Of a DNA stretch of 61,461 nt, positions 1 through 61,461 are shown one piece after another. The notes beneath the pieces are model-generated. The model was not told where the DNA came from. It made no database searches and saw only the letters and a list, made by a program, of their open reading frames with translations. The number at the start of each line of letters is the position of its first letter. Position 1 is the first letter of the stretch. The stretch comes from Candidatus Methylomirabilales bacterium (GTDB lineage Bacteria; Methylomirabilota; Methylomirabilia; Methylomirabilales; CSP1-5), in NCBI GenBank assembly GCA_046758505.1, contig JBHIAH010000009.1, positions 1-61,461 of the forward strand. Reading direction: 5' to 3'. The position numbers and the translations under genes are program-made.

Positions 1-1
1 C

Positions 2-52
2 CCCTCCCCCAAGGTGCTGTACAAGTCACTCATGAAGGGGGAGGGAAGCTGA
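2..52 (+). CDS. 3' end of upstream gene, possibly ccmE (partial)
   Basis: Open frame PSPKVLYKSLMKGEGS* runs in from the window edge; identity inferred only from its position before ccmF. Confidence 0.3.
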   Translation, partial: PSPKVLYKSLMKGEGS

Positions 53-55
53 CAG

Positions 56-207
56 TGGCTCACAGTTCACGGATCAAGGTTCATGCTTCAGGGTTCACAG
101 TCCGATGTCTGGCTTTTGGGTTTTAGGTCTTGGGTATTGGGTTTAAGATTTAGATGTTGAGGCGTCTAAGGCCAGGACCTAACACCTAATACCCAAAACC
201 TAACACC
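56..207. repeat. Degenerate heptamer tandem repeats forming an imperfect hairpin
   Basis: GGTTCAC-like units (56-101), then GGGTTTT/AGGTCTT/GGGTATT units with a complementary AACACCT/AATACCC/AAAACCT arm. Confidence 0.7.
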
Positions 208-237
208 GGTCGTCGGTCATCGAGTGGAGCGATTGCA

Positions 238-2208
238 ATGACGGCGCAATTGGGAACCATCGCCCTCTGGACGGCGCTCGCGGCCGCGCTCTTTGGAGCG
301 GGAGCGGCGGTTATCGGGCATCGACAGAAAAAATTCGCCCTCCTGGAAGGGTCCCATAATGCGGTCCTGGTCCACTGGGCGATGGTGACCATCGCCCTCT
401 TCTGCCTCGAGTATGCTCTGATCACCTCCGACTTCAGCATCCGGTACGTGGCGTTCAACAGCAGCCGGAATTACTCGATCTGGTACAAGATCGCCGGCCT
501 CTGGGCGTCCCTCGAGGGCTCCATCCTGCTCTGGGCCTGGATGCAGGCGACGTTGGCGGCACAGGTGGTCCTCATGTATCGGCGGAAGCACCGGGATTTC
601 GTCCCGTACGTGAGTGCCGTCCTGATGGGGATCTCCACTTTCTTCGTCCTGGTCATGGTGATCCCCGCGAATCCCTTTGCGCGGGAGTTTCCGGTGCCGA
701 CCGACGGGCGGGGGCTGAACCCCCTCTTGGAAGATACGAGCATGCTGGTCCATCCCCTGTTGCTCTACTCGGGCTACGTTGGGTTCACCGTCCCGTACGC
801 CTTTGCCATGGCCGCCCTGATCACCGGGCGGCTGCGGGAGGAGTGGCTCTACATCACCAGGCGGTGGGCGGTTGCCGCGTGGATGTTCCTGACCGCCGGA
901 ATCATCTACGGCGGCTGGTGGTCGTATCATGTCCTGGGGTGGGGCGGGTACTGGGCCTGGGACCCGGTCGAGAACGCCTCGTTCATGCCGTGGCTCGCTG
1001 GGACCGCCTACATCCATTCGGTGATGATTCAGGAAAAGCGGGGGATGCTCAAGGTCTGGAACCTCACCCTGATCTCACTCACCTTCGCCCTGGTCATCTT
1101 CGGCACGTTTCTCACGCGCAGCGGCATCCTGAACTCGGTTCATGCCTTCGCCCAGGGGGAGATTGGCTATTTCTTTTTGGGCTTCCTGGCCCTGATCCTT
1201 CTCTCCACCGTGACCCTCCTCACCTACCGGGGCGATCAGCTCAGGACGGAGGGGGCGGTGGACTCGTTCCTCTCCCGGGAAAGTGCCTTTCTGTTCAACA
1301 ACCTCCTCCTCGTCACGTTCTGCTTTACCGTGTTTCTCGGGACCCTCTTTCCCCTCCTGGCTGAGGCGGTCCGCGGGGTCAAGGTGAGTGTCGGGGCCCC
1401 ATACTTCAACTACGTGGCGGCACCGATCGGGTTAGGGCTCCTCTTTCTGATGGGCGTGGGGCCGGTGATTCCCTGGCGGGGCGGTTCGTGGGGAAGCCTC
1501 AGGCGCAATCTCGTGGGTCCGGGCGTAACGGGGCTTGCCGTCGCCGGTGTGGCGTTCGGTTTCGGCATGCGGGGCCCCTTGGTCCTCTTGACCTATGCCC
1601 TGGCCGTCTTTGTCTCGGCCGTGGCGGTCCAGGAGTATTATCGCGGCGTCCGCGCCAGGAGGAAAACCGCCGGTGAGGGGACGTTCCAAGCCCTGGGGCA
1701 GCTCTTTGTCAGAAACCGGCGCCGGTACGGGGGATTTATCGTCCATTTCGGAGTCGCGCTGCTCGCGATCGGGATCGCCTCTTCTTCCGCCTTTCGGGTG
1801 GAGCGGGAAGACATGCTCAAAAAGGGGGAGATGCTCGAGGCGGGCAAATACCAGGTCCGGTTCGACGCGCTCGAGGGGAGCGAGGGGCCGACCCACGTAA
1901 AGGTGCATGGGCTCTTCACCGTCTTCAACGACCGTCACGAGGCGGGGCAAATGTCCCCTGCACTCCGGTTTTATCCCAATCGGCAGGACCCCATCGCGGA
2001 GGTGGATCACTGGATGGGCTTCAAGGAGGATCTCTACGTGATCCTGGGAAGCTTCGACCGGAAAGGCAACTGGGCGGTGGTCAAGGTCCTGGTGAACCCG
2101 ATGGTCTCCTGGATCTGGATCGGGGGGGCGATCATGGCACTTGGAACATTCCTCACCCTCTTCCCCTTCGGGTTCCTCCTCTCGGGTACCAGGGGGGGAC
2201 GGACATGA
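238..2208 (+). CDS. ccmF: Cytochrome c biogenesis heme lyase CcmF
   Basis: WGGYWAWDPVEN (WWD motif), GLNPLL..HP, RSG...SVHAFA, many TM helices. Confidence 0.97.
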   Translation: MTAQLGTIALWTALAAALFGAGAAVIGHRQKKFALLEGSHNAVLVHWAMVTIALFCLEYALITSDFSIRYVAFNSSRNYSIWYKIAGLWASLEGSILLWAWMQATLAAQVVLMYRRKHRDFVPYVSAVLMGISTFFVLVMVIPANPFAREFPVPTDGRGLNPLLEDTSMLVHPLLLYSGYVGFTVPYAFAMAALITGRLREEWLYITRRWAVAAWMFLTAGIIYGGWWSYHVLGWGGYWAWDPVENASFMPWLAGTAYIHSVMIQEKRGMLKVWNLTLISLTFALVIFGTFLTRSGILNSVHAFAQGEIGYFFLGFLALILLSTVTLLTYRGDQLRTEGAVDSFLSRESAFLFNNLLLVTFCFTVFLGTLFPLLAEAVRGVKVSVGAPYFNYVAAPIGLGLLFLMGVGPVIPWRGGSWGSLRRNLVGPGVTGLAVAGVAFGFGMRGPLVLLTYALAVFVSAVAVQEYYRGVRARRKTAGEGTFQALGQLFVRNRRRYGGFIVHFGVALLAIGIASSSAFRVEREDMLKKGEMLEAGKYQVRFDALEGSEGPTHVKVHGLFTVFNDRHEAGQMSPALRFYPNRQDPIAEVDHWMGFKEDLYVILGSFDRKGNWAVVKVLVNPMVSWIWIGGAIMALGTFLTLFPFGFLLSGTRGGRT

Positions 2209-2777
2209 AGGGGAACTGGAAAAGGGTGCTCGTTCCCCTGTCGGTCCTGCCCCTGCTCTTTCTCTTGGCCTATGGGTTTCGGACCGACCCCAGGGCTGTT
2301 CCCTCCCCCCTGATCGAGAAACGGGCGCCGCCGTTTGCCCTGACCCTTTTCGATGGGGAGGACCTGAGCCTGGATGGACTTCGCGGGAAAGTGGTGGTGG
2401 TGAACTTCTGGGCGTCCTGGTGCTTTCCGGCCTGCTATGAGGAAGCTCCCCTCTTGGAGGCGGCGTGGCGGGCCTATAAGGACAGGGGGGTCGTGGTCGT
2501 CGGCGTGAACATCCAAGACACCGAGAAGGCGGCCCGGGAGTTCATGAACCGGTTTCACTTCTCCTTTCCCAACGGGCCGGACCCCCAGGGGAAGATCTCG
2601 ATCGATTACGGGGTCTACGGGGTTCCCGAGACCTTTTTCCTTGATACGAAAGGCCAGATCGCCTTCAAGCAGGTCGGCGGGGTAACCGCCGAGATTCTCT
2701 CGGCGCAGATCGAAAAGCTCTTGGGGCGGGTACCGCGGGCCGCGGATTCTGGAGGGCGTCGTGATGGGGGAGTGTAG
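2205..2777 (+). CDS. ccmG: CcmG/TlpA-like thiol-disulfide oxidoreductase
   Basis: N-terminal anchor, VVNFWASWCFPAC, YGVYGVPETFF; operon context. Confidence 0.88.
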   Translation: MKGNWKRVLVPLSVLPLLFLLAYGFRTDPRAVPSPLIEKRAPPFALTLFDGEDLSLDGLRGKVVVVNFWASWCFPACYEEAPLLEAAWRAYKDRGVVVVGVNIQDTEKAAREFMNRFHFSFPNGPDPQGKISIDYGVYGVPETFFLDTKGQIAFKQVGGVTAEILSAQIEKLLGRVPRAADSGGRRDGGV

Positions 2778-3267
2778 ACAGCGGGAGGTCGCGCGCCGAG
2801 GACCGGCTCGCGTCCGCCGGTTTGGAAAAGTGGGTCTCGCCCTGTTCGTCCTCTCGGTCGTCGTGGTGCCGCCGCTCAGCGCGGCGTCGCTGGAGGAGCA
2901 GGTTCACCAGGTTGCCGCCGAGCTTCGCTGCCCCGTGTGCCAGGGCCTCTCCGTGGCTGACTCTCCCTCCCGAATGGCGAACCAGATGCGGGACTTGATT
3001 CGAGAGCGGCTCAAGGCCGGGGACAGCCCCGAGGCCGTCAAGGCCTACTTCGTCGAGCGCTATGGCGAATGGATCCTGCTCGCTCCCAAACAGGAGGGGT
3101 TCAACCTCCTGGTGTGGATCCTTCCCTTCCTCGGCCTCGGCGGGGGGGCGGTGGGACTCGCTTTGGTGTTGAGGCGCTGGCGGCGACATCCCGAGGCGGC
3201 CCCTGCTTCCGTGGATCCTGCCTACCTGGAAAAGGTTCGCCGAGAGATGGCTCAGGATAAATCCTGA
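2761..3267 (+). CDS. ccmH: CcmH/NrfF cytochrome c biogenesis protein
   Basis: LRCPVCQG motif, YFVERYGEWILL, C-terminal TM; true start may be downstream. Confidence 0.92.
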   Translation: MMGECRQREVARRGPARVRRFGKVGLALFVLSVVVVPPLSAASLEEQVHQVAAELRCPVCQGLSVADSPSRMANQMRDLIRERLKAGDSPEAVKAYFVERYGEWILLAPKQEGFNLLVWILPFLGLGGGAVGLALVLRRWRRHPEAAPASVDPAYLEKVRREMAQDKS

Positions 3268-3284
3268 CATCAGAAAGAGATGCC

Positions 3285-4178
3285 GTGATCTACCTCGTCG
3301 CATTCCTCATCGCTCTCGCAGGGGTCATCGTCATCGCCTATCCCTTACTTCGGCGAAGGGATGGGTCTGCCGAGGTCCAAAGGGAAGAGGAACCTGAGGA
3401 CCTCCGGAAACGGCGGGGGAAGCTCTACGAGGCGATCCGGGAACTCGAGCTGGAGCGAGAAGCGGGCGACCTCTCGCAGGAGGAGTACGAGAAGATCCGG
3501 ACCGGCTACGAGACGAAGGCGGCGGAGTTGCTCCAACAAGCGGAACGACGGAGCACGCACCGCCCCAAGCCTTCGCGGAAGCCTGCACCGACCAGGGCCG
3601 GTGCCGACGGCCCCCGGCCTCTCTCCCATCGTTTTGGCCTGATCCTCCCCGCGGCGCTCATCCTCCTAGTCGGAGTGGGCATCGGCTTCTTCCTCGGCAG
3701 GTCCGTCACGCCGAGGCAGACCGGGATGGGGGTCACCGGGAGTGTCCCCGGTGGGGAGAGCGTCGTTGGGGTTCCCTCTTCCCTGGAAGAGGCCAATGCG
3801 GCTTTCAATCGGGGGGACTTCCGTCGGGCCCTGGCGGGCTACAGGAAGATCCTGGACAACGATCCCAAAAATCCGGAAGCCCTGACCCAGATTGGGGTAC
3901 TGCTGGCCCGGGGTGAGCATCACGACGAGGCCATCATGGCCTTCGACCGGGTCCTGGACACGCAGCCCAACTACCCCCACGCCCTCTTCGAGAAGGGACT
4001 GGTCCTTTTCCAGGGAAAGGTCCAGCCGCGGGAGGGGGTGAAGGTGTGGGAGCAGCTCATCAAGACCGCACCCGCGGACAATCGATATGCCCTGACCGCC
4101 AAGCGCCTCCTTGATCAGGTCCGCGGCTCTATGAGCCGCCCTGCCCCCGAATCCCCCGCCAAACCTCCCACCAAGTGA
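3285..4178 (+). CDS. ccmI: CcmI-like TPR membrane protein
   Basis: TM, ELELEREAGDLS.EEY motif, second TM, TPR repeats; follows ccmH. Confidence 0.8.
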   Translation: MIYLVAFLIALAGVIVIAYPLLRRRDGSAEVQREEEPEDLRKRRGKLYEAIRELELEREAGDLSQEEYEKIRTGYETKAAELLQQAERRSTHRPKPSRKPAPTRAGADGPRPLSHRFGLILPAALILLVGVGIGFFLGRSVTPRQTGMGVTGSVPGGESVVGVPSSLEEANAAFNRGDFRRALAGYRKILDNDPKNPEALTQIGVLLARGEHHDEAIMAFDRVLDTQPNYPHALFEKGLVLFQGKVQPREGVKVWEQLIKTAPADNRYALTAKRLLDQVRGSMSRPAPESPAKPPTK

Positions 4179-4259
4179 CTCGATAATCGGCGCCTCAATC
4201 CCCGTGTCGGTGTAGCACTTCCAGCGGGACCCCGCCAGCTTCAACTCAGGGTCCCGAAA

Positions 4260-5276
4260 TTGCACGCAGTCAAGACTGGGTTTGTGCACCCCGTGGCGTG
4301 CGGTCATGAACATGGTTCAAAAGAGGTGTTTCTGGTGCGGACGTTGAGGCCGGCGATCTTGCCCGACAACAAGACGCTGGTCGTATATCCGGTCGTAATC
4401 GGGCTGGGGGTGGCCGGCGTGGGGATAGCCATTCGCAATCCGGTCATGAGCGCCCTGCCTCTCATCATCCTGGCGGTCTTTCCCGGTCTGCCCATCCTGT
4501 TCCACGCCGTCTACCACTTCTTCGTGAAGTTTCAGGTTCTGGGAGATCGGCTCGCCGCGATCGACTACGTCTCGGACCCCTTCGTTAATTCGCGCGGGCG
4601 CCAGGAAATCCACTTCGGAGACATCGCCTATTGCTTCTATGTGGACAAGGAAGCGAATCTCCTGCTCAACCTGCTGAAACAATTGAAGCGCCATAACGTG
4701 CCCGAGATCGAGAGGGATTTTCGGAGAGAGCATCTCTTGGCGAGATATCGGGTTCCTGAGGCTGTTCTCGATGACTTTGTGCAGAGCTCACAGAAGGCAT
4801 TGAACGATGTGACCACCACGGGGGTGATTCTTGAAGTCGAGGAGGTGTGCAGGCGGAATCACGTTCCGAAGAAAGTGCGGAAAGAGATTTGCAAGGCGTT
4901 GGAAACCGATCCGGCACTGCACTTCGAGTCCGTGCAAGAAACACTGAGTCCGTATCCCGTCGACCCGAAAGATCTGGACCGGATCCGGGATAAATTCTCG
5001 AGCCTGGATGCCCCGGTGCTGTCCCCCTTTCTGATGACCAAGATCAACCTGAAAAAGCTCCGGAAGATCGATGAATCTCGCCACTGGCAGGCGGCGGTCA
5101 AGAGTCGGGCCGGGGTGGTCCTGTCGAACACGGATGGGACGAGGAAGGTGTACCTGATGCGCTTCCGCGATTTGAGCCGCAAGGATGCCCGGGACCTCAT
5201 GGCCACGGTCCGTGACCGAACTCCAGGCATAAAGTTCCTGATGACGCGCAAGGAGCTCCACGCCCTCCTGAAGTAG
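4260..5276 (+). CDS. Hypothetical membrane protein (two TM helices, possible split PH-like domain)
   Basis: 338-aa ORF with protein-like composition; start uncertain. Confidence 0.65.
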   Translation: MHAVKTGFVHPVACGHEHGSKEVFLVRTLRPAILPDNKTLVVYPVVIGLGVAGVGIAIRNPVMSALPLIILAVFPGLPILFHAVYHFFVKFQVLGDRLAAIDYVSDPFVNSRGRQEIHFGDIAYCFYVDKEANLLLNLLKQLKRHNVPEIERDFRREHLLARYRVPEAVLDDFVQSSQKALNDVTTTGVILEVEEVCRRNHVPKKVRKEICKALETDPALHFESVQETLSPYPVDPKDLDRIRDKFSSLDAPVLSPFLMTKINLKKLRKIDESRHWQAAVKSRAGVVLSNTDGTRKVYLMRFRDLSRKDARDLMATVRDRTPGIKFLMTRKELHALLK

Positions 5277-5333
5277 CCTTCACATTTCAAGGAATGGCTC
5301 CAGAACCGCCTAAACTACAGGAGCTTTAGAACT

Positions 5334-5883
5334 ATGAGAAGCCAGAAAGCCCTCGCGCAAACAATACTCGTAATTTGGGGGGCCTTGGTTCTCGCTAGGG
5401 GAGTTTCTGGCGGACCACGTTTTTCTGGGCAGGGAACCAAGACGGATCTGGCCGACCAGGCTGCTACTGCCTGGAAAAAATTCCTTGGGCAGCGGAGCGC
5501 GGAACTGAGGCCGCAGCGTATCATACTTCGTGACTCCTTATTTGGCAGTCTTGATGGTAGCGCTCAGCACGGTGTGGGCGTCTGGTACAAGATGGACGAA
5601 GTCGATTACGTTGAGGGGGCATTAGTTGAGGTGTATCAAATAGAACCAAGGACAGCTAACACTCAGGACGTAAAGAAAATTAGTGAGTTACGTTTTGACC
5701 ATGTGCGCGCCTTTTTTGACAAGTTGAATGGACGGGACATAAATGGCGATGGCTTGAAGGAGCTTGTCTTCATACTGGACTCGGAGGCAGCCTGCTGGAC
5801 CTGTTGGCACATAGAACTCTATCACCTTCGGGATGGACGACTCGAGGAGTTGCCCCTTGACGTCGCTGACAGAGGGATCAAGA
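5334..5883 (+). pseudogene. Secreted protein with DxNGDGxxE Ca-binding/FG-GAP-like motif, truncated by transposase insertion
   Basis: Signal-peptide-like N-terminus, DINGDGLKELV, lower GC; the frame runs into the inverted repeat at 5884 and then reads antisense transposase sequence. Confidence 0.65.
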
Positions 5884-6963
5884 GGTCAAGTCTACATTTG
5901 ACAATTGGTCTACTACTCACCCCCAAGCACTTTCAGGAGCCTCTCCACGCGCTGCCGAACCACCCGATCCTTTTTGCATCTCGCCTCTACCCGAGCGCAA
6001 GCCATGCTCACCGTGGTATAGGCGGGGATGCCGAACAAGGCAGCGATCTCTCTTAAAGGTAATCCACACTCTTTGCGACACAGATAGATCGCCACATCCC
6101 TCGGCTCGTTCCATTGCCCCCGCCGGACCCCCACGAGCGCCTTCCTACGCACCCCGTAGTTTTCCTTGACGGCCTCGAGGACCTCGGTTGCTGTCCGCCG
6201 AAACGGGAGAGCTTTGGCCTCGGCAAGCTCGTAGTCTCCCCTGCGCTTCTTCGAAACCAAGTTCCTCGCCCGTTCTTTGAAAGCCTCTGTCCCGAGCATA
6301 GCCGGTGCCTTCTTTTGCCCATATACGCGCTTAATCTGCTCAAGCACCCCTGCCTGGAGGAACGCCCTGTAATTCCGGACGGCTTGGCCCCCTCTTGCCC
6401 CTAATCGCCCCAGGACCTCCTCCTTCGTGAGCCAGTCCGGGGAGGATCCCCTCTCCAGATAAGCCCGGTGACTACTCCAGGCATACTGCTCGGGTTTCCT
6501 CACAAGCCCGGCCTGCACGGGATTGAGGTGGATGTAGCGCACCAGCTCGAGCAAGTAGGCGTCGGCCTCAATCAGTATGGCCTTGAACCGCCCTCGAAAG
6601 AGTGGCCCATCCCGCCGATACTTTCGGTTGTAGCGCTGCGTGTAGAGCCCGTTGAGATGTCGCATGGACCGGGAAAGGTTTCCCTGGGGCGTGTGAAGCA
6701 GCAGGTGGTAATGGTTCCTCATCAGGCAGAAGGCATGAAGCTGTATGCTCCACATCCGCCCCACATCCCGCAGGAGTCTCAGAAAGTCCCATCGATCATC
6801 GTCATCGTGGAAGATGGCCCGGGACCCACTGCCGCGATTCATGACGTGATACCAGGCCTCGGGGAATTCCAGACGAAGGGGACGAGACATGAGTGCGAAT
6901 CCTCCGTGCCTTTTCTACCCCCTACCCCAATGAGAGACAATTGTCAATTGTAGACTTGACCCC
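5884..6963 (-). mobile_element. RAYT-like HUH Y1 element with ~24-bp terminal inverted repeats
   Basis: GGTCAAGTCTACATTTGACAATTG (5884-5907) versus CAATTGTCAATTGTAGACTTGACC(CC) (6938-6963), one mismatch; encloses a single transposase. Confidence 0.85.
5913..6890 (-). CDS. Y1 HUH transposase (RAYT-like) with C-terminal DnaA_C-like HTH
   Basis: MSRPLR, YHVMNRG, NHYHLL (HUH), YIHLNP, WSS, C-terminal RDVAIYL...LREIA. Confidence 0.93.
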   Translation of the reverse strand: MSRPLRLEFPEAWYHVMNRGSGSRAIFHDDDDRWDFLRLLRDVGRMWSIQLHAFCLMRNHYHLLLHTPQGNLSRSMRHLNGLYTQRYNRKYRRDGPLFRGRFKAILIEADAYLLELVRYIHLNPVQAGLVRKPEQYAWSSHRAYLERGSSPDWLTKEEVLGRLGARGGQAVRNYRAFLQAGVLEQIKRVYGQKKAPAMLGTEAFKERARNLVSKKRRGDYELAEAKALPFRRTATEVLEAVKENYGVRRKALVGVRRGQWNEPRDVAIYLCRKECGLPLREIAALFGIPAYTTVSMACARVEARCKKDRVVRQRVERLLKVLGGE

Positions 6964-7075
6964 ATACGCCATGTGCCTACCGAAGTTCCACCTTGTCTTG
7001 GTGGAGCGTCGGTTATACGATAGCGCTCTGATCACCGAAACAGCCTAAACCGGAAGTGCCGATGGGGATGGAAGA

Positions 7076-8311
7076 ATGATTGCGGTGGAGGAAGCCCAGC
7101 GGATTATTCTCGATTCGGTCGAGAAGGTCGGCTGGGAGTATGTGGAGATCCTGGATGCCTTGGGTCGGGTCCTGGCCGAGGATATCAGTGCGCCGGAGCG
7201 CATCCCTCTGTTGGACAACTCTGCGATGGACGGATACGCCCTCCGGGCGGAGGACACGCGTGGGGCGAATCCGGAGCGGCCCGTCGCATTGCACCTGATC
7301 GGAACCGTCGGGGCGGGCCAGATGTTTGACGGCCTCCTCGACAAAGGACAGGCCCTTCGAATCATGACCGGTGCGCCGATGCCTCGGGGTGCCGATGCGG
7401 TCATTCGCCAGGAGGATACCCAGGCGTCCGATCGGGGCGTCTCCATCCATCGGGAGGTCAGTCCCGGAAAGAATGTTCGGTACGCGGGTGAGGATGTCAA
7501 GGCGGGGGAACAGGTTTTGCCCGCGGGAACGATCTGTCGGCCCGGGGTCATTGGACTCTTGGCCGCCCTGGGGAGGCGGCGGGCGGCGGTGTACCAACGT
7601 CCCCGAGCGGCCATCTTGGCCACCGGCGACGAGCTGCTCCGGTGGGACGAGGCCCCGACCCCCGGCAAGATTCATAACAGCAATAGTTACGCCTTGGCGG
7701 CTCAGGTGCTTCAAGCGGGGGGGGTGCCGCTCCTTGTGGGGCCGGTGGCCGATACGAAGGACCTGCTGGCTCGGCGCCTTCGGGAAGGGGCCGGGGCGGA
7801 TCTGCTGTTGACCTCGGGAGGAGTCTCGGTGGGGGACTACGACCTCGTGGCCGAGACGCTCCGGGAGCTGGGGGCGGCGGTGCAGGTCCGGGAGGTCAAC
7901 ATGCGGCCGGGCAAGCCCTTTACTTTTGCCCTCCTCGAGCACAGGCCGATCTTTGCGCTGCCGGGCAATCCCATCTCGTGCATGGTCACCTTCGAACTCT
8001 TCGTGCGGCCGGCCCTGCGAAAGATGCAGGGGCACCGGAGTGTGTTTCATCCGGAGATCACGGCCACCGCCACCCAGTCTATTCTCAATACGGATTGCCG
8101 CCCCGCCTACCTGCGCGTTGTCCTGACCCCGACCGATGCGGGATACACCGCGGGTCTCACCGGAGATCAGGGCTCGGCGATGCTTCATTCCATGGCCTGT
8201 GCTGACGCGCTCGCCTGTGTCCCGGGGGAGACCGAGATCCCGGCGGGGAAGCCGATTCGGGTTCTCCTCTTTAGCGACGAGCCGGCAGCGAGTCGCCCCG
8301 ATCCGTGGTAA
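7076..8311 (+). CDS. moeA: Molybdopterin molybdotransferase MoeA
   Basis: SAMDGYA, IMTGAPMP.GADAV, TGDEL, SGGVSVGDYD, PGKP, LPGNP. Confidence 0.96.
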   Translation: MIAVEEAQRIILDSVEKVGWEYVEILDALGRVLAEDISAPERIPLLDNSAMDGYALRAEDTRGANPERPVALHLIGTVGAGQMFDGLLDKGQALRIMTGAPMPRGADAVIRQEDTQASDRGVSIHREVSPGKNVRYAGEDVKAGEQVLPAGTICRPGVIGLLAALGRRRAAVYQRPRAAILATGDELLRWDEAPTPGKIHNSNSYALAAQVLQAGGVPLLVGPVADTKDLLARRLREGAGADLLLTSGGVSVGDYDLVAETLRELGAAVQVREVNMRPGKPFTFALLEHRPIFALPGNPISCMVTFELFVRPALRKMQGHRSVFHPEITATATQSILNTDCRPAYLRVVLTPTDAGYTAGLTGDQGSAMLHSMACADALACVPGETEIPAGKPIRVLLFSDEPAASRPDPW

Positions 8312-8448
8312 GCATTGCGAGCGGTCGCGATTCTTGCTGACACTGCCGCCAATCGGCTGGCAAGAGCGGGGCGGTTGCGAAGGCGCTTGACCGTGTGCGG
8401 GAACGGAATAGAATGAGCCTCGCCGTTGTCTCGCGACGGGGAGGGTGC

Positions 8449-8886
8449 ATGCGGATCGTTGGGGCGTGGCTTCTCGTGTGGTTTCTGGTCGGGTTCACGG
8501 GTCCGGCGCTCGAGGCGCAGGAGAGGGAAGGGCCTGCAGCGCCCACGCCGGAGGAGGTCGGGATCGAGGCCAGGCGTCGGCTGGAGCGGATCGAGCGGCT
8601 CCGGGGGCCACAGAAGGAGCTCAAGATCACCCCGGCGAATGTGGTGGTCCGCATCCGCCCACCCGATGCTGATCCGCTGGTGGACTTCAGTTACGCCATC
8701 CTGTCTCTGACCTTGAAGAAACCGGTCCAAGGCGTGCGTGAGATCACTTACTGGGCCTACTCTTTCTCCGATGCCGTCACCCTGGGTGAGATCCTGAAGC
8801 GAAGCGCGACCGTTGAGATTACGGTCCGGTGTCCGGCCCGGGGAGATGTCTCCAGATGTTGGTTCGAATCGTTTACCTTCCGCTGA
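8449..8886 (+). CDS. Hypothetical secreted protein
   Basis: GGAGG before ATG 8449; signal peptide ending ALEA. Confidence 0.65.
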   Translation: MRIVGAWLLVWFLVGFTGPALEAQEREGPAAPTPEEVGIEARRRLERIERLRGPQKELKITPANVVVRIRPPDADPLVDFSYAILSLTLKKPVQGVREITYWAYSFSDAVTLGEILKRSATVEITVRCPARGDVSRCWFESFTFR

Positions 8887-9083
8887 AGGCCCCATTGCAC
8901 TCCCTGCGCCGAGACTTACGCCTTCCTGCGGTGCCTAAGGATCGATGGTCTGCCGAAGCGGCGCGGGGGATGTGTGGCCTCTTTCCTTGACAGGCGTCGG
9001 TTCACCTCCTACGATTACATGCCGCTCTGGATGAAAGGTCCCTCGCCTCGTCGCGGAGAGGGGGAAGCGTGAAGGAGCACCGC

Positions 9084-10127
9084 ATGCTTACCGAAGACAC
9101 CGTCCTTGCCGCCCTCCGGACAGTCCAGGACCCGGAGCTCCACCGAGACCTGGTCACCCTCGGGATGGTGAAGCAAATCCACGTGGACGGCGGGGCGGTG
9201 GCCGTCACCGTCGAGCTCACCACCCCGGCCTGCCCAATGCGAGCCCAACTGGAAGAGGAAACCAGGGCCGCGCTCCAGGCCCTCCCGGGGGTCACGGCGG
9301 TCACCGTCACCTTGACTGCCAGCGTGCGCACGGCCCCGAGTGGCCCCCAGCCGGTCCCCGGGGTCAAGCACATCCTCGCCATCGGGAGCGGCAAAGGGGG
9401 AGTGGGCAAGTCCACGGTGACGGTGAACTTGGCGGTCGCGTTGGCTGAGGCGGGGGCTCAGGTGGGGCTCCTCGACGCGGATATCTACGGGCCGAGCATC
9501 CCGATAATGATGGGGGTGCACCGGCAGCCCGAGGTGGTGGGCAATCGGATGATCCCCCCGCAAAGCCACGGGGTCAAGTGCATGTCCTTGGGCTTCCTCC
9601 TGCCGGATCACGCCGCCCCGGTCGTCTGGCGGGGGCCGATGGTCGCCCAGGCGGTCAAGCAGATGCTCATGGAGGTGGAGTGGGGGGAACTTGACTATCT
9701 CCTGGCGGACCTGCCGCCGGGGACGGGCGATGCGGCCCTCACGTTGGCCCAGGCGATCCCGCTCTCTGGGGCGGTCATCGTCATGACCCCCCAGGTGGTG
9801 GCCGTCCAAATCGCCACCAAGACGCTCAACATGTTCCGGACCCTCAAGGTCCCGATCCTCGGGATCATCGAGAACATGAGCTATCTCCTCTGCCCCCACT
9901 GCACCCAGCCGGTCGAGCTCTTCGGCCACGGCGGGGGGCGGAAGGCGAGCGAGCGGCTCGAGGCCCCCTTCCTGGGGGAGATCCCCCTGGACCCCGCGCT
10001 GCGCCGCGGCGGCGACGTCGGGCGCCCCATCCTCATCGAGCAGCCCACCTCTCCGGTGGCAGCCGTCTTCCGCCAGGTGGCGGGCAATCTGGCAGGGCGC
10101 GTGAGTGTGGAGGCGTTGGCAGAGTAG
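9084..10127 (+). CDS. mrp: Mrp/ApbC Fe-S cluster carrier ATPase
   Basis: DUF59 N-domain (DPEL, TTPACP), GKGGVGKST, DADIYGPS, DLPPGTGD, ENMS..CPHC; AAGGAG SD. Confidence 0.96.
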   Translation: MLTEDTVLAALRTVQDPELHRDLVTLGMVKQIHVDGGAVAVTVELTTPACPMRAQLEEETRAALQALPGVTAVTVTLTASVRTAPSGPQPVPGVKHILAIGSGKGGVGKSTVTVNLAVALAEAGAQVGLLDADIYGPSIPIMMGVHRQPEVVGNRMIPPQSHGVKCMSLGFLLPDHAAPVVWRGPMVAQAVKQMLMEVEWGELDYLLADLPPGTGDAALTLAQAIPLSGAVIVMTPQVVAVQIATKTLNMFRTLKVPILGIIENMSYLLCPHCTQPVELFGHGGGRKASERLEAPFLGEIPLDPALRRGGDVGRPILIEQPTSPVAAVFRQVAGNLAGRVSVEALAE

Positions 10128-10250
10128 TTTCTCGGCCCTTCGGACCCCTCCAGGGAGGGGATCGACAGGCGTCCTTCCGCTTGTTTTTCACCCGGTTTTT
10201 CCCTTCTGGCACCTAAAATGCACCACCAGGCGGGTCAGGAGGCGGCGTCG

Positions 10251-11147
10251 GTGGCAAATATCTTACTGGCCGATGATCAGCGGGAGTCTCGGGCACGATT
10301 GCAGGAACTCCTGGACAGTCAGGGGATTGCTGTGATCAGCGCGTCGAGCCTTGGGATGGCGGTCCCGTTGGCCAAGTCTGACCCTCCGGAACTCGTCTTC
10401 CTGAACATTACCCGCTCGCGGGAAGAGGGGTGGGGTGTGTGTCGAGAGATCAGGCGCTTTTGTCCGAAGGCAAAAATTGTCCTCTGCATTGAGGGGGGCC
10501 CGACGGACGAGGAGACGACGTTGGGCCTGGAAGCCGGGGCGGATGAGGTGATTCCGGAGATCCGCGATCTGCCAGAGATCTCCGGGTTTCTCGAGGCGGC
10601 GCTGGTGGGACACTCGCTGACCTGTCCCGAATGTCAAAGTGTCTTTCGGTTGCGAGAGATGCCGGTTCCTGGCTCGCGGGTGGAGGCCCAGTGTCCCCAG
10701 TGCCAGTTCCTCATCGGCGTGCTTCACCAAGGGCCGGAAGCAATCACGATTGATCCCGCCGTGGATGGCCAGGCCAAGATTCTGGTGGTGGAGGATACCA
10801 AATTCTTCCGGGCCTACCTCACCGATCTCCTGTCCAAGGTGGGGTTTGAGGTGGTGACGGCCCAGGACGGGGTGGAGGCTCTGGAGTATCTGGAGCGGGA
10901 ATGTCCGGACCTGGTCATCACCGATGTTCTCATGCCGCGGATGCACGGTTTCGATTTGTGCCGCCGGATCAAGGACCGGCCGGAGACTGCCTCGTTGCCG
11001 GTGATCATGATGACCCAGGTGTACACGCGGGTTCACCATGAGCGAGAAGCCCGCGGGGTGCACGGGGCGGATGACTATATCACCAAGCCCTTCCAGCCGG
11101 GCGATCTGCTCGCCCGCATCTGGCGCTTTCTCCCGCACACCCTGTAA
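10251..11147 (+). CDS. Response regulator: pseudo-REC + CxxC...CxxC zinc ribbon + REC
   Basis: ILLADD...VFLN (Asn at the phosphoacceptor position), CPEC/CPQC, ILVVED...ITDVLMP...KPF. Confidence 0.85.
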   Translation: MANILLADDQRESRARLQELLDSQGIAVISASSLGMAVPLAKSDPPELVFLNITRSREEGWGVCREIRRFCPKAKIVLCIEGGPTDEETTLGLEAGADEVIPEIRDLPEISGFLEAALVGHSLTCPECQSVFRLREMPVPGSRVEAQCPQCQFLIGVLHQGPEAITIDPAVDGQAKILVVEDTKFFRAYLTDLLSKVGFEVVTAQDGVEALEYLERECPDLVITDVLMPRMHGFDLCRRIKDRPETASLPVIMMTQVYTRVHHEREARGVHGADDYITKPFQPGDLLARIWRFLPHTL

Positions 11148-11203
11148 ATCGTCCTTGACAGATGCACGCCTCTCGGGGTAAGTAGCAATCCACAACTGAA
11201 AGA

Positions 11204-11483
11204 GGGGCTGGGTGTCAGGGAAAGTGGTGTATCGCCGGCGCATCGGTGAGAATCCACTGCTGCCCCGCAACTGTGAGCGGTGATGAAATCCGCACAGGCC
11301 ACTGCCGAGAAGCAGCGGTCAGCAGTCAGCACAAGGTGAATTATAGATGTGCAGTTTCCTCGCTGATAGCTGACTGCCGATAGCTGACAGCTCTACGGTG
11401 GGAAGGCGCGGAGAGTAAGAGGACCCGCAAGCCAGGAAACCTGCCCAGCCCTGCGGCGTTGATGAGGCCTTCCGAGGGGAAAG
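11204..11483 (+). ncRNA. Cobalamin riboswitch 1
   Basis: AGGGAA..GGTG..AATCC..GCCCCGCAACTGT, GCCACTG, GGGAAGG, B12 box AGCCAGGAAACCTGCC; closing stem GGGGCTGGG/CCCAGCCCT; downstream CCTTCCGAGGGGAAAGG hairpin; upstream of B12 genes. Confidence 0.93.
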
Positions 11484-11539
11484 GCCACCGCACGTGCTGG
11501 GAGCGGTGCCGCAAGGCACCGGAGATCTCAGGCGACGGG

Positions 11540-11572
11540 AGCCCCAACCTTCAGGGTTGGGGCTTATTTTTT
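11540..11572 (+). terminator. Intrinsic terminator, expression platform of riboswitch 1
   Basis: AGCCCCAACC...GGTTGGGGCT stem followed by TATTTTTT just before cbiA. Confidence 0.85.
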
Positions 11573-11589
11573 GCGGGGGTCATGGCCCG

Positions 11590-12966
11590 ATGCAGATTGG
11601 GCGGGTGATGGTGGCCGGGGAGGAGAGCGGGTGCGGCAAAAGCACAGTCGCCGTCGGCCTCATGGGGGCCCTTGCCGCCGCCGGGCTCGCCGTGCAGGGA
11701 TTCAAGGCCGGTCCGGACTTCATCGATCCCTCCTATTATCGAGCGGTCAGCGGGCGTGCGGGGCGGAACTTGGATCTCTGGATGCTTTCGGCAGAGGCGG
11801 TCCTGGAATTGTTTCTCCGCAATGGTAGAACGGCGGATGTGGCGGTCATCGAGGGAGTCATGGGGCTCTTCGACGGGGCGTATCCCGACGACACGGGGAG
11901 CGCCGCGCATCTCGCCAAGGTGCTTCAGACCCCCGTGCTGCTCGTGCTGGACGCCTCGCGCTCCTCGGCGTCCCTCGGGGCCAAGGCCCTGGGTTTCCGA
12001 GCCTTCGATCCCGGGGTCGCGCTCCGCGGGGTGATTGTGAATGGGGTTGCGGGTAAAGCGCACGAGCAGGCCGTCCGCCAGGCGGTGGAGCGGGCCGGCT
12101 TGCCGGTGGTGGGGGTGATTCCGCGAGTTCCGGAGATCCAGCTGCCGGAACGGCATCTAGGCCTCATCCCGCTCCGGGAGGGAAAGGTGCCTGAGGCCCG
12201 GTGCCGGCAGATCGTTGAACGGGTTGGATCGCACCTCGATCTTCCGCAGATCCTTCGGATCGCCGGTGAGGCTCCTCCCCTCCCCGATATCGCCCCGGTC
12301 CTCTTCCCCCCTCCGCCGAGGACTTCGGAGTTCCGCCTCGCGGTGGCCCGGGATGAGGCGTTCACTTTCTACTATGAAGATAACCTGGATCTGCTGCGGC
12401 ACTGGGGGTTTGACGTCGTGGAATTCTCGCCCCTGCACGACGCGACCCTCCCGCCGGCCGATCTCCTCTACCTCGGTGGGGGCTTTCCGGAGGTCTTTGC
12501 CGAGGCCCTCTCCCAAAACGTGGCGATGAGGGAAGCCCTGCTCCGGTTCGAGAGGCGAGGCGAGCCGCTTTACGGCGAGTGCGGGGGATTCATGTACCTC
12601 GGAGAGAGTCTGACCACCGCCGACGGGCGGTCCTTCCCCATGGTGGGCCTCTTGCCGATCCAGACCGTGATGTGTGAACACTTGCAGGCCCTCAAGTACG
12701 TAGGAGTTGAGGTGCTGAAGGGTGGTGCCTTTTTTCGACCGGGGGACCGCCTGAAGGGGCATGAATTCCACCACTCGCGTCTCATTGCCGGAGAGGGGCC
12801 GCATGCGTTCAGATCAGTCGATTCGGCGGGCCGGGTGGAGGAGGGAGGCCTCGTGCACGGGGGCGCGTTTGCATCGTATACGCATCTCCACCTCGCCTCG
12901 AATCCCTTACTTCTCGAATCACTGACGGCCCGGCTCCGGTCGCGCGTCAAGGGCCGAAGGGGGTGA
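11590..12966 (+). CDS. cbiA: Cobyrinate a,c-diamide synthase
   Basis: SGCGKST, FKAGPDFID, EGVMGLFDG, ERHLGL, YGECGG, GHEFH; start moved past the terminator. Confidence 0.95.
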   Translation: MQIGRVMVAGEESGCGKSTVAVGLMGALAAAGLAVQGFKAGPDFIDPSYYRAVSGRAGRNLDLWMLSAEAVLELFLRNGRTADVAVIEGVMGLFDGAYPDDTGSAAHLAKVLQTPVLLVLDASRSSASLGAKALGFRAFDPGVALRGVIVNGVAGKAHEQAVRQAVERAGLPVVGVIPRVPEIQLPERHLGLIPLREGKVPEARCRQIVERVGSHLDLPQILRIAGEAPPLPDIAPVLFPPPPRTSEFRLAVARDEAFTFYYEDNLDLLRHWGFDVVEFSPLHDATLPPADLLYLGGGFPEVFAEALSQNVAMREALLRFERRGEPLYGECGGFMYLGESLTTADGRSFPMVGLLPIQTVMCEHLQALKYVGVEVLKGGAFFRPGDRLKGHEFHHSRLIAGEGPHAFRSVDSAGRVEEGGLVHGGAFASYTHLHLASNPLLLESLTARLRSRVKGRRG

Positions 12967-14477
12967 AGGCGTTGGCTGCCAGGTCCCTGATGGTCCAGGG
13001 AACCGCCTCTCACGTGGGGAAGAGTGTTCTGGTGGCGGCCCTCTGTCGCATCCTGGCCCAGGACGGGTACCGGGTCGCGCCCTTCAAGGCTCAGAACATG
13101 GCCCTGAACTCCTTCGTGACCCCCGAGGGGGGCGAGATCGGGCGGGCCCAGGCGATGCAAGCACAGGCCGCCCGTGTCGTCCCCTCGGTCTTGATGAATC
13201 CGATCCTCCTCAAGCCGACGAACGAGACCGACGCCCAGGTGATCGTCCTGGGCCGCCCCACCGGGACCTCTTCGGCTGCGGCCTATGGGGTCGAGCAGAT
13301 CCCGGCGCTCCGCCGCGTCGTTCGGCAAGCATACGAACGTCTGGCGGCGGAACACGAGGTGGTCGTGATCGAGGGGGCGGGGTCCCCGGCCGAGGTCAAC
13401 CTGCGCAACCGGGACTTGGTGAATATGCCTGTTGCCGAGATCGCGAACGCGCCGGTCCTGCTGGTTGGCGACATCGACAAAGGAGGAGTCTTTGCGGCGC
13501 TCGTCGGAACCTTGGAGTTGCTCGAACCCGCAGAACGGGATAGGGTGGCCGGCTTCGTGATCAACAAATTCCGAGGCGATAAAACACTGCTCGCCCCTGG
13601 GCTTGACTTCCTTGCGGCAAGAACCGGCAAGCGCGTCTTCGGCGTCATCCCCTTTCGGCGGGATCTCCGGCTTCCAGAAGAAGATGCGCTACCAGACCGG
13701 CTCAAGCCTGGCAGGGGTGAGACCAACGGCGGCCACCTGCGAATCGGGGTCATTGCCATCCCCCATCTGTCGAACTTTACCGACTTTGATCCTTTTGCCG
13801 CAGAGCCGGGCGTCACGCTGACCTATGTGCAACATCCCCAAGAGATTACGGAGATCGACTGCGTGATCCTCCCCGGGAGCAAGAGCACCGTTGCGGATCT
13901 CGCCTATGTACGGGAGCGGGGCCTGGCCGATGCCATTACCGGAGCAGTCGCGGAGGGGAAGGTCGTCATCGGCATCTGCGGGGGCTATCAGATGCTCGGG
14001 ACGTTCATTGCTGACCCCGACCATGTGGAATCAGAAGGAGAGCAGGTCAAGGGTCTCGGACTCCTCCCGGTCACAACCCGCTTTACGCGAGACAAAATCA
14101 CGCATCAGGTTCGGGCGAGGTGCCAGCGGAGCGGTGACGAGGTGACGGGATATGAGATTCATCATGGGGTTGCCTTCCCCGAGGACGGGACCCAACCGGC
14201 CTTTGAGATCATCGAGCGGTCGGGGCAGGTGGTTCGGAACCCGGACGGGGCGCGGGATGTGAGTGGAAGGATCTGGGGGAGCAACATTCACGGTCTCTTC
14301 GAGAACGCGTCATTCCGGCACCGGTTTCTCAAAGAGCTGTGGGAGGCCAAGGGACTTCCCTGCCCGGTCGGCATCCAGGATTGGAACCTGGACCGCGAGT
14401 TCGATCGCATGGCGGATTTGGTCCGCACCCACCTCGATATGGTCGCTATCTATCAATTGCTCGAAGGGGAGAAGTGA
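12963..14477 (+). CDS. cbiP: Cobyric acid synthase
   Basis: QGTASHVGKS, PFKAQNMALNS, EGAGSPAEVN, SNFTDF, GICGGYQM, GYEIH. Confidence 0.96.
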   Translation: MKALAARSLMVQGTASHVGKSVLVAALCRILAQDGYRVAPFKAQNMALNSFVTPEGGEIGRAQAMQAQAARVVPSVLMNPILLKPTNETDAQVIVLGRPTGTSSAAAYGVEQIPALRRVVRQAYERLAAEHEVVVIEGAGSPAEVNLRNRDLVNMPVAEIANAPVLLVGDIDKGGVFAALVGTLELLEPAERDRVAGFVINKFRGDKTLLAPGLDFLAARTGKRVFGVIPFRRDLRLPEEDALPDRLKPGRGETNGGHLRIGVIAIPHLSNFTDFDPFAAEPGVTLTYVQHPQEITEIDCVILPGSKSTVADLAYVRERGLADAITGAVAEGKVVIGICGGYQMLGTFIADPDHVESEGEQVKGLGLLPVTTRFTRDKITHQVRARCQRSGDEVTGYEIHHGVAFPEDGTQPAFEIIERSGQVVRNPDGARDVSGRIWGSNIHGLFENASFRHRFLKELWEAKGLPCPVGIQDWNLDREFDRMADLVRTHLDMVAIYQLLEGEK

Positions 14478-15370
14478 TGGGGAAACCAGGGGCAAAGACG
14501 TCCTGGATTCTCCTGCTCCTCGTCGTGGGACTTCCGGTTCACGCGGCCACCCTTGTCGATATGGTGGGACGGCGCGTGGCACTTCACGGGCCACCCCATC
14601 GCATCATCTCATTGGCGCCGAGCCTGACCGAGATCCTCTATGCGCTCGGCGCGGGTGATGCGGTGGTGGGGGTGACCGACTATGCCACCTATCCGCCCGA
14701 GGTCGAGGCAAAGCCGAGCGTGGGCGGCGGCATCAACCCGAATCTGGAGGTGATCGTCGCCCTCAGACCAGACCTGGTTTTGGTCTCCGCTGATGCGAAC
14801 CGCTGGGATACCATCACCCAACTCGAGCAGCTCCAGATCCCGGTCTTCGGAGTAAAGCCGGTGGGGGTGGAAGGGGTCTTTGTCTCCATCGCAAAAGTCG
14901 GGGAGGTGGTCGGGAGGCGGCAGGAGGCAGGGCGGTTGATCGCCGACATGCGGCGACGCATGGGGACGGTTTCCGAGAAGGTTCAAGACCTTCCACGACC
15001 CGAAGTCCTGTATGTGGTCTGGATCGATCCCCTTATTGTGGCTGGCCGAGGGACCGTCATTGATGGACTTATCGCCGTGGCGGGGGGAGTGAACGTCGTG
15101 CGGACACCCGGGTTTTCTCGGTACAGCCTTGAACGGGTCGTGGTCCATGCACCCGATGTGATCCTCCTGGCCTTAGACGGTGGCGTCGCTGAAGATCGGG
15201 AGGTCCTTCGTCGCTTGCCAGGGTGGAGAGAGATGCGGGCGGTTCGGGAAGGGGCCGTACGCGTGATTGACGCCAACCTGATCAATCGTCCCGGGCCCAG
15301 GATCGTTGAGGCCGTGGAACTCTTGGGGTATCTCCTCCACCCGGGGGCCTTTGGTGGGAGGAGTTCATGA
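14477..15370 (+). CDS. btuF: Cobalamin ABC transporter substrate-binding protein
   Basis: Signal peptide, RIISLAPSLTEIL, RPGPRIV; ATG overlaps the cbiP stop. Confidence 0.9.
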   Translation: MGKPGAKTSWILLLLVVGLPVHAATLVDMVGRRVALHGPPHRIISLAPSLTEILYALGAGDAVVGVTDYATYPPEVEAKPSVGGGINPNLEVIVALRPDLVLVSADANRWDTITQLEQLQIPVFGVKPVGVEGVFVSIAKVGEVVGRRQEAGRLIADMRRRMGTVSEKVQDLPRPEVLYVVWIDPLIVAGRGTVIDGLIAVAGGVNVVRTPGFSRYSLERVVVHAPDVILLALDGGVAEDREVLRRLPGWREMRAVREGAVRVIDANLINRPGPRIVEAVELLGYLLHPGAFGGRSS

Positions 15371-16395
15371 CGCCCACCCGGCTGCTGACGGTCATAGGGA
15401 TCCTGACCGCCGGGCTTGTGGGGTCGATCGTCCTCGCCCTGTCGGTGGGGACGGTCCAGGTAGGATTGGGCGAAATCGTGGGAATCTTCTTTGGGAAGCT
15501 TTTGCCCAATCCCGTTTCCTGGACAGAGACGCACGAGACCATCGTGCTGAGCCTGCGACTCCCCAGAACGCTCCTCGCCGGCATTGTGGGGTCTGCCCTG
15601 GCGTTAGCGGGCGCGGGGTTTCAGGCGATCTCGCGCAACCCTCTGGCCGATCCCTATGTCCTGGGCGTCTCGAGTGGGGCAGCTTTCGGGGTCGTGCTCG
15701 GGGTCCTGACGGGCCTGGGCGCCGGGGCCGGCATCCTCTTCTTGCCCCTTTTCGGCTTTGTGGGGGCACTGGTGGCCGCAGTCGTGGTTTATGGCATCGC
15801 GAGCATCGACGGTCGCCTTCCCGTTCACACGCTGCTCCTCGCCGGAGTGGTGGTCTCTCTGTTCTTCGCCTCGGCCATCATGCTGGCCTCGGCCTTGATT
15901 CAAGCGGAAGAGCTTCAGGGGGTCGTGTTCTACCTCATGGGGAATCTCCGCGTTGTGAGCTATCCCACCATCGGCATCGTCGTGGGCTGCCTGCTCATCG
16001 GCACCGCGCTGATCTATGCGCAAGTCCTTCCCCTGAACCTCCTGTCGGCAGGGGAAGAGGCGGCGGCCCAGCTCGGCGTGGAACCGGAGCGCGTAAAACG
16101 GATCATTTTTGTGGCCTGCAGTCTGGTCACGGGTGCCGCCGTCTCGGCGAGCGGCTCGATTGCCTTCGTCGGCCTCATGGTTCCTCACGCCGTGCGTCTC
16201 TGCCTTGGCCCGGACAACCGGGTGGTCATCCCCGCCTCTCTCCTTGCCGGGGCGATCTTTCTCATCCTGGCGGATATCGTGGCCCGGACGGTGGTGGCAC
16301 CGACAGAGATCCCGGTCGGGGCCATCACTGCGTTTCTGGGTGCTCCCTTTTTCGCCTATCTCCTCCGGAGCCGGTATCGGAGTGTCTCTCCATGA
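15367..16395 (+). CDS. btuC: Cobalamin ABC transporter permease
   Basis: LRLPR, RNPLADPYVLGVSSGA, FVGLMVPH, EIPVG. Confidence 0.93.
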   Translation: MTPTRLLTVIGILTAGLVGSIVLALSVGTVQVGLGEIVGIFFGKLLPNPVSWTETHETIVLSLRLPRTLLAGIVGSALALAGAGFQAISRNPLADPYVLGVSSGAAFGVVLGVLTGLGAGAGILFLPLFGFVGALVAAVVVYGIASIDGRLPVHTLLLAGVVVSLFFASAIMLASALIQAEELQGVVFYLMGNLRVVSYPTIGIVVGCLLIGTALIYAQVLPLNLLSAGEEAAAQLGVEPERVKRIIFVACSLVTGAAVSASGSIAFVGLMVPHAVRLCLGPDNRVVIPASLLAGAIFLILADIVARTVVAPTEIPVGAITAFLGAPFFAYLLRSRYRSVSP

Positions 16396-17168
16396 AGGCG
16401 GTCGAGGTTCACGATCTGTACTTCAGCTATCGCAATGGGCGCGTTCTGAATGGGATTTCGTTAACCGTCGAGGCGGGGGAGGTCTTGGGAATCATCGGGC
16501 CCAACAGCGCGGGAAAGACGACCCTCTTGCGTTTGCTCAGTCGGGTCCTCATTGGCGAGGCGGGGACGATTTCCCTCTATGGCCGCGACCTCAACGCTCT
16601 CACTAAACGGGAAGTCGCGCGAACCGTGGCGGTGGTTCCTCAGGAATTTCAGGTGGCCTTTCCCTTTACGGTGGAGCAGGTCGTCGCCATGGGGCGGTAC
16701 CCGCACGCTCGGGGGATCGGCCTCGAGACGGCGGAGGATCGCCGGGCGACGGAGCACGCGATGGACGAGACAGTGACGACTCACCTAGCAGCCAAGTATC
16801 TCGATCAACTCTCGAGCGGCGAGAAGCAGCGGGTGGTTATTGCGCGGGCCTTGGCCCAGCAACCCCGACTCCTGCTGCTCGATGAGCCAACGGCTCATCT
16901 CGACCTCAGCCATCAGGTCGAGATCTTGGGGCTGCTCACGCGACTACAGGCTGAACGCGGACTGACCATCATCTTGGTCTCACACGATCTCAACGCGGCG
17001 GCGGCGGTTTCGGACCGGCTCGTCCTGCTCAAGGAGGGGACGGTCCTTACCGCCGGCTTACCAGAGGAGGTGATGCAGCCGGAGATCTTAGAAAAGGCGT
17101 ACGGCTGCGCCGTCTGGATCGACACTGATCCAGGGACGGGCAAGATCCGGATCCTGCCCCGCCTGTGA
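16392..17168 (+). CDS. btuD: Cobalamin ABC transporter ATPase
   Basis: [26 protein letters not shown]; the ATG overlaps the btuC stop, so the ORF-track N-terminal extension is spurious. Confidence 0.93.
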
Positions 17169-17185
17169 CAGATCTTGTCTGATAA

Positions 17186-17337
17186 CTGTGCACCGTGAAC
17201 TCCAGTGTCGCACGTTCCACGTCGCACTTGGCACGTTGAGGGAAGCACCGCCAGCCAGCAATTGCGGATCGCCATTATCACACGTGCCACGTGCCTTAGC
17301 CTGAGACCATGAACCGTGAACCCTGAACCATGAACCA
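17186..17337. repeat. Heptamer tandem repeats (GCACGT-type and CCATGAA/CCGTGAA-type)
   Basis: tcgcacg ttccacg tcgcact tggcacg; ccatgaa ccgtgaa ccctgaa ccatgaa. Confidence 0.7.
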
Positions 17338-17342
17338 ACATG

Positions 17343-17610
17343 CCCCCGGATCAAAGGGAAGCTGGTGCAAATCCAGCACGGTCCCGCCACTGTGAGTGGG
17401 GAGTCTCCCGGCATCATGCCACTGTCGTGAACGCAGCTGTCAGCTTCCAGCAGTCAGCCGTCAGCACGCCGAGGGTGTTCCGGGCTGATCGCAGGCACTG
17501 GAAAGTTGATCGCTGAGCGATGGGAAGGCGCGGGGGGATGAAGATCCACGAGTCAGGAAACCTTTTCCGGGGGAAGACGAACATCACTTTCGCGGAAAGG
17601 GAGGTGTTCC
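17343..17610 (+). ncRNA. Cobalamin riboswitch 2 (probably translational)
   Basis: AGGGAAGCTGGTGCAAATCCAGCACGGTCCCGCCACTGT, GCCACTG, GGGAAGG, AGTCAGGAAACCT; closing CCCCCGGA/TCCGGGGG; GAACATC..CTTTCGCGGAAAG..GGTGTTC hairpin covers the SD of btuB. Confidence 0.93.
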
Positions 17611-19686
17611 GTGGTGATCACAATTCCCAGATCTTGGATTCTGGCCGGCGTCCTGACAGGATTACTCGTCGGCGTGGCCGGGGCACAGGAGAACACGGGA
17701 GAGGGAAAAACCGGTGCGGCGCAGGCAATCGTGCGACTCCCCCAGGTCGTCGTCTCGGCCACGCGCCTCCGAGACGTCTTTCTGGATCTCGGCCGGGTGC
17801 CGGCGCAGGTGCGGGTCGTGACCGAGGAGGAGATCGCATCGTCAGAGGGAAAGACGGTTCCAGAGGTCATTCAGTACCAGCCCGGCATGACCTTTTACCA
17901 GAACGTCGGCAATGCCTATGAACCGACGTTGGACATGCGGGGCTTCAGCGCGGAACCGGTGACCACCACCACGGTGATGCTGGATGGGGTCCGGGTCAAC
18001 AATCCCGATTTCAACGTGGTCGACTTTGATCTGATCCCGGTGGAGGACCTGAAGCGGATCGAGGTCGTTCCGGGGACCGCATCTATTTTTGGCAAAAACG
18101 CCTTGGCGGGCGTGGTCAATCTCGAGACCAAGCGGGGAGGGCCGGTGCCCAAGGCCACGGTAGAGATGGCCGGGGGGAGCTTCGGCCACACCCGATACCG
18201 GGCCAGTGTCGGGGGCCCCTTGGGAGGCTTCGACTACCACCTCGGGTTGACGCAGGTCCTGGAGGACGGGTTTCGGGATGATTCCGACGCCGACGTCCGG
18301 AGGCTCTTCGCCAAGGTGGGTCGCCGGATTGGTACCGAGACCGACGTGACTCTCTCCTATCTCTTTGTGGACGATCGCATCGAGCAGGCCGGCTCCCTGT
18401 CGGAAAATCTCCTTGAGCAGGACCGGACCCAAAACATGACCCCGGGGGACTTCGTCGCGCGGACGCTCCACGCGGGCACCCTCAATCTCCGCCAGCAACT
18501 CCCGGCCGGCTTCTCCCTCGCGCTCAACGCGTTCGTCCGGGATCTGGACCAGGAGATTTTCAACGTGGGTCTCACGAGCGAAAGTACGACGCTCACCGAC
18601 ATCACGACCGGCGGGGTGACGTCCCAGGTGACACACGAGGCCACCCCTTTCGGTCACCGAAATGTCCTTGTGGCCGGGGTGGAGTACACCCGGAGCGATT
18701 TTGACAGCCGGGGCTCTTCCCAGTTCACCGGTTTCCCCCCCTCCTCCTCGAAGACGGAGACCGGTGAGGATGTGGTGGGTATCTTTTTCCAGGAAAGCTT
18801 CGACCTGATTCCAGAGGTCCTCGTTTTGAGCGGCGGGGGGCGCTACGACTGGGATCGGATCGACTTCTCCGACCGGGTCGATCCCACCAAGGACCGTGTC
18901 CGGATCTTCCGACGCTTCAACCCACGGGCGGGGCTGACCGTCAACGTGACCCCGGACGTCGGTCTCTACTTCAGTTACTCGGAGGGATTCCGCACGCCGA
19001 CGGTGAATGAGCTTTTTGCGTTTGCCCCCTTTTCCTCGAACCCGGACCTACAGGCGCCCACATCCCGCACCTACGAGGTGGGGACACGGGTCCGGCTGGG
19101 AGCGCACGTCGAGGGAACACTGGCCCTCTTTCAGACCGATGTGGACGACGACATCTTCTTTGTGGTGACCGATCCGACTACCGGTGGCGGGTTAAACGAG
19201 AACGTGGACAAGACCCGGCGGCGGGGGCTCGAGGTCACGCTCCGGGGCCGATACGGGGAGCTGGTGGACGGATTTGTCAGCTACTCCTACATCAAGGCAA
19301 CCTTCGAGACCGACGCCCTCCTGAGTTCGGGGCTGGCCCGCGAGGGGAACGACATCCCCCTCGTCCCCCGGCATCGCTTGGGCGTGGGGGTGAATGTCCG
19401 TCCCATCGAGGGACTGACCCTTTCGCTCACCGGCCTCTATGTGGGTGCGCGGTTCTTCTCCGGGGACGAGGCAAATCTGAGCACGCCGCTCGATGCCTAC
19501 GGGGTGATGAATGCGCGGGCGAGTTACCGGATGGGACCCCTGACCCTTTTCGTGAAGGGGGAGAACATCCTCGATGCCGAGTACGAGCCGTGGGGTGTCC
19601 TCGCCTTTGGCGGCACGAGGTTCCTGATCCCCGCCCCGGGCGCCAGCTTTCTGGCAGGCGTCAGCGTGGATTTTCCGGGGTCGTAG
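17611..19686 (+). CDS. btuB: TonB-dependent cobalamin receptor
   Basis: Signal peptide, VVVSATR TonB box, plug domain (RIEVVPG), beta-barrel; B12 riboswitch upstream. Confidence 0.9.
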   Translation: MVITIPRSWILAGVLTGLLVGVAGAQENTGEGKTGAAQAIVRLPQVVVSATRLRDVFLDLGRVPAQVRVVTEEEIASSEGKTVPEVIQYQPGMTFYQNVGNAYEPTLDMRGFSAEPVTTTTVMLDGVRVNNPDFNVVDFDLIPVEDLKRIEVVPGTASIFGKNALAGVVNLETKRGGPVPKATVEMAGGSFGHTRYRASVGGPLGGFDYHLGLTQVLEDGFRDDSDADVRRLFAKVGRRIGTETDVTLSYLFVDDRIEQAGSLSENLLEQDRTQNMTPGDFVARTLHAGTLNLRQQLPAGFSLALNAFVRDLDQEIFNVGLTSESTTLTDITTGGVTSQVTHEATPFGHRNVLVAGVEYTRSDFDSRGSSQFTGFPPSSSKTETGEDVVGIFFQESFDLIPEVLVLSGGGRYDWDRIDFSDRVDPTKDRVRIFRRFNPRAGLTVNVTPDVGLYFSYSEGFRTPTVNELFAFAPFSSNPDLQAPTSRTYEVGTRVRLGAHVEGTLALFQTDVDDDIFFVVTDPTTGGGLNENVDKTRRRGLEVTLRGRYGELVDGFVSYSYIKATFETDALLSSGLAREGNDIPLVPRHRLGVGVNVRPIEGLTLSLTGLYVGARFFSGDEANLSTPLDAYGVMNARASYRMGPLTLFVKGENILDAEYEPWGVLAFGGTRFLIPAPGASFLAGVSVDFPGS

Positions 19687-19701
19687 ACGAGGCGGTTTTC
19701 C

Positions 19702-20664
19702 ATGCGAGAGTGGTCGAATCGTCTGAGCCGAATTTCGCTCCCGTGGGTCTTTTCCCTGTCGCTCCACTTCGCCGCCCTCGCGCTCCTGTACCGGTGGGGT
19801 GTCAACCCGGCTCTTTTCCAGGGGGAGAGGGCGTTGGAGGTCAAGCTCGTTCACCTCGGCCGAGGGAGTGGGGGGGCGTCGCACCTGGGCGGCGCGGACC
19901 GGCCTTCATTGCAGGAGGTGGGGAGGTCGGGCGGCGCACGGATCTCAGAGCTCCCCTTGATAGAAGAACCTCATCATTCGCGAAAAAACAGAGGGGGGAC
20001 AGTCGGTCCGCCGATCCCTCAGAGGCCTGCGGCCGTGGCGGACCTTGCTCCGTCCGCGCGTGTGCTGAGGAAGGAAAGCAAACGGGCCACGCCGGCTTCG
20101 GCGGCGAAGTCGCAGGCCCCGGATGTTGCCGCATCCCGCCCTGTCGTGTCCGATGAGCCGGTGCGGCGGCCGGGTGCGGGCGGGCCCTCGGGACGTGATG
20201 AGACCCGCGGGCATCACACGGAGAGGCCCAAGGGATTGGCAGGCGAGCGGAGCGACCTCGGCCTCGGGGTCACCCCGATGGCCGAACCGGCAGAGGCGGG
20301 GACAGGAGACCGCGGGGTGGCCGCGGGTCGGCAGGGGAGCGGGATCGGCGCCAGATTCGGGATCGGGAAGGGTCAGGGATCCCGTGGGGGCGGTACCGGT
20401 GGGTTCCGGCTCTTGCGCCGAAGGATCGAGCGGGCGAAGCGGTATCCCCCGCAGGCGCGCCGCTGGGGGATGGAGGGGACCGCGGAGGTGCAGTTTCGGA
20501 TTGCCGGGGATGGGAGCGTCGAAGGGATGATGATTGTGAAGTCCTCAGGATTTCCTCTGTTGGATCAGGCCTCGCTTGAGACCATCAGGCGAGCCGCCCC
20601 CCTCCCGGTGATCCCCGGGACCATCCGTGTCCCCATCTCGTATCGGTTGCGAGACGAGCGCTGA
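19702..20664 (+). CDS. tonB: TonB family energy transducer
   Basis: TM with SLSLH, low-complexity linker, C-terminal YPPQARRWGMEG...SSG..LD domain. Confidence 0.88.
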   Translation: MREWSNRLSRISLPWVFSLSLHFAALALLYRWGVNPALFQGERALEVKLVHLGRGSGGASHLGGADRPSLQEVGRSGGARISELPLIEEPHHSRKNRGGTVGPPIPQRPAAVADLAPSARVLRKESKRATPASAAKSQAPDVAASRPVVSDEPVRRPGAGGPSGRDETRGHHTERPKGLAGERSDLGLGVTPMAEPAEAGTGDRGVAAGRQGSGIGARFGIGKGQGSRGGGTGGFRLLRRRIERAKRYPPQARRWGMEGTAEVQFRIAGDGSVEGMMIVKSSGFPLLDQASLETIRRAAPLPVIPGTIRVPISYRLRDER

Positions 20665-20709
20665 GACCCGATGGACACCGGTGAAGCGCTCTGGTATCAT
20701 AAAGGTCCA

Positions 20710-21327
20710 ATGTCTGACGATCCCATTCCGATCCTCGAATTTTCCGATTACCTGTGACCCTGGTGTTATCCGGCGGCGGTCCGCCTCCAGCGTCTTCAAG
20801 AACGATACGCCGGGCGCATCCATCTCACACGGCTCAGCTTCGCCCTTCGGCCAGAGCCCGATCCCACCGCCACCTTTCAGGGGACGTATCGCGAAGCAGC
20901 CTGGCGAAAAGCCTCCTCCCTTTCGGCGGATGTGAGCATCGCCTTTCGGATGTGGACCCGACCCGACTTTCCCCAGTGGAGCCTGCCGGCCCTGGAGGCG
21001 GCCAAGTGTGCGGGACTGCAAGGCCCCGAGTATTTTGAACGGATGCACCTCGGCCTCTTCAAGGCCTTCTTCTCGGAAGGGGTGAACATCGGAAAAATGG
21101 AAGAAGTGGTCGAGGTGGCCCGCCGAACCGATCTCGACATGGGGCGATTTCTCAAGGATTACGAGCAGGGAGGCCAGCGGCAGCGGGTCTTGGAAGAGTA
21201 CGCGCAGGCGGTGGCGCAGTATGGCGTGCGGGCCATCCCGACCGTTATCATCGGCGAGGCACCCCCGATTGTCGGCGCGGTGCCACTGCAGGAGTACGAG
21301 CGCCTCCTGACCCGCCTTCTCCGGTAG
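20710..21327 (+). CDS. DsbA/FrnE-like oxidoreductase, probable selenoprotein (UxxC)
   Basis: ATG 20710 reads MSDDPIPILEFSDYL-UGA-PWCY and stays in frame into ORF 20932-21327 (YGVRAIPT, IVGAVP). Confidence 0.88.
20758..20790 (+). promoter_or_regulatory. Putative bacterial SECIS hairpin
   Basis: GGCGG-CGGT-CCGCC stem-loop with GGU about 20 nt 3' of the UGA; lower CTGG/CCAG pairing. Confidence 0.65.
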
Positions 21328-21560
21328 CCCCCCGTGTTTTCAGGTCCCGATTTTTTCTTGGGAAAATGGGGATAAGTAGAATTATCTGTGGGCAATAAGG
21401 GGGAAAAGGAGACATGCTAATATTCCGTCGAGTGTGCGGAGGGAGGCGAAGGGGGATGCCGACCCCGAGTCCATAATTGCGTCGCCTGAGAGGACACAAG
21501 TATCGCCCGCCGGGCGAGGGGTGTTAAGCGCGCCGCAGCAGACGACGGAGCGAGCCGCGG

Positions 21561-21586
21561 CAATTGTCAATTGTAGACTTGACCCC
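21561..21586. mobile_element. Orphan copy of the RAYT element-1 end
   Basis: CAATTGTCAATTGTAGACTTGACCCC, identical to 6938-6963. Confidence 0.85.
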
Positions 21587-21833
21587 ATCCCCCCCACAAA
21601 TGTCATGCTTCGACCCCACAGAGCCTTCATGAGACAGCCTGGAGGAACCTCGAATAGAAGTTGACAACGAGGGGTCTTGCATGGATGACCCCGATCCCCT
21701 TTGCTTGTCCTAGTTCACCCCCAAAGGCACCGTTGAATGTGCCGGAGGGGGGCGACGGGCAATGCGGTCTTGGGTCGATCCGTACGGCCCGCTACGGGCG
21801 GCGTGCGAAGAGCCAAGGGCCCTCACTCGCAAT

Positions 21834-21855
21834 GTCAAGATTCAAGACCTGACCC
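21834..21855. repeat. RAYT-type end of a different sequence family; exact inverted copy at 24221-24242
   Basis: GTCAAGATTCAAGACCTGACCC / GGGTCAGGTCTTGAATCTTGAC. Confidence 0.8.
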
Positions 21856-21879
21856 TCTACCCCACTCTACCCCTACCCT

Positions 21880-22235
21880 TCACCCGACCGGGACCCGAGT
21901 ATCTTGACGCGCGCTTCGCGCCCCCCCAAAACACAAAGCACCGGAGAGCATGCAATAGCTCATAGTCCAGAGTCGAGTGTCGAGTGGTGTGTGGTGTCGC
22001 TCAGGTCCCGAATCTTGACATTCATCCTCATCCATCCGGCCCGTCCCCGGATAGTTGAGAGCGGATGGGCGAAAGTTGGGAGCGCATAGTCCATAGATCG
22101 TTGATAGTTGAGAGCCCATTCGGCAGTGGTTCGACAGGCTCACCACAAGCTCAGGGCAGGTGGAGAGTTGATAGATAGTCGAGGGTCGAGTGTTGAGAGT
22201 CGAGAGCCACAAGCCACTCTCATTCCCCTTGCCCC
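21880..22235. repeat. Inter-cassette repeat module, copy 1 (related copies at 24261-24524 and 25991-26280)
   Basis: Shared CACCCG..GCGCGC..AAACACAAAGCACCGG..CCATCCGGCCCGTCC..GATAGTTGAGAG heptamer blocks. Confidence 0.85.
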
Positions 22236-22631
22236 TCATCGAATCCGCCCCTCGGCCCACTCGACGACGGCCTCGGCGCTCGCGACCGCTTCCGCATACT
22301 CTTGCTCGGAAACGGACCTCACGATTCCGGGATAGCGGGTGACCAACGCGTATCGAGTCAGTTCCTCAGCCTTGCGGACCACCTCCGGGATCTCCTCTCC
22401 CTTCTCTTCAAGCACTGACAAAAGACGCGCCAGGTCGTGCACGTAGGGGAATTCGATGTCACGCCTGATCATAACAGCCTTAATGGCCTTCTCGGCCGCC
22501 TGCTGGGCCTCAAAGCAAAGATCCTCCAGATATGCTTCAGGGATTCTGCTCCTCGCTAAAGCCAGATTGCTCCTGGCCCGGTTCAACCACTCCCGAGGAT
22601 CATCGGGCCGGAAGCGCTCAGGAGGATTCAT
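22236..22631 (-). CDS. HEPN domain protein
   Basis: WL.RA.SNL, CFEAQQAAEKAIKA, HDL..L, RYP. Confidence 0.92.
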   Translation of the reverse strand: MNPPERFRPDDPREWLNRARSNLALARSRIPEAYLEDLCFEAQQAAEKAIKAVMIRRDIEFPYVHDLARLLSVLEEKGEEIPEVVRKAEELTRYALVTRYPGIVRSVSEQEYAEAVASAEAVVEWAEGRIR

Positions 22632-22956
22632 AGACCACCTTACCCTCCCTCAGCGCGGGCTTGATAACGAGGGCGTGGCTATCTTTGAAGCGCTCTACAT
22701 CGTCAGGCGTGACCACGATCGCATCGACCGCTGCACCGACGCCGTGAAGGTTCCTGTAGATCTGCCCCATCAGATCGAGAGCGTCTGCTCCTCTCTTGAT
22801 GATGAGCAAGTCTACGTCGCTGTGAGGTCCGACCTCCCCGCGCGCCGCCGACCCAAACAGAATAATCTTCTCTGGCTTCGCGACCTCGACGATCCGACGG
22901 ATGATCTCGTCGAGTGTCTCCTGAGTGACCGTTCGGTTGGCGATGGTCTTCTTCAC
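22618..22956 (-). CDS. Minimal nucleotidyltransferase (MNT)
   Basis: ILFGSAARG...SDVDLL; overlaps the HEPN gene. Confidence 0.92.
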   Translation of the reverse strand: MKKTIANRTVTQETLDEIIRRIVEVAKPEKIILFGSAARGEVGPHSDVDLLIIKRGADALDLMGQIYRNLHGVGAAVDAIVVTPDDVERFKDSHALVIKPALREGKVVYESS

Positions 22957-23361
22957 CCTTCATACCTCACTCAGAGTAACGCCAGGGATCAAATCCTTTG
23001 TCGCCTCATTCTCCCTTTGACCCCTCGCGCCGCCGCGCCCCAAAACACAAAGCACCGGGGAGCATGAAATAGCTCATAGTCCAGAGTCGAGGGTCGAGGG
23101 CGGAGTGTTGAGAGTTGAGAGTAAGAGCCAGTCTCATTTCTCCCCTCGCCTCCACTGCGTGCCATCCAATCTTGCTCATGGGGTCAAATCTCTGCTTGAC
23201 TCATGTTGGTGCAATCGCCGTAAGTAACCAATGGTGGCCGAAAACGCAAAGCACCGAAGGGCGGTATCGCCCATCCCGAATGGATTTCTCCCGGGCCGCG
23301 TGCTCCGACACGGCGGCAATCGGAAAATCCAGGTTCGCCAACCTCTTACATTCCTTGGGAA

Positions 23362-23997
23362 TCATGGCGCCTTCTTCGGTCGATAATCACGATGATCAAG
23401 GCATGAGTCGTAAGTTGCCCTATCGATCCGAATCCAGTCGGTCTTATCTATGCCCCGTTTGTTTCGCGAGGTCGGACTCGACGGGAACGCGCAGGCGACC
23501 TTGATCCAGCGGTCGTGTTTTCGGGCGGCCAATTTTACTTCCTCCACTGCTTCCGTCAGATCCTGATCCTGGCTGAATATCAAGCAGACATCGTACGAGT
23601 CCTCGCGTACTAGGCGTACGATATCCAAGGCCAAGCGCACGTCAACACCTTTCTCCTGTCCGACAAGGAAAGTATGTTTTGAGCCGTCCGGAAGATAAAC
23701 AGTCTGATTGCGGTATCGGAGCGAGCGTGAAAAGATCGTAACCCCGCGTCTCCCCATTTGGGCAAGCTTGGCAGTCCAAAAATGGTGCCAGAAGGCGTCG
23801 TCTTGAACGTCTGGCACACCCGTATAGAACCGGGTTCCGCTCAGGTTCCACCCTTGCGCCTGGCAAACCGTCCGGGAAAGGCACAAAGGATCATAATTTG
23901 GGTAGGAGTAACCAAAGGCCTCCTTAGCGGCGTAGAACAGATTCTGCCCATCGATGAAAGTGCTGGCACGGGGAACTGCGGGGGGAGTCGGGGTCAT
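23362..23997 (-). CDS. NYN/LabA-DUF88 PIN-like RNase domain protein
   Basis: FIDGQN, EKGVDVRLALD, FSQDQDL acidic motifs. Confidence 0.9.
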   Translation of the reverse strand: MTPTPPAVPRASTFIDGQNLFYAAKEAFGYSYPNYDPLCLSRTVCQAQGWNLSGTRFYTGVPDVQDDAFWHHFWTAKLAQMGRRGVTIFSRSLRYRNQTVYLPDGSKHTFLVGQEKGVDVRLALDIVRLVREDSYDVCLIFSQDQDLTEAVEEVKLAARKHDRWIKVACAFPSSPTSRNKRGIDKTDWIRIDRATYDSCLDHRDYRPKKAP

Positions 23998-24008
23998 TGC
24001 GACCCCCT

Positions 24009-24109
24009 AAAATAAATAACCCCGCCCGAGGCCTTTCGGCGTGTCGAGCGGGGGGCAGATACATCCTGAATCCACAAGAAAACATAGTACATGTGGGTCG
24101 CTAAGTCAA
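24009..24109 (-). promoter_or_regulatory. Sigma70 promoter plus structured leader/terminator upstream of the NYN gene
   Basis: TTGACT-17-TATGTT (24109-24081); hairpin CCCCGCTCGA..GCC GAAA GGC..TCGGGCGGGG followed by TTATTTATTTT. Confidence 0.7.
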
Positions 24110-24524
24110 GCCCTATTTGCATTTTTTGGATTTCCCCCTCCACCAAACCCATACGGCGGTGGGTCCTCGCGTACCCGCATGGGCTGGGTGACGGCGTCCA
24201 CCGACAGGTAGCACCGGATGGGGTCAGGTCTTGAATCTTGACTTTTCCCCTTCCTCGCATTCACCCGGTCGGCACCCAAGTGTCTTGACGCGCGCTTCGC
24301 GCCCCCCTGAAACACAAAACACCGGAGAGCATGCAATAGCTCATAGTCCAGAGTCGAGTGTCGAGTGATGTGTGGTGTCGCTCAGGTCCCGAATCTTGAC
24401 ATTCATCCTCGTCCATCCGGCCCGTCCCTAGATAGTTGAGAGCGGAGGGTCGAGAGTCCATAGATAGTCGAGAGTCGAGTGTTGAGAGTCGAAACCCAAA
24501 AGCCACTCTCATTCCCCTTGCCCC

Positions 24525-24902
24525 TCATCGAATCCGCTCTTCGGCCCACTCGACGACGGCCTCGGCGATCGCGACCGCCCTATCGTACTCCTGCCGCGTG
24601 ATCGGTTCGGCAAGGCCTGGATAGCGCGTGACAACCGCAAAGCGAGTCAGGCGGCCCGCCTCCTTGACGCTTTCCGGAATAGGCTGGCCCGCTCCCTCGA
24701 TCAAGCCAAGGAGCGCCGCAAGGTCATGCACATACGGAAACGGGATCCCGAAATGGACCAGCACCCCCTTGATGGCCTTCTCCGCCGCCTGCTGTGCATC
24801 AAAACAAAGATCTTCCAAAAAGACGCCGGTGAGCCGGATGTCCTCTTTGGCTCGTAGCAGATTACTCTTGGCCCTGTTCAACCATTCCGTTGCGGCCGTC
24901 AC
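24525..24902 (-). CDS. HEPN domain protein (paralog 2)
   Basis: CFDAQQAAEKAIKG, HDL, RYP. Confidence 0.92.
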   Translation of the reverse strand: MTAATEWLNRAKSNLLRAKEDIRLTGVFLEDLCFDAQQAAEKAIKGVLVHFGIPFPYVHDLAALLGLIEGAGQPIPESVKEAGRLTRFAVVTRYPGLAEPITRQEYDRAVAIAEAVVEWAEERIR

Positions 24903-25258
24903 CGGTTCCGGTTCTCCGTTCGCGCGTCGTAAACCACCTCGCCCTCCCGCATTGCGGGGTAGATCACCAGGGCAAAGTCATCGCGATGCCGCTCGACATC
25001 TTCCGGCGTGACGACAACAACATCCACCGCCTGGCCAACCCCGAACAGGTTCATGTAGATCTCTTCTGTCAGCCGACCCCGGTGGATACCGCCGCCTTTG
25101 ATAACCAGGAGGTCGACATCACTGTTGGGACCCATTTCCCCGCGAGCGGCCGACCCGAACAGAATGATCTTCTCTGGCTTCGCGACCTCGACGACGCGTT
25201 CGATGATCTCGTCCAATGTCTCCTGAGTGACCTGTCGATTGGCGATGGTCTTCTTCAC
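24899..25258 (-). CDS. Minimal nucleotidyltransferase (paralog 2)
   Basis: ILFGSAARG...SDVDLL. Confidence 0.92.
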   Translation of the reverse strand: MKKTIANRQVTQETLDEIIERVVEVAKPEKIILFGSAARGEMGPNSDVDLLVIKGGGIHRGRLTEEIYMNLFGVGQAVDVVVVTPEDVERHRDDFALVIYPAMREGEVVYDARTENRNR

Positions 25259-25410
25259 CGTTCATACCTCACTGAGGGCAAGCAAAAAGCACCGGGGGGC
25301 GTGGGTGCCCATCCCGGGACCATAGGAGAGCAAATAGTCGAGTGTTGAGAGTTGAGGGAGTGACCAACCCCCCCATACTGCCTTCCCCTATCACCACCTA
25401 AGCGACGATC

Positions 25411-25659
25411 CTACCTTCCGAAAAGATCCTGAACGAGCGTCTCGCGAGTAATTTCCAAGTAGCGTGCTACGTCATGAAGAATGCCACTCAGGGTGCCAAC
25501 CCGCAGGTGCTCGTGACGGGGAATGGTTATGTGATGTTCAGCGCCTTTGGTGGTTGATGTGAGGCGCACGTGGCTGCCTGTCTGCCTCATGATCTCGTAG
25601 CCATACCGCCGCAGGGCGGCGGCTAACGCTGCCCCGGACAGGTCTCGCGGAAGCCTCAC
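25411..25659 (-). CDS. hicA: HicA family toxin
   Basis: RQTGSHVRL, ITIPRH..L..GTL..IL. Confidence 0.9.
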   Translation of the reverse strand: MRLPRDLSGAALAAALRRYGYEIMRQTGSHVRLTSTTKGAEHHITIPRHEHLRVGTLSGILHDVARYLEITRETLVQDLFGR

Positions 25660-25868
25660 GCGGGGATGACCTCATCCTTCACAAGGTGCAGGCGAATGAT
25701 GCGTGGTCTTTCCCCTTCGTCGAAGTGGCAGCAGACCGCGTCCCGGACCATCGCCTTGATCTCCTCGAGGGTATCAGCCTGCGTGTAGATTGAGTAGCCC
25801 AGGGCCCTGGCCTCATAGCCGCCCTCCGGCGACTCCTCGACCGCAAATATGATCTCGCTTTCCGCCAT
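25656..25868 (-). CDS. hicB: Short HicB-like antitoxin
   Basis: EESPEGGYEA, TQADTLEE...VRDAV; overlaps hicA. Confidence 0.8.
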   Translation of the reverse strand: MAESEIIFAVEESPEGGYEARALGYSIYTQADTLEEIKAMVRDAVCCHFDEGERPRIIRLHLVKDEVIPA

Positions 25869-26284
25869 CTATCACCTCCGTGGGACGATTATAACTGCCC
25901 AGCGCCGATCGGCAAAACCCAAAAACAGCAGGGGGTGGGGTCGACGGGTGGGGCCGGGGCTTCAATCTTGACACGTCCCGTTCCCCGCGTTCACCCGACC
26001 AGGAGCCAAATGGCCTGACCCGCGATGCGCGCCCCCCTCAAACACAAAGCACCGGGGGGCCACGGAGAGCTGAGAGCTGAGAGTGGAGGGTGGGGAGTGG
26101 AGAGCGACAACATTCGTCGGCCATCCGGCCCGTCCTTAGATAGTTGAGAGTCGAGAGTGGAGAGTCCATAGATCGTTGATAGTTGAGAGCCCATTCGGCA
26201 GGCTCAGGGCAGGTCGAGGGTCCATTGACGGTTCAGGGTTCACAGTCTGTCACAGCAACCACCGGAGGCGAAGCCTCTTTTGCC

Positions 26285-26656
26285 TCATTCCTCCTCACCG
26301 GCGAGTTCTCTCTCCAGTTTCTCCAGGGGAGGCAGCACCCGCGCGACGGCCTCCCGTAAGGACGGCAGCTCATGCTCGATCAGCCGCCACACCTCGTGAA
26401 GATCAACACCCTCATACTGATGGATCAACACGTTCCGAAAGGCCGCCAGACCGCGCCAGGGAATCGCAGGGTGCGCCTGTCGGTACTCCTCTGGAACCCG
26501 CCGGGCCGCCTCGCCGATGATCTCGAAGTTACGAATGACCGCGTCTTGAACCAACTGCTCGGCGAGAAAGGCCTCCTTGCCACCGGCGACGTACTTCACG
26601 ATTCGCTCAGTACATTCCAGAATCTGGGCCAGGTAAACGCGCGGATCCTTCCTCAC
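26285..26656 (-). CDS. HepT/DUF86 HEPN RNase toxin
   Basis: DAVIRNFEIIGEA, RNVLIHQY (RX4HXY). Confidence 0.92.
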   Translation of the reverse strand: MRKDPRVYLAQILECTERIVKYVAGGKEAFLAEQLVQDAVIRNFEIIGEAARRVPEEYRQAHPAIPWRGLAAFRNVLIHQYEGVDLHEVWRLIEHELPSLREAVARVLPPLEKLERELAGEEE

Positions 26657-26943
26657 AGAGGCCTCGCCTCTCTCAGGATCCGACGACGCAGGAGCCAGTA
26701 GATGGAGTTTTCGGTGAGCACATCCACCTTGTGGCCGAGCAGCTCCTGCAGATCCAGGATCAGTTCTGTGTGATCGAGGAGACTCCGGCCAGGTTCCAAA
26801 TCGACCAGCAGGTCGATATCGCTTGCCCCGTCCGCCTCGCCGCGTGCCGCCGAGCCAAAGACGCGGACATTCCGCGCGCCACGTTTCGCGGCGATGCGGA
26901 GGATTTCGTCCCGCTTCGACCTCAGTAGCTCCTCAACCGTCAC
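26653..26943 (-). CDS. MntA-like nucleotidyltransferase antitoxin
   Basis: VFGSAARG...SDIDLL...KVDV. Confidence 0.92.
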   Translation of the reverse strand: MTVEELLRSKRDEILRIAAKRGARNVRVFGSAARGEADGASDIDLLVDLEPGRSLLDHTELILDLQELLGHKVDVLTENSIYWLLRRRILREARPL

Positions 26944-27159
26944 GATCCAACTCCCTGTATTCTGTGTGCTTCCTCACAACGCCCGCCCACATTATACGGG
27001 CTCGGCGCGGACCGGCACAAACACAAAGCACCGGGGAGCCTGTGGGGCCCGCCCGGTGCTTTGGGATTGTGGGAGTATCCCGTTCCCTCTTCGTCCATCC
27101 TGCCCGTCCCCGTATCCCCCTAAGCTACGATGCCCGCTACTCTATTCCCCTCCGGCCCC

Positions 27160-27360
27160 TGTGTCAACCCTTCGACGAGTCCCCCCGTCATCGTGGTAAG
27201 CGCGTTTGTCAGACCCTGATCCGCCCTCACCTTGTCGTGGAGCCGGCGTATCGCCAGAGCGATGCTCGCGTAATCCCCCACCTTGAGTACCCCGGCGGTT
27301 TCCTTCAAGCGATAGCCACCGGGTCGGCGGCCGAGCGCCGTCTCCAGACCCAGGAGGGCG
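27160..27360 (-). pseudogene. Remnant of a RAYT C-terminal HTH domain
   Basis: GYRLKETAGVLKVGDYASIALAIRRL resembles GLPLREIAALFGIPAYTTVSMACARV of the transposase at 5913-6890. Confidence 0.55.
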
Positions 27361-27488
27361 TTCGCCTTGCACGCATGTCGCATCGCGTTGTATCTGGACC
27401 CGGGTTTTTTCTTGACAGGTGAAAATCGCTGTGTTAAGAAAACCGTGTTTCTTTTTGACACCTCAGATAGGCGGCCCCCATCTCTGAC

Positions 27489-27563
27489 ATGCACATGTGG
27501 TTTCAGTCTTCCATCGTGGTAGTAGGCTTTGGTGGCTTCTGCCCCCGCTGGGGTGGCTGCTAA
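27489..27563 (+). CDS. Putative attenuator leader peptide MHMWFQSSIVVVGFGGFCPRWGGC
   Basis: ATC GTG GTA GTA run followed by alternative hairpins and a terminator; SD is weak. Confidence 0.5.
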   Translation: MHMWFQSSIVVVGFGGFCPRWGGC

Positions 27564-27587
27564 AGCGTCATTCCCAGCCGTCTGTGA

Positions 27588-27630
27588 AGCCACGGGGGCA
27601 GACGTTACGGTCCCCGTGGCTCTTTTTTTT
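27588..27630 (+). terminator. Intrinsic terminator in the 5' leader of the acyl-CoA dehydrogenase operon
   Basis: AGCCACGGGG/CCCCGTGGCT stem plus T8. Confidence 0.85.
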
Positions 27631-27675
27631 GGTGCATGAGGCGCGACCCCTGAAGGGCGAAGGAGCCAGGAAGCG

Positions 27676-28833
27676 ATGCTGAGCGAACTGCATGAAGAGC
27701 TTCGCCGGTCAGTCCGGGACTTCGTGGCGAAGGAGGTACTCCCGATCGCCGACGTGCTCGACCGGGAGGAGAAAGACATTCCCGACGAGATCATCACGCA
27801 GATGGCGGAGCTGGGCTACTTTGGCCTGGTGTTTCCGGCGGAAGGGGGAGGGGTCGGTCTCGATCACCTGGCGCTGGCCGTCGTGTCGGAGGAGCTCTCC
27901 CGGGGGTGGCTGAGCGTCGGGAGTGTCCTCACCAGAAACCTGATCACCGGCATGCTGATCCAGACCCACGGGACGGCGGAGCAGAAGCAACGGTATCTGC
28001 CGGGAATTGCCTCGGGGGAACTTCTCTCGGCCGCTGCCTTCACCGAGCCGGATGCGGGTTCCGACACGGCGGCGATCAGGGCTCGCGCCCGGCGGGACGG
28101 CGACCGCTATCTGATCACCGGGGCCAAGACGTGGTGCACCTTTGCCAACCGCGCCCGGATTCTCACGGTGTTGGCGAGGACCGATCCCGACCCGGCAAAA
28201 CGCCACAAGGGGCTCAGCCTCTTCCTGGTCGAGAAGGAGCCCGGGGAGGCATTTGATCCCCCACGGATCGCCGGCGAACCGATTCCGACGGTCGGGTATC
28301 ACGGCATGCATTGCTACACCCTCGGGTTTCAGGAGTGCCCCGTGCCGGCCGAGAACCTGATCGGGGGGACCGAGAACAGGGGTTTCTATCAGCTCATGGC
28401 GGCGTACGAGTCTGCGAGAATCCAGACGGCGGCCCGGGCCGTCGGCGTGGCGCAGGGGGCGTTCGACCTGGCGGTGAAATACGCGCGGGAGCGGCACCAG
28501 TTCGGGCAGCCGATATCCAACTTTCAGGCGATCCGGCACAAGTTGGCCGACATGGCCACGGAGATCCAGGCGGGGAGACAGCTCACCCACTACGCGGCAA
28601 CAATGAAGGATACGGGCCGCCGGTGCGACCTGGAGGCCGGGATGGCCAAACTCTTCGCTGCCGACATGGTGGAGCGGGTCGCCTCTGAGGCCTTGCAGAT
28701 CCACGGGGGGTACGGGTATTCCAAGGAGTATTCCATTCAGCGCTACTGGCGGGACGCCAGGCTGTTCCGGGTCTTCGAGGGGACCAGCGAGATTCAGCGC
28801 GAGGTCATCGGCAAGCGACTGGTCGAAGGGTAG
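27676..28833 (+). CDS. Acyl-CoA dehydrogenase (methylsuccinyl-CoA dehydrogenase-like motifs)
   Basis: EELSRG..VGS..TR, FTEPDAGSD, ESARIQTAARA, QIHGGYGY, FEGTSEIQ. Confidence 0.92.
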   Translation: MLSELHEELRRSVRDFVAKEVLPIADVLDREEKDIPDEIITQMAELGYFGLVFPAEGGGVGLDHLALAVVSEELSRGWLSVGSVLTRNLITGMLIQTHGTAEQKQRYLPGIASGELLSAAAFTEPDAGSDTAAIRARARRDGDRYLITGAKTWCTFANRARILTVLARTDPDPAKRHKGLSLFLVEKEPGEAFDPPRIAGEPIPTVGYHGMHCYTLGFQECPVPAENLIGGTENRGFYQLMAAYESARIQTAARAVGVAQGAFDLAVKYARERHQFGQPISNFQAIRHKLADMATEIQAGRQLTHYAATMKDTGRRCDLEAGMAKLFAADMVERVASEALQIHGGYGYSKEYSIQRYWRDARLFRVFEGTSEIQREVIGKRLVEG

Positions 28834-28893
28834 CCCTTACGTATGCGTCGAAGGACGCGTCCACGCCCTTCCAGGGGAGGAAGCATTTTCAGG

Positions 28894-30564
28894 ATGAACA
28901 AGAAGGAAAAGGATATTGCCGACGCCATGAGAGCCTGGGAGGAGCAGGTCCTGAAACCTACCCTGGCGCGGCGCCAGGAGCGGGGGGAGTTTCATACCTC
29001 GTCGGGGATCCCGGTGAAGCGTCTGTATACCCCAGAGGATACCGCCGACCTCGACGCGCTGGCCGTCGTAGGGTTCCCCGGGCAGTATCCGTACACGCGG
29101 GGGATCTACCCCACGATGTACCGCAGTCAGCTCTGGTCGATGCGCCAGTATGCCGGAATGGGGACGGCCGAGGAGAGCAACGAGCGGTTCCGGTACCTGC
29201 TGAAGGAGGGACAGACCGGTTTGAGCGTGGCCTTTGACCTTCCCACTCAGATGGGTCTCGACTCGGACAATCCGCTGGGCGAGGGAGAGGTGGGACAGGT
29301 GGGGGTCGCCATCGACTCCCTGGCCGACATGGAGACCCTCTTTGATGGCATTCCGTTGGATCGGGTGACGACCTCGATGACCATCAACGCCCCGGCGGCG
29401 ATCCTGGTCGCCATGTATATCGCCGTGGGCGACCAGCAGCAGGTCCCTCGGGAGCGGCTGGCGGGCACCGTCCAGAACGACGTGCTCAAGGAGTATGTGG
29501 CGCGGGGGACCTACATCTTCCCCCCCGGCCCATCCCTCCGCCTGGCCGCCGATCTCATCGCGTACTGCGTGACGCATGTGCCCCGATGGAATCCCATCAG
29601 CATCAGCGGGTACCATATCCGTGATGCCGGTGCCTCCGCGGCCCAAGAGATGGGATTTACCCTGGCCAATGCCATCGCCTATATCGAGGCGGTGCGGCGG
29701 CGGGGTCTCGAAGTCGACGCCTTTGGCGCCCGCCTCTCGTGGATCTTCAACACCCACAACAACTTCTTCGAGGAGGTCGCCAAGTACCGGGCGTTACGCC
29801 GGATGTGGGCCCAACTCATGCGGGAGCGATTTGGAGCCACGGACCCTCGCACGTGGATGTTTCGGACCCATTCCCAGACGGGCGGCTCGACGCTGACGGC
29901 CCAGCAGCCGGAGAACAATATTATTCGGGCGGCCCTGCAGGCCCTGGCGGCGGTCCTGGGCGGGGTCCAGTCCCTGGCGCTGAGCTGCTTCGATGAGGCA
30001 TTGGCGATCCCGACCGAGGAGGCCCAACGCATCGCCCTGCGGACACAACAGATCATCGCCTGTGAAACCGGCGTGGTCGATACCGTGGATCCGCTGGGCG
30101 GATCCTATTACGTCGAAACCCTCACGGACCAGCTCGAGGAAAAGGCCCGGGGCATCCTCGCGGAGGTCGAGGCCATGGGGGGATCGGTCCCTGCCATCGA
30201 GCGGGGTCATATGCAGCGGGCCATCCAGGAGGAGGCGTACCGATTCCAGCGCGAGGTCGAAGAAGGGAAACGGATCATCGTGGGGGTGAACCGCTTTTGC
30301 GACAGCGAGCAGCATCGGACCCCGATCTTTCGTGTCAACCCCGAGGCGGCCGAGAACCAGAAGGCGAAGCTCAGTGCCCTCCGGGGTCGGCGCAGTCATC
30401 GGGCTGTCCGGCAGGCCCTGGTGCACCTCCGGCAGGGCGCCCTCGGCGAGGAGAACCTGATGGAGCCGATCGTGGACGCGGTGAAGGCGTACGCAACGAT
30501 CGGTGAGATCTGCGGTGTGCTTCGCGAGATCTTTGGGGAGTATAAGCCGCCGACGGGGCTCTAG
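28894..30564 (+). CDS. B12-dependent acyl-CoA mutase, large (substrate-binding) subunit, MCM family
   Basis: PYTRGIYPTMY, MRQYAG, AFDLPTQ, QNDVLKEY, ISISGYH; no B12-binding DxHxxG domain. Confidence 0.93.
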   Translation: MNKKEKDIADAMRAWEEQVLKPTLARRQERGEFHTSSGIPVKRLYTPEDTADLDALAVVGFPGQYPYTRGIYPTMYRSQLWSMRQYAGMGTAEESNERFRYLLKEGQTGLSVAFDLPTQMGLDSDNPLGEGEVGQVGVAIDSLADMETLFDGIPLDRVTTSMTINAPAAILVAMYIAVGDQQQVPRERLAGTVQNDVLKEYVARGTYIFPPGPSLRLAADLIAYCVTHVPRWNPISISGYHIRDAGASAAQEMGFTLANAIAYIEAVRRRGLEVDAFGARLSWIFNTHNNFFEEVAKYRALRRMWAQLMRERFGATDPRTWMFRTHSQTGGSTLTAQQPENNIIRAALQALAAVLGGVQSLALSCFDEALAIPTEEAQRIALRTQQIIACETGVVDTVDPLGGSYYVETLTDQLEEKARGILAEVEAMGGSVPAIERGHMQRAIQEEAYRFQREVEEGKRIIVGVNRFCDSEQHRTPIFRVNPEAAENQKAKLSALRGRRSHRAVRQALVHLRQGALGEENLMEPIVDAVKAYATIGEICGVLREIFGEYKPPTGL

Positions 30565-30610
30565 GAAGGGAGGCGTCCCGGGACCCCAATAAAGGCGAGG
30601 AGTGGAGCAT

Positions 30611-31801
30611 ATGGACGAGGCGGTGGTCGTCAGCGCAGTCAGGACGCCGGTCGGGAAATTTGGCGGAAGCTTGAAGGACATACCTGCGACCACGCTGGGG
30701 GCCCTGGTCATCGGTGAGGCCGTCAAGCGGGCCAACCTGGAGCCGGCGCAGGTCGAATGGGTGATCATGGGGACCGCCCTTCAGGCCACGCAGGGTTTGG
30801 GCCCGGCTCGGAAGGCAGCGCTGGAGGCGGGGCTTCCCCCCGAGGTCTCGACCTATGCCGTGAATAAGGCCAGTGGCTCGGGCATCGAGTCGGTGGGGCT
30901 GGCGGCCCAGGCGATCTGGGCGGGCACCGCCGATGTTGTCGTCGCCGGCGGCATGGAGAACATGAGCCAGGCCCCCTTTCTCCTCACCCAGACCCGCTGG
31001 GGGCATCGGGTAGGCTCCTTTGAGACCATCGATCACCTCATCCACGACGGCCTGACCTGCCCCGGGACATCGCATCGCATGGGTGTTCTTGCCGAGCTGA
31101 TGGCGGAGCGGTTTCGGATCAGTCGCGCAGAGCAGGATCAGTATGCTCTGCTAAGCCAGCAGCGCATGGCGGCGGCGGTCAAGGCGGGGAAATACAAGGA
31201 CGAGATTCTCCCGGTTTCCGTCGCTCGGCCGAGGGGGGAGCCGGTCGTCGTGGCCCAAGACGAGCACCCGCGGCCGGATACGACCCTGGAGGGGCTGGCC
31301 AAGCTGAAGCCGGCCTTCAAGGAAGGGGGGACGGTGACGGCCGGGAACTCCTCGGGGATCAATGACGCGGCGGGAGCCGTCGTTGTGATGTCCATGCGCA
31401 AGGCGAGGGCGCTGAGTCTGAAACCCTGGTTCGGCATTCGCGCCTGGGCCCAGGGAAACGTCGAGCCGGCCCTCATGGCGATGGCCCCAGTGCCGGCGAC
31501 CGAGCATGTGGTCTCCAAGGCGGGGCTCACGATGCCCGACATCGATCTCTTCGAGATCAACGAGGCCTTTGCGGTGAAGGTCATCGGTTGCGAGAGGAAA
31601 CTGGGCATCGATCGGGCAAAGATCAACGTCCACGGGGGATCGATCGCCATCGGCCATCCCATCGGGGCCTGTGGCACGAGGATCTTCATTACGCTGTTGC
31701 ACGCGCTGCAGGACCGGGGGTCGCGATACGGCGTCGCGACGATGGGGATCGGGGGCGGCGAGGGCAACGCCCTGCTCGTGGAGCGGCTCGACTCGCGGTA
31801 G
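30611..31801 (+). CDS. Thiolase-fold protein lacking both catalytic cysteines
   Basis: RTPVG, GGMENMS, NEAFA and GHPIGA present, but VNKASGSG and TMGIGGG replace the two Cys motifs. Confidence 0.9.
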   Translation: MDEAVVVSAVRTPVGKFGGSLKDIPATTLGALVIGEAVKRANLEPAQVEWVIMGTALQATQGLGPARKAALEAGLPPEVSTYAVNKASGSGIESVGLAAQAIWAGTADVVVAGGMENMSQAPFLLTQTRWGHRVGSFETIDHLIHDGLTCPGTSHRMGVLAELMAERFRISRAEQDQYALLSQQRMAAAVKAGKYKDEILPVSVARPRGEPVVVAQDEHPRPDTTLEGLAKLKPAFKEGGTVTAGNSSGINDAAGAVVVMSMRKARALSLKPWFGIRAWAQGNVEPALMAMAPVPATEHVVSKAGLTMPDIDLFEINEAFAVKVIGCERKLGIDRAKINVHGGSIAIGHPIGACGTRIFITLLHALQDRGSRYGVATMGIGGGEGNALLVERLDSR

Positions 31802-31876
31802 AGTGACGGTGGACGTGAACGCGGAGTGTCTTCACGGGTCCCGAGGGACCCGTGACGATTTCCGGAGGGCTGAGGG

Positions 31877-32944
31877 ATGGCGGAGAACCTGGAGCACAGG
31901 TTGGGGGAGGAGCTGAAGAAGGCCGAGCGTCGGGCCGAAAAGGCGATGGAGATGGCGCTGACGCCTCCCCAGGTCGAGGTGGGGGTGACCCCGCACGACG
32001 TGGTCTACCAGGAGAACAAGCTCCGGCTGCTCCACTACCATCCCGTGGCCGAGAAGGTCTCCCCCCTCCCCCTCCTCATGGTCCCGGCCATGATCAACCG
32101 GTACTACGTCCTGGATCTGAAACCGGGGCGGAGCCTCGTGGAGTATCTCCTCACCCGGGGGGTCGATGTCTACATGCTCGACTGGGGGATCCCGGGCCCG
32201 GAGGATCGGGCACTGACGTGGGATCACTACATTTCCGTCTACCTGCACAACGTGGTCCGGCAGGTGCGGAAGGAGTCCAGGGCGGAAGGGGTCTCCCTCC
32301 TGGGATACTGCATGGGGGGGACCATGACGGTGATCTACACCGCCCTCCATCCCGGCCTGGTCACGAATCTGATCACCCTGACGGCGCCGGTGAACTTCCA
32401 CGATGAGGGCCTGCTCAGCCTGTGGACCAAGAAAGAATACTTTAATGTGGACAAGATGGTGGACGTTTTGGGCAACGTTCCGCCCCATGTGATGCAGGGC
32501 GCCTTTATGATGCTCAGGCCGATGGGCCAGCTCTCTAAACTGGTGAACCTCGCCGAGAAGCTGGACGATGACGAGTTTGTGGATTTGTTCTTCGCCATCG
32601 AGACCTGGGTCAACGATAACGTCCCCTTCCCGGGGGAAGCCTTCCGGAAGTATGTCAAGGACTGCTACCAGGAGAACCTCCTCTGCCAGAACAGGTTGAA
32701 GGTCAACGGCCGACGCGTTGATCTCAAGAAGATTGCCTGCCCGCTCCTGATCATCGCTGCGGCAAAGGACCACATCTGCCCTCCGGACTCGGCGGCGGTC
32801 CTGCGGGACCTCGTGTCGAGTCACGATAAAGAGGCCCGCATCCTCCCCGGCGGCCACGTGGGGGTCGTGTCGGGGGGTGCGGCCTCGAGACACCTCTGGC
32901 CGAGCCTCGGGGATTGGCTCGCCGCCCGGTCCGACCGCGCGTGA
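31877..32944 (+). CDS. phaC: Class III-type PHA synthase PhaC
   Basis: INRYYVLDL, LGYCMGG lipase-like box, DHI, GGHVG; 355 aa. Confidence 0.92.
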   Translation: MAENLEHRLGEELKKAERRAEKAMEMALTPPQVEVGVTPHDVVYQENKLRLLHYHPVAEKVSPLPLLMVPAMINRYYVLDLKPGRSLVEYLLTRGVDVYMLDWGIPGPEDRALTWDHYISVYLHNVVRQVRKESRAEGVSLLGYCMGGTMTVIYTALHPGLVTNLITLTAPVNFHDEGLLSLWTKKEYFNVDKMVDVLGNVPPHVMQGAFMMLRPMGQLSKLVNLAEKLDDDEFVDLFFAIETWVNDNVPFPGEAFRKYVKDCYQENLLCQNRLKVNGRRVDLKKIACPLLIIAAAKDHICPPDSAAVLRDLVSSHDKEARILPGGHVGVVSGGAASRHLWPSLGDWLAARSDRA

Positions 32945-32987
32945 CGAAGCCGTAACGCCTGGGGTGCGGCGGCGCCCCCTTTCCGGG

Positions 32988-33335
32988 CTATTTCCTGTCG
33001 GCGGAGTGTGCGCGACCGTCCGACGTCCTCAGGAGACGATCCACCGCGGCCTTGAGGCCCTCCACGTCGCGCTGGAGGACTGCGATCGCCTCCAGAATCC
33101 TCCCCACATCCTGGGTGGAGGGGAGGCTCATCGCGCGGAGGTACGCGTGGATCCCCCTATCGAGCTGCTCCTTCATGGTGAGGGAATGTTCTAGGGCCTT
33201 CCCCATGCTGGTGAGGAAGGCCGGGTTGCGGAACAGGGTATCCATGTGCTCCGACATGAACTTTTCCCAGGCAGCAAAGGTCTCCATGGTGCGATTTCCC
33301 CCCTTCCCCCCCGCGTGCGCCTTCTCGTGTCCCAT
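32988..33335 (-). CDS. Small PhaE/PhaR-like PHA synthase subunit
   Basis: YLRAMSLPSTQDV..I...I..LQ coiled-coil motif; next to phaC; GGAGG SD (alternative start 33287). Confidence 0.65.
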   Translation of the reverse strand: MGHEKAHAGGKGGNRTMETFAAWEKFMSEHMDTLFRNPAFLTSMGKALEHSLTMKEQLDRGIHAYLRAMSLPSTQDVGRILEAIAVLQRDVEGLKAAVDRLLRTSDGRAHSADRK

Positions 33336-33352
33336 GTGTTCCCTCCGCTGTG

Positions 33353-33385
33353 AAAAAAGCCCCGTCCTCCGGACGGGGCTTTTTT
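33353..33385. terminator. Bidirectional-type intrinsic terminator
   Basis: AAAAAAGCCCCGTCC-TCC-GGACGGGGCTTTTT. Confidence 0.85.
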
Positions 33386-33400
33386 CAGCGCAGGCTCGTC

Positions 33401-33883
33401 TCAGCCCTTGAGGTTGTACAGATCCAAGATCTTTTCCGTGTAGGTCGTGGCCGTCTCCCGGGTTTCCCTCCCGGCCCGGTCCAGGAGATCCTGGACGGTT
33501 CCGGTGAACCGGGTGAGGGCCTCCACCTGGGCGTCCACCAGGCGGGCGACCTTTTCGCCCCCCTCCCAATAGAGGCTCATCGCCTTTTGGGGGATTCGCC
33601 CGGGGTCATTCGGAAGCTCCTGCGTTACCGCCCACTGCCGGTTCCAAAGCTCTTGGGCCTCTTCGGAGGCCCGGCGGATCGCCCCCTGGATGTTGCCGAG
33701 ATACTGGACTCCTTCCCGCGCAATGGCGGCGCTCACATCGACCGTCCGTCCCGACAGGTCCCGATTGGCGTCACTCGCCAGGGAGAATGCCTCGACCGCC
33801 TTATTGAGGGTTTCGTTTAAGGCCTCGTTGGTCTTGGTGGTGATCTCTGCTACGGACTCCCGTACCATCGCTGTTCCCTCCAT
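33401..33883 (-). CDS. Phasin-like helical protein
   Basis: Amphipathic Ala/Glu/Thr-rich 160 aa with its own strong promoter and terminator, inside the PHA cluster. Confidence 0.6.
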   Translation of the reverse strand: MEGTAMVRESVAEITTKTNEALNETLNKAVEAFSLASDANRDLSGRTVDVSAAIAREGVQYLGNIQGAIRRASEEAQELWNRQWAVTQELPNDPGRIPQKAMSLYWEGGEKVARLVDAQVEALTRFTGTVQDLLDRAGRETRETATTYTEKILDLYNLKG

Positions 33884-33952
33884 ACCCTTGTGCTCTCCGG
33901 TCCCACGCGTGCTTCCCAGCCAACCTGGGAAGACCAGGACCGCTCGTTGAAG

Positions 33953-33981
33953 AATATAACACGATGCGTTATACCTGTCAA
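33953..33981 (-). promoter_or_regulatory. Sigma70 promoter with overlapping palindromic operator
   Basis: TTGACA-17-TATATT containing TATAAC-GCATCGT-GTTATA. Confidence 0.8.
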
Positions 33982-34136
33982 GCCATCTTTGCGCTTTGCA
34001 TTAAAAAATAATGCGAGTGTTCAAGTTGCTGATATTGCGGGGAAATATGGCAAAATGTGGGGTATTTTATGGGCAGAACCGGCCGGTAACGCGGCGCGTT
34101 TTGGCCATGCCTGATTGCCGGCGACTGGCCGTGTGG

Positions 34137-34919
34137 CTACCGCCCCTTGAAGTGGGGCTGCCGCTTCTCGAGGAAGGCGGCGATCCCTTCTGTCCTGTCC
34201 TCGGTCCCAAAGCAGAGGGCGAAGGCCTGTGCCTCAAGGGCCAATCCACTTGTCAGTTCGGCCTCATGACCCTCATCGATCACCTTCTTGGCCACCTCGA
34301 GGGCCACCGCACCCTTGCCGATCACCTGCTGGGCGAATTTCCTCACCGCCGGTATGAGCTCGTCAGCCGGGAAGACCTTGTTCGCGAGGCCGATCCGGTA
34401 GGCCTCCTGGGCGTCGATGATCTCTCCGGTGTATATCAGTTCTTTCGCTCGCGGCTTGCCGATGAGGCGGGAGAGGCGTTGCGTGCCGCCCCCCCCAGGG
34501 ATGAATCCCAGATTGATCTCCGGCTGGCCGAACCGGGCCCGATCCGAGGCAAAGATCAGGTCGCAGGCGAGGGCCAGCTCGCACCCGGCTCCCAGACAAA
34601 AGCCATTGACGGCTGCGATGACCGGCTTCTTGAGGCGCTCGATCCGGTTGAAGAGTGCCTGAAAGGCCTGGGAGGAGTGCAGGGCCTCCAGGGGGCTCAT
34701 CTGCTGGAACTCGGTGATGTCGGCCCCTGCGGCGAAGGCCTTCTCCGCTGCCCCGGTCAGAACCACCACCCGGACATCGGGGTCTTGCTCGGCCTGGTCC
34801 AACACCGGGGCAAGCTCCTGGAGCATGATCCGATTCATCGCATTGAGCGCCTTGGGACGATTCAGGGTGATGAGGGCGACCCTCTCCGTGACCTCGTACC
34901 TGAGCGTCTGAAGCTCCAT
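34137..34919 (-). CDS. crt: Enoyl-CoA hydratase (crotonase)
   Basis: LNRPKALNA, AFAAGADI, GCELALACD, FGQPEINLG..PG.GGTQRL. Confidence 0.95.
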   Translation of the reverse strand: MELQTLRYEVTERVALITLNRPKALNAMNRIMLQELAPVLDQAEQDPDVRVVVLTGAAEKAFAAGADITEFQQMSPLEALHSSQAFQALFNRIERLKKPVIAAVNGFCLGAGCELALACDLIFASDRARFGQPEINLGFIPGGGGTQRLSRLIGKPRAKELIYTGEIIDAQEAYRIGLANKVFPADELIPAVRKFAQQVIGKGAVALEVAKKVIDEGHEAELTSGLALEAQAFALCFGTEDRTEGIAAFLEKRQPHFKGR

Positions 34920-34922
34920 CGC

Positions 34923-35789
34923 TTATCCCTTTCTCGTCTGTTCGTACGCGTAAAAGCCCCGGCCCGTCTTCTGACCGAGGAAGCCTGCATCCACCATACG
35001 CACCAAGAGAGGACAGGGGCGGTACTTTGGTTCCCCGAAACCATCGCACAGGGTCCGCATGATTGCCAGGCAGACGTCGAGGCCGACCAGATCAGCCAAG
35101 GCCAGAGGGCCCATCGGGTGGTTCGCCCCGAGCTTCATCACATTGTCGATGGCCTCGGCGGTTCCGACCCCCTCCATCAGTGCGTAGATCGCCTCGTTGA
35201 TCATCGGCAGGAGGATGCGATTCGCAAGGAAACCCGGATAATCAGCCGCCTCCACGGCGGTCTTGCCTAATCGCTCGGCCAGGTGGTGGGTGGCGGCAAC
35301 CGTTGTGTCCTCGGTGGCGAAGCCCCGGATGATCTCGACCAACCGCATGACGGGAACGGGGTTGAAGAAGTGCATCCCGACGACCCGTGAAGGGGTGGAC
35401 GTGGCTGCCGCGATCTTGGTGATGGAGATGGACGATGTATTCGTGGCCAGGATCACTTCGGGTCTGCACACCCGATCGAGTTCATGAAAAACGCCCTTCT
35501 TGACCGCATAGTCTTCGGCGACCGCCTCGATCACAAAGTCGGCAGCGGCACAATCGGAAAGGGCAGTCGTCAGGGTGAGGTGTGTGAGCATCTCCTCCTT
35601 TTGTGTCTCGGTCAGCTTCCCCTTCTCGACGCCCTTGGTGAAGCCAAAGGCAATCTGGTTTCGGGCCTTGTCGAGAATATCCTTTGCCACATCCTCGATG
35701 AGGACCTGGAAGCCCCCCTGGAGAGCCACCTGAGCGATCCCGTGTCCCATAGTCCCCGCACCGACGACACCAATAACCTTGATCTCCAT
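34923..35789 (-). CDS. hbd: 3-hydroxybutyryl-CoA dehydrogenase
   Basis: GAGTMGHGIA, NTSSI, GMHFFNP, HPMGPL.LAD. Confidence 0.95.
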   Translation of the reverse strand: MEIKVIGVVGAGTMGHGIAQVALQGGFQVLIEDVAKDILDKARNQIAFGFTKGVEKGKLTETQKEEMLTHLTLTTALSDCAAADFVIEAVAEDYAVKKGVFHELDRVCRPEVILATNTSSISITKIAAATSTPSRVVGMHFFNPVPVMRLVEIIRGFATEDTTVAATHHLAERLGKTAVEAADYPGFLANRILLPMINEAIYALMEGVGTAEAIDNVMKLGANHPMGPLALADLVGLDVCLAIMRTLCDGFGEPKYRPCPLLVRMVDAGFLGQKTGRGFYAYEQTRKG

Positions 35790-35857
35790 CCCTCGATCCC
35801 TCCTTTCGGGGTCACATCTCGTTCGGGGTCCCGGCGTGGCGCAGTATCCTTCGCCCG

Positions 35858-37036
35858 TCAGACCCTCTCGACGATGAGGGCGATCCCCTCTCCGCCGCCG
35901 AGGCAGAGGGTGCAGAGTCCCCGTCGGGCCTGCCGTTCTTGCATGAGGTGCACCAGGGTGGTCAGGATGCGCGCTCCCGTGGCACCGATGGGATGCCCCA
36001 AGGCCACCACCCCCCCTTTGACGTTCACGCGATCCTCCGTCAGTCCCAGGATCTGGATGTTGGCTAAGGCCACCGCCGCAAAGGCTTCGTTGATTTCAAA
36101 GTAGTCAATGTCTCCGGCGTTCAAGCCGGTCTTCTTGAAGACCTCCTTGACGGCCTCTGCCGGTGCGATCGTGAACCACTCGGGGGCCAGGGCTGCCTGG
36201 GCACACCCCACGATCCGGGCCAACGGCGTGATCCCCAGGTGTGCGGCGCGCTTTCCCGACAGCAGCGTGACTGCTGCGGCCCCGTCGTTCACGGACGGGG
36301 CGTTCGCCGGCGTGATCGTTCCGCCTTCTTTGAAGACGGGCTTCAAGGTGGGGATCTTCTCCAGTGCGAGTCGGTTGGGTTCTTCATCCTCCTCCACGAG
36401 CGTCGTCTCACCCTTCCGCCCGGCGACCGGAACCGGGACGATCTCGGCGACAAATTGTCCCTCGTGCTGGGCGGTCAAGGCCCGCATGTAGCTCTGCAAC
36501 GCATATCGATCCTGCTCCTCCCGAGAGAGATCGTATCGCTCCGCACACAGCTCCCCGCACATGCCGACATGCCTGTCGTTGAGGACGTCCCAGAGGCCAT
36601 CGTGGATCATGCCGTCGATGAGTTGGCCATGCCCCAATCGATATCCGGTCCGGGCCTTGTCTAAGAGGTAGGGGGCTCGGCTCATGCTCTCCATGCCTCC
36701 CGCCACGATGACCTCCGCATCTCCACTCCGGATGGCCTGCGATGCCATCGTGACCGCCTTCAGGGCAGAACCGCACACCTTGTTGATTAAGGTTGCCCCG
36801 ACCGACTCGGGTAGGCCAGCCGCGATCGCCGCTTGCCGCGCCGGGGCCATACCCAGCCCCGCGCTCACCACGTTGCCGAGATAGACCTCGTCCACCTGGG
36901 CCGGCTCGAGGTGCGCGCGACGCACCGCTTCGGCAACGACCAGCCCGCCTAACCGGGGCGCCGGTACCGACGCCAAGGTTCCGTTGAAGCTTCCGATCGG
37001 AGTCCGAACAGCGCTCCCGATGATCACGTCATCCAT
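35858..37036 (-). CDS. phaA: Acetyl-CoA acetyltransferase (intact thiolase)
   Basis: INKVCGS, NEAFA, GHPIGATG, LCLGGGEG. Confidence 0.93.
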   Translation of the reverse strand: MDDVIIGSAVRTPIGSFNGTLASVPAPRLGGLVVAEAVRRAHLEPAQVDEVYLGNVVSAGLGMAPARQAAIAAGLPESVGATLINKVCGSALKAVTMASQAIRSGDAEVIVAGGMESMSRAPYLLDKARTGYRLGHGQLIDGMIHDGLWDVLNDRHVGMCGELCAERYDLSREEQDRYALQSYMRALTAQHEGQFVAEIVPVPVAGRKGETTLVEEDEEPNRLALEKIPTLKPVFKEGGTITPANAPSVNDGAAAVTLLSGKRAAHLGITPLARIVGCAQAALAPEWFTIAPAEAVKEVFKKTGLNAGDIDYFEINEAFAAVALANIQILGLTEDRVNVKGGVVALGHPIGATGARILTTLVHLMQERQARRGLCTLCLGGGEGIALIVERV

Positions 37037-37317
37037 CGTGGGTCTCCTTCCCCTATCGTGCGATCTGCGGGTCTTGCCCGACGTGTGCTTCTCCGGCTCG
37101 TTTCTCATGTTGCCCTGCGATGTGTTGCTCGATCTCAGGACGACAGCGCGGGCAGCGAAGGCCGAGGTGGGAGCCGGGGTCCCAGCAGAATCTTTCCTTC
37201 AACGGTATGGTCCACAGGTGACCTCCTCCTCATTCGTCGTATTCATGAACGAGACACCGGGAACCTCTCTTCCATCCCCAACGCGGAGGCCTCGTGGGAA
37301 GGACTCGATTCGCAACC

Positions 37318-37345
37318 AATATAACACAATGCGTTATACAGTCAA
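37318..37345 (-). promoter_or_regulatory. Sigma70 promoter with the same operator as 33953-33981
   Basis: TTGACT-16-TATATT containing TATAAC-GCATTGT-GTTATA. Confidence 0.8.
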
Positions 37346-37533
37346 GGGTTTTCGTTCGTGGCATTATCCTTCTCGTACGATGGGTCATGTTGCTGATTGT
37401 AAAGGCAAACAGAGGCATAAGTCTGGCGGGCAGCCCTTGCCCCTTTGGTGGCGGTTGGATCCACGTTCATCGGACGACCCTTCCGGGGATTCGTCCACGA
37501 TTTTCCCTTCCCCCGACGGCAACCGAGACCGCT

Positions 37534-38277
37534 TCATACATACATCCCCCCGTTCACGTTCAGGACGTGGCCGGTGACGTAGCTCGCGTCCTCCGAGGCG
37601 AGAAAGACCACCGCCTTCCCCACGTCCTCCGGCCGCCCAAACCGTCGCAGGGGGATCCGGGCAAGTATTCTCTTCTTCAGGTCGTCGCGGATGCGGGCCA
37701 CCATCTCGGTCTCGATGAACCCCGGGGCGACGGCATTGACGGTGATCCCCTCCGGGGCGAACTCCTTGGCCAAGGTTTTGGTCAAGCCGAGAAGCGCCGC
37801 CTTGGCCGCCGCATAGTTTGCCTGGCCGTAGTTCCCGATCTGACCAACGATGGACGAGATGTTGATGATCCTGCCGTAGCCCCGGGCCGTCATCCCGGGG
37901 AGGAACGCTTTCGTGCAGTTGAAGGCCCCGTCCAGATCGACCGAGAGCACGGCCTTCCACGTTTGATGATCCATCTTGGCGAAGCTCTTATCGCGATTCA
38001 TGCCGGCGTTGTTCACCAGAATGTCCACCCGTTCGAAGCGCTGAAGTATCGCGTCCCGCATCCGAAGGACCTGCGCGGGATCACTGACATCGGCCTGAAA
38101 GGTCTCGGCGCCTCTCCCCGTCCCCTGGATCGCTCGAGCGACCTCCTGGGCCGCTGCCTCGTTCTGCTGGTAGTTGATGGCGACATCGGCCCCTTCCCCG
38201 GCCAATGCCGACGCGATCGCCCGGCCGATGCCTCGCGATCCGCCGGTGACGACGGCGACCCGTCCCTTCAGTTTCAT
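37534..38277 (-). CDS. phaB: Acetoacetyl-CoA reductase / FabG-like SDR
   Basis: TGGSRGIG, NNAG..RD, GQANYAAAK, PGFIETEM, NGGMY; PHA context. Confidence 0.85.
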   Translation of the reverse strand: MKLKGRVAVVTGGSRGIGRAIASALAGEGADVAINYQQNEAAAQEVARAIQGTGRGAETFQADVSDPAQVLRMRDAILQRFERVDILVNNAGMNRDKSFAKMDHQTWKAVLSVDLDGAFNCTKAFLPGMTARGYGRIINISSIVGQIGNYGQANYAAAKAALLGLTKTLAKEFAPEGITVNAVAPGFIETEMVARIRDDLKKRILARIPLRRFGRPEDVGKAVVFLASEDASYVTGHVLNVNGGMYV

Positions 38278-38636
38278 CGCATCCCCCCCCGGTCCTGGGA
38301 CCTGTCTTCGGCTGCAGTGGGACGCCTTGAGGCGCCTGCCTCCGGGCGCGACTATAGCACCACTTTGACATCGGGAGAAAGGTGTAAAGAGAGAGCGGCG
38401 CGCGACTCTCAGGTCAGGTCCGAGGTTATGACGCATCTGCTATGACGCAGGCGCTAAATTTGCTTGACACGGGGAGGTGTCATGGTGTAACCTATTAAAA
38501 TGAAAGGTTGTATCCTTGTGTGGAGCGCTGCGCAAATACGGGGTCCAGGTGGCTCGTGGACCGGGGTCGGCCGTGCGGTGGGTTTGGCTGAGGAATGCAG
38601 CGGTTCGTGCACGAGGGGATGGTGCGTGGAGCTACG

Positions 38637-39074
38637 ATGGTCGGCATAGGCATTAACGAGCTCGAGGTGGGGCAAAAAGCCGTGATCGTCAAAACCATCA
38701 CGGCCGCGGATATTCGGCAGTTTGGCACCCTGACCGGAGATCTGAACCCCCTTCACACCGACCACGCCTTTGCCAGGAGGACGCCATTCGGCGAGCCCAT
38801 CGCCCAAGGGATGTTCTCGGCGAGCGTGATCTCCGCGTGCATCGGCAGCCGGCTGCCCGGTCCCGGGACCATTTATCTCTCCCAGGAGCTTCGGTTTCTC
38901 CGGCCGGTGAAGATTGGCGATACGGTCATTGCCCGGATCGAGGTGACAGAGCTGATCAAGGAAAAGAACCGCGTTCGCCTCAGGACGACCCTTCACAATC
39001 AGCGGGGAGAGCAGGTGATCGAAGGCTCTGCCCTGGTCGTCGCGCCGACAGGGGACCACGGCAGACGAGACTGA
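38637..39074 (+). CDS. phaJ: MaoC-like (R)-specific enoyl-CoA hydratase
   Basis: GDLNPLHTD..FA, LPGPGTIYLSQ..F..PV..GD. Confidence 0.88.
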   Translation: MVGIGINELEVGQKAVIVKTITAADIRQFGTLTGDLNPLHTDHAFARRTPFGEPIAQGMFSASVISACIGSRLPGPGTIYLSQELRFLRPVKIGDTVIARIEVTELIKEKNRVRLRTTLHNQRGEQVIEGSALVVAPTGDHGRRD

Positions 39075-39192
39075 CCCGTGCGCCCTGCCCAACTCAGCCG
39101 CCTCGGGAGCGCTGCGGTGATCCTCAGGACACATCTTCCCGGGCGGGAATTCGCGTCAACATCGATGTCCTCGATGATCCGGGGCGCCACCC

Positions 39193-39707
39193 TCACGAGC
39201 GGCGGGCCTGGGTGCTCGTGGTGCGATGGGTGTGCCTGCGATCTGGTGGGGACGGCCGTCGCCGGGCTGCGGTCTTCTTCGCGGGGGCGGCCGGTGACGG
39301 TTGGGCCCCGGCCAAGGCCTGGAGCAGATCGCTGGTGGTAATGATCCCGACCAGGGTGGACCCTCGGACGAGACTGGCAGGGAGCCGATGCGATGATCGA
39401 CCATGAGTCGTGCTGCCCTGTCGGTTCCGGCTTCCGGGGTCACGGTCACGACCTTTCGGGTCATGACGTCGCCGACCTGTGCCTGACCTCCCCAGTCTCG
39501 GAATCGCTCCTGCTCCTCGGGGAGGGCGAGGGACGACGGGGCCACCAGACGGAGATCTCGATCGGTGAACATCCCGACAAGCTGCTTCCCTTGGATGACC
39601 GGGAGGTGGCGGACCCTATGTCTCCGGATGATCTTCAGGGCGTCCCAAATGCTGTCGCTGGACTGGATGGTGATGGGATTCACCGTCATGTACCGTTCGA
39701 CCGCCAT
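39193..39707 (-). pseudogene. CBS-pair protein with a frameshift near 39372
   Basis: MAVERYMT..RHLPV..DVMTR..RIGSLPV; canonical VRGSTLVGIITTSDLL continues in another frame. Confidence 0.75.
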
Positions 39708-40036
39708 CGTCTCCTCCTTCTGCGGTGTCGGATCTATCGTTCCTCCGGGAGTCGCCGGTGACGACGGCAACCTGCCCTGTAGGTCCCTTTCCCTTCCTCT
39801 GAATGGCTGGGTTCGACTCGCCATCGAGGCCGCATCACGTCTGTGCCTCTCGTGTCAGGCAGTACCACGCCTCGGTGACCAAATCATGGCCTAAAGGACG
39901 GTGCGCGACGGCTCCTGCGAAGGTGACTGTGATGTCCCTAGCTCCATTGAGAGCGGCGCGCCAGGACGTTCTCCCACGTGAGAAGGGGGGCATTCCGAGG
40001 ATCGGGGCGACCATTTGCCCTGGGACATGGCTTTCA

Positions 40037-40065
40037 TTGACAGGGCGGCGGAAGTCCCCTAGAAT
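40037..40065 (+). promoter_or_regulatory. Near-consensus sigma70 promoter of the Ubl operon
   Basis: TTGACA-17-TAGAAT. Confidence 0.8.
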
Positions 40066-40106
40066 AAAAGCGTTAACTATACCGTGCTTCTGGCATAAGG
40101 GAAACC

Positions 40107-41858
40107 ATGGGTATGAGAGCGATCCCACTCTGGATGCAAGACCTCAATGAGCGGATCGAGGCAGAGACCTCAAGCCTCTTCATCCTGCACCACAATATCG
40201 CCGATTACTTTCCTCTCGGTCAGGCCTTTCTCGCCTTCCCCGCCTTTCTCGCCGACTGGCTGAGGGAGACGAGTCCCGTCATTTTCTACAATCGGTCCAC
40301 GGGCCTGCGCTTTCCCGATGAGGAGACCCAGCGCCGATTTCAGGAGGCGGCGGGTCTCGTGGTTCGTCGCGATCAGCGAGATGTGTCCTTGGAAGAGCAG
40401 CGAAGGCGGGCCTTGGTGGCATTGGGTGAGGCGACAAGTGCTGAGCCGCCCCCCCTCCCCACGCATCCCACCAAGGTTATCCCGCTCGTGGGGCAGGCCC
40501 TCCGGTCGGGGCGTCTCCGGAATGGGCGGCGGCGCGCGGTCGCTGTCCTGGAGTACGCGGAGAGTATCGCCCCGGCTGCCGATTTTTCCTGTATGAATGA
40601 GGATGATCGTACCAACCTGGTCGCCCTCCTCAGCCTCGCGACCGATCCGACGGTCCACGAGCAAGGGGGGGTGGTCCTGCTCACGGTGAGCAATCTGGCC
40701 GATCTGCACCCGGCCCTCCGGCAGCCGGGCGGTCGGGTCGAGGTGATCGAGGTCCCCCTTCCCGATGAGGCGGAGCGGCTCCAGTATATCGCGCACCTGC
40801 TGGATCAGGAGGGGGTGCGGATCGGCATGAGCGCGGAGGAGTTCGCGCGAGCGACCGCAGGACTGACCCGGCTCCATCTCGAACAGCTCTGTCGCCAGGC
40901 CAAGGCCAAGGGCGTTCCCCTGACGTTTGAAGAGATCAAGCGGCGCAAGCGGGAGATCCTGCGCCACGAGTTGTACGGGATGGTCGAGCTGGTTGAGCCG
41001 GGCTTCGCATTAGAGAGCATCGGTGGGCTCGCCGCGGTCAAACAGTTCTTCCGGGAGGTGGTCCAGGCCATTCGGGATGGGGACCTCAAGATGGTCCCCC
41101 GCGGCATTACGCTGGTGGGTCCTCCTGGGGTGGGAAAGACGGCGGTGGCCGAGGCCTTGGCAAAGGAGTGCGGCTTCAGCTTCGTCAAGATCACCAACCC
41201 CCGGGAGAAGTGGGTGGGCGCCTCGGAGCGAAACTTCTGGAAGATTCTACAGGCCCTTCGGTCGTTGACCCCGCTGGTGGTGCTGGAGGACGAGGCAGAC
41301 CAGAGCGAGCAGTCCCGGGATGAGATGAGTGGCGACTCTGGCGTGACCAACCGGCTTCGTCAGATGCGCTTTGAATTCACGGGCGACCCCACCATCCAGG
41401 GGAAGGTCCTGTGGATCCGGATCACGAACCGTCCGGACAGGCTGGATCCGGCCGAACGCCGCTCGGGCCGGTTTAGCGAGCGGATTCCTCTGCTGATGCC
41501 GGATGCGGATGAGCGGGTCGCCATCTTCACGGTCATGCCGAAGCGGTACGGCTTTGCCACCACGGCGGTCGATTTTCGGGCGATGGTGGACCTCTGCGCA
41601 CAGCGGTTCCCCGGACAGATCACGGGCGCCGACATCGAGGAGATTTCTCTCAGGGCGTACCGCCATGCCAGGGTTCGCGGGGCGACGGCAGTGGCGGAGG
41701 ACGACTACGGCTGGGCGATTGAGGATTTCATTCCCTCCCAGTCGGCGGAGTTGATCCGTCAGCAAGAGCTCATGGCAGTCGTCCACTGTTCCTCTCGTCG
41801 CTTCTTGCCCGAGCGGTACCGGGACATCGGGGTGGGGGAGATCCGGTCCCTCGGATAG
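40107..41858 (+). CDS. Classical-clade AAA+ ATPase (degenerate N-terminal module + active module)
   Basis: GPPGVGKT, pore loop EKWVG, VVLEDEAD, TNRPD, RRSGRF, GADIE. Confidence 0.92.
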   Translation: MGMRAIPLWMQDLNERIEAETSSLFILHHNIADYFPLGQAFLAFPAFLADWLRETSPVIFYNRSTGLRFPDEETQRRFQEAAGLVVRRDQRDVSLEEQRRRALVALGEATSAEPPPLPTHPTKVIPLVGQALRSGRLRNGRRRAVAVLEYAESIAPAADFSCMNEDDRTNLVALLSLATDPTVHEQGGVVLLTVSNLADLHPALRQPGGRVEVIEVPLPDEAERLQYIAHLLDQEGVRIGMSAEEFARATAGLTRLHLEQLCRQAKAKGVPLTFEEIKRRKREILRHELYGMVELVEPGFALESIGGLAAVKQFFREVVQAIRDGDLKMVPRGITLVGPPGVGKTAVAEALAKECGFSFVKITNPREKWVGASERNFWKILQALRSLTPLVVLEDEADQSEQSRDEMSGDSGVTNRLRQMRFEFTGDPTIQGKVLWIRITNRPDRLDPAERRSGRFSERIPLLMPDADERVAIFTVMPKRYGFATTAVDFRAMVDLCAQRFPGQITGADIEEISLRAYRHARVRGATAVAEDDYGWAIEDFIPSQSAELIRQQELMAVVHCSSRRFLPERYRDIGVGEIRSLG

Positions 41859-41861
41859 GGC

Positions 41862-42656
41862 GTGGAGCAGGCATCGATGGGGGAGTATATCCAGATCGAG
41901 GGAGACGTGGTTCGGCTCCTCCGGCACGGGGGCCGGGCGGGGGCGGTTGTTGACCGGGAGGTATCGCTCCGGACATTTCTTCAGGCCCTCCTCCGCGCCG
42001 CAGACGGGTCCCGCCGCCTCCCCCTTCTTCCCGTTGGGACGCGCTTCATCCTGGGCCGGGAGCCGGATCTCTTGATCGCGGTGGAGCAGCCCCCCCAGGT
42101 CCGTCACGTCACCTGGCGGCCGGGCGGGGCGCCGGGAGCGGCCCGGGATTATCCCTTGGCCTTTCCCTATATCCTCTACCTGGTGCTCTTCCACCAGGGA
42201 GCCTTCGAGGAGATGCGCATCTATTACCGCCCCGCCCCTCTCACCGCGGACAGCGATCCCCTCTACCTGTCGAACCTGTGGAATGTGTCCTCGACGGAGA
42301 CCCCCATGGCGAAGTGTCGTGCCTGTCTGCAGGGTCGGCCCCCCTTCGACGAGCTGACCCTGGCCGCCCAGGTGCGGGGCGTCATCGAGTTCTTCTGGGG
42401 GACCGGCTTCAATCGGGCGATCGACGAGAGTTGCTTCCTGCGGGCCGCAAAGCGGGATAGCCGGATTGCCACCCTGGAGGCGTGGGAGCGGGCGAGTCGG
42501 TGCGACCCCCTCTTTCCCCTCGACGTGGATTGGGAGCCGGTGGGGAAGGGTCTCAAGGAGACGGCGGAGGAGCTCATGGCCTGGCGGGGGAAACCGGCTG
42601 CGATCGAGGATGCGGCGGATCTGGCCGACCTGATCTATCGGGTTATGGAGGGGTAA
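41862..42656 (+). CDS. Prokaryotic E2-like protein (Prok-E2 family D / PRTRC protein B-like)
   Basis: PLY..L.NV....C.ACL.G followed by FFW.T.FN, as in E2-D proteins; operon context. Confidence 0.75.
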   Translation: MEQASMGEYIQIEGDVVRLLRHGGRAGAVVDREVSLRTFLQALLRAADGSRRLPLLPVGTRFILGREPDLLIAVEQPPQVRHVTWRPGGAPGAARDYPLAFPYILYLVLFHQGAFEEMRIYYRPAPLTADSDPLYLSNLWNVSSTETPMAKCRACLQGRPPFDELTLAAQVRGVIEFFWGTGFNRAIDESCFLRAAKRDSRIATLEAWERASRCDPLFPLDVDWEPVGKGLKETAEELMAWRGKPAAIEDAADLADLIYRVMEG

Positions 42657-42659
42657 GGG

Positions 42660-43328
42660 GTGTTCCCGATCTATGTGAAGGAGGCGGGATTCCGCGAGCC
42701 TGAGGAGCCGATCTACTATCTGGTGAGCCGCAGTGGGCTCTTCCAGGTCAAGCGGACCCCGGTTTTTTGCTCCACGATTCGAGTTCCGGGGCTCCTGTGG
42801 CTCGAGGAAGAGGTAGAAGGGGTGGAGTTCCTGCTTCCGGTCATCCCGGCGAAAATCCTGGGGGAAAGCATGGCCTTCTTCCGCGAGGTCTTTCGCAAGT
42901 ACCGCGCCGAGGCTGCCGTCCTCCTCTATCGCAGGGAGGCGGCGGGGGAGTACGAAATTCGCATTCCCCCCCAGCAGGTGGCGGGAGGTCATTGCCGGTA
43001 TGAGGTCGGTCCCAATCCCCCCGGCTGTCTCCGGGTGGGGACCATGCACAGCCACGGGGCAGCCGAAGCCTTTCATTCGGAACTCGATGATGTCGACGAG
43101 CAGTACGATGACGGGCTCCATGTGACCATCGGGTCTATCCACGCCAAACCCACCGTCTCCTGTTCCCTCGTCGTGGACGGCCGGCGCTTCGACCTCCGGC
43201 CCGAGGCGGTGCTCGAGGTGATGCCCTGGCAGCTGGAACCGACGATCCGGCTCGAGGATTCGGAACGGGTGACCGCCGAGCCGCCGCCCGGGGATTCGGA
43301 TCCGAGCGGCCGGCCCTCCGCCATCTAA
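42660..43328 (+). CDS. JAB/JAMM (MPN+) metallopeptidase
   Basis: Upstream Glu (RAEAAV) and HSH-x7-S-x2-D (HSHGAAEAFHSELD); DGLHVTIG. Confidence 0.9.
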   Translation: MFPIYVKEAGFREPEEPIYYLVSRSGLFQVKRTPVFCSTIRVPGLLWLEEEVEGVEFLLPVIPAKILGESMAFFREVFRKYRAEAAVLLYRREAAGEYEIRIPPQQVAGGHCRYEVGPNPPGCLRVGTMHSHGAAEAFHSELDDVDEQYDDGLHVTIGSIHAKPTVSCSLVVDGRRFDLRPEAVLEVMPWQLEPTIRLEDSERVTAEPPPGDSDPSGRPSAI

Positions 43329-43331
43329 CCA

Positions 43332-43410
43332 AGCAGTCGGCAGTCAGCAATCAGCTATCCGCACTCAGATGCTGAAAAAGCTGACCGCTGACGGCTGGGA
43401 GCTGACAGCT
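43332..43410. repeat. Heptamer-repeat hairpin (TCAGC.. / GCTGA..)
   Basis: agcagtc ggcagtc agcaatc agctatc ... gctgacc gctgacg gctggga gctgaca. Confidence 0.75.
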
Positions 43411-44094
43411 ATGCGTGAAATCAAGGTGATTGGCATTGGCGGGATTGGCTGTGCCCTGCTCCCGTTCCTGGCCCGGTATCTGAATTATCGGGGGGAGCGG
43501 GCCCGCGTCACCCTCATTGACGGGGATGAGTTCGAGCGGGCCAATGCGGACCGGCAGGCCTTTGGGACGCTGGGGAATAAGGCGAAGGTCACGGCTGCCG
43601 AAATGGCCAGACAGTTTCAGCGCCTCTCCTTCCGGGCCATCCCCGAATATATCACCGAGGCGAACATTGGCCAGTTCATCCAGGGGGGGGACATGATTTT
43701 TCTGGCGGTGGATAATCACAAGACGCGGAAGCTGGTGAGTGATTACTGCGAAAAACTGGCAACGGTGACGTTGATTTCCGGGGGGAATGATTTCACCGAC
43801 GGAAATGTTCAGGTCCATATTCGAGAGGGAGGTAAGGACCGGACCGCGCCGATCACGCAGTTTCATCCCGAGATCCGGAACCCCCGCGATCGCTCGCCTG
43901 CGGAGATGTCGTGTGAGGAGCTGATGGAGCGCGGAGCGCCCCAGCTCTTGTTTACGAATCTCGCTGTTGCGTCCGCCATGCTCAATGCCTTCTATGGCGT
44001 CCGCGAAGGGAAGCTGCGGTACGGCGAGGTCTACCTCGATATTGTCGAGGGCAAGAGTAACCCAGTCAAGCGCCAGGGAGAGGGAACGCAATGA
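43411..44094 (+). CDS. ThiF/E1-like Ubl-activating enzyme
   Basis: GIGGIG, DGDEFE..N..RQ, NKA, AVDNHKTR, SCEE...QLLFTN (candidate catalytic Cys). Confidence 0.92.
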   Translation: MREIKVIGIGGIGCALLPFLARYLNYRGERARVTLIDGDEFERANADRQAFGTLGNKAKVTAAEMARQFQRLSFRAIPEYITEANIGQFIQGGDMIFLAVDNHKTRKLVSDYCEKLATVTLISGGNDFTDGNVQVHIREGGKDRTAPITQFHPEIRNPRDRSPAEMSCEELMERGAPQLLFTNLAVASAMLNAFYGVREGKLRYGEVYLDIVEGKSNPVKRQGEGTQ

Positions 44095-44405
44095 CCGAAC
44101 CACTCAAGCAGGCGACGCGGGTTCGTGCGGGGTCCCCCACGCAGGCGCAGGAGCCGGTGCGGGTCATCTATGGGGTCCACTCGCTCGAGGTGAACATCGC
44201 GGGGCGAAGCGTGGGAGACGTCCGTGCCGCGTTGCGGCAGGCTTTGAACATCGGCCCCCAGGCGGTCGCGGTGGTCGGGGGCCGGGAGGTCGTGGAGAGC
44301 TACCTCCTGCAGGCCGGTGAGGTTTTGGAGTTTGTCCGACTGGCTGGCGAGAAGGGCGTGGGAGATCTGTGGCCGGGCCCTGGCGGTTCTGGCCGGGCCC
44401 GGTAG
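44091..44405 (+). CDS. Ubiquitin-like beta-grasp protein ending ...LEFVRLAGEKG plus a 15-aa tail
   Basis: Beta-grasp pattern (G.SV..VR..L...LNI...A.V.G......L..GE.LEF); ATG overlaps the E1 stop. Confidence 0.8.
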   Translation: MTEPLKQATRVRAGSPTQAQEPVRVIYGVHSLEVNIAGRSVGDVRAALRQALNIGPQAVAVVGGREVVESYLLQAGEVLEFVRLAGEKGVGDLWPGPGGSGRAR

Positions 44406-44480
44406 GCGAGCCGTCCCTCGGCGCCGGACTGGGGGTGGGTTCCTGGAGCGGTCGCTCCTGATGACGGCGGAGGCGGATGG

Positions 44481-44846
44481 GTGAGGAAAGAGGGAGACGA
44501 TCGGCGGAAGTTGCCCCGATTCCGGATTATCAGCGTCGGGGGCTCCATCACAACACCGGTAGAGGCGGACGTCCTGAACCTGAGCATGGGTGGGGCACTG
44601 GTCGAGCACCAGGGTACGTTGCGTGTCGGATCCGAGTGTACCCTGAACGTTCCCCTGGCTGGCGCCCCGGTGAATATCAGGTGCCACGTGGCCCACAGTA
44701 CCGTCGACCACCGGGCGACCGGACCTGCGGGGGAGGGTCTGCTTTTTTACCGCACGGGCCTGGAGTTTCTCGAGCTTTCTCGAGAGGCCAAGGAAATCCT
44801 GGCGACGCTGATCCGCTCTTACGGCGAGGGGGGAGAGGGGGGATAA
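44481..44846 (+). CDS. PilZ domain protein
   Basis: RRKLPR (RxxxR) and NLSMGG (D/NxSxxG), GLEF. Confidence 0.85.
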   Translation: MRKEGDDRRKLPRFRIISVGGSITTPVEADVLNLSMGGALVEHQGTLRVGSECTLNVPLAGAPVNIRCHVAHSTVDHRATGPAGEGLLFYRTGLEFLELSREAKEILATLIRSYGEGGEGG

Positions 44847-44848
44847 CC

Positions 44849-45433
44849 TCAGAGAGCGAGGGGGCGCAAGAGCGTGAAGCAGATCCCGACCGACAGGGGA
44901 ACGGTGATGTTGTCATCCAGTGGCAGGGGGAGGCATTCGGTGACCGCACCGATCACGGCCCCTCCCAGGGCCACGGCGGGGTGGAAGAAGGGGAGCGTCA
45001 CCAGGAAGGCCGTCATCAGGAAGGCCCCCGTCCCCGACAGGGTCTTCCTCTGGCGCAACCGGTAGCCACCGAGGGCCTGGCCGACGACCGATGCGGCGGT
45101 GTCGCCGCAGGCGAGGACCAGGAGGGCTGCCACAGCGACGGTCCGGTCGAACACCAGAATCGTCACCCAGCAGGACAGCAGGTAATACGTGGCCCCGGTG
45201 GGACGGCTCTCCTCTCCAGGTCGCATCGCTCCGCGAAACCAGCGGAGAAACCAGTGATTCACGGCGGGAACCCACAGGCGCAGGACATCTGCCGCGAGAA
45301 AGGGAAGGCCGAGGCCGCCCAGGATGAGGAGGGCGTGCGGTTTGGTCGGGTCGAGCAACAGGTAGAGGAGAGGAATGAGACCGCCGACGAGGTGAACGAC
45401 CTTGCGAGCCGACTCGACGGATGGAAGCCGCAC
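44849..45433 (-). CDS. CTP-dependent phytol/dolichol/diacylglycerol kinase-like membrane protein
   Basis: RKVVH, GDTAASVVG, KTLSG, DDNITVP. Confidence 0.85.
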   Translation of the reverse strand: MRLPSVESARKVVHLVGGLIPLLYLLLDPTKPHALLILGGLGLPFLAADVLRLWVPAVNHWFLRWFRGAMRPGEESRPTGATYYLLSCWVTILVFDRTVAVAALLVLACGDTAASVVGQALGGYRLRQRKTLSGTGAFLMTAFLVTLPFFHPAVALGGAVIGAVTECLPLPLDDNITVPLSVGICFTLLRPLAL

Positions 45434-45868
45434 TCGTCCCCTCCGTATTCGGAATCGCCGCAACCCTGGTATTACAGGGACTGCCCGTAGCGGATTGTCT
45501 CCACGACCTCTATGATCCTCCGATAGTCCTCGATCACGTGCCGGAGGGCCGGCGTCTCCACAGGACCCGGGGGCTGCTCCATCCCTTGGGGGGCGCCTTC
45601 TCCGCACGGGTCCGCCGGACGAGTACGGATTCGAGGGCCACCGTCCCCGTGAGGGGGCTACAGCCCGTGAAGAGACTCCGGAGCGGATCTTCCCACCGTC
45701 GGAGGTTCAGATCCTCGGTTCGCCGGGCCATCCGGCCCGCCGTCAGCCGCCGGCTCTCCCCATATCATAAGGGGAGTGGGTAGTCAACGTGTTCGCCCAA
45801 GCCGTACGGGACGTTCCCCCCCCGGGTGTGGGCTTGCCGGTGCGGGAAACGGCGTCGCGTGTGGACGG

Positions 45869-47575
45869 TTAATCGAGATAAATCCGGAGGGTACGACCGG
45901 GATGGATGAGGGAGCCGTGCAGGTTGTTCCAGCGCTCGAGGTCATGGGGGTTTACCTGATGGGCGCGGGCAATCTCCCAGAGGTTATCGCCCGGCTTGAC
46001 GATGTACGTGACATACTCCACGGCGGATCCCGCCGTCGTGGGGCGTTTGGTTTTGCGGCGTCTGGCCAGGGTGATGGTTGGCACCGGGACGCTGATGCGG
46101 GTGCCGGCCCGGATCCGGTGAGGGCTCCTCAGCCGGTTCATCTCCATCAGGACCGGCACGGTGGTTCGGTATCGCTGGGCGATGGTGGAAAGGGTCTCCC
46201 CCCGCCGAATCCGGTGCCGGCGCCATGCGACCCGACGCGCCTTCGGAAGCCGCGCGAGGGCCTCGAGGAAGGTGGCTTTGCTTCCGGGGGGAAGGTTCAG
46301 GAGGTAGCCCTTTTGGGGAGGAGTCACGAGACGCCTGAGTTCGGGGTTCAGGTTCCTCAGTTCCTCGGTGCTCACCCTTGCCGCCTTGGCGAGCAGCCGA
46401 AGATCCGTGGGCTGGGGCAGGGTGACCTGATCCACCTGCCACGGCCGCTCCACGGGTGGGATGAAGCCATACCCTTCGGGATCCTTGGCGATAATGGTCA
46501 TTGCCATGAAGGCGGGAACGTAGAACTTGGTCTCTCGCGGGAGCTTGAGCCGCCAGAAATCGGTGGTCTTCTGGCGCTTCATGGCTCGGAGGACTTTTCC
46601 TTCCCCCGCGTTGTATGCGGCGATGGCGAGCGGCCAGGATCCAAAGATGGAATAGAGGTCCGAGAGGTACTCCGCTGCCGCCCTTGTGGCTTTCGCCGGG
46701 TCCCGGCGTTCGTCCACCCACCAGTTTCTCGTCAGGCCGTATTTCCGGGCGGTCCCCCTGATGAACTGCCAGATCCCGACCGCCCTCGCCCGGGAGTAGG
46801 CGTAGAGCTTGAAGCTACTCTCGATATAGGCGAGGTTGATCAGGTCTTGGGGGAGCCCCTTCTCCGCAAAGATCTGGCGCATCAACGGAAGGTATCGCCC
46901 GGAGCGCTCGAGGGCCGCGGCGATCTGATCCCGCTTCGTGGTGGTCAGGAGCTCGACATAGGCGTGCACCTCGGCGTTGATTTCCATGGGGATGTCGTAC
47001 GTTGTCTCCGGTTTCCACGGCGGCGGCACGGCGGGGATCGCCAGTTCGATACCGCTGACATCCTCGGGGCTCACCAACAGGGCTTCCCCTTCCGAGGGGA
47101 TCGCACTCATCGCGCGAATCGCGGCCAACTCATCCGACAGCGCCTCCATCTCGTTGAGCACGTCTTCGCGGCGGCGCCTGGCTTCCGGCGTCAGGGCGGC
47201 CCCGTCGCTGAGCAGAAGAGCCCGCGCCCGCGTAAGCAGGGTCGTCGCCGCAGCGTCGCGGCCTCTTTCCTCCTCGTGTCTGGCCTGTTGGAGCAGCTCC
47301 CGTGCCTCGGTCAGTGGGGGATCGTCTGACGGGCTCTCCTGTGCCTCGAGGGGAGGAGAGGGGAGGAGAGGGGAGGAGGTGGCCACGGTGATTCTGGGTG
47401 GTTGTGGCGGATGGGGTGGCGCATCAGGATCGGTATCGGAGGCCGGGGCGGTCGGGTGAGATTGCTGTTGTGGTGATGCAGTCGGCGGCGAATGCAGAGG
47501 GAGAAGCGTACAGCCTGAGAGGGAAAGAATGGTGGCGATCGCAATGAACCCCGTCAACAAGCGATTACGCTGCAC
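45869..47575 (-). CDS. mltD: MltD-like lytic transglycosylase lipoprotein with LysM domains
   Basis: LSGC lipobox, IESSF, A.GIWQF, AAYNAG, ETKFYVP, LysM repeats. Confidence 0.92.
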   Translation of the reverse strand: MQRNRLLTGFIAIATILSLSGCTLLPLHSPPTASPQQQSHPTAPASDTDPDAPPHPPQPPRITVATSSPLLPSPPLEAQESPSDDPPLTEARELLQQARHEEERGRDAAATTLLTRARALLLSDGAALTPEARRRREDVLNEMEALSDELAAIRAMSAIPSEGEALLVSPEDVSGIELAIPAVPPPWKPETTYDIPMEINAEVHAYVELLTTTKRDQIAAALERSGRYLPLMRQIFAEKGLPQDLINLAYIESSFKLYAYSRARAVGIWQFIRGTARKYGLTRNWWVDERRDPAKATRAAAEYLSDLYSIFGSWPLAIAAYNAGEGKVLRAMKRQKTTDFWRLKLPRETKFYVPAFMAMTIIAKDPEGYGFIPPVERPWQVDQVTLPQPTDLRLLAKAARVSTEELRNLNPELRRLVTPPQKGYLLNLPPGSKATFLEALARLPKARRVAWRRHRIRRGETLSTIAQRYRTTVPVLMEMNRLRSPHRIRAGTRISVPVPTITLARRRKTKRPTTAGSAVEYVTYIVKPGDNLWEIARAHQVNPHDLERWNNLHGSLIHPGRTLRIYLD

Positions 47576-48470
47576 CCGTTCCTCCCCCGAGTTCCGAGCT
47601 AGACGGCACCTCATCGCCCCGGCGCCCAAGGGCTTGCTGGAGGGCGGGAAGGGCGCATTGCGTGGCTTTATACCCTTCTTCCTCGATCATGTCAAGCGCT
47701 TCAAAGGCAAACACCCCGTGCGACTCAATCTCCGCCGAGGTCACATGAACGACGGTCGCCCCCTGCGCCTCGGAGCACTCAATCTCCCGAAGGCTCGACA
47801 GCCGATACATGTCTCGACACACACGCCACACGACCTCTCCCACCTTTCCCTGCCCGCGCCGGAGGGGGGGGCCGAGGTTCACCGCCACAATTACTCGCCC
47901 CCCCCTTTTCACCGCTTCTGAGACCGGGAGGTTGCCGCTCAGACCGCCGTCCAGGTAGTATGCGTTGCCCACGCGCACCGGCGGGTGGGTCGGGACGGCC
48001 GTGCTGGCCAGGATCGCCTCCGCCACCGACTCGGTCGGGTGGTCCCCAAAAACCACCCGCCCCGGTGGAACGAGGCGGGTCGCCGCGACATAGAGGGGAA
48101 GACGGAGTTGGTTAAAGGTCACGCCCTTCAGTTCAAGCATATCTTCGATGAAGCGACGTCGCTCGTCGTACGAGATGAGACGCCACGCATCCAACAGATG
48201 CTTCCCCTTGGCGGAGAGATCACCGTGCATTGTCCGTGCCAAGTTAGAGAGGTGTGCCAGGGCGGCCGCGGTCCCCCCTTCCTTGCAAAACCAGCCGCCG
48301 ATGATCGCACCGATGCTGACGCCTACGACCCGCTCTGGGACCAGCTGGGCCTCCGACAGGGCCCGCCAGACCCCCAAGTGGGCAGCCCCCCGGGCCAAGC
48401 CGCCAGCCAAGATGAGGCTGAACCGGGTGGGGGGGGATGGTCGTGAAGGTGGAAGGCGGGGGGGGTTCAC
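47565..48470 (-). CDS. Patatin-like phospholipase
   Basis: GGLARG, GVSIG, DGG. Confidence 0.88.
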   Translation of the reverse strand: MNPPRLPPSRPSPPTRFSLILAGGLARGAAHLGVWRALSEAQLVPERVVGVSIGAIIGGWFCKEGGTAAALAHLSNLARTMHGDLSAKGKHLLDAWRLISYDERRRFIEDMLELKGVTFNQLRLPLYVAATRLVPPGRVVFGDHPTESVAEAILASTAVPTHPPVRVGNAYYLDGGLSGNLPVSEAVKRGGRVIVAVNLGPPLRRGQGKVGEVVWRVCRDMYRLSSLREIECSEAQGATVVHVTSAEIESHGVFAFEALDMIEEEGYKATQCALPALQQALGRRGDEVPSSSELGGGTGAA

Positions 48471-48817
48471 CGGGACCCGGGGGGGGCGGTGGAGTCATCG
48501 ATCCAGGAGAGGTACTCGGGAAGGCCAGCGGTGATAGGGAAGGAGATGATCTCAGGGACCGTATAGGAGTGAAGGGCTCTCACCAGGGCCTGGAGCTTGG
48601 GGAAGAGATCGGCCCGCCCCTTCCCGATCAGTAACACCTCCGTCTCTTCCTGGACCTTTCCCTCCCACCAGAAGAAGGATCGAACGGCCGGGACCACATT
48701 GACGCAGGCGGCAAGCCGCTCCTCCAGCAGGGACCGCGCGATCCGCTCTCCCTCCTCCGCTGAGGCAGTGGTAATGAAAAAGACGATGTGCGTCACTGGC
48801 CCTTCGCCTTCGCCCAT
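48467..48817 (-). CDS. cutA: Divalent cation tolerance protein CutA
   Basis: ERLAACVN, WWEGKV, HSYTVPEI. Confidence 0.93.
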   Translation of the reverse strand: MGEGEGPVTHIVFFITTASAEEGERIARSLLEERLAACVNVVPAVRSFFWWEGKVQEETEVLLIGKGRADLFPKLQALVRALHSYTVPEIISFPITAGLPEYLSWIDDSTAPPGSR

Positions 48818-48832
48818 AACGGCGTGCACCGC

Positions 48833-49963
48833 TTACTCGGGTTTCTCGACCACAGGGATCGAAAGGGTGAGAGTCTCCTGTTCCCGCCGGATCACCAGCG
48901 AGAGCGTGCTTCCGACGACCGCCTCGGCCACGAGTCGGCGGACCTCCTCGGGTGTCCGGACCTTCTGCTCCCCGACGCCGGTGATCACGTCTCCCGGTTT
49001 CAGCCCGGATCCGGCTCCGGGCCCATTCGGGGCCACGTGGGTGACGAGGATTCCGGTGTCCGGTACGACCTTGAGGGCGCGGGCGACGTCCGCGGTGAGC
49101 GAATGGAGGCCGATCCCCAGCCATCCCCGGACCACCCGTCCGTTCGCAATGAGGTCCCGGGCGATCCGCTTGGCCAGGTTGATCGGAATGGCAAAGCCGA
49201 TCCCCTGTGCCGACGCAACGATGGCGGTGTTGATCCCGACCACCTCTCCCCTGACATTGAGCAGCGGCCCACCGGAGTTGCCGGGATTGATCGAGGCGTC
49301 GGTCTGGATGAAGTTTTCGTAGCCGACGACCCCGAGTTCGGATCGGCCCGTGGCGCTGATGACCCCGACCGTGACTGTGTGATCGAGCCCGAAGGGGTTG
49401 CCGATGGCCAATACCCATTCTCCAACCCGGAGCCGGTCAGAGTTTCCCAGGATCGCTGCCGGGAGGTCTCGATTGCTGTCGACTCGGATGACTGCCAGGT
49501 CGGTCTTGGGGTCCCGCCCCACCACCGTGGCGTTGAGCTCTTCCTTGGTGTTGAGACGCACGGTAATTCGGGCCGGTTCCTTGACCACATGATCGTTGGT
49601 GAGGATGTAGCCCCCTCGGCTGATGATCACCCCGGAGCCCAGGCTGATCCGGGGGTCGCTCGTCTTGGGCCGGGCCGGCAGGGACTTGAAGAATTCGCGA
49701 AAGAAGGGGTCCGGCTGGAGTGGCCGCGGGAGTGGGCCACGCCTTTCCCCCGAGCCCCCTTCGCTTCTGATATTCACGACCGCCGGGGTGGCCAGGACGG
49801 CGGCGTCCGTGAAGGGCGAGACGTTCTTTGTTTTCGAGACGACACGAGGGGGTTGCGGGGGAGAGCGGAAGAGATACCCTGCACTATAGGCTCCCGCCAA
49901 GAAAGAGACGCCAACGATCACGAGGAGGCCCGCTGCCTCCTTCTTCTGTCTCAGGAGCCACAT
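48833..49963 (-). CDS. HtrA/DegP-family serine protease with one PDZ domain
   Basis: GSGVI, TNDHVV, TDLAV, QTDASINPGNSGGP, GWLGI. Confidence 0.95.
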   Translation of the reverse strand: MWLLRQKKEAAGLLVIVGVSFLAGAYSAGYLFRSPPQPPRVVSKTKNVSPFTDAAVLATPAVVNIRSEGGSGERRGPLPRPLQPDPFFREFFKSLPARPKTSDPRISLGSGVIISRGGYILTNDHVVKEPARITVRLNTKEELNATVVGRDPKTDLAVIRVDSNRDLPAAILGNSDRLRVGEWVLAIGNPFGLDHTVTVGVISATGRSELGVVGYENFIQTDASINPGNSGGPLLNVRGEVVGINTAIVASAQGIGFAIPINLAKRIARDLIANGRVVRGWLGIGLHSLTADVARALKVVPDTGILVTHVAPNGPGAGSGLKPGDVITGVGEQKVRTPEEVRRLVAEAVVGSTLSLVIRREQETLTLSIPVVEKPE

Positions 49964-50195
49964 GCCCACCTCACAGGGTCCTCCTACTGTAGAGAAACGG
50001 GCAAAAGCTGTCAAGTTCGTCTCGGCCTGGACGCCGATGCTGATCTCGTTCCGCCTGGAAGGAGGAGGAGGAAGCCGGGTCAGGTCCCCCTGGCGAGTTC
50101 ACTCCAAAGGCGAAGAGTGGCAGATGTGGCCGTGGCGGTCCGGCTAGAAAATTTGAAAACACAATTTAAACAAATAGTTACAGTGTATGTGCAGA

Positions 50196-50225
50196 CTTGA
50201 CAATAATAGACTCAAGTTTTATACT
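50196..50225 (+). promoter_or_regulatory. dnaK promoter overlapped by a HAIR-like HspR operator
   Basis: TTGACA-17-TATACT; CTTGACA-N7-ACTCAAG versus HAIR consensus CTTGAGT-N7-ACTCAAG; hspR lies in the same cluster. Confidence 0.85.
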
Positions 50226-50288
50226 CTACCATGAGTAAGAGTCTGTGGAGCTACGTTCCGGGTACTCTCTATCAAAGGAGGTTCTGAG

Positions 50289-52226
50289 GTGGCAAGGGTT
50301 ATTGGGATTGATCTGGGGACGACGAATTCGGTTGTATCGGTCATGGAAGGGGGGGAGCCGACTGTTATCCCAAATGCGGAGGGGGCGAGACTGACTCCGT
50401 CGGTCGTGGCGTTCACCAAGGACGGGGAGCGACTGGTGGGGCAGGTGGCCAAGCGTCAGGCCATCACGAACCCGGAAAATACGGTCTCTTCCATCAAGCG
50501 GTTCATGGGGCGCCGGTACGAGGAGGTGCTCCACGAGATCAAGCTCGTTCCCTACAAGGTGGTGAAGGGCTCCGGCGGGGATGCCCGGGTGGAGGCCCGG
50601 GAGAAGCAGTATTCACCTCCCGAGATCTCGGCCATGGTCCTGCAGAAGCTCAAGACGGATGCCGAGGCGTACCTGGGGGACAAGGTCACCAAAGCGGTCA
50701 TCACCGTGCCCGCCTACTTCAATGATAGCCAGCGGCAGGCCACCAAGGATGCGGGGGTGATCGCCGGGCTGGAGGTGCTCCGGATAATCAACGAACCGAC
50801 GGCGGCCTCATTGGCCTACGGCCTCGAGAAGAAGAAGGACGAGAAGATTGCCGTCTTCGATTTAGGAGGCGGAACGTTTGACATCTCGATTTTGGAGATC
50901 GGGGAGGGGGTCTTCGAGGTCAAGGCGACCAACGGGGATACCCACCTAGGCGGCGATGACTTCGACCAGCGGATTATCGACTGGATCGTCGCGGAGTTCA
51001 AGAAGGATCAGGGGATCGACCTCAGCAAGGATCGGATGGCGCTCCAGCGCTTGAAAGAGGCGGCGGAGAAGGCCAAGTGTGAACTGTCGACCATTATGGA
51101 GACCGAGATCAATCTCCCCTTCATCACGGCCGATGCCTCGGGACCGAAGCATCTGAGCATGAAGCTCACCCGGGCGAAGTTGGAGCAGCTGGTGGAGGAT
51201 CTCATTGACCGGACCATGGGTCCCGTACGCCAATGCCTGGCGGATGCCAAGCTCCAGTCGGGACAGATCGATGAAGTCATCCTGGTCGGGGGACAGATTC
51301 GGATGCCCCGGGTCCAGCAGGCGGTGAAGGAGCTCTTTGGCAAGGACCCCCACAAGGGGGTCAATCCCGACGAGGTGGTGGCGATCGGGGCCGCGATCCA
51401 AGCCGGGGTGCTGGCCGGTGACGTCCGGGATGTGGTTCTTCTCGATGTAACACCCCTCTCGCTGGGGATCGAGACCCTGGGGAGCGTGATGACGCGACTC
51501 ATCGAGCGGAATACCACGATCCCCACCCAAAAGAGTGAGATCTTCACCACGGCGGCAGATAATCAGACCTCGGTCGAGATCCATGTGCTCCAAGGGGAGC
51601 GGGAGATGGCCCGTGACAACCGCACGTTAGGCCAGTTTCACCTGGTGGGGATTCCGCCGGCGCCCCGGGGGATTCCCCAGATCGAGGTGACCTTCGACAT
51701 CGATGCCAATGGCATTTTGAATGTCGGTGCGAAGGATACGGCGACCGGCAGGGAGCAGAAGATCACGATCACGCATTCGAGCGGCTTGAATAAGGACGAG
51801 ATCGATCGGATGGTGAAGGAGGCCGAGTCGCACGCTGCGGAGGATAAGGAACGTCGGCAGGAGATCGAGGCACGGAACCAGCTCGATACGCTGGTCTATA
51901 CCACGGAAAAGATGGTCAACGAGAACCGGGAAAAGATCCCGGTGGCCGAGGTCTCCAGCATCGACGAGGCACTGCAAGAGGGGAAGAAGGCCCTCGAATC
52001 GGGCAACACGGATCAGATCCGTCAGGCCATCGATCGGATCACCAAGGCCTCGCACAAGATGGCCGAGGCCATGTACCAGCGGGCCCAGAGTCAACAGCAG
52101 ACCCCTGAAGGGCAGGCCGCCGGCGAGCAGGCCGCCGGCGAGCAGGCCGCCGGTGGGGATCGCCCATCCGAGGGTGAGGTCGTGGACGCCGAGTTTGAGG
52201 ACCTCGATGGTGAGAAGAAGAAGTAG
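50289..52226 (+). CDS. dnaK: Chaperone DnaK
   Basis: [24 protein letters not shown]-terminus. Confidence 0.99.
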
Positions 52227-52271
52227 CAGGGAGCACTGAGCGGGAGGTACGGAGGAAGGAGGGAATCGGCA

Positions 52272-52721
52272 ATGGCAATTGTGCGGTGGGATCCGTTTCA
52301 GGACTTGGTCTCGCTCCAGGACCGGATGAACCGGTTCTTCGAGCAGACGATGGCCCGCTCCCGGGGAGATCGGGAGGGGGTCGTGGCCGGCACCTGGGCC
52401 CCTGCCGTGGACATCTACGAGACGGCCGATAGTGTCGTGCTGAAGGCGGAACTCCCCGGTCTGACCAAGGATGATATTGACATGCAGGTTCGGGACAACA
52501 TCTTGACCCTCAAGGGAGAGCGGCGTTTGGAGAAGGAGGTCAAGGAGGAGAACTACCTTCGGGTGGAGCGCGCCTACGGGAATTTCCAGCGGGCCTTCAC
52601 CATACCGGCTGCCGTGCAGGCCGACAAGATCCGGGCCGTATTCAAAGATGGGATCTTGGAAGTGAACATCCCCAAGGCGGAGGAGGCCAAGCCGAAGCAG
52701 ATCAAGATCGAGGTGAAGTGA
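52272..52721 (+). CDS. Hsp20/alpha-crystallin small heat shock protein
   Basis: WDPF, AELPG, ERAYGNFQR, DGILEV. Confidence 0.95.
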   Translation: MAIVRWDPFQDLVSLQDRMNRFFEQTMARSRGDREGVVAGTWAPAVDIYETADSVVLKAELPGLTKDDIDMQVRDNILTLKGERRLEKEVKEENYLRVERAYGNFQRAFTIPAAVQADKIRAVFKDGILEVNIPKAEEAKPKQIKIEVK

Positions 52722-52941
52722 TTCACCGTCCACCGTCCGACGTCGGGCACCGACGGGGCGTCTGTGGTGCGGGTGGTGCGATGGCGAACACGGATGGGGG
52801 GTGCGCGGTCCGTGTTGCCAGAGCGGCGGCGCAGCCGGGAGCCGTCGCGGTGGAGGCTGCCGAAGCGATGGCGAGATCGCAGGGCCCATGACCTCGACAG
52901 AGAGGGAATGGGTCCGTGTCTCCTTTCACGGGTAGGTGGCG

Positions 52942-54051
52942 ATGGCCAAACGGGACTACTATGAGGTTCTCGGGGTTCCTCGCAGCGCCTCGGAGCGGGA
53001 GATCAAGCGAACGTATCGAAAGCTCGCTCGAAAGTATCATCCCGATGTCAACCCGGGAGATGCAAAAGCGGAGGCAAGGTTCAAGGAGATTACCGAGGCG
53101 TACGAGGTCCTGAGTCATCCAGCCAAGCGCCGACAGTACGATCAGTTCGGCCATCAGCCGTTTGCCTCGGCAGCCTCGGAGGGGGCCGGTCCGGGATTCG
53201 GGTTCGACTTTGGCCCCTTCACCGGGTTTACCCGGCACGGCTTCGGCGGGATGGGGGATATCTTTTCGGATCTCTTTGGCGGCCGGCCAGGGGCAGCTAC
53301 GGATCCTCAGAAAGGCGAGGACCTGCACTACTCCATCGACCTGGACTTTGAGGACGCGATTCGGGGACTCTCGACGGAGATCACCCTGCAAAAGCGTTCG
53401 ACCTGTGAGGTCTGTCGGGGAAGCGGCGCGGCGCCCGGGTCCGCCCCCCAGTCCTGTCCCGACTGCGGGGGGAGCGGACACCAACAGATCTCTCGGGGGA
53501 TCCTGAGTACGATATCTCCCTGCCCCCGGTGTCGGGGAAGCGGGAAGGTAGTCGTGAAACCCTGTGGAACGTGTGGCGGCAGGGGGACGGTCTATCGCAC
53601 CGAACGGCTCAAGGTCAAGGTCCCGCCCGGCGTGGACACCGGCGCGCGCATTCGCCTCGCCGGCAAGGGGGAGCCGGGGCTGCACGGGGGACCGCCCGGG
53701 GATCTGTACGTGATCACCCGGGTTCACCCCCATCCGTTCTTTGAGCGGAAGGGAGATAACATCTACTGTGCCATTCCCGTCACCATTACGGAGGCGGCGC
53801 TCGGGGCGCGGGTCGAGGTGCCCACGGTGGACGGAATGGCCACCATGGCGATTCCTCCCGGAACCTCGAGTGGCCGGGTCTTCCGGTTGAGAGAAAAAGG
53901 CGTGCCGCGTCTCAAGGGTGGTGGACGGGGGGATCAGTACGTGACCGTGAAGGTCATCGTTCCCCAGAATCTGGATGACCGGTCTCAGCAGCTCCTGCGG
54001 GAGTTCGCCCGGTTGAATCCGATGGACCCCAGGGGAGACCTGAAGACTTAG
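52942..54051 (+). CDS. dnaJ: Chaperone DnaJ
   Basis: HPD J-domain, G/F-rich region, four CxxCxGxG repeats. Confidence 0.97.
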
Positions 54052-54130
54052 GGAAGCGGTCAGCAGTCGGCGGGGCCACGGAAGGGCCCGAGGGAGCGTA
54101 CGGGGCGGGGCCCGGGACGGTCCGGAGGGA

Positions 54131-54541
54131 GTGGCGGATATGCCGAAAAAAAGAACGAAGCCGCTCTACATGATCAGCGTGGTGGCGGAGATGTTTCATA
54201 TCCACCCCCAGACCCTCAGGACGTACGAGCGGGAGGGGCTGATCCGGCCTGCGAGGTCGCAGGGAAACACCCGCCTCTACTCCCAGGAAGATGTGGAGCG
54301 GATCGAGCTTATCCTGCGCCTGACCAATGACCTCGGGGTCAATCTGGCAGGGGTCGAGGTGATCCTCAACATGCGGGAGCGCATGGACCAGGTCCGCCGG
54401 GAGATGGCAGAAGCCTTCGAGGCAATGCTTCGGGCCGTGGGGGAGGAGTTGGTCCATCGCCGGCAGGGCCCGGGCCTGGTCCCGGTGGGGCGGCGGGGTT
54501 TGAGCCGGCGGACCCCGCCTCAGCGAGGGGAATCCCCTTGA
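54131..54541 (+). CDS. hspR: MerR-family heat shock repressor HspR
   Basis: ISVVAE...HPQTLR.YER.GL..P.RS.GNTRLYS, GVNLAG. Confidence 0.92.
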   Translation: MADMPKKRTKPLYMISVVAEMFHIHPQTLRTYEREGLIRPARSQGNTRLYSQEDVERIELILRLTNDLGVNLAGVEVILNMRERMDQVRREMAEAFEAMLRAVGEELVHRRQGPGLVPVGRRGLSRRTPPQRGESP

Positions 54542-54616
54542 CACGCTCGGCATGGTGCTCTACGGTGCTGAGTGTTGGAAAAATGCACGAGAGAAATCGA
54601 AGGAGATATAAAGGCC

Positions 54617-55468
54617 ATGGGAAATGCCATTAAGACGACACTCCTTTTGGGGGCGATGACGGGTCTGCTGGTCCTCTTCGGGGATTACTTTGGGGGGACG
54701 CAGGGGATGGTGATTGCGTTCCTGTTCGCCCTCCTCATGAATTTCGGGTCCTACTGGTTTTCCGACACGATTGTCCTGAAGATGTACCGGGCGCAGAAGG
54801 TGACCGAGGCGGAGGCCCCGGAACTGGTGAGCATCGTCCGATCCCTCAGTCAGCGGGCGCACCTTCCCATGCCGAGCGTCTACATCGTTCCTGCCCAGGC
54901 CCCGAATGCTTTCGCCACGGGTCGGAACCCGCAGCGTGCCGCCGTAGCGGTGACCGAAGGGATCCTGCGGGTCATGAACCGCGATCAACTGGAGGGGGTC
55001 CTGGCCCACGAGCTGGGCCATGTCAAGAACCGGGACACGCTGATCAGCGCTGTGGCTGCCACACTGGCCGGGGTGATCATGATGCTGGCGTATATGGCCC
55101 GGTGGGCCGCCATTTTCGGGGGACTGGGTGGTCGGGACTCAGAGGACGAGGGGGGTGGTATCCTGGGTCTCCTGGCCATGTCTCTCTTGGCCCCCATTGC
55201 CGCCCTCGTCATTCAGATGGCCATCTCCCGTACCCGGGAGTTTCAGGCCGATGCGACGGCTGCACGAGTCACCAAGAATCCCCACGGGTTGGCCTCGGCC
55301 CTCGAGCGGCTCCAGGCGGCCGCCGAACGGGTCCCGTTGAACGCCAATCCGGCCACGTCCCATCTCTTTATCGTCAATCCGCTCTCGGGGAGGTCCCTCT
55401 TTCGGTTCTTCTCCACGCATCCTCCCATCGAGGAGCGCGTGAAGCGCCTCCGCGCCATGCGGGTCTAG
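54617..55468 (+). CDS. htpX: Zinc metalloprotease HtpX
   Basis: PNAFATG, HELGH, SR.RE..AD, FSTHPP. Confidence 0.96.
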
Positions 55469-55474
55469 GAGGCG

Positions 55475-56143
55475 TTGCCGGTGGACCCCTCAAGGCAGAG
55501 CGAACGGGCGGGCAACGCGAGGAGGTCGTCTCGCGTGTCGTGGCTCCTGCCCATCCTGTCAGGAGTTCTCCTGAGCGGGTGTGCGTTGTTCGCCTCTGCC
55601 CCGCCGGAGCACGTGAGCCTCCGTCCGGCGCCCTCCCGTCTCCCGACGTACACGGTCAGCGGTCACACCATCATTGCGACCCCCGGGCCGATCAGCGTTG
55701 CGGTGCGGCCTGTGGGCCCCGAAGATGTGCACCGGTATTTCCGCAGGCGACCCACCAGGGTGAATCCCTTGCGAGAGCTCGGGGAGAGCGTGACCCCTTT
55801 CTTTGTTCGGATCGAGAACCGATCCAAGGACCACGTGACGTTTGATCCGGCCCTGACGGTCCTGAAGGATCAGGAGAACCGGAGCACCGCTGCCTGGGAT
55901 GCGGCCGACCTCTACCAGATGTTTGCCGATACGCCCGCCCTGCTACGGGCTGCCCAGGGAGCGGTCTTTGCCCGGTATCTCGTGATTCGGGCCGAGCAGA
56001 GCCGCGAAGGGCTCGTGGTTTTTCCGGCCTTTCGCAAAGATGCCAAGGCTGTCTTTCTTCAATTTACCTCCCTGTACGCGGGCTCCATGCCCTTTCCCCT
56101 CATCTTCGAGTTCATCGTGGTTCCCCAGGTGCCGAAGAACTAA
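55475..56143 (+). CDS. Hypothetical lipoprotein
   Basis: LLSGC lipobox; beta-rich domain. Confidence 0.7.
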   Translation: MPVDPSRQSERAGNARRSSRVSWLLPILSGVLLSGCALFASAPPEHVSLRPAPSRLPTYTVSGHTIIATPGPISVAVRPVGPEDVHRYFRRRPTRVNPLRELGESVTPFFVRIENRSKDHVTFDPALTVLKDQENRSTAAWDAADLYQMFADTPALLRAAQGAVFARYLVIRAEQSREGLVVFPAFRKDAKAVFLQFTSLYAGSMPFPLIFEFIVVPQVPKN

Positions 56144-56169
56144 ATCCCTCTGCGTGACGCGAGGATCCT

Positions 56170-57828
56170 ATGTCCTACCGCCTGGAACTGTTTCGAGAGC
56201 TGGCAGAGGCGGGGCGTCTGCCGAGCGGCGCGGAGGACTGGGAGGCCTGGCAGAAGACATACGAAACCATGGAGGGCGCCATCGCTGCGCTTGAAGAAGA
56301 GGCGATGGACGGGGAGGAGTCGGCCCTCGTTTTCCGACCCGGAGGCGTGGCCCCACCGTCGACAGAGCCGGCGCGGGGAAGTGTGCCCCTCCCGGAGGGA
56401 GGGGAAATCTTGGCCCTGTCTGTCGCCTCGGCTGTGCGCCTCATCCGCCGGCGCGAGCTCTCGCCCGTGGAACTCGTCCAGGCGGTGCTCGACCGGATCG
56501 ACGCGTACGGGAAGAGCCTGAATGCCTATATTGCGTGGTATCCCGAGGAGGCGCTTGAGGCCGCCCGGAGTGCGGAGGATGCCGTCGCCCGGGGCCGCCC
56601 GCTCGGCCCTCTCCACGGCATCCCTGTCGCACTGAAGGATCTCTTTTTCACCGCGGGTCGTCCGACCACTGCCGGGACCCGGATCCTCACGGATTGTGTC
56701 CCCCGGGAGGATGCGACGGTCATTCGCCGGCTCAGGGAAGCAGGTGCGATTCTCCTGGGAAGGCTCAACCTCCACGAGCTTGCGTACGGGGTGACCAGTG
56801 ACAATCCCCATTTCGGGCCGGTGCGGAATCCTTGGGACCTTACGCGGATCGCGGGAGGAAGCAGTGGGGGCTCTGCCGCGGCGGTGGCGGCCTCTCTCTG
56901 CCCTGCTTCGCTGGGGACCGACACGGGGGGATCGATCCGGATCCCGGCCGCCTGCTGTGGCGTCGTGGGGTTGAAGCCGACCTACGGTCGGGTGAGCCGC
57001 AGCGGCATTCTCCCCCTGGCCTGGTCCTTAGATCATGTCGGCCCCATCACAAGGGGAGTGGAGGATGCTGCCCTGCTGCTTGAGGTCTTGGCGGGGCCCG
57101 ACCCGCGAGATCTCTCCACATCTGCGCTCCCGGTTCCCAAGTACCATCGCACGCTCGGGGGTAACCTGACGGGAGTCCGGATCGGCCTGCCCAGGGGTTT
57201 CTCCCCCCCGGACCAGGCGGAGGTCGATCCCGGGGTGACGGGAGCGGTGGAGCAGGCCGTGCGGGTGATAGAGGACGGGGGGGGGCGCGTGGAGGAGGTG
57301 TCGGTTCCCTTCCTCCGGCACGCGCTCGCCATACAGTTCTTTACCCTGGCGACCGAGGCCAGCGCCAACCACCGTCGGCTCCTCCGGACGCGGGGAAGGG
57401 AACTGGGGGCGGATGTCCGACGGCGGATCGAGCTGGGCGAATTCGTCACGGGCACCCAGTATGTCCGGGCCCAACAGGCCCGTCGGCGCCTGGTGCAGGA
57501 GTTTGCCGCAGTCTTCCGACAGGTGGACCTGCTGGTGACACCGACCCTGCCTGTGGTGGCCCCGCCCCTCGGTGCCCACACAGTCACGATTCACGGGGTC
57601 CAGAAAAGACTCCAGCCGACCCTCACCCGATTCACCAGCCCGTTGAATCTGACCGGCCTGCCCGCGATCTCGGTTCCCTGCGGGTCGGATGCCGGCGGGC
57701 TTCCGGTGGGTCTCCAGATGATCAGCCGACCCTTCGATGAGGCGACGCTCCTTCGCGTGGCCTATGCCTACCAGCAGGCCAGTCCGTGGCATCCGTGGCA
57801 GCCCCCCCTCACGGCTCGCAGCTCTTAG
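56170..57828 (+). CDS. Amidase-signature enzyme with an N-terminal extension
   Basis: KDLF, GGSSGGS, GTDTGGSIRIPA, GLKPTYG. Confidence 0.93.
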   Translation: MSYRLELFRELAEAGRLPSGAEDWEAWQKTYETMEGAIAALEEEAMDGEESALVFRPGGVAPPSTEPARGSVPLPEGGEILALSVASAVRLIRRRELSPVELVQAVLDRIDAYGKSLNAYIAWYPEEALEAARSAEDAVARGRPLGPLHGIPVALKDLFFTAGRPTTAGTRILTDCVPREDATVIRRLREAGAILLGRLNLHELAYGVTSDNPHFGPVRNPWDLTRIAGGSSGGSAAAVAASLCPASLGTDTGGSIRIPAACCGVVGLKPTYGRVSRSGILPLAWSLDHVGPITRGVEDAALLLEVLAGPDPRDLSTSALPVPKYHRTLGGNLTGVRIGLPRGFSPPDQAEVDPGVTGAVEQAVRVIEDGGGRVEEVSVPFLRHALAIQFFTLATEASANHRRLLRTRGRELGADVRRRIELGEFVTGTQYVRAQQARRRLVQEFAAVFRQVDLLVTPTLPVVAPPLGAHTVTIHGVQKRLQPTLTRFTSPLNLTGLPAISVPCGSDAGGLPVGLQMISRPFDEATLLRVAYAYQQASPWHPWQPPLTARSS

Positions 57829-57869
57829 CCCTTAGCAATTCGCGCTTGCAATCAGGGGCGAGCAGCGAG

Positions 57870-57985
57870 CCGCTGGAAGGCTAGCAGGCCAGAAGGCTTG
57901 AATGCAGAAGGCCCCGAAGCTTCCACCGTTCCGATCATTCCAGCCTCCCGGCTTTCTAGCTGGTGGTAGCGGACTGCTGACAGCT
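57870..57985. repeat. 7-8-mer tandem repeat hairpin between convergent genes
   Basis: gctggaag gctagcag gccagaag gcttgaat ... ttccagc ctcccggc tttctagc. Confidence 0.6.
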
Positions 57986-57992
57986 GTGAAGC

Positions 57993-58307
57993 TTACTTCA
58001 GCAATGGGGTTAGGCGGGCCGTGAACGTGGCGAGGTTCGTGTTTCGAATCCGGATGCGCTTGTGACGGGCGGTCGCCCCGGCGATGATCTCCACGCGGCT
58101 GGTCGGGACTCGCAGGACATCGGCCAGCAGGCGGCAGCAGGCGGCGTTTGCCTTGCCTTCCACCGGCCGGGCACTGACGGAAACTTTCAGCACTCCCTCT
58201 CGGACCCCGACGATTGCATCGCGCCTGGCCCCCGGGTGGACCATAACGGGGAAGAGGAGATCACCCCCCTGCGCGCGGACCCTTAGGGTCGAAAGGCTCA
58301 CTCGCAT
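57993..58307 (-). CDS. yggU: DUF167 (YggU) protein
   Basis: V.PGA, P.EGKAN, G.TAR.K. Confidence 0.88.
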   Translation of the reverse strand: MRVSLSTLRVRAQGGDLLFPVMVHPGARRDAIVGVREGVLKVSVSARPVEGKANAACCRLLADVLRVPTSRVEIIAGATARHKRIRIRNTNLATFTARLTPLLK

Positions 58308-58758
58308 CCTCTGCGGCCTCCGCAGCGAGGAGATCCTGGTGGAGTTTGATGGCCGCACGGATCCGGCCCTCAAAGAGGGCCCGCTGCCGCTTCAGATCCG
58401 CGATCTTCCCCTGAAGTTGGCCAAGCGTGACGTGGGAGCGGTCCAGGAGCTTTTCCGCCTTCACCTCGGCCTCCTTGAGGATGAGGTCGGCCTCCTGCCG
58501 GACTTTTTCCTTCATCTCGTCCGTCATCCGCTGGAGGGAGAGAAAGGCCTCTTTGAGTTCATCCTCCCGCTGCTCATAGCCGCGGAGCCGGGTCTGCAGC
58601 TGGTAGATCCGTTCCTCCTGGAGGGCATTCTCCTTGAGCAGCCGCTGCACTTCCTCCGCGACCGCGTCGAGAAACGTCTTGACCTCGATCGGATCGAGGC
58701 CGCGGAAGCGCCGCTTAAATTGGCGCTGGGTGATTTCGATCGGGGTCAAATCGGTCAT
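58261..58758 (-). CDS. divIVA: DivIVA domain protein
   Basis: LTPIEI...F.RRFRG.D..EV..FL, coiled coil. Confidence 0.9.
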   Translation of the reverse strand: MTDLTPIEITQRQFKRRFRGLDPIEVKTFLDAVAEEVQRLLKENALQEERIYQLQTRLRGYEQREDELKEAFLSLQRMTDEMKEKVRQEADLILKEAEVKAEKLLDRSHVTLGQLQGKIADLKRQRALFEGRIRAAIKLHQDLLAAEAAEDASEPFDPKGPRAGG

Positions 58759-59051
58759 CGGAGCCTCAAGGCCAGCTCTCGCAGGGAGGCCACAAGAAAT
58801 TGATCCAAGAAGATGATGGCGAGGATCACCACGACAGGGGAGAAATCGATCCCCCACGCGACCGGCAGGGCCCGGCGTACCGGCCGCAGGACCGGCTCGG
58901 TGCTGCGGTAGAGAAACTGGACGATGGGGTTGTACGGGTCGGGATTGACCCAGGAGACGATGGCCCGGATGATGATGATCCACATATAGATGTTGAGGGC
59001 AATCCCCAGGAGCTGGGCGATCGCACTCAGCAAGTTCGCGAGGATGAACAT
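58755..59051 (-). CDS. yggT: YggT family membrane protein
   Basis: SWV.PDPYNP, TEPVL.P.RR, DFSP. Confidence 0.93.
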   Translation of the reverse strand: MFILANLLSAIAQLLGIALNIYMWIIIIRAIVSWVNPDPYNPIVQFLYRSTEPVLRPVRRALPVAWGIDFSPVVVILAIIFLDQFLVASLRELALRLR

Positions 59052-59054
59052 CCC

Positions 59055-59876
59055 CTATCCCTTCCCAAGCTCCTGCGAGCGCCGGGTCGCCGCCTCGACC
59101 GCGCTCATCAGGGTCCCGCGGAACCCTTCCTGTTCCAGGACGTGCAACCCTGCGATGGTGGTCCCCCCGGGCGAGGTGACGGTATCTCTGAGCCGGGCGG
59201 GGTGTTCCCCGGTCTCAAGGACCATCCGGGCGGCTCCGAGCACCGTCTGGGCCGCGAGCAGCACGGCGACCTCCCGGGAGAGCCCCATCCGGACCCCGGC
59301 GTCCGCGAGGGCCTCAATCACGACAAAGATATACGCTGGGCCGCTCCCGCTCAGGCCGGTCACGGCGTCCATGAGCTTCTCCTCGACCTGAACGACCCGG
59401 CCGACCGCCTCGAAGATCTGCCGGGCGGTTTCGAGGTCCTCCGGTGTGGCGTGATGTCCCGGCGCGATGGCGCTGGCCCCGGCCAGGACGAGGGCAGGGG
59501 TGTTGGGCATGACCCGGACCACCCGGGTCGCCTGGGCACATCTGGTCTCGATGAAGGCGGTCCGGATGCCGGCGGCGATGGAGAGGAGAAGATGATCCGC
59601 TGCCACCGCTCCCCGGAGCCCCGTCAAGACCTCCTCCATCACCTGGGGCTTGACGGCGAGGACCAGGATCTGTGCCTTGGTGGCCGCCTCCCGATTGTCG
59701 GGCAGGGTTTCGATGTGGTACGCCTTGCGGACGGCCTCCAGGCGATCCGTGCGGACGTCCGTCGCAATCAGCTGCTCGGGGCGAACCTGCCCTGCCGCGA
59801 GGAGGCCCTTGATCAGGGCCTCGCCCATGTTTCCGACGCCGATGAAGGCGATCCGTTTGTCCTCGAGTGGCGCCAC
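59055..59876 (-). CDS. proC: Pyrroline-5-carboxylate reductase
   Basis: GVGNMG, LAVKPQ, RVMPNTP, SGSGPAY, VTSPGGTT. Confidence 0.97.
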   Translation of the reverse strand: MAPLEDKRIAFIGVGNMGEALIKGLLAAGQVRPEQLIATDVRTDRLEAVRKAYHIETLPDNREAATKAQILVLAVKPQVMEEVLTGLRGAVAADHLLLSIAAGIRTAFIETRCAQATRVVRVMPNTPALVLAGASAIAPGHHATPEDLETARQIFEAVGRVVQVEEKLMDAVTGLSGSGPAYIFVVIEALADAGVRMGLSREVAVLLAAQTVLGAARMVLETGEHPARLRDTVTSPGGTTIAGLHVLEQEGFRGTLMSAVEAATRRSQELGKG

Positions 59877-60374
59877 GATTTCCCCTAATGGTTTGACTTA
59901 TAACGTGAGACCGTAACGGGAGTCAAGGAATTCTGATTTTCGGGCACAGGGCTCCTCAGCGGTGGGGGGACCGTCGCCTTTCTTTAACACTCGACTATCC
60001 GGTTGATATGTCCGTAATGGGGGCGTAGGATTGGCTCACCCAGTGTTCCGCGGCAGGGGAGGGTATGGCCGTGGCGGCCGGCGGGGATCCCCAATCGAAC
60101 CAGACCAGCGTCCATCTGGAGGAACATGTGTGCACGGCCCTGAGGGGCAAGAGGAGCCCCAAGGGGCCGCTCTATTTCTGGGGGACCTCGGCCCTCCCGC
60201 CCGAGAGGGCCGGTCGAGGCGGCACGCGGGGAGAATATTGTACTTATCCCCTTTTTCTCCTTCGAGCACATTCGCCGCACGAGGTATCCTCACCGCCCTT
60301 CCAGATTGAAGACGCTGTACGTCTTTGATGACTACTCGCTCGTGCAGCGTGCGTTAGCTGTAAACAAAACAAAA

Positions 60375-61368
60375 GGGGTCATTGCTTGACTTTATACTCA
60401 GGATTGGCTAGGCTCGGCTCCCATGGCGAGGCAGTTGCGGCTGGAGTATGCGGGTGCGCTGTATCACGTGACGGCCCGGGGCAACGCGCGGCAACCCATC
60501 TATGAGGATGAGGCTGACCGCCGCCGGTTCCTCGAGTTGCTCGGGCGCGAGACTGGTCAGCAACACTGGCGCTGCTACGCCTACTGCTTGATGGACAACC
60601 ACTACCATGTGCTTCTGGAAACGCCCGAGCCCAATCTCAGCCGCGGCATGCGGCGGCTGAACGGGGCCTATACCCAAGCGTTTAATCGGCGCCATGCTCG
60701 CGTGGGCCATGTACTGCAGGGGCGCTTTAAGAGTATCCTCGTGGAGAAGGAGAGCTATCTGTTGGAACTCTGCCGGTATATAGTGCTCAATCCGGTGCGG
60801 GCCGGGCTCGTGCAGAAGGCCGAGGACTGGCCGTGGAGTAGCTATCGGGCAACGGCGGGCTACGAACCGGCAGCGGACTGGTTGGATGTGGCCGGGGTCC
60901 TCACCCTGTTTCATCGGCATCGGCCGGGGGCGCAGAGCGCCTACGAGCAGTTTGTCGAGGAGGGCCTGGGGCACCCCGCACCCTGGCCGCAGGTGCGGGG
61001 CCAGATCTTCCTGGGCGGGGGCCCGTTCTTAGAGCGCATGGCGCGACGGGTGCGGCGGCAGCACCTGGCCAACGTGCCCGCGGCCCAGACCCGCCCGACC
61101 CGCGCGACCCCCGAGGAGGTGTTGGCTCGCGTGGGGGCAGTGTACGGGATTGGGGTGCAAGGGGTGCTGGCGCGTTCCCATTCGGAGGCATATCGGTGTG
61201 CGGCGTGGTTGCTGCGGCGAGCAGCCAATGAGCCGCTGGCGGTGGTGGCGCAGCGGTTCGGGGTCTCGCCGTCGCGGATCTCGCACATTCAACGCGCGAT
61301 GGAGAGCGGGTCGCTGACTCCTCAACAGAGGCGAGCTATTCGCTTATACAAGGTCAAGCAATGACCCC
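60375..61368 (+). mobile_element. Second RAYT-like HUH element with terminal inverted repeats
   Basis: GGGGTCATTGCTTGAC (60375-60390) and GTCAAGCAATGACCCC (61353-61368) form a perfect 16-bp IR; the stop codon lies inside the right IR. Confidence 0.88.
60423..61364 (+). CDS. Y1 HUH transposase (RAYT-like)
   Basis: MARQLR, YHVTARG, NHYH, YIVLNP, WSSY, C-terminal HTH. Confidence 0.93.
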   Translation: MARQLRLEYAGALYHVTARGNARQPIYEDEADRRRFLELLGRETGQQHWRCYAYCLMDNHYHVLLETPEPNLSRGMRRLNGAYTQAFNRRHARVGHVLQGRFKSILVEKESYLLELCRYIVLNPVRAGLVQKAEDWPWSSYRATAGYEPAADWLDVAGVLTLFHRHRPGAQSAYEQFVEEGLGHPAPWPQVRGQIFLGGGPFLERMARRVRRQHLANVPAAQTRPTRATPEEVLARVGAVYGIGVQGVLARSHSEAYRCAAWLLRRAANEPLAVVAQRFGVSPSRISHIQRAMESGSLTPQQRRAIRLYKVKQ

Positions 61369-61461
61369 AAGATACAAGATACCAAGATACTTCGTGCAAG
61401 ATCAAGCAATGACCCCAAGATTTGCAAGATTGCAAGATAATGACCCCAAGATAACAAGATG
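61367..61461. repeat. Stuttered partial copies of the element end and CAAGAT units
   Basis: caagata caagata ccaagata ... tcaagcaatgacccc aagatt tgcaagat tgcaagat aatgacccc aagata acaagat. Confidence 0.8.

Follow-up and report, generated by a model that had tools for sequence, protein, structure and literature searches.

Gene content and layout of the operon

The analysed window is a 61,461-nt stretch of contig JBHIAH010000009.1 (assembly GCA_046758505.1) from an uncultured NC10 bacterium (Methylomirabilota), Candidatus Methylomirabilales bacterium. Five plus-strand genes lie in one operon at 40107–44405 and encode an AAA+ ATPase, an E2-like protein (E2L), a JAB peptidase, an E1 and a ubiquitin-like (Ubl) precursor, in agreement with the five co-oriented genes of the first-pass annotation.

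40037–40065, + strand: sigma-70-type promoter (TTGACA-17-TAGAAT), about 42 nt 5′ of the AAA start codon
40107–41858, + strand: AAA+ ATPase, 583 aa
41862–42656, + strand: E2-like protein (E2L), 264 aa from GTG or 259 aa from the likely ATG 41877
42660–43328, + strand: JAB/MPN+ metallopeptidase, 222 aa
43329–43410, + strand: JAB–E1 intercistronic spacer, heptamer repeats forming a hairpin (Tandem Repeats Finder and RNA fold)
43369–44094, + strand: ThiF/MoeB-type E1, 241 aa, or 227 aa from ATG 43411
44091–44405, + strand: Ubl precursor, 104 aa

The near-consensus promoter previously placed ahead of the operon is well supported. It matches 11 of 12 consensus positions and is the sole 11/12 site among the six promoter-like sites in 39000–46000, against a mean of 0.6 such sites in shuffles of this region. 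Its hexamers and 17-nt spacing are invariant upstream of 6/6 orthologues, where the flanks have an average column identity of 55%.

The gene junctions had been described as tight except for one repeat-filled spacer. The E2L–JAB junction (3-nt gap) and the E1–Ubl junction (ATGA overlap) fit this description, but the gap after the AAA stop codon is more likely 18 nt than the 3 nt given by the GTG start, since ATG 41877 begins the E2L form in the protein collection and the relatives begin there too. The spacer does hold two weak heptamer arrays (Tandem Repeats Finder, period 7), at 43332–43355 (3.4 copies) and 43379–43410 (4.6 copies); its length is 40 nt with the long E1 reading, but 82 nt if E1 starts at ATG 43411, as it may, with GGGAG 9 nt upstream of that codon. 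In that case, the opening 14 codons of the long reading would belong to the spacer. Folded together, the two arrays give a hairpin (−37.1 kcal/mol, z −4.5; 0/200 shuffles equally stable), and analogous JAB–E1 hairpins made of different heptamers are found in relatives.

The AAA+ ATPase

By sequence and profile comparison, the AAA+ protein is a two-tier classical ATPase, in which a dead D1-like module precedes an active D2 with a KWVG pore loop. The D2-like module (residues about 295–556) is followed by an invariant C-terminal CSSRRFxPE motif, and the Pfam AAA match (3.3e-26) spans residues 335–460. The nearest solved structures are VAT (3.9e-53) and the p97/Cdc48 D2, and the pore loop aligns with the KWVG of VAT. 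Across 35 aligned orthologues there is no variation in Walker A (GPPGVGKT), the KWVG loop, Walker B (EDEAD) or the R452/R455 region, so that the earlier description of an AAA+ enzyme with Walker A/B motifs, a KWVG pore loop and arginine fingers stands; the protein falls in the Cdc48/VAT/PAN clade. The AF2 model has a pLDDT of 79.6. Residues about 1–290 form a degenerate D1-like module, which the first-pass annotation had overlooked; the profile of this half aligns with AAA domains of VAT, p97 and AFG2 (E about 1e-8). Because Walker A is missing and the Walker B position reads LEYAE, D1 is probably inactive.

The protein thus resembles Cdc48/p97/VAT in its D2, its motifs and its two tandem AAA modules, as well as in its genomic coupling to a Ubl conjugation set. 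It differs from them in the degenerate D1 and in lacking a Cdc48-type double-psi-barrel or separate substrate-binding N domain, because it begins directly with the dead module; it scores 132 with the NCBIfam CDC48 model, whose cut-off is 803. No Ubl-binding domain is recognisable in the AAA+ protein, and no Ufd1/Npl4-like adaptor was seen.

A small tag together with a classical AAA+ unfoldase also recalls the Pup-proteasome (Mpa/ARC) and archaeal SAMP/PAN systems, and NCBIfam PAN and pup_AAA give sub-threshold matches. However, no 20S proteasome is encoded in the genome (the sole PF00227 match is an HslV-type gene beside an HslU-like gene), and the tag chemistry is of the E1/E2 type, not that of a Pup ligase. 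The HbYX motif has a penultimate tyrosine; the C-terminus of the window AAA+ varies among orthologues, with no conserved tyrosine of this kind.

The E2-like protein

E2L has a small N-terminal beta domain and, after it, a UBC-like core in which N141 and C155 (264-aa numbering) never vary. The first-pass annotation had described an E2-like protein with a C152xxC155 pair. C155 is indeed invariant in all 82 E2L sequences (the window protein and 81 homologues from the loci), but many homologues have Q, S, A or G in place of C152; from the alignment, C155 is the predicted catalytic cysteine.

Pfam, NCBIfam and PADLOC give no match for the window E2L itself, and its profile found no solved E2 by sequence. 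The predicted structure (AF2, pLDDT 81.3) resembles UBC folds, as had been anticipated: in a search over 48,161 chains, E2/UBC enzymes occupy 19 of the top 20 rows, covering residues about 46–219, at modest scores (best Z 5.0; Foldseek best E 0.13). Entries for the bacterial CdnG-E2, BubCD-BubB-BubA and Cap2 also turn up in this search, at Z 3.7. The expected match to Prok-E2_D is seen in distant relatives: within the family of 2355 clusters, 8/149 representatives match Prok-E2_D (the best at 7.6e-8 and 32.7 bits, where the cut-off is 25) and 3/149 match NCBIfam PRTRC_B, which ties the family to both by transitive homology. The E2 assignment is therefore a putative one, based on this link and on the modest structural score.

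JAB peptidase and E1

Both enzymes were identified as previously annotated. The JAB protein matches Pfam Prok-JAB above the cut-off (5.2e-6, 26.8 bits against 25), its E…HSH-x7-S-x2-D motif is conserved at a level of at least 95% in 30 sequences, and it has an extra N-terminal domain; its probable role is to process the Ubl and to deconjugate it. The E1, a short protein, consists of a single ThiF domain (Pfam ThiF 9.4e-19) and has no rhodanese domain; DGD, VDN and R120 are conserved in 30 sequences and C182 of the SC motif at a level of at least 95%.

Ubl precursor and Ubl–E2L fusions

The last gene had been read as a beta-grasp protein, and the profile comparison agrees. The hhalign match to the genome's own ThiS/MoaD proteins (probability 76%, E 2.3e-5), its best alignment, points to a ThiS/MoaD-like fold; matches to the PDB are non-significant (E about 0.6). 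The precursor consists of a 22-residue N-terminal tail, the core up to an invariant AGEKG ending at G89, and a 15-residue disposable tail. The alignment has 22 invariant columns, including A85-G86-E87-K88-G89 (…LEFVRLAGEKG). The tails past G89 are 0 to about 70 residues long; in 3/28 aligned homologues, G89 is the exact end. In distant relatives, a Ubl domain is fused ahead of E2L (29/148 E2L-family representatives), and all 29 fusions have a K-G dipeptide at the junction, 0–6 residues from the end of the Ubl match. The tails and fusions together mean that a processing step is required.

JAB enzymes are known to trim sulfur-carrier tails, as in CysO/Mec and QbsE/QbsD. The operon could accordingly be read as a sulfur carrier system, in which the E1-adenylated Ubl would be thiocarboxylated, the JAB would only trim its tail, the E2-like cysteine would act as a relay and the AAA+ would be an accessory chaperone. 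The short ThiF/MoeB-like E1, with NCBIfam ThiF and MoeB matches at 1e-13 to 1e-11, and the ThiS/MoaD alignment of the Ubl are in its favour. Yet we consider it very unlikely. The genome already has eight ordinary ThiS/MoaD genes elsewhere, whose proteins all end in G-G (8/8) as against K-G in the operon Ubl. Neither the operon nor the section of the window from 35.8 to 50.0 kb contains a rhodanese, cysteine desulfurase, ThiG, MoaE or biosynthetic gene, which bears out the earlier remark on the missing ThiG/MoaE partner. The cysteine protein models as UBC-like and is linked to Prok-E2_D and PRTRC_B, and Ubl–E2L fusions are more in keeping with conjugation than with a role as sulfur acceptor.

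Linkage of the AAA+ gene to the module

The AAA+ gene is strongly coupled to the module in near relatives. It lies upstream on the same strand at 54/78 E2L-anchored genome loci (17/17 Methylomirabilota operon-type and 37 Desulfobaccales-type), most of which belong to two lineages of related genomes; the counts therefore do not represent independent events. From the other direction, module genes lie downstream at 39/39 AAA-anchored metagenome loci that could be evaluated (at least 3.2 kb of downstream DNA), with E2L missing from 7/39. Among 200 Methylomirabilota genomes, E2L is present in 27, and the AAA+ N-half (E < 1e-90) in 27/27 of these; only one further genome (G033) has the AAA+ without an E2L match.

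No AAA+ gene is found at 14 E2L loci that have at least 4 kb of upstream DNA: seven of the NC10 paralogue, two Desulfobaccales-type and five distant ones (group 4) in Planctomycetota, Verrucomicrobiota or a 'delta proteobacterium'. A jumbo Bacillus phage likewise holds a related E2L-JAB-E1 cassette with no adjacent AAA+. The earlier expectation that the AAA gene is conserved beside the module thus holds for near relatives, but not for distant ones.

These five loci and the phage cassette would suit a reading in which the AAA+ only shares a transcript with the Ubl module, has a housekeeping role unrelated to it and leaves it to function alone, as would the distant AAA+ homologue (27–29% identity) found on another contig in 2/5 of these genomes, with no module gene nearby. 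We regard this as most improbable in view of the 39/39 AAA-anchored loci, the 27/27 E2L-positive genomes, the one footprinted promoter ahead of the operon and the intergenic gaps of 3–18 nt. Moreover, the adjacency of AAA+ and E2L is kept in a second phylum despite relocation of JAB, E1 and Ubl: in three Desulfobaccales-type genomes, JAB and E1 are at a remote locus (adjacent in two genomes, about 4.5 kb apart in the third) and AAA+ and E2L are still neighbours.

Distribution and genomic context

The module is found in several phyla, and its order-level distribution is patchy (f2 4/16, f7 7/19; some complete genomes lack the system), as expected of an accessory system, possibly one of defence. 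An anti-phage role, in which Ubl chemistry like that of Bil or CBASS Cap2/Cap3 would tag phage or host proteins and the AAA+ would be an effector or amplifier, is a minority possibility that we take seriously. In the literature covered here, the experimentally studied bacterial E1/E2/JAB/Ubl operons, namely Bil (the Bil report, bioRxiv 10.1101/2023.09.26.559546) and type II CBASS, work in defence. The spread over phyla, the patchiness and the phage cassette also speak for such a role, as do weak PADLOC matches of the AAA+ to IetA (2.2e-14) and of the E1 to E1-E2/BilD.

Against it, PADLOC gives no match for E2L, JAB or Ubl, and the IteA score from NCBIfam (56) falls short of the cut-off (510). 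Between 35.8 and 50.0 kb in the window there are no ParB, mobile-element or defence genes; the neighbours there are thiolase, SDR, MaoC, CBS, PilZ, LysM/SLT, patatin, CutA and HtrA genes. Within the genus the system is near-universal (E2L in 10/11 and AAA+ in 11/11 genomes besides the window's own). In the Desulfobaccales type the genes are spread over three loci in a region syntenic in up to 30/30 genomes, which argues for stable vertical inheritance.

Comparison with known conjugation systems

The closest likeness is to PRTRC, or class 6d of Iyer, Burroughs and Aravind 2006 (PMC1779556, Table 1 row 6d), which in the available part of that paper has separate small Ubl, E2-like, JAB and short E1 genes, an E2-like protein without the classical HPN histidine and a JAB with an extra N-terminal domain. 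PRTRC_A (JAB, 4.6e-8) and PRTRC_ThiF (E1, 1.2e-14) are the best NCBIfam matches, but their scores are far under the cut-offs (32.8 against 101.8 and 54.2 against 144.75). The window also differs in having no ParB-related gene or mobile-element context and in having the AAA+, since the ATPase passages of PMC1779556 link none to the class. The earlier contrast with PRTRC in ParB and mobile-element genes holds; the module itself is a distant PRTRC relative. Our literature search, with sources seen partly as excerpts, turned up no biochemical test of class 6d.

BilABCD types I and II likewise combine Ubl, E2, JAB and E1 with no E3, and the available text of the Bil report describes pre-processing of the Ubl by the JAB enzyme, which is mirrored by the K-G junctions of the relatives' fusions and by the window Ubl tails. 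However, the Bil E1 is described there as multidomain (inactive and active adenylation domains and a Cys domain), as opposed to the 241-aa single ThiF domain here, PADLOC matches only BilD (E 9.6e-4) and none of BilA, BilB and BilC, and the main text of that report does not use the word 'ATPase' (0 occurrences). Bub (6E) (PMC11601596, available part) shares Ubl–E2 fusions with the window's relatives, encodes E1, E2 and peptidase together and has the BubCD-BubB-BubA entry among the weak E2L matches; in the window, Ubl and E2 are separate genes and the E2 and E1 candidates retain their cysteines. Neither occurrence of 'AAA' in the text available to us concerns a partner ATPase.

Proposed pathway and its meaning

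On balance, we lean towards reading the operon as a chromosomal Ubl conjugation pathway, distantly related to PRTRC and Iyer class 6d, with a dedicated Cdc48-like AAA+ unfoldase. The gene identities, the catalytic residues, the Ubl precursor architecture, the Ubl–E2 fusions and the genomic coupling of AAA+ and module are directly supported by the data. The biochemical steps, the AAA+ hexamer, its direction of action and the targets are what we infer. The JAB would cut the Ubl precursor after G89, and in relatives would free Ubl from the Ubl–E2 fusion. G89 would be adenylated by the short ThiF-type E1, whose C182 may carry the Ubl; the Ubl would then move to C155 of E2L and onto lysines of target proteins, with no E3, and the JAB could also remove the tag. 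The AAA+ hexamer would stack a dead D1 ring over a live D2 ring with KWVG pore loops and would thread, unfold or extract tagged proteins, or some pathway component itself. Since the genome has no proteasome, no handover of substrates to one is envisaged. The 'writer–eraser–reader' set of the first-pass annotation, with the AAA+ reading the Ubl, may be an apt description of such a pathway.

Our literature search found no paper on the pairing of an AAA+ with such a Ubl module. New here are the predicted two-tier AAA+, C155 as the invariant cysteine, the putative link of E2L to Prok-E2_D/PRTRC_B and the Ubl precursor and fusion architecture. Because the arrangement is stable, chromosomal and partly dispersed, with housekeeping genes around it, a regulatory or protein-quality role in the cell seems likelier than a mobile defence island. 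By analogy, the pairing would resemble a bacterial counterpart of the tag-and-unfold pathway in eukaryotes.

Organization of the operon

From the gene coordinates, the first-pass annotation was right in placing five co-oriented genes behind one near-consensus promoter. All lie on the forward strand in the order AAA-E2L-JAB-E1-UBL, where E2L is the E2-like protein and the last four genes form the module:

40037-40065, +, predicted promoter TTGACA-17-TAGAAT, 11 of 12 consensus positions
40107-41858, +, AAA+ ATPase
41862-42656, +, E2L (longest ORF)
42660-43328, +, JAB
43369-44094, +, E1 (longest ORF)
44091-44405, +, Ubl

The promoter is the best among six promoter-like sites in 39000-46000 (shuffle mean 0.6). 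In six orthologous upstream regions both hexamers and their spacing are unchanged, with the surrounding columns of the alignment averaging 55% identity, and this conservation across six operons is, as judged from the alignment, a phylogenetic footprint. The E1 and Ubl genes are joined by an ATGA overlap. Translation of E2L most likely starts at ATG 41877, giving the 259-aa form that is found in the protein collection and whose start is also used by relatives, while that of E1 may start at ATG 43411, which has GGGAG 9 nt upstream.

The spacer between JAB and E1 (43329-43410) forms a hairpin with arms of tandem heptamers, (A)GCAGTC... pairing with ...GCTGAC. Further sites of the heptamer element lie at 11318 and 17453 in the window, and the 2.99-Mb genome has 58 occurrences of GCTGACNGCTGAC or its complement, so that the repeat looks like a dispersed REP/STRR-like element. 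The relatives L001-L003 carry hairpins with other heptamers at the same place (z -5.7, -3.7 and -2.5), and those of L005 and L013 are weaker. The spacer hairpin might give the two operon halves different mRNA stability. Among the sequencing runs listed as containing the sequence none was of RNA, and the four of DNA belong to a single study and may represent the source sample.

The E2-like protein

The window E2L has no Pfam, NCBIfam or PADLOC match, its 19 close relatives match no Pfam E2 family, and its profile finds nothing among PDB sequences but a chance DsbA match (E 0.83). Structural comparison was made with an AF2 model built from 75 sequences (pLDDT 81.3). Foldseek against the PDB returned nothing at E up to 0.001, its best weak rows being E2 enzymes, headed by UbcH7 at E 0.13. 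With VIA-align against 48,161 chains, E2/UBC enzymes made up 19 of the 20 top rows, over residues about 46-219, the best of them at a Z of only 5.0 and an rmsd of 4.5 over 124 residues; the bacterial entries CdnG-E2, BubCD-BubB-BubA and Cap2 gave Z 3.7.

As in E2/UBC enzymes, E2L has an invariant cysteine in the loop after the beta sheet and a conserved asparagine upstream of it. Two cysteines, C152 and C155, had been proposed for the E2-like motif. Across the window protein and all 81 homologues from the loci, C155 (numbering of the 264-aa form) never varies, but C152 is not conserved, being replaced by Q in the Desulfobaccales-type loci and by S or A in distant forms. N141 is invariant in a 30-sequence E2L alignment, in which N141 and C155 are numbered N136 and C150.

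Among 1.84 billion representatives, the E2L profile finds 2355 clusters (50% identity) at E up to 0.001, 345 of them at E up to 1e-30. Prok-E2_D (PF14460) is matched by eight of 149 scanned family representatives (best 7.6e-8, 32.7 bits vs a cut-off of 25), on the stretch covered by the E2L profile, and PRTRC_B (TIGR03737) by three of the 149 (best 1.1e-6). Since the window protein and its 19 relatives lack a PF14460 match that eight distant representatives have, membership of E2L in Prok-E2_D is transitive only; by such membership, and from the matches of the distant representatives to both families, E2L thus appears to be a divergent branch of a known prokaryotic E2 lineage. A large E2-like family without annotation of its own would now be delimited, with its putative catalytic cysteine pinpointed.

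Three members of the family (P0259, P0268 and P0280; 691-743 aa) are extended at the N-terminus by about 350-420 residues to which no Pfam family clearly applies. A faint Fumarate_red_C match in one of them suggests that the extended protein may span the membrane, and the three may be membrane-anchored E2 forms.

JAB, E1 and the ubiquitin-like protein

The JAMM peptidase and the ThiF/E1 named in the first-pass annotation both stand. JAB matches Prok-JAB (PF14464) at 26.8 bits vs a cut-off of 25, and its E..HSH..S..D metal site is kept at 95% or more across 30 sequences. E1 is a short ThiF domain (PF00899, 67.9 bits vs a cut-off of 28.1) with the features by which ThiF/MoeB/E1 proteins were recognized here, namely the Pfam match, a nucleotide-binding Gly motif, acidic residues in DGD and VDN, and a conserved cysteine; DGD, VDN, R120 and C182 are conserved in 30 sequences.

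The Ubl has no family match in Pfam (PF02597, the ThiS/MoaD type, included), NCBIfam or PADLOC. By hhalign it aligns with the eight ThiS/MoaD proteins encoded at other places in the genome, in register to the C-terminus (probability 76%, E 2.3e-5), and against the PDB its profile reaches SAMP2 and PF1061 at E about 0.6 only. In the ESM Atlas its top clusters are unnamed, and in the rank-7 cluster (score 0.92) 21% of the proteins carry ThiS. This likeness bears on one rival explanation, a sulfur-carrier role for the operon. All eight ThiS/MoaD proteins of the genome end in G-G, whereas the conserved part of the window Ubl ends in K-G, and neither ThiG nor MoaE is encoded within 35.8-50.0 kb.

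The 28 aligned Ubl homologues share 22 invariant columns, the last of which are A-G-E-K-G89. Beyond G89 they diverge completely, with tails of 0 to about 70 residues, and in three homologues G89 is the exact C-terminus. Fusions with the Ubl in front of E2L occur in 29 of 148 E2L-family representatives, and K-G is kept at the junction in all 29, at or no more than six residues from the end of the Ubl match. Such precursor tails and fusions would require cleavage behind the glycine by an endopeptidase and, on these sequences, would demand processing by JAB. In Bil systems, a glycine-side endopeptidase role has been shown for the JAB enzyme, according to a preprint (bioRxiv 10.1101/2023.09.26.559546).

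The AAA+ ATPase

Residues 335-460 of the AAA+ protein match Pfam AAA at 3.3e-26. Among solved structures, archaeal VAT (3.9e-53) and p97/Cdc48 D2 modules come closest, and NPREKWVGASE lines up with PEvlSKWVGESE of VAT, which agrees with the earlier assignment of its motifs and KWVG pore loop to the Cdc48 clade. Walker A GPPGVGKT, W369-V370-G371, EDEAD, the sensor N441, R452/R455 and a C-terminal CSSRRFxP motif are all invariant across 35 orthologues. When the profile of residues 1-290 is searched alone, it matches the AAA modules of VAT, p97, Cdc48 and AFG2 at about 1e-8, with LEYAE at the partners' Walker B and the alignment extending through sensor and lid; in this alignment Walker A is absent. 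The protein (AF2 model, pLDDT 79.6) therefore appears to join two modules, a D1-like one that is dead and, after it, a D2 that is live.

It is like Cdc48, p97 and VAT in having two AAA modules, of which D2 carries Walker A/B, the aromatic pore loop and the arginine fingers. It differs from them in that D1, though recognizable as an AAA module, has no Walker A, and in that the N-terminal double-psi-barrel is missing: the protein begins directly with the dead AAA module, and its NCBIfam CDC48 score is 132.2 vs a cut-off of 802.65. In the predicted complex of the full AAA+ with E2L, ipSAE was 0.00 in both runs, which were made without control pairs.

A role as proteasome activator was considered and ruled out: the genome has no 20S genes, and the C-terminus of the AAA+ is variable. 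The only PF00227 match in the genome adjoins an HslU-like gene, leaving no 20S proteasome for the AAA+ to serve.

Linkage of the AAA+ gene to the module

A second rival explanation is that the AAA+ is an unrelated neighbour of the module. We have collected 78 loci anchored on E2L, one genome per species, ten of which could not be judged for the AAA+. The AAA+ gene lies upstream on the same strand in 54 of the 78; it does so in all 17 operon-type loci of Methylomirabilota and in 37 loci of Desulfobaccales, Syntrophobacterales and other Thermodesulfobacteriota bins. No AAA+ is found in 14 loci whose upstream DNA extends for 4 kb or more. Seven of these are NC10 paralogue loci (five with the order E2L-UBL-E2L) and two are Desulfobaccales-type; the other five are distant operons of the form UBL-E2L-JAB-E1, found in Pirellulales, Verrucomicrobiota and a 'delta proteobacterium' bin. 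In two of five distant genomes, a full-length AAA+ homologue (27-29% identity) is present on another contig, with no module gene nearby.

A metagenome scan was anchored on the dead-D1 half and covered the best 80 of 217 relatives. In 39 of these loci the downstream DNA extends for 3.2 kb or more, and in every one of the 39 module genes follow on the same strand: E2L with JAB and E1 in 25, 15 of which also have a Ubl match, AAA-JAB-E1-UBL without E2L in seven, and AAA-E2L only in seven. The proposal that the AAA gene is kept beside the module thus holds for near relatives (17/17 operon-type and 39/39 AAA-anchored loci) but fails for the distant operons and for a jumbo phage described below.

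Three Desulfobaccales-type genomes were searched in full. Here both JAB and the E1 orthologue (60-63% identity) are separated from AAA-E2L, either by megabases or by their place on another contig. JAB and E1 are direct neighbours in two of these genomes, whereas a distance of about 4.5 kb separates them in the third, and the Ubl lies 3-5 kb upstream of the AAA+ on the opposite strand. The AAA-E2L pair therefore stays together even where JAB, E1 and Ubl are dispersed.

At the level of the phylum, E2L was found in 27 of 200 Methylomirabilota genomes at least 80% complete, and the AAA+ half in all 27 (E below 1e-90). These counts include two flagged unpublished genomes, G031 and G038; without them E2L is present in 25 of 198, with the AAA+ in all 25. 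One further genome, G033, has that AAA+ half without an E2L match. With the window's genome excluded, the frequency of E2L among the families surveyed is 10/11 in f1, 4/16 in f2, 7/19 in f7 and 0/127 in f9. Since related genomes are not independent, what these counts show is joint inheritance in about two lineages; they do not amount to dozens of separate events.

Several arrangements deserve separate description. The E2L-less form belongs to a sub-clade (L122-L129, L139 and L141) with AAA+ proteins 78-80% identical, in which AAA and JAB are only about 100 nt apart, so that E2L is missing from the operon. In L013-L015, L017 and L147 the order is AAA-E2L-JAB-E1, and no Ubl follows. What looked like a fusion of AAA with E2L in L005 was ruled out, since a TAG stop lies between the two genes. 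In 29 of 30 Desulfobaccales-type loci the gene immediately preceding the AAA+ encodes a peroxiredoxin (AhpC/TSA, 1.4e-24; L033 5307-5807 and orthologues); synteny covers the entire region in these genomes, so that the arrangement may simply reflect vertical synteny and not a functional link.

Genomic neighbourhood, paralogues and a phage relative

Around the operon, Pfam assigns ordinary families to the genes called between 35858 and 50014: thiolase, SDR, MaoC and CBS upstream and PilZ, LysM/SLT, patatin, CutA and HtrA downstream, leaving one ORF without family. No defence, mobile-element, ParB, ThiG or MoaE gene was found within 35.8-50.0 kb, which confirms the earlier observation for the last four. 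A third rival explanation, a defence role for the operon, has to be read against this neighbourhood and against precedent: to our knowledge, protein conjugation by bacterial E1/E2/JAB/Ubl operons has been shown only recently, and so far in phage defence.

Two genes directly downstream are:

44481-44846, +, PilZ-domain gene (Pfam 6.1e-9), 75 nt downstream of Ubl
44849-45607, -, ORF of 252 aa without a Pfam family, immediately following the PilZ gene

The PilZ gene is at the same place in three of the 17 operon-type loci (L001, L003 and L005; tblastn). It may represent a c-di-GMP input, or mere adjacency.

Judging by the names of homologues, the organism belongs to NC10/Methylomirabilota. Its genome encodes a further E2L (46% identity) at 25366-26154 of contig C31, near the contig end. 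NC10 genomes have a second locus of E2L paralogues, arranged as E2L-UBL-E2L in five species (L018, L020, L021, L023 and L025), and from these loci several E2s, and sometimes two Ubls, would be available per E1.

A 230-kb Bacillus phage carries E2L, JAB and E1 in the same order without the AAA+:

178978-189664 of the record, locus L201 of Bacillus phage vB_BceM_WH1, with the jumbo-phage cassette gp214-gp216 (E2L, JAB and E1 matches)

The E-values (E2L 3.4e-10, JAB 8.9e-14, E1 6.2e-23) refer to a tiny search space. The neighbouring 'virion structural protein gp211' of this phage has at least four tandem repeats with a spacing of 57 residues, which match the C-terminal 21 positions of the Ubl profile, and looks like a poly-Ubl-like precursor. 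The E2L alignment against viral contigs gave six pattern matches, none of them confirmed.

Comparison with known systems and interpretation

PRTRC cassettes (TIGR03735-TIGR03737 with ParB) are the nearest NCBIfam matches of JAB and E1, yet the window proteins fall short of them. The best match of JAB is PRTRC_A at 32.8 bits vs a cut-off of 101.8 (E 4.6e-8), that of E1 is PRTRC_ThiF at 54.2 bits vs 144.75 (E 1.2e-14), E2L has no PRTRC_B match at E up to 0.1, and no ParB-related gene or mobile-element context lies beside the cassette. Of the HMM searches suggested beforehand, Prok-JAB and ThiF scored above cut-off, and Prok-E2_D and the PRTRC families did not for the window proteins. From BilABCD the operon differs in that E1 matches BilD only (E 9.6e-4), with no match for E2L, JAB or Ubl.

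Class 6d, as listed by Iyer et al. [quoted passage not shown] No paper joining such a module to an AAA+ in bacteria was found in a full-text literature search covering openly accessible papers, and a partner ATPase is unmentioned in the main text of two Corbett-laboratory preprints (bioRxiv 10.1101/2023.09.26.559546; PMC11601596).

Taken together, the best reading of the window operon is a Ubl conjugation pathway of the PRTRC/class 6d kind that, in NC10 and the Desulfobaccales-type genomes, would have acquired a dedicated Cdc48-related unfoldase. Judging from the protein families, JAB would process the Ubl, E1 would activate it, transfer to C155 and conjugation would follow, and the AAA+ would act on the conjugates. 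A more far-reaching proposal, which we advance tentatively and consider somewhat more likely to be wrong than right, is that NC10 and Desulfobaccales-type bacteria have a proteasome-independent 'tag-and-unfold' system. In it, cellular proteins would receive the processed Ubl from a minimal E1 and a Prok-E2_D-like E2. The tag would be read by a Cdc48-like motor that has a dead D1 ring and is dedicated to this system, and this motor would remodel or extract the tagged proteins. Such a system would correspond in bacteria to the ubiquitin-Cdc48 axis, possibly as its forerunner, and would serve housekeeping regulation and not phage defence.

If the steady partnership between the module and a Cdc48-like unfoldase is true, bacteria would also have a counterpart of the second, downstream part of the eukaryotic pathway, in which tagged proteins are acted on by a motor, and it would be found in a five-protein system small enough to reconstitute.

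Follow-up and report, generated by a model that had tools for sequence, protein, structure and literature searches.

Eukaryotic and Caldiarchaeum ubiquitin precursors come as poly-Ubl genes with short C-terminal caps or as Ubl fusions, and a JAMM/Rpn11-type or other DUB trims them before E1 activation. JAB peptidases also mature sulfur carriers, as in the QbsE/QbsD and CysO/Mec pairs. For the bacterial Bil system, published work describes cleavage of BilA by BilC that exposes its Gly, deconjugation by the same enzyme, and an E1-E2 thioester relay (10.1101/2023.09.26.559546). For type I Bub, published work describes cleavage of BubAB by BubCD after Gly229, and an oxyester route because Bub E1 and E2 lack a catalytic Cys (PMC11601596). 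Iyer, Burroughs and Aravind (2006) described the core of the PRTRC cassette (NCBIfam PRTRC_A/B/C/ThiF) as operon class 6d, in which the E2 has a His that is absolutely conserved and lies on the C-terminal side of the conserved Cys, and in which an alpha-helical protein accompanies the other genes (PMC1779556). We found no published description of the operon system studied here or of the viral cassettes related to it, in a search that left subscription journals and preprint supplements mostly outside; Table S1 of the Bub preprint, for example, could list related operons.

Operon genes and their relation to PRTRC

The window, i.e. the whole stretch of DNA that was analysed, is 61,461 nucleotides long, and all coordinates refer to it. 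A sigma-70-like promoter candidate (40037..40065, + strand; TTGACA-17-TAGAAT, 11/12) lies just 5' of the operon; it is a consensus match only, and the region holds six such sites vs. 0.6 expected from shuffles. The first gene (40107..41858, +) encodes a 583-residue AAA ATPase, the canonical AAA module of which spans residues about 298-540 and is Cdc48/PAN/FtsH-like. It matches Pfam AAA at 3.3e-26 and NCBIfam CDC48 at 2e-38, the latter far under the cut-off of that model. The N-terminal half is degenerate and AAA-like, and matches CDC48 at 2.5e-7.

The second gene (41862..42656, +) encodes an E2-like protein of 264 residues, the true start of which may be Met6. No Pfam or NCBIfam model matched it, and 26 of its 30 Atlas feature matches fall in Prok-E2_D clusters, the best at 0.97. 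The AF2 model has a pLDDT of 75.2. In the wide VIA-align search, 27 of the top 28 rows have the UBC fold (E2 enzymes, one of them the E2-variant FTS) with middling Z-scores of 6.2-4.3, and 9eav is among the matches; the best Foldseek match is UbcH7 (E 0.068). Cys155 is invariant in a 21-row alignment (A3), and so are Asn141, 14 residues upstream, and Arg153. The JAB/JAMM metallopeptidase (42660..43328, +; 222 residues), a predicted processing and deconjugating enzyme, matches Pfam Prok-JAB at 5.2e-6 and NCBIfam PRTRC_A at 4.6e-8. Its JAMM motif, E ... HxH-x7-S-xx-D, has Glu84, His130-Ser131-His132, Ser140, and Asp143 invariant in a 21-row alignment (A5). The E1-like, ThiF-family adenylyltransferase (43369..44094, +; 241 residues) matches Pfam ThiF at 9.4e-19 and NCBIfam PRTRC_ThiF at 1.2e-14; its GxGGxxG motif, Asp51, Arg62, Lys71, Asp115, and single Cys182 are all invariant in a 15-row alignment. 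Judged by these alignments, the catalytic motifs of JAB, E1, and E2 are intact. The E1 stop codon overlaps the start codon of the Ubl gene (ATGA at 44091-44094). The first-pass annotation took the JAB gene to be adjacent to the Ubl gene; the two do share an operon, with the E1 gene between them. Neither a RING E3 nor a 20S proteasome gene was seen, PF00227 being represented in the genome by a single 192-residue open frame.

This operon resembles PRTRC in having Ubl, JAB, E1, and E2-like genes together, in the gene order B (E2)-A (JAB)-ThiF, and in the best NCBIfam matches of JAB (PRTRC_A) and E1 (PRTRC_ThiF). The Ubl ends in KG, as do five of five sampled PRTRC protein C sequences, which are annotated genes from plasmids. 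The first-pass annotation gave the ending of protein C as G.KG; among the five, KG is general, the full G-x-K-G occurs in three, and none has a tail, unlike the Ubl here. A Deinococcus PRTRC_C query for more such termini gave only two proteins. The scores, however, separate the two systems. JAB reaches 32.8 bits against the PRTRC_A cut-off of 101.8, and E1 54.2 bits against the PRTRC_ThiF cut-off of 144.75. The Ubl has no HMM match to PRTRC_C or Pfam Prok_Ub even at E 10, and the genome has no Prok_Ub match. Comparison by hhalign showed no significant similarity between the Ubl family and three PRTRC_C sequences (E 0.15) or between the E2 family and one PRTRC_B (E 0.12). The sole PRTRC ParB match in the genome lies on another contig and scores 112.7 bits (cut-off 278.6), a level that generic ParB genes of control genomes also reach. 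The system here is also chromosomal rather than plasmid-borne, and has the AAA ATPase in addition. Membership in PRTRC (TIGR03734-03741) was rejected by score. As for class 6d, the Ubl, JAB, E1-like, and E2-like genes that define it (PMC1779556) are found together here, but the 21-row E2 alignment contains no invariant His, and alpha-hel2 matched none of the operon proteins.

The Ubl and its C-terminus

The Ubl gene (44091..44405, +; stop codon TAG at 44403-44405) encodes 104 residues. Its AlphaFold2 model, built on a 47-row alignment with a mean pLDDT of 75.9, is a beta-grasp fold with strands at residues 23-27, 30-34, 59-62, 65-67, and 78-82 and a helix at residues 41-52. A disordered N-terminal arm (residues 1-22; 44091..44156, +) precedes the beta-grasp core (residues 23-82; 44157..44336, +). 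The core is followed by RLAGEKG (residues 83-89; 44337..44357, +), a flexible C-terminal strand leading to Gly89 (codon 44355-44357), the predicted reactive residue. Residues 90-104, VGDLWPGPGGSGRAR (44358..44402, +), form an unconserved tail that is predicted to be removed. The pLDDT falls below 50 at residues 4-18 and 91-94, consistent with the arm and the tail, and the arm is missing in many of the wider relatives. Foldseek gives NEDD8, TtuB, ubiquitin, and Caldiarchaeum ubiquitin as the best PDB matches (E about 2e-3 to 5e-3, prob 1.00, TM to target 0.51-0.66), with 6fnn and 6fj7 also among the matches. The protein thus has the beta-grasp and the flexible C-terminal strand to a Gly that characterize the modifier class. 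The beta-grasp pattern ending at LEFVRLAGEKG and the arm of about 20 residues, both read from the letters in the first-pass annotation, agree with the model.

We then asked how far the C-terminus is shared. GEKG occurs in 57 of 59 close homologues from the protein collection; 14 of these 57 stop there, and the other 43 have tails of 1-73 residues without alignable conservation. In a set with a single genome for each species, GEKG is present at 67 of 70 loci, and among the 66 complete ORFs seven stop at this motif while 59 continue for 1-132 residues (median 8). LEFVRLAGEKG is common to Methylomirabilota and Desulfobaccales-type genomes despite an overall identity of only about 51-56%. Past the Gly codon, the DNA of close relatives diverges immediately and runs into whatever is downstream. 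A tail start of xGxLW is common to close relatives, which may reflect recent common descent or weak constraint. RNA folding of 44340-44480, covering the tail and the intergenic segment, shows nothing beyond composition (z = +1.37), and no terminator-like site was found between the Ubl and PilZ genes. The alignment of homologues suggested in the first-pass annotation thus finds conservation stopping at GEKG and some proteins ending there, and supports Gly89 as the likely functional C-terminus.

That the tail is an artefact of sequencing or assembly, or of a recently lost stop codon, with the true protein ending at Gly89, is scarcely credible. Two close relatives (L007 and L008) do have a stop directly after the Gly codon. 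However, contigs from four per-run assemblies match the window exactly over 44000-44600 at a depth of 20-35 (all four runs belong to one study and may represent the source samples, so that they are not independent), and most relatives have a tail. The artefact reading is thereby largely refuted, and so is the possibility, weighed at the outset, that all homologues stop at GEKG. The 15 residues are real; first described as low-complexity, they do not strictly fit that term, being rich in Gly and Pro and predicted to be disordered.

A profile search places the Ubl in a wider family of 1721 representative clusters (E<=1e-3) with a G-x-K-G end. Of 146 relatives inspected, 128 have xGx[KR]G. Tails are lacking in 32 wider relatives, and measure 1-5 residues in 35, 6-20 in 25, 21-60 in 20, and more than 60 in 16. 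Pfam found nothing informative in the long tails of L053, L021, and L042 or in the neighbours of L053. At least eleven genes contain two to four head-to-tail Ubl repeats fused directly at G-x-K-G, several of these tandem genes being capped by 1-8 residues, and Ubl fusions also occur. Repeats joined in this way would be workable only if something cuts after G-x-K-G. Among relatives on viral contigs, which are A+T-richer, 29 of 38 stop exactly at G-x-K-G and four have a single Cys cap, consistent with tails arising as read-through. Overall, the tail appears to be read-through that G+C-rich genomes tolerate, and not a regulatory pro-peptide. A stop directly after the Gly is somewhat commoner (7/66) than the roughly 2-5% estimated for random G+C-rich sequence, and weak selection may therefore act against tails.

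The Ubl could alternatively be a ThiS/MoaD-type thiocarboxylate carrier matured by JAB, with an E1 that only adenylates. This would suit the short ThiF/MoeB-type E1, the presence of TtuB among the best fold matches, and the weak Pfam ThiS matches of wider relatives (e.g. P0076, 67.8 bits). The operon, however, contains an AAA ATPase and an E2-like protein with an invariant Cys, and Pfam and NCBIfam identify in it no sulfurtransferase, rhodanese, or biosynthetic gene. The Ubl itself ends in KG instead of GG and has no Pfam match at E 10, and the poly-Ubl genes and Ubl fusions fit a modifier better. We regard a sulfur carrier as very unlikely.

Proposed trimming by JAB and subsequent pathway

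Modelling of JAB with zinc and the Ubl gave complex scores of 0.81, 0.82, and 0.81, whereas the best control scored 0.00. The mark used is reached by 116 of 157 solved complexes and by 2 of 215 mismatched pairs, a calibration that does not extend to the custom alignments and the zinc ion used here. At least 74% of contacts recur between runs, and the partner has a pLDDT of 76 or more. In the model, the interface comprises JAB residues 84, 130, 132, 140-143, and 109-119, and Ubl residues 82-92, 52-56, and 26-31. Ubl residues 82-92 sit on JAB residues 84, 130, 132, and 140-143, and Ubl residues 83-89 touch JAB residues 113-118 as well as the active site. The model may pass through likeness to solved JAB-ubiquitin complexes, such as 6fnn and 9eav.

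The first-pass annotation saw in the protein a pro-Ubl that JAB cuts after Gly89, and in the cut a proteolytic on-switch. The cut itself is in keeping with the end of conservation, the G-x-K-G repeat junctions, the JAMM motif, and the complex model. In such a switch, the tail would serve as a pro-peptide that holds the Ubl inactive, to be removed only once JAB has been activated, and cleavage would control the pathway. The high share of tailed proteins is what such a device would predict, as are the co-transcription of JAB and Ubl, a scissile bond that the complex model puts at the JAMM site, and the xGxLW tail start of close relatives. On the other hand, tails range from 0 to 132 residues with no conserved length or sequence, they are missing in 14/57, 7/66, and 29/38 relatives in the three samples, and the DNA beyond Gly89 diverges like intergenic DNA. 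Moreover, JAB being in the same operon, enzyme and substrate are made together. Given how much tails vary in sequence and length, and how often they are lacking, the switch reading fails in our view, and we consider it unlikely.

We instead favour, as the probable course, a precursor Ubl whose non-functional tail is trimmed by JAB to Gly89, followed by a relay from E1 to E2 to lysine, with the AAA ATPase acting on the Ubl or its conjugates. The gene product would be the precursor of a ubiquitin-like modifier with Gly89 as its working C-terminus, and residues 90-104 would be a non-functional extension. This extension would exist because no stop directly follows Gly89 in a 63% G+C genome, and would be tolerated because the JAMM metalloprotease of the operon, presumably required anyway for removing the Ubl from targets, also cuts after Gly89. 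From the conservation pattern and the complex model we infer that JAB cleaves the peptide bond after Gly89 and releases residues 90-104. The trimmed Ubl would be adenylated by the ThiF-type E1, moved to Cys182 of E1, and handed on to the E2-like protein at Cys155 before reaching target lysines; the invariance of the two Cys residues points to such a thioester relay and to conjugation. The Cdc48-like ATPase, encoded first in the operon, would work on the Ubl or its conjugates.

The AAA-Ubl linkage is seen in two distinct gene arrangements, and an AAA gene lies near the Ubl gene in 15 of 29 loci whose E1 and JAB genes are elsewhere. In L061, two ORFs adjoining the Ubl gene (5063-5752 and 7088-7762) were considered as E1 and JAB and found unrelated, the true E1 and JAB genes being elsewhere in that genome. 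The 15 loci would suit a Ubl that retains its tail and acts unconjugated, for instance by serving the AAA ATPase as a non-covalent adaptor. Against this, the terminal G-x-K-G is invariant, the genomes that hold the Ubl keep the E1, E2, and JAB genes, and poly-Ubl architecture occurs, which together make an unconjugated Ubl highly improbable, and we retain the conjugation reading.

Comparison with viral cassettes, Bil, Bub, and ubiquitin

By sequence, the system here is closest to E2-JAB-E1-Ubl cassettes of the same gene order that occur on large viral contigs in IMG/VR. Among 38 viral loci, E1 is present in 35 (33-52% identity), JAB in 36, and the E2-like protein in 27; none has the AAA ATPase. 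Their Ubls end in G-x-K-G, mostly in the mature form (29/38), and sometimes have extra N-terminal domains. The E2 and JAB proteins are longer, with 877 and 398 residues in L093. The viral E2 relatives were matched by tblastn at 1e-9 to 1e-19, and one of them matches Prok-E2_D at E 0.002. A narrow Ubl profile (A2) had no match in the viral contigs, whereas a wider one (A6) matched. Against 50,697 phage records, tblastn gave no match for the E2-like protein and nine weak matches only for E1. One of these is from a Bacillus jumbo phage, where the ThiF protein adjoins a weak JAB-like protein in no clear cassette, and was set aside.

PADLOC returned weak IetA/TRIP13 matches for the AAA ATPase and weak E1-E2/BilD matches for E1, the BilD match (E 9.6e-4) covering residues 15-126 only; Ubl, E2, and JAB had no match. 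The likeness to Bil is a JAB peptidase that pre-processes its Ubl to a C-terminal Gly, as proposed here. In Bil (10.1101/2023.09.26.559546), however, BilD is a large IAD-AAD-CYS E1, while E1 here is a single module of 241 residues; Bil is an anti-phage system described there without an AAA ATPase; and BilA of E. aridi has one extra residue, not 15. Type I Bub is alike in that a JAB domain cuts a Ubl fusion precursor directly after a conserved Gly. It differs (PMC11601596) in having a DUF6527 serine protease, which has no match here, and a Ubl fused to E2. In addition, E1 and E2 here each keep an invariant Cys. With trimming of pro-Ubls by JAB already established for Bil and Bub in these sources, the mechanism that we propose is not new. 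What is new is a large unnamed beta-grasp modifier family defined by its G-x-K-G terminus, including polyubiquitin-like tandem genes and Ubl fusions. Some of its members are encoded on large viral contigs; others are chromosomal, in methane-cycle and sulfate-reducer lineages, where a Cdc48-like ATPase accompanies them.

The family shares poly-Ubl genes with short caps, Ubl fusions, and predicted trimming before E1 activation with the ubiquitin precursors. In contrast to these, the terminus here is G-x-K-G rather than R-G-G and the host is bacterial or phage. The KG end would have a practical consequence, as trypsin, cutting after Lys88, would leave modified lysines with one Gly (+57 Da) instead of GG. 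Such conjugates would therefore escape standard searches of existing metaproteomes, yet be easy to seek.

As a tentative, rather doubtful extension, a phage-type E2-JAB-E1-Ubl cassette may have been domesticated in free-living bacteria, namely one Methylomirabilota genus and Desulfobaccales-type lineages, and coupled to the Cdc48-like AAA ATPase as a bacterial ubiquitin-plus-unfoldase pathway. The JAB-matured Ubl would tag proteins via Gly89, and the AAA ring would engage the 22-residue arm or the whole tag and unfold or extract the tagged protein. If functional, the AAA link would represent a third independent tag-and-unfold system in prokaryotes, and the pathway, if real, would be an analogue of ubiquitin-Cdc48 or Pup-Mpa assembled from other components.

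The Ubl and the end of its conservation

The ubiquitin-like protein (Ubl) is encoded by a 104-residue ORF on the forward strand (44091–44405), whose start ATG overlaps the stop of the E1 gene (ATGA). Its AlphaFold2 model, based on a 47-row alignment, has a mean pLDDT of 75.9 and a pTM of 0.60, and shows a beta-grasp composed of strands 23–27, 30–34, 59–62, 65–67, and 78–82 and a helix at residues 41–52. The N-terminal arm is predicted to be disordered, with pLDDT below 50 at residues 4–18, and so is the tail. The best PDB matches to the model in Foldseek are NEDD8, the sulfur carrier TtuB, ubiquitin, and Caldiarchaeum ubiquitin, at E values of about 2e-3 to 5e-3 (none at 1e-3), with a probability of 1.00 and TM to target of 0.51–0.66. 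Pfam, NCBIfam, and PADLOC give zero matches to the Ubl, even at E 10. The codon of Gly89 lies at 44355–44357 (+), and the tail VGDLWPGPGGSGRAR (44358–44402, +) is followed directly by the stop TAG. ORF, model, and homologues bear out the first-pass annotation, which had described a beta-grasp Ubl ending in LEFVRLAGEKG at Gly89, a 15-residue tail, and an N-terminal arm of about 20 residues. It had also raised sequencing error as an origin of the tail. The region 44000–44600 is identical in contigs of four runs at depth 20–35, all from one study and possibly the source samples, and a sequencing or assembly error is unlikely.

Among 59 close homologues in a protein collection, which carry NC10 or Methylomirabilales source names and include the window's own protein, 57 have GEKG; of the other two, one is partial or frame-shifted and one is divergent. 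GEKG is the exact end in 14 of the 57, and the remaining 43 have 1–73 extra residues that cannot be aligned. A survey with one genome per species gave 70 Ubl loci, 67 of them with GEKG and 66 of those with complete ORFs. Seven complete ORFs end at GEKG and 59 are tailed by 1–132 residues, with a median of 8 as counted from the printed distribution. Conservation ends at GEKG and some homologues end there, as had been anticipated, and the scenario held against the proposal, that all homologues stop at GEKG, does not apply. LEFVRLAGEKG is common to genomes labelled Methylomirabilota and those labelled Desulfobaccales, Syntrophobacterales, or Thermodesulfobacteriota, with one M and two Y substitutions as the only exceptions, and the Ubls of the latter labels are otherwise about 51–56% identical to the window's. 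The DNA 3' of the Gly codon diverges at once, even in the closest relatives; in loci L001–L005 it enters sequence conserved for other reasons. The G+C content is 63% in the window and 75% after the Gly codon. One Desulfobaccales-type Ubl (L021:6265–6660) extends 132 residues past GEKG; in this extension lie a second GEKG and, possibly, a distinct downstream gene that is in frame with it.

The operon and the modelled JAB–Ubl complex

A promoter-like site (40037–40065) precedes five genes that overlap or are spaced by 3 to 40 bases. The AAA ATPase (40107–41858, +) matches Pfam AAA at 3.3e-26 and, among NCBIfam models, comes closest to CDC48, PAN, and FtsH. Its N-terminal half (40107–41000) has weak similarity to the second AAA module of CDC48 (E 2.5e-7), so that in this protein a degenerate module seems to precede an active one. 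The next protein (264 residues; 41862–42656, +) is without family match, and a Foldseek search with it gave no significant match. We read it as an E2 on the basis of its invariant Cys155, its Prok-E2_D features, and its UBC-fold matches. Specifically, Cys155, Asn141, and Arg153 are invariant in a 21-row alignment, and 26 of 30 atlas feature matches fall in Prok-E2_D clusters (best 0.97). UBC-fold proteins occupy 27 of the top 28 rows of a structural search of 48,161 chains, at Z scores of 6.2–4.3 that the tool regards as middling. These rows are E2 enzymes, including bacterial CdnG-E2, plus one E2-variant (FTS); Cap2 and BubB rank 31 and 35. The JAB (42660–43328, +) has an invariant JAMM motif formed by Glu84, His130-Ser-His132, Ser140, and Asp143. 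Well past its catalytic domain, residues 208–222 (43281–43325) form a terminal PxDSDxxGRPSAI that is conserved in Methylomirabilota-type relatives and may be a docking tail, e.g., for the AAA ring. The ThiF-type E1 (43369–44094, +) has an invariant nucleotide-binding loop and Asp115, and a single invariant Cys182. Other genes around the operon in the window are ordinary metabolic and envelope genes. A PilZ-domain gene (44481–44846; Pfam 6.1e-9) lies downstream of the Ubl, as it does in L006, L010, and L011 (71–76% identity) and at no other locus. PADLOC reports no defence system in the window; a role in conflict or defence is conceivable.

The model of JAB with zinc and the full Ubl precursor scores 0.81, 0.82, and 0.81, while the highest-scoring of three controls reaches 0.00. 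In calibrating the tool, 116 of 157 solved complexes passed its mark, as did two of 215 mismatched pairs; this calibration does not extend to the zinc and the alignments of our own used here. The runs have at least 74% of contacts in common and a partner pLDDT of at least 76. The confident interface brings Ubl residues 82–92 (VRLAGEKG-VGD) to JAB residues 109–119 and the catalytic residues 84, 130, 132, and 140–143, and pairs the invariant LNI patch (Ubl 52–56) with JAB residues 149–152 and 172–174. The modelled geometry is that expected for cleavage between Gly89 and Val90. The score may owe its pass to likeness to solved JAB–ubiquitin complexes (6fnn, 9eav).

G-x-K-G junctions, viral cassettes, and the tail

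Searched with a profile, a set of 1.84 billion cluster representatives yielded 1721 Ubl relatives at E≤1e-3, 661 of them at E≤1e-10. We inspected 146 representatives (the top 150 minus four that were in the set beforehand), 128 of which have the motif xGx[KR]G. After its last occurrence, 32 have no residue, 35 have 1–5, 25 have 6–20, 20 have 21–60, and 16 have more than 60. When 18 short members are aligned, one Gly, the Asn of LN(I), one Glu, and G-x-K-G prove invariant. Some members weakly match Pfam ThiS. At least 11 proteins (P0065, P0066, P0075, P0076, P0089, P0093, P0101, P0104, P0116, P0119, and P0144) consist of 2–4 head-to-tail Ubl repeats, each ending in EFVKxAGxKG with the next directly after it, and several are capped by 1–8 residues behind the final repeat. 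This is the layout of polyubiquitin, an architecture workable only with a peptidase cutting after G-x-K-G. The tandem-repeat proteins P0065, P0066, P0075, P0076, P0116, and others come from metagenome contigs, and each one looked up is the sole member of its 90% cluster. Fusions also occur. A paralogous Ubl (L053:5956–6624, L054, P0081) carries a conserved 118-residue domain, with zero Pfam matches, after LEFVRYAGEKG; it belongs to a 90% cluster of 42 proteins, mostly 210 residues long, with NC10 or Methylomirabilis names. A second Ubl-like match is present in four genomes of the window's genus. P0130, P0125, P0151, P0157, and P0187 have an N-terminal Ubl, a G-x-K-G junction, and a large C-terminal part, which is a GNAT acetyltransferase in P0130; others have about 280 extra residues without Pfam match, and one protein has 805 residues.

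Relatives much closer than the plasmid PRTRC cassette are encoded on viral contigs from IMG/VR, which reach 527 kb. At 38 viral loci, E1 is present in 35 (33–52% identity), JAB in 36, the E2-like protein in 27, and the AAA ATPase in none, mostly in the window's gene order. The viral Ubl stops exactly at G-x-K-G in 29 of the 38, has a single Cys cap in four, and runs into another Ubl repeat in two. In one viral cassette (L093:963–6171), the E2-like domain makes up the N-terminal portion of an 877-residue protein, the JAB protein has 398 residues, and the Ubl has N-terminal Rho_N/SAP-like domains and ends in GSKG plus one Cys.

In the 14 cellular operon-type loci, defined by an E1 gene immediately 5' of Ubl and upstream sequence available for 4.3 kb or more, JAB is found in 14, AAA in 13, and E2 in 12. 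Where the operon lacks E2, it was found elsewhere in three of four genomes searched (one unpublished). One genome whose operon lacks E2 has two tandem copies on another contig (L089 and L091; G004:C14:6341–8368). In Desulfobaccales-type genomes the Ubl stands separate, and E1 and JAB (60–63% and 44–49% identical to the window's) are paired, about 2 Mb off in a complete chromosome. An AAA gene lies 3–4.8 kb upstream of Ubl on the opposite strand in 15 of these 29 loci, accompanied by E2 where the sequence reaches far enough. Hence, the AAA–Ubl link is kept across two gene arrangements. The Ubl occurs in 27 of 151 genomes searched of the phylum (two of these unpublished): 11/11 in its own genus, 7/18 in a second, where several 99–100% complete genomes lack it, 4/10 in a third, and 0/90 in the largest family. 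This patchiness indicates that the system is accessory rather than core.

The Ubl appears to be a pro-Ubl with Gly89 as its reactive end. The first-pass annotation had JAB cutting it after Gly89 as a proteolytic on-switch. Cleavage there by the operon's JAB is likely, and this part of the proposal is supported; the regulatory part is unsupported. A switch would have tail cleavage control the Ubl, but the tail is conserved in neither length nor sequence and is absent from a minority of close relatives, and the poly-Ubl and fusion genes point to cutting after G-x-K-G as a probable general property of the family. With both, a switch becomes quite improbable. The preferred reading of the tail is tolerated read-through, given its lack of conservation, its absence in that minority, and its being the majority state in cellular relatives while mostly missing on viral contigs. 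JAB, needed anyway for deconjugation by a conjugation system, would also remove such a tail.

Comparison with known systems

The best NCBIfam matches of JAB and E1 are PRTRC_A and PRTRC_ThiF, both far under cut-off. On plasmids, the PRTRC genes are arranged as C ... B(E2)-A(JAB)-ThiF, with B being Prok-E2_D, A being DUF2016+Prok-JAB, and C being Prok_Ub. Protein C ends in KG with zero tail in five of five annotated genes (VKTKG twice, VGQKG, and LGTKG twice), so the protein C-type ending given in the first-pass annotation holds in this sample. The window's system does not count as a PRTRC member: searches of the genome gave no ParB above cut-off and zero Prok_Ub matches, profile–profile similarity of the window's proteins to PRTRC is not significant, and the E2-like protein lacks in the 21-row alignment the conserved His C-terminal to Cys that Iyer et al. 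(PMC1779556) ascribe to class 6d E2s. JAB pre-processing of bacterial Ubls was proposed in that 2006 paper and has been demonstrated for BilC/BilA (10.1101/2023.09.26.559546) and BubCD/BubAB (PMC11601596); the trimming mechanism proposed here thus belongs to a known kind. A search of part of the literature found no description of this system. What differs here is the large unnamed family of KG-ending Ubls, the phage connection, and the Cdc48-like ATPase added in the cellular versions.
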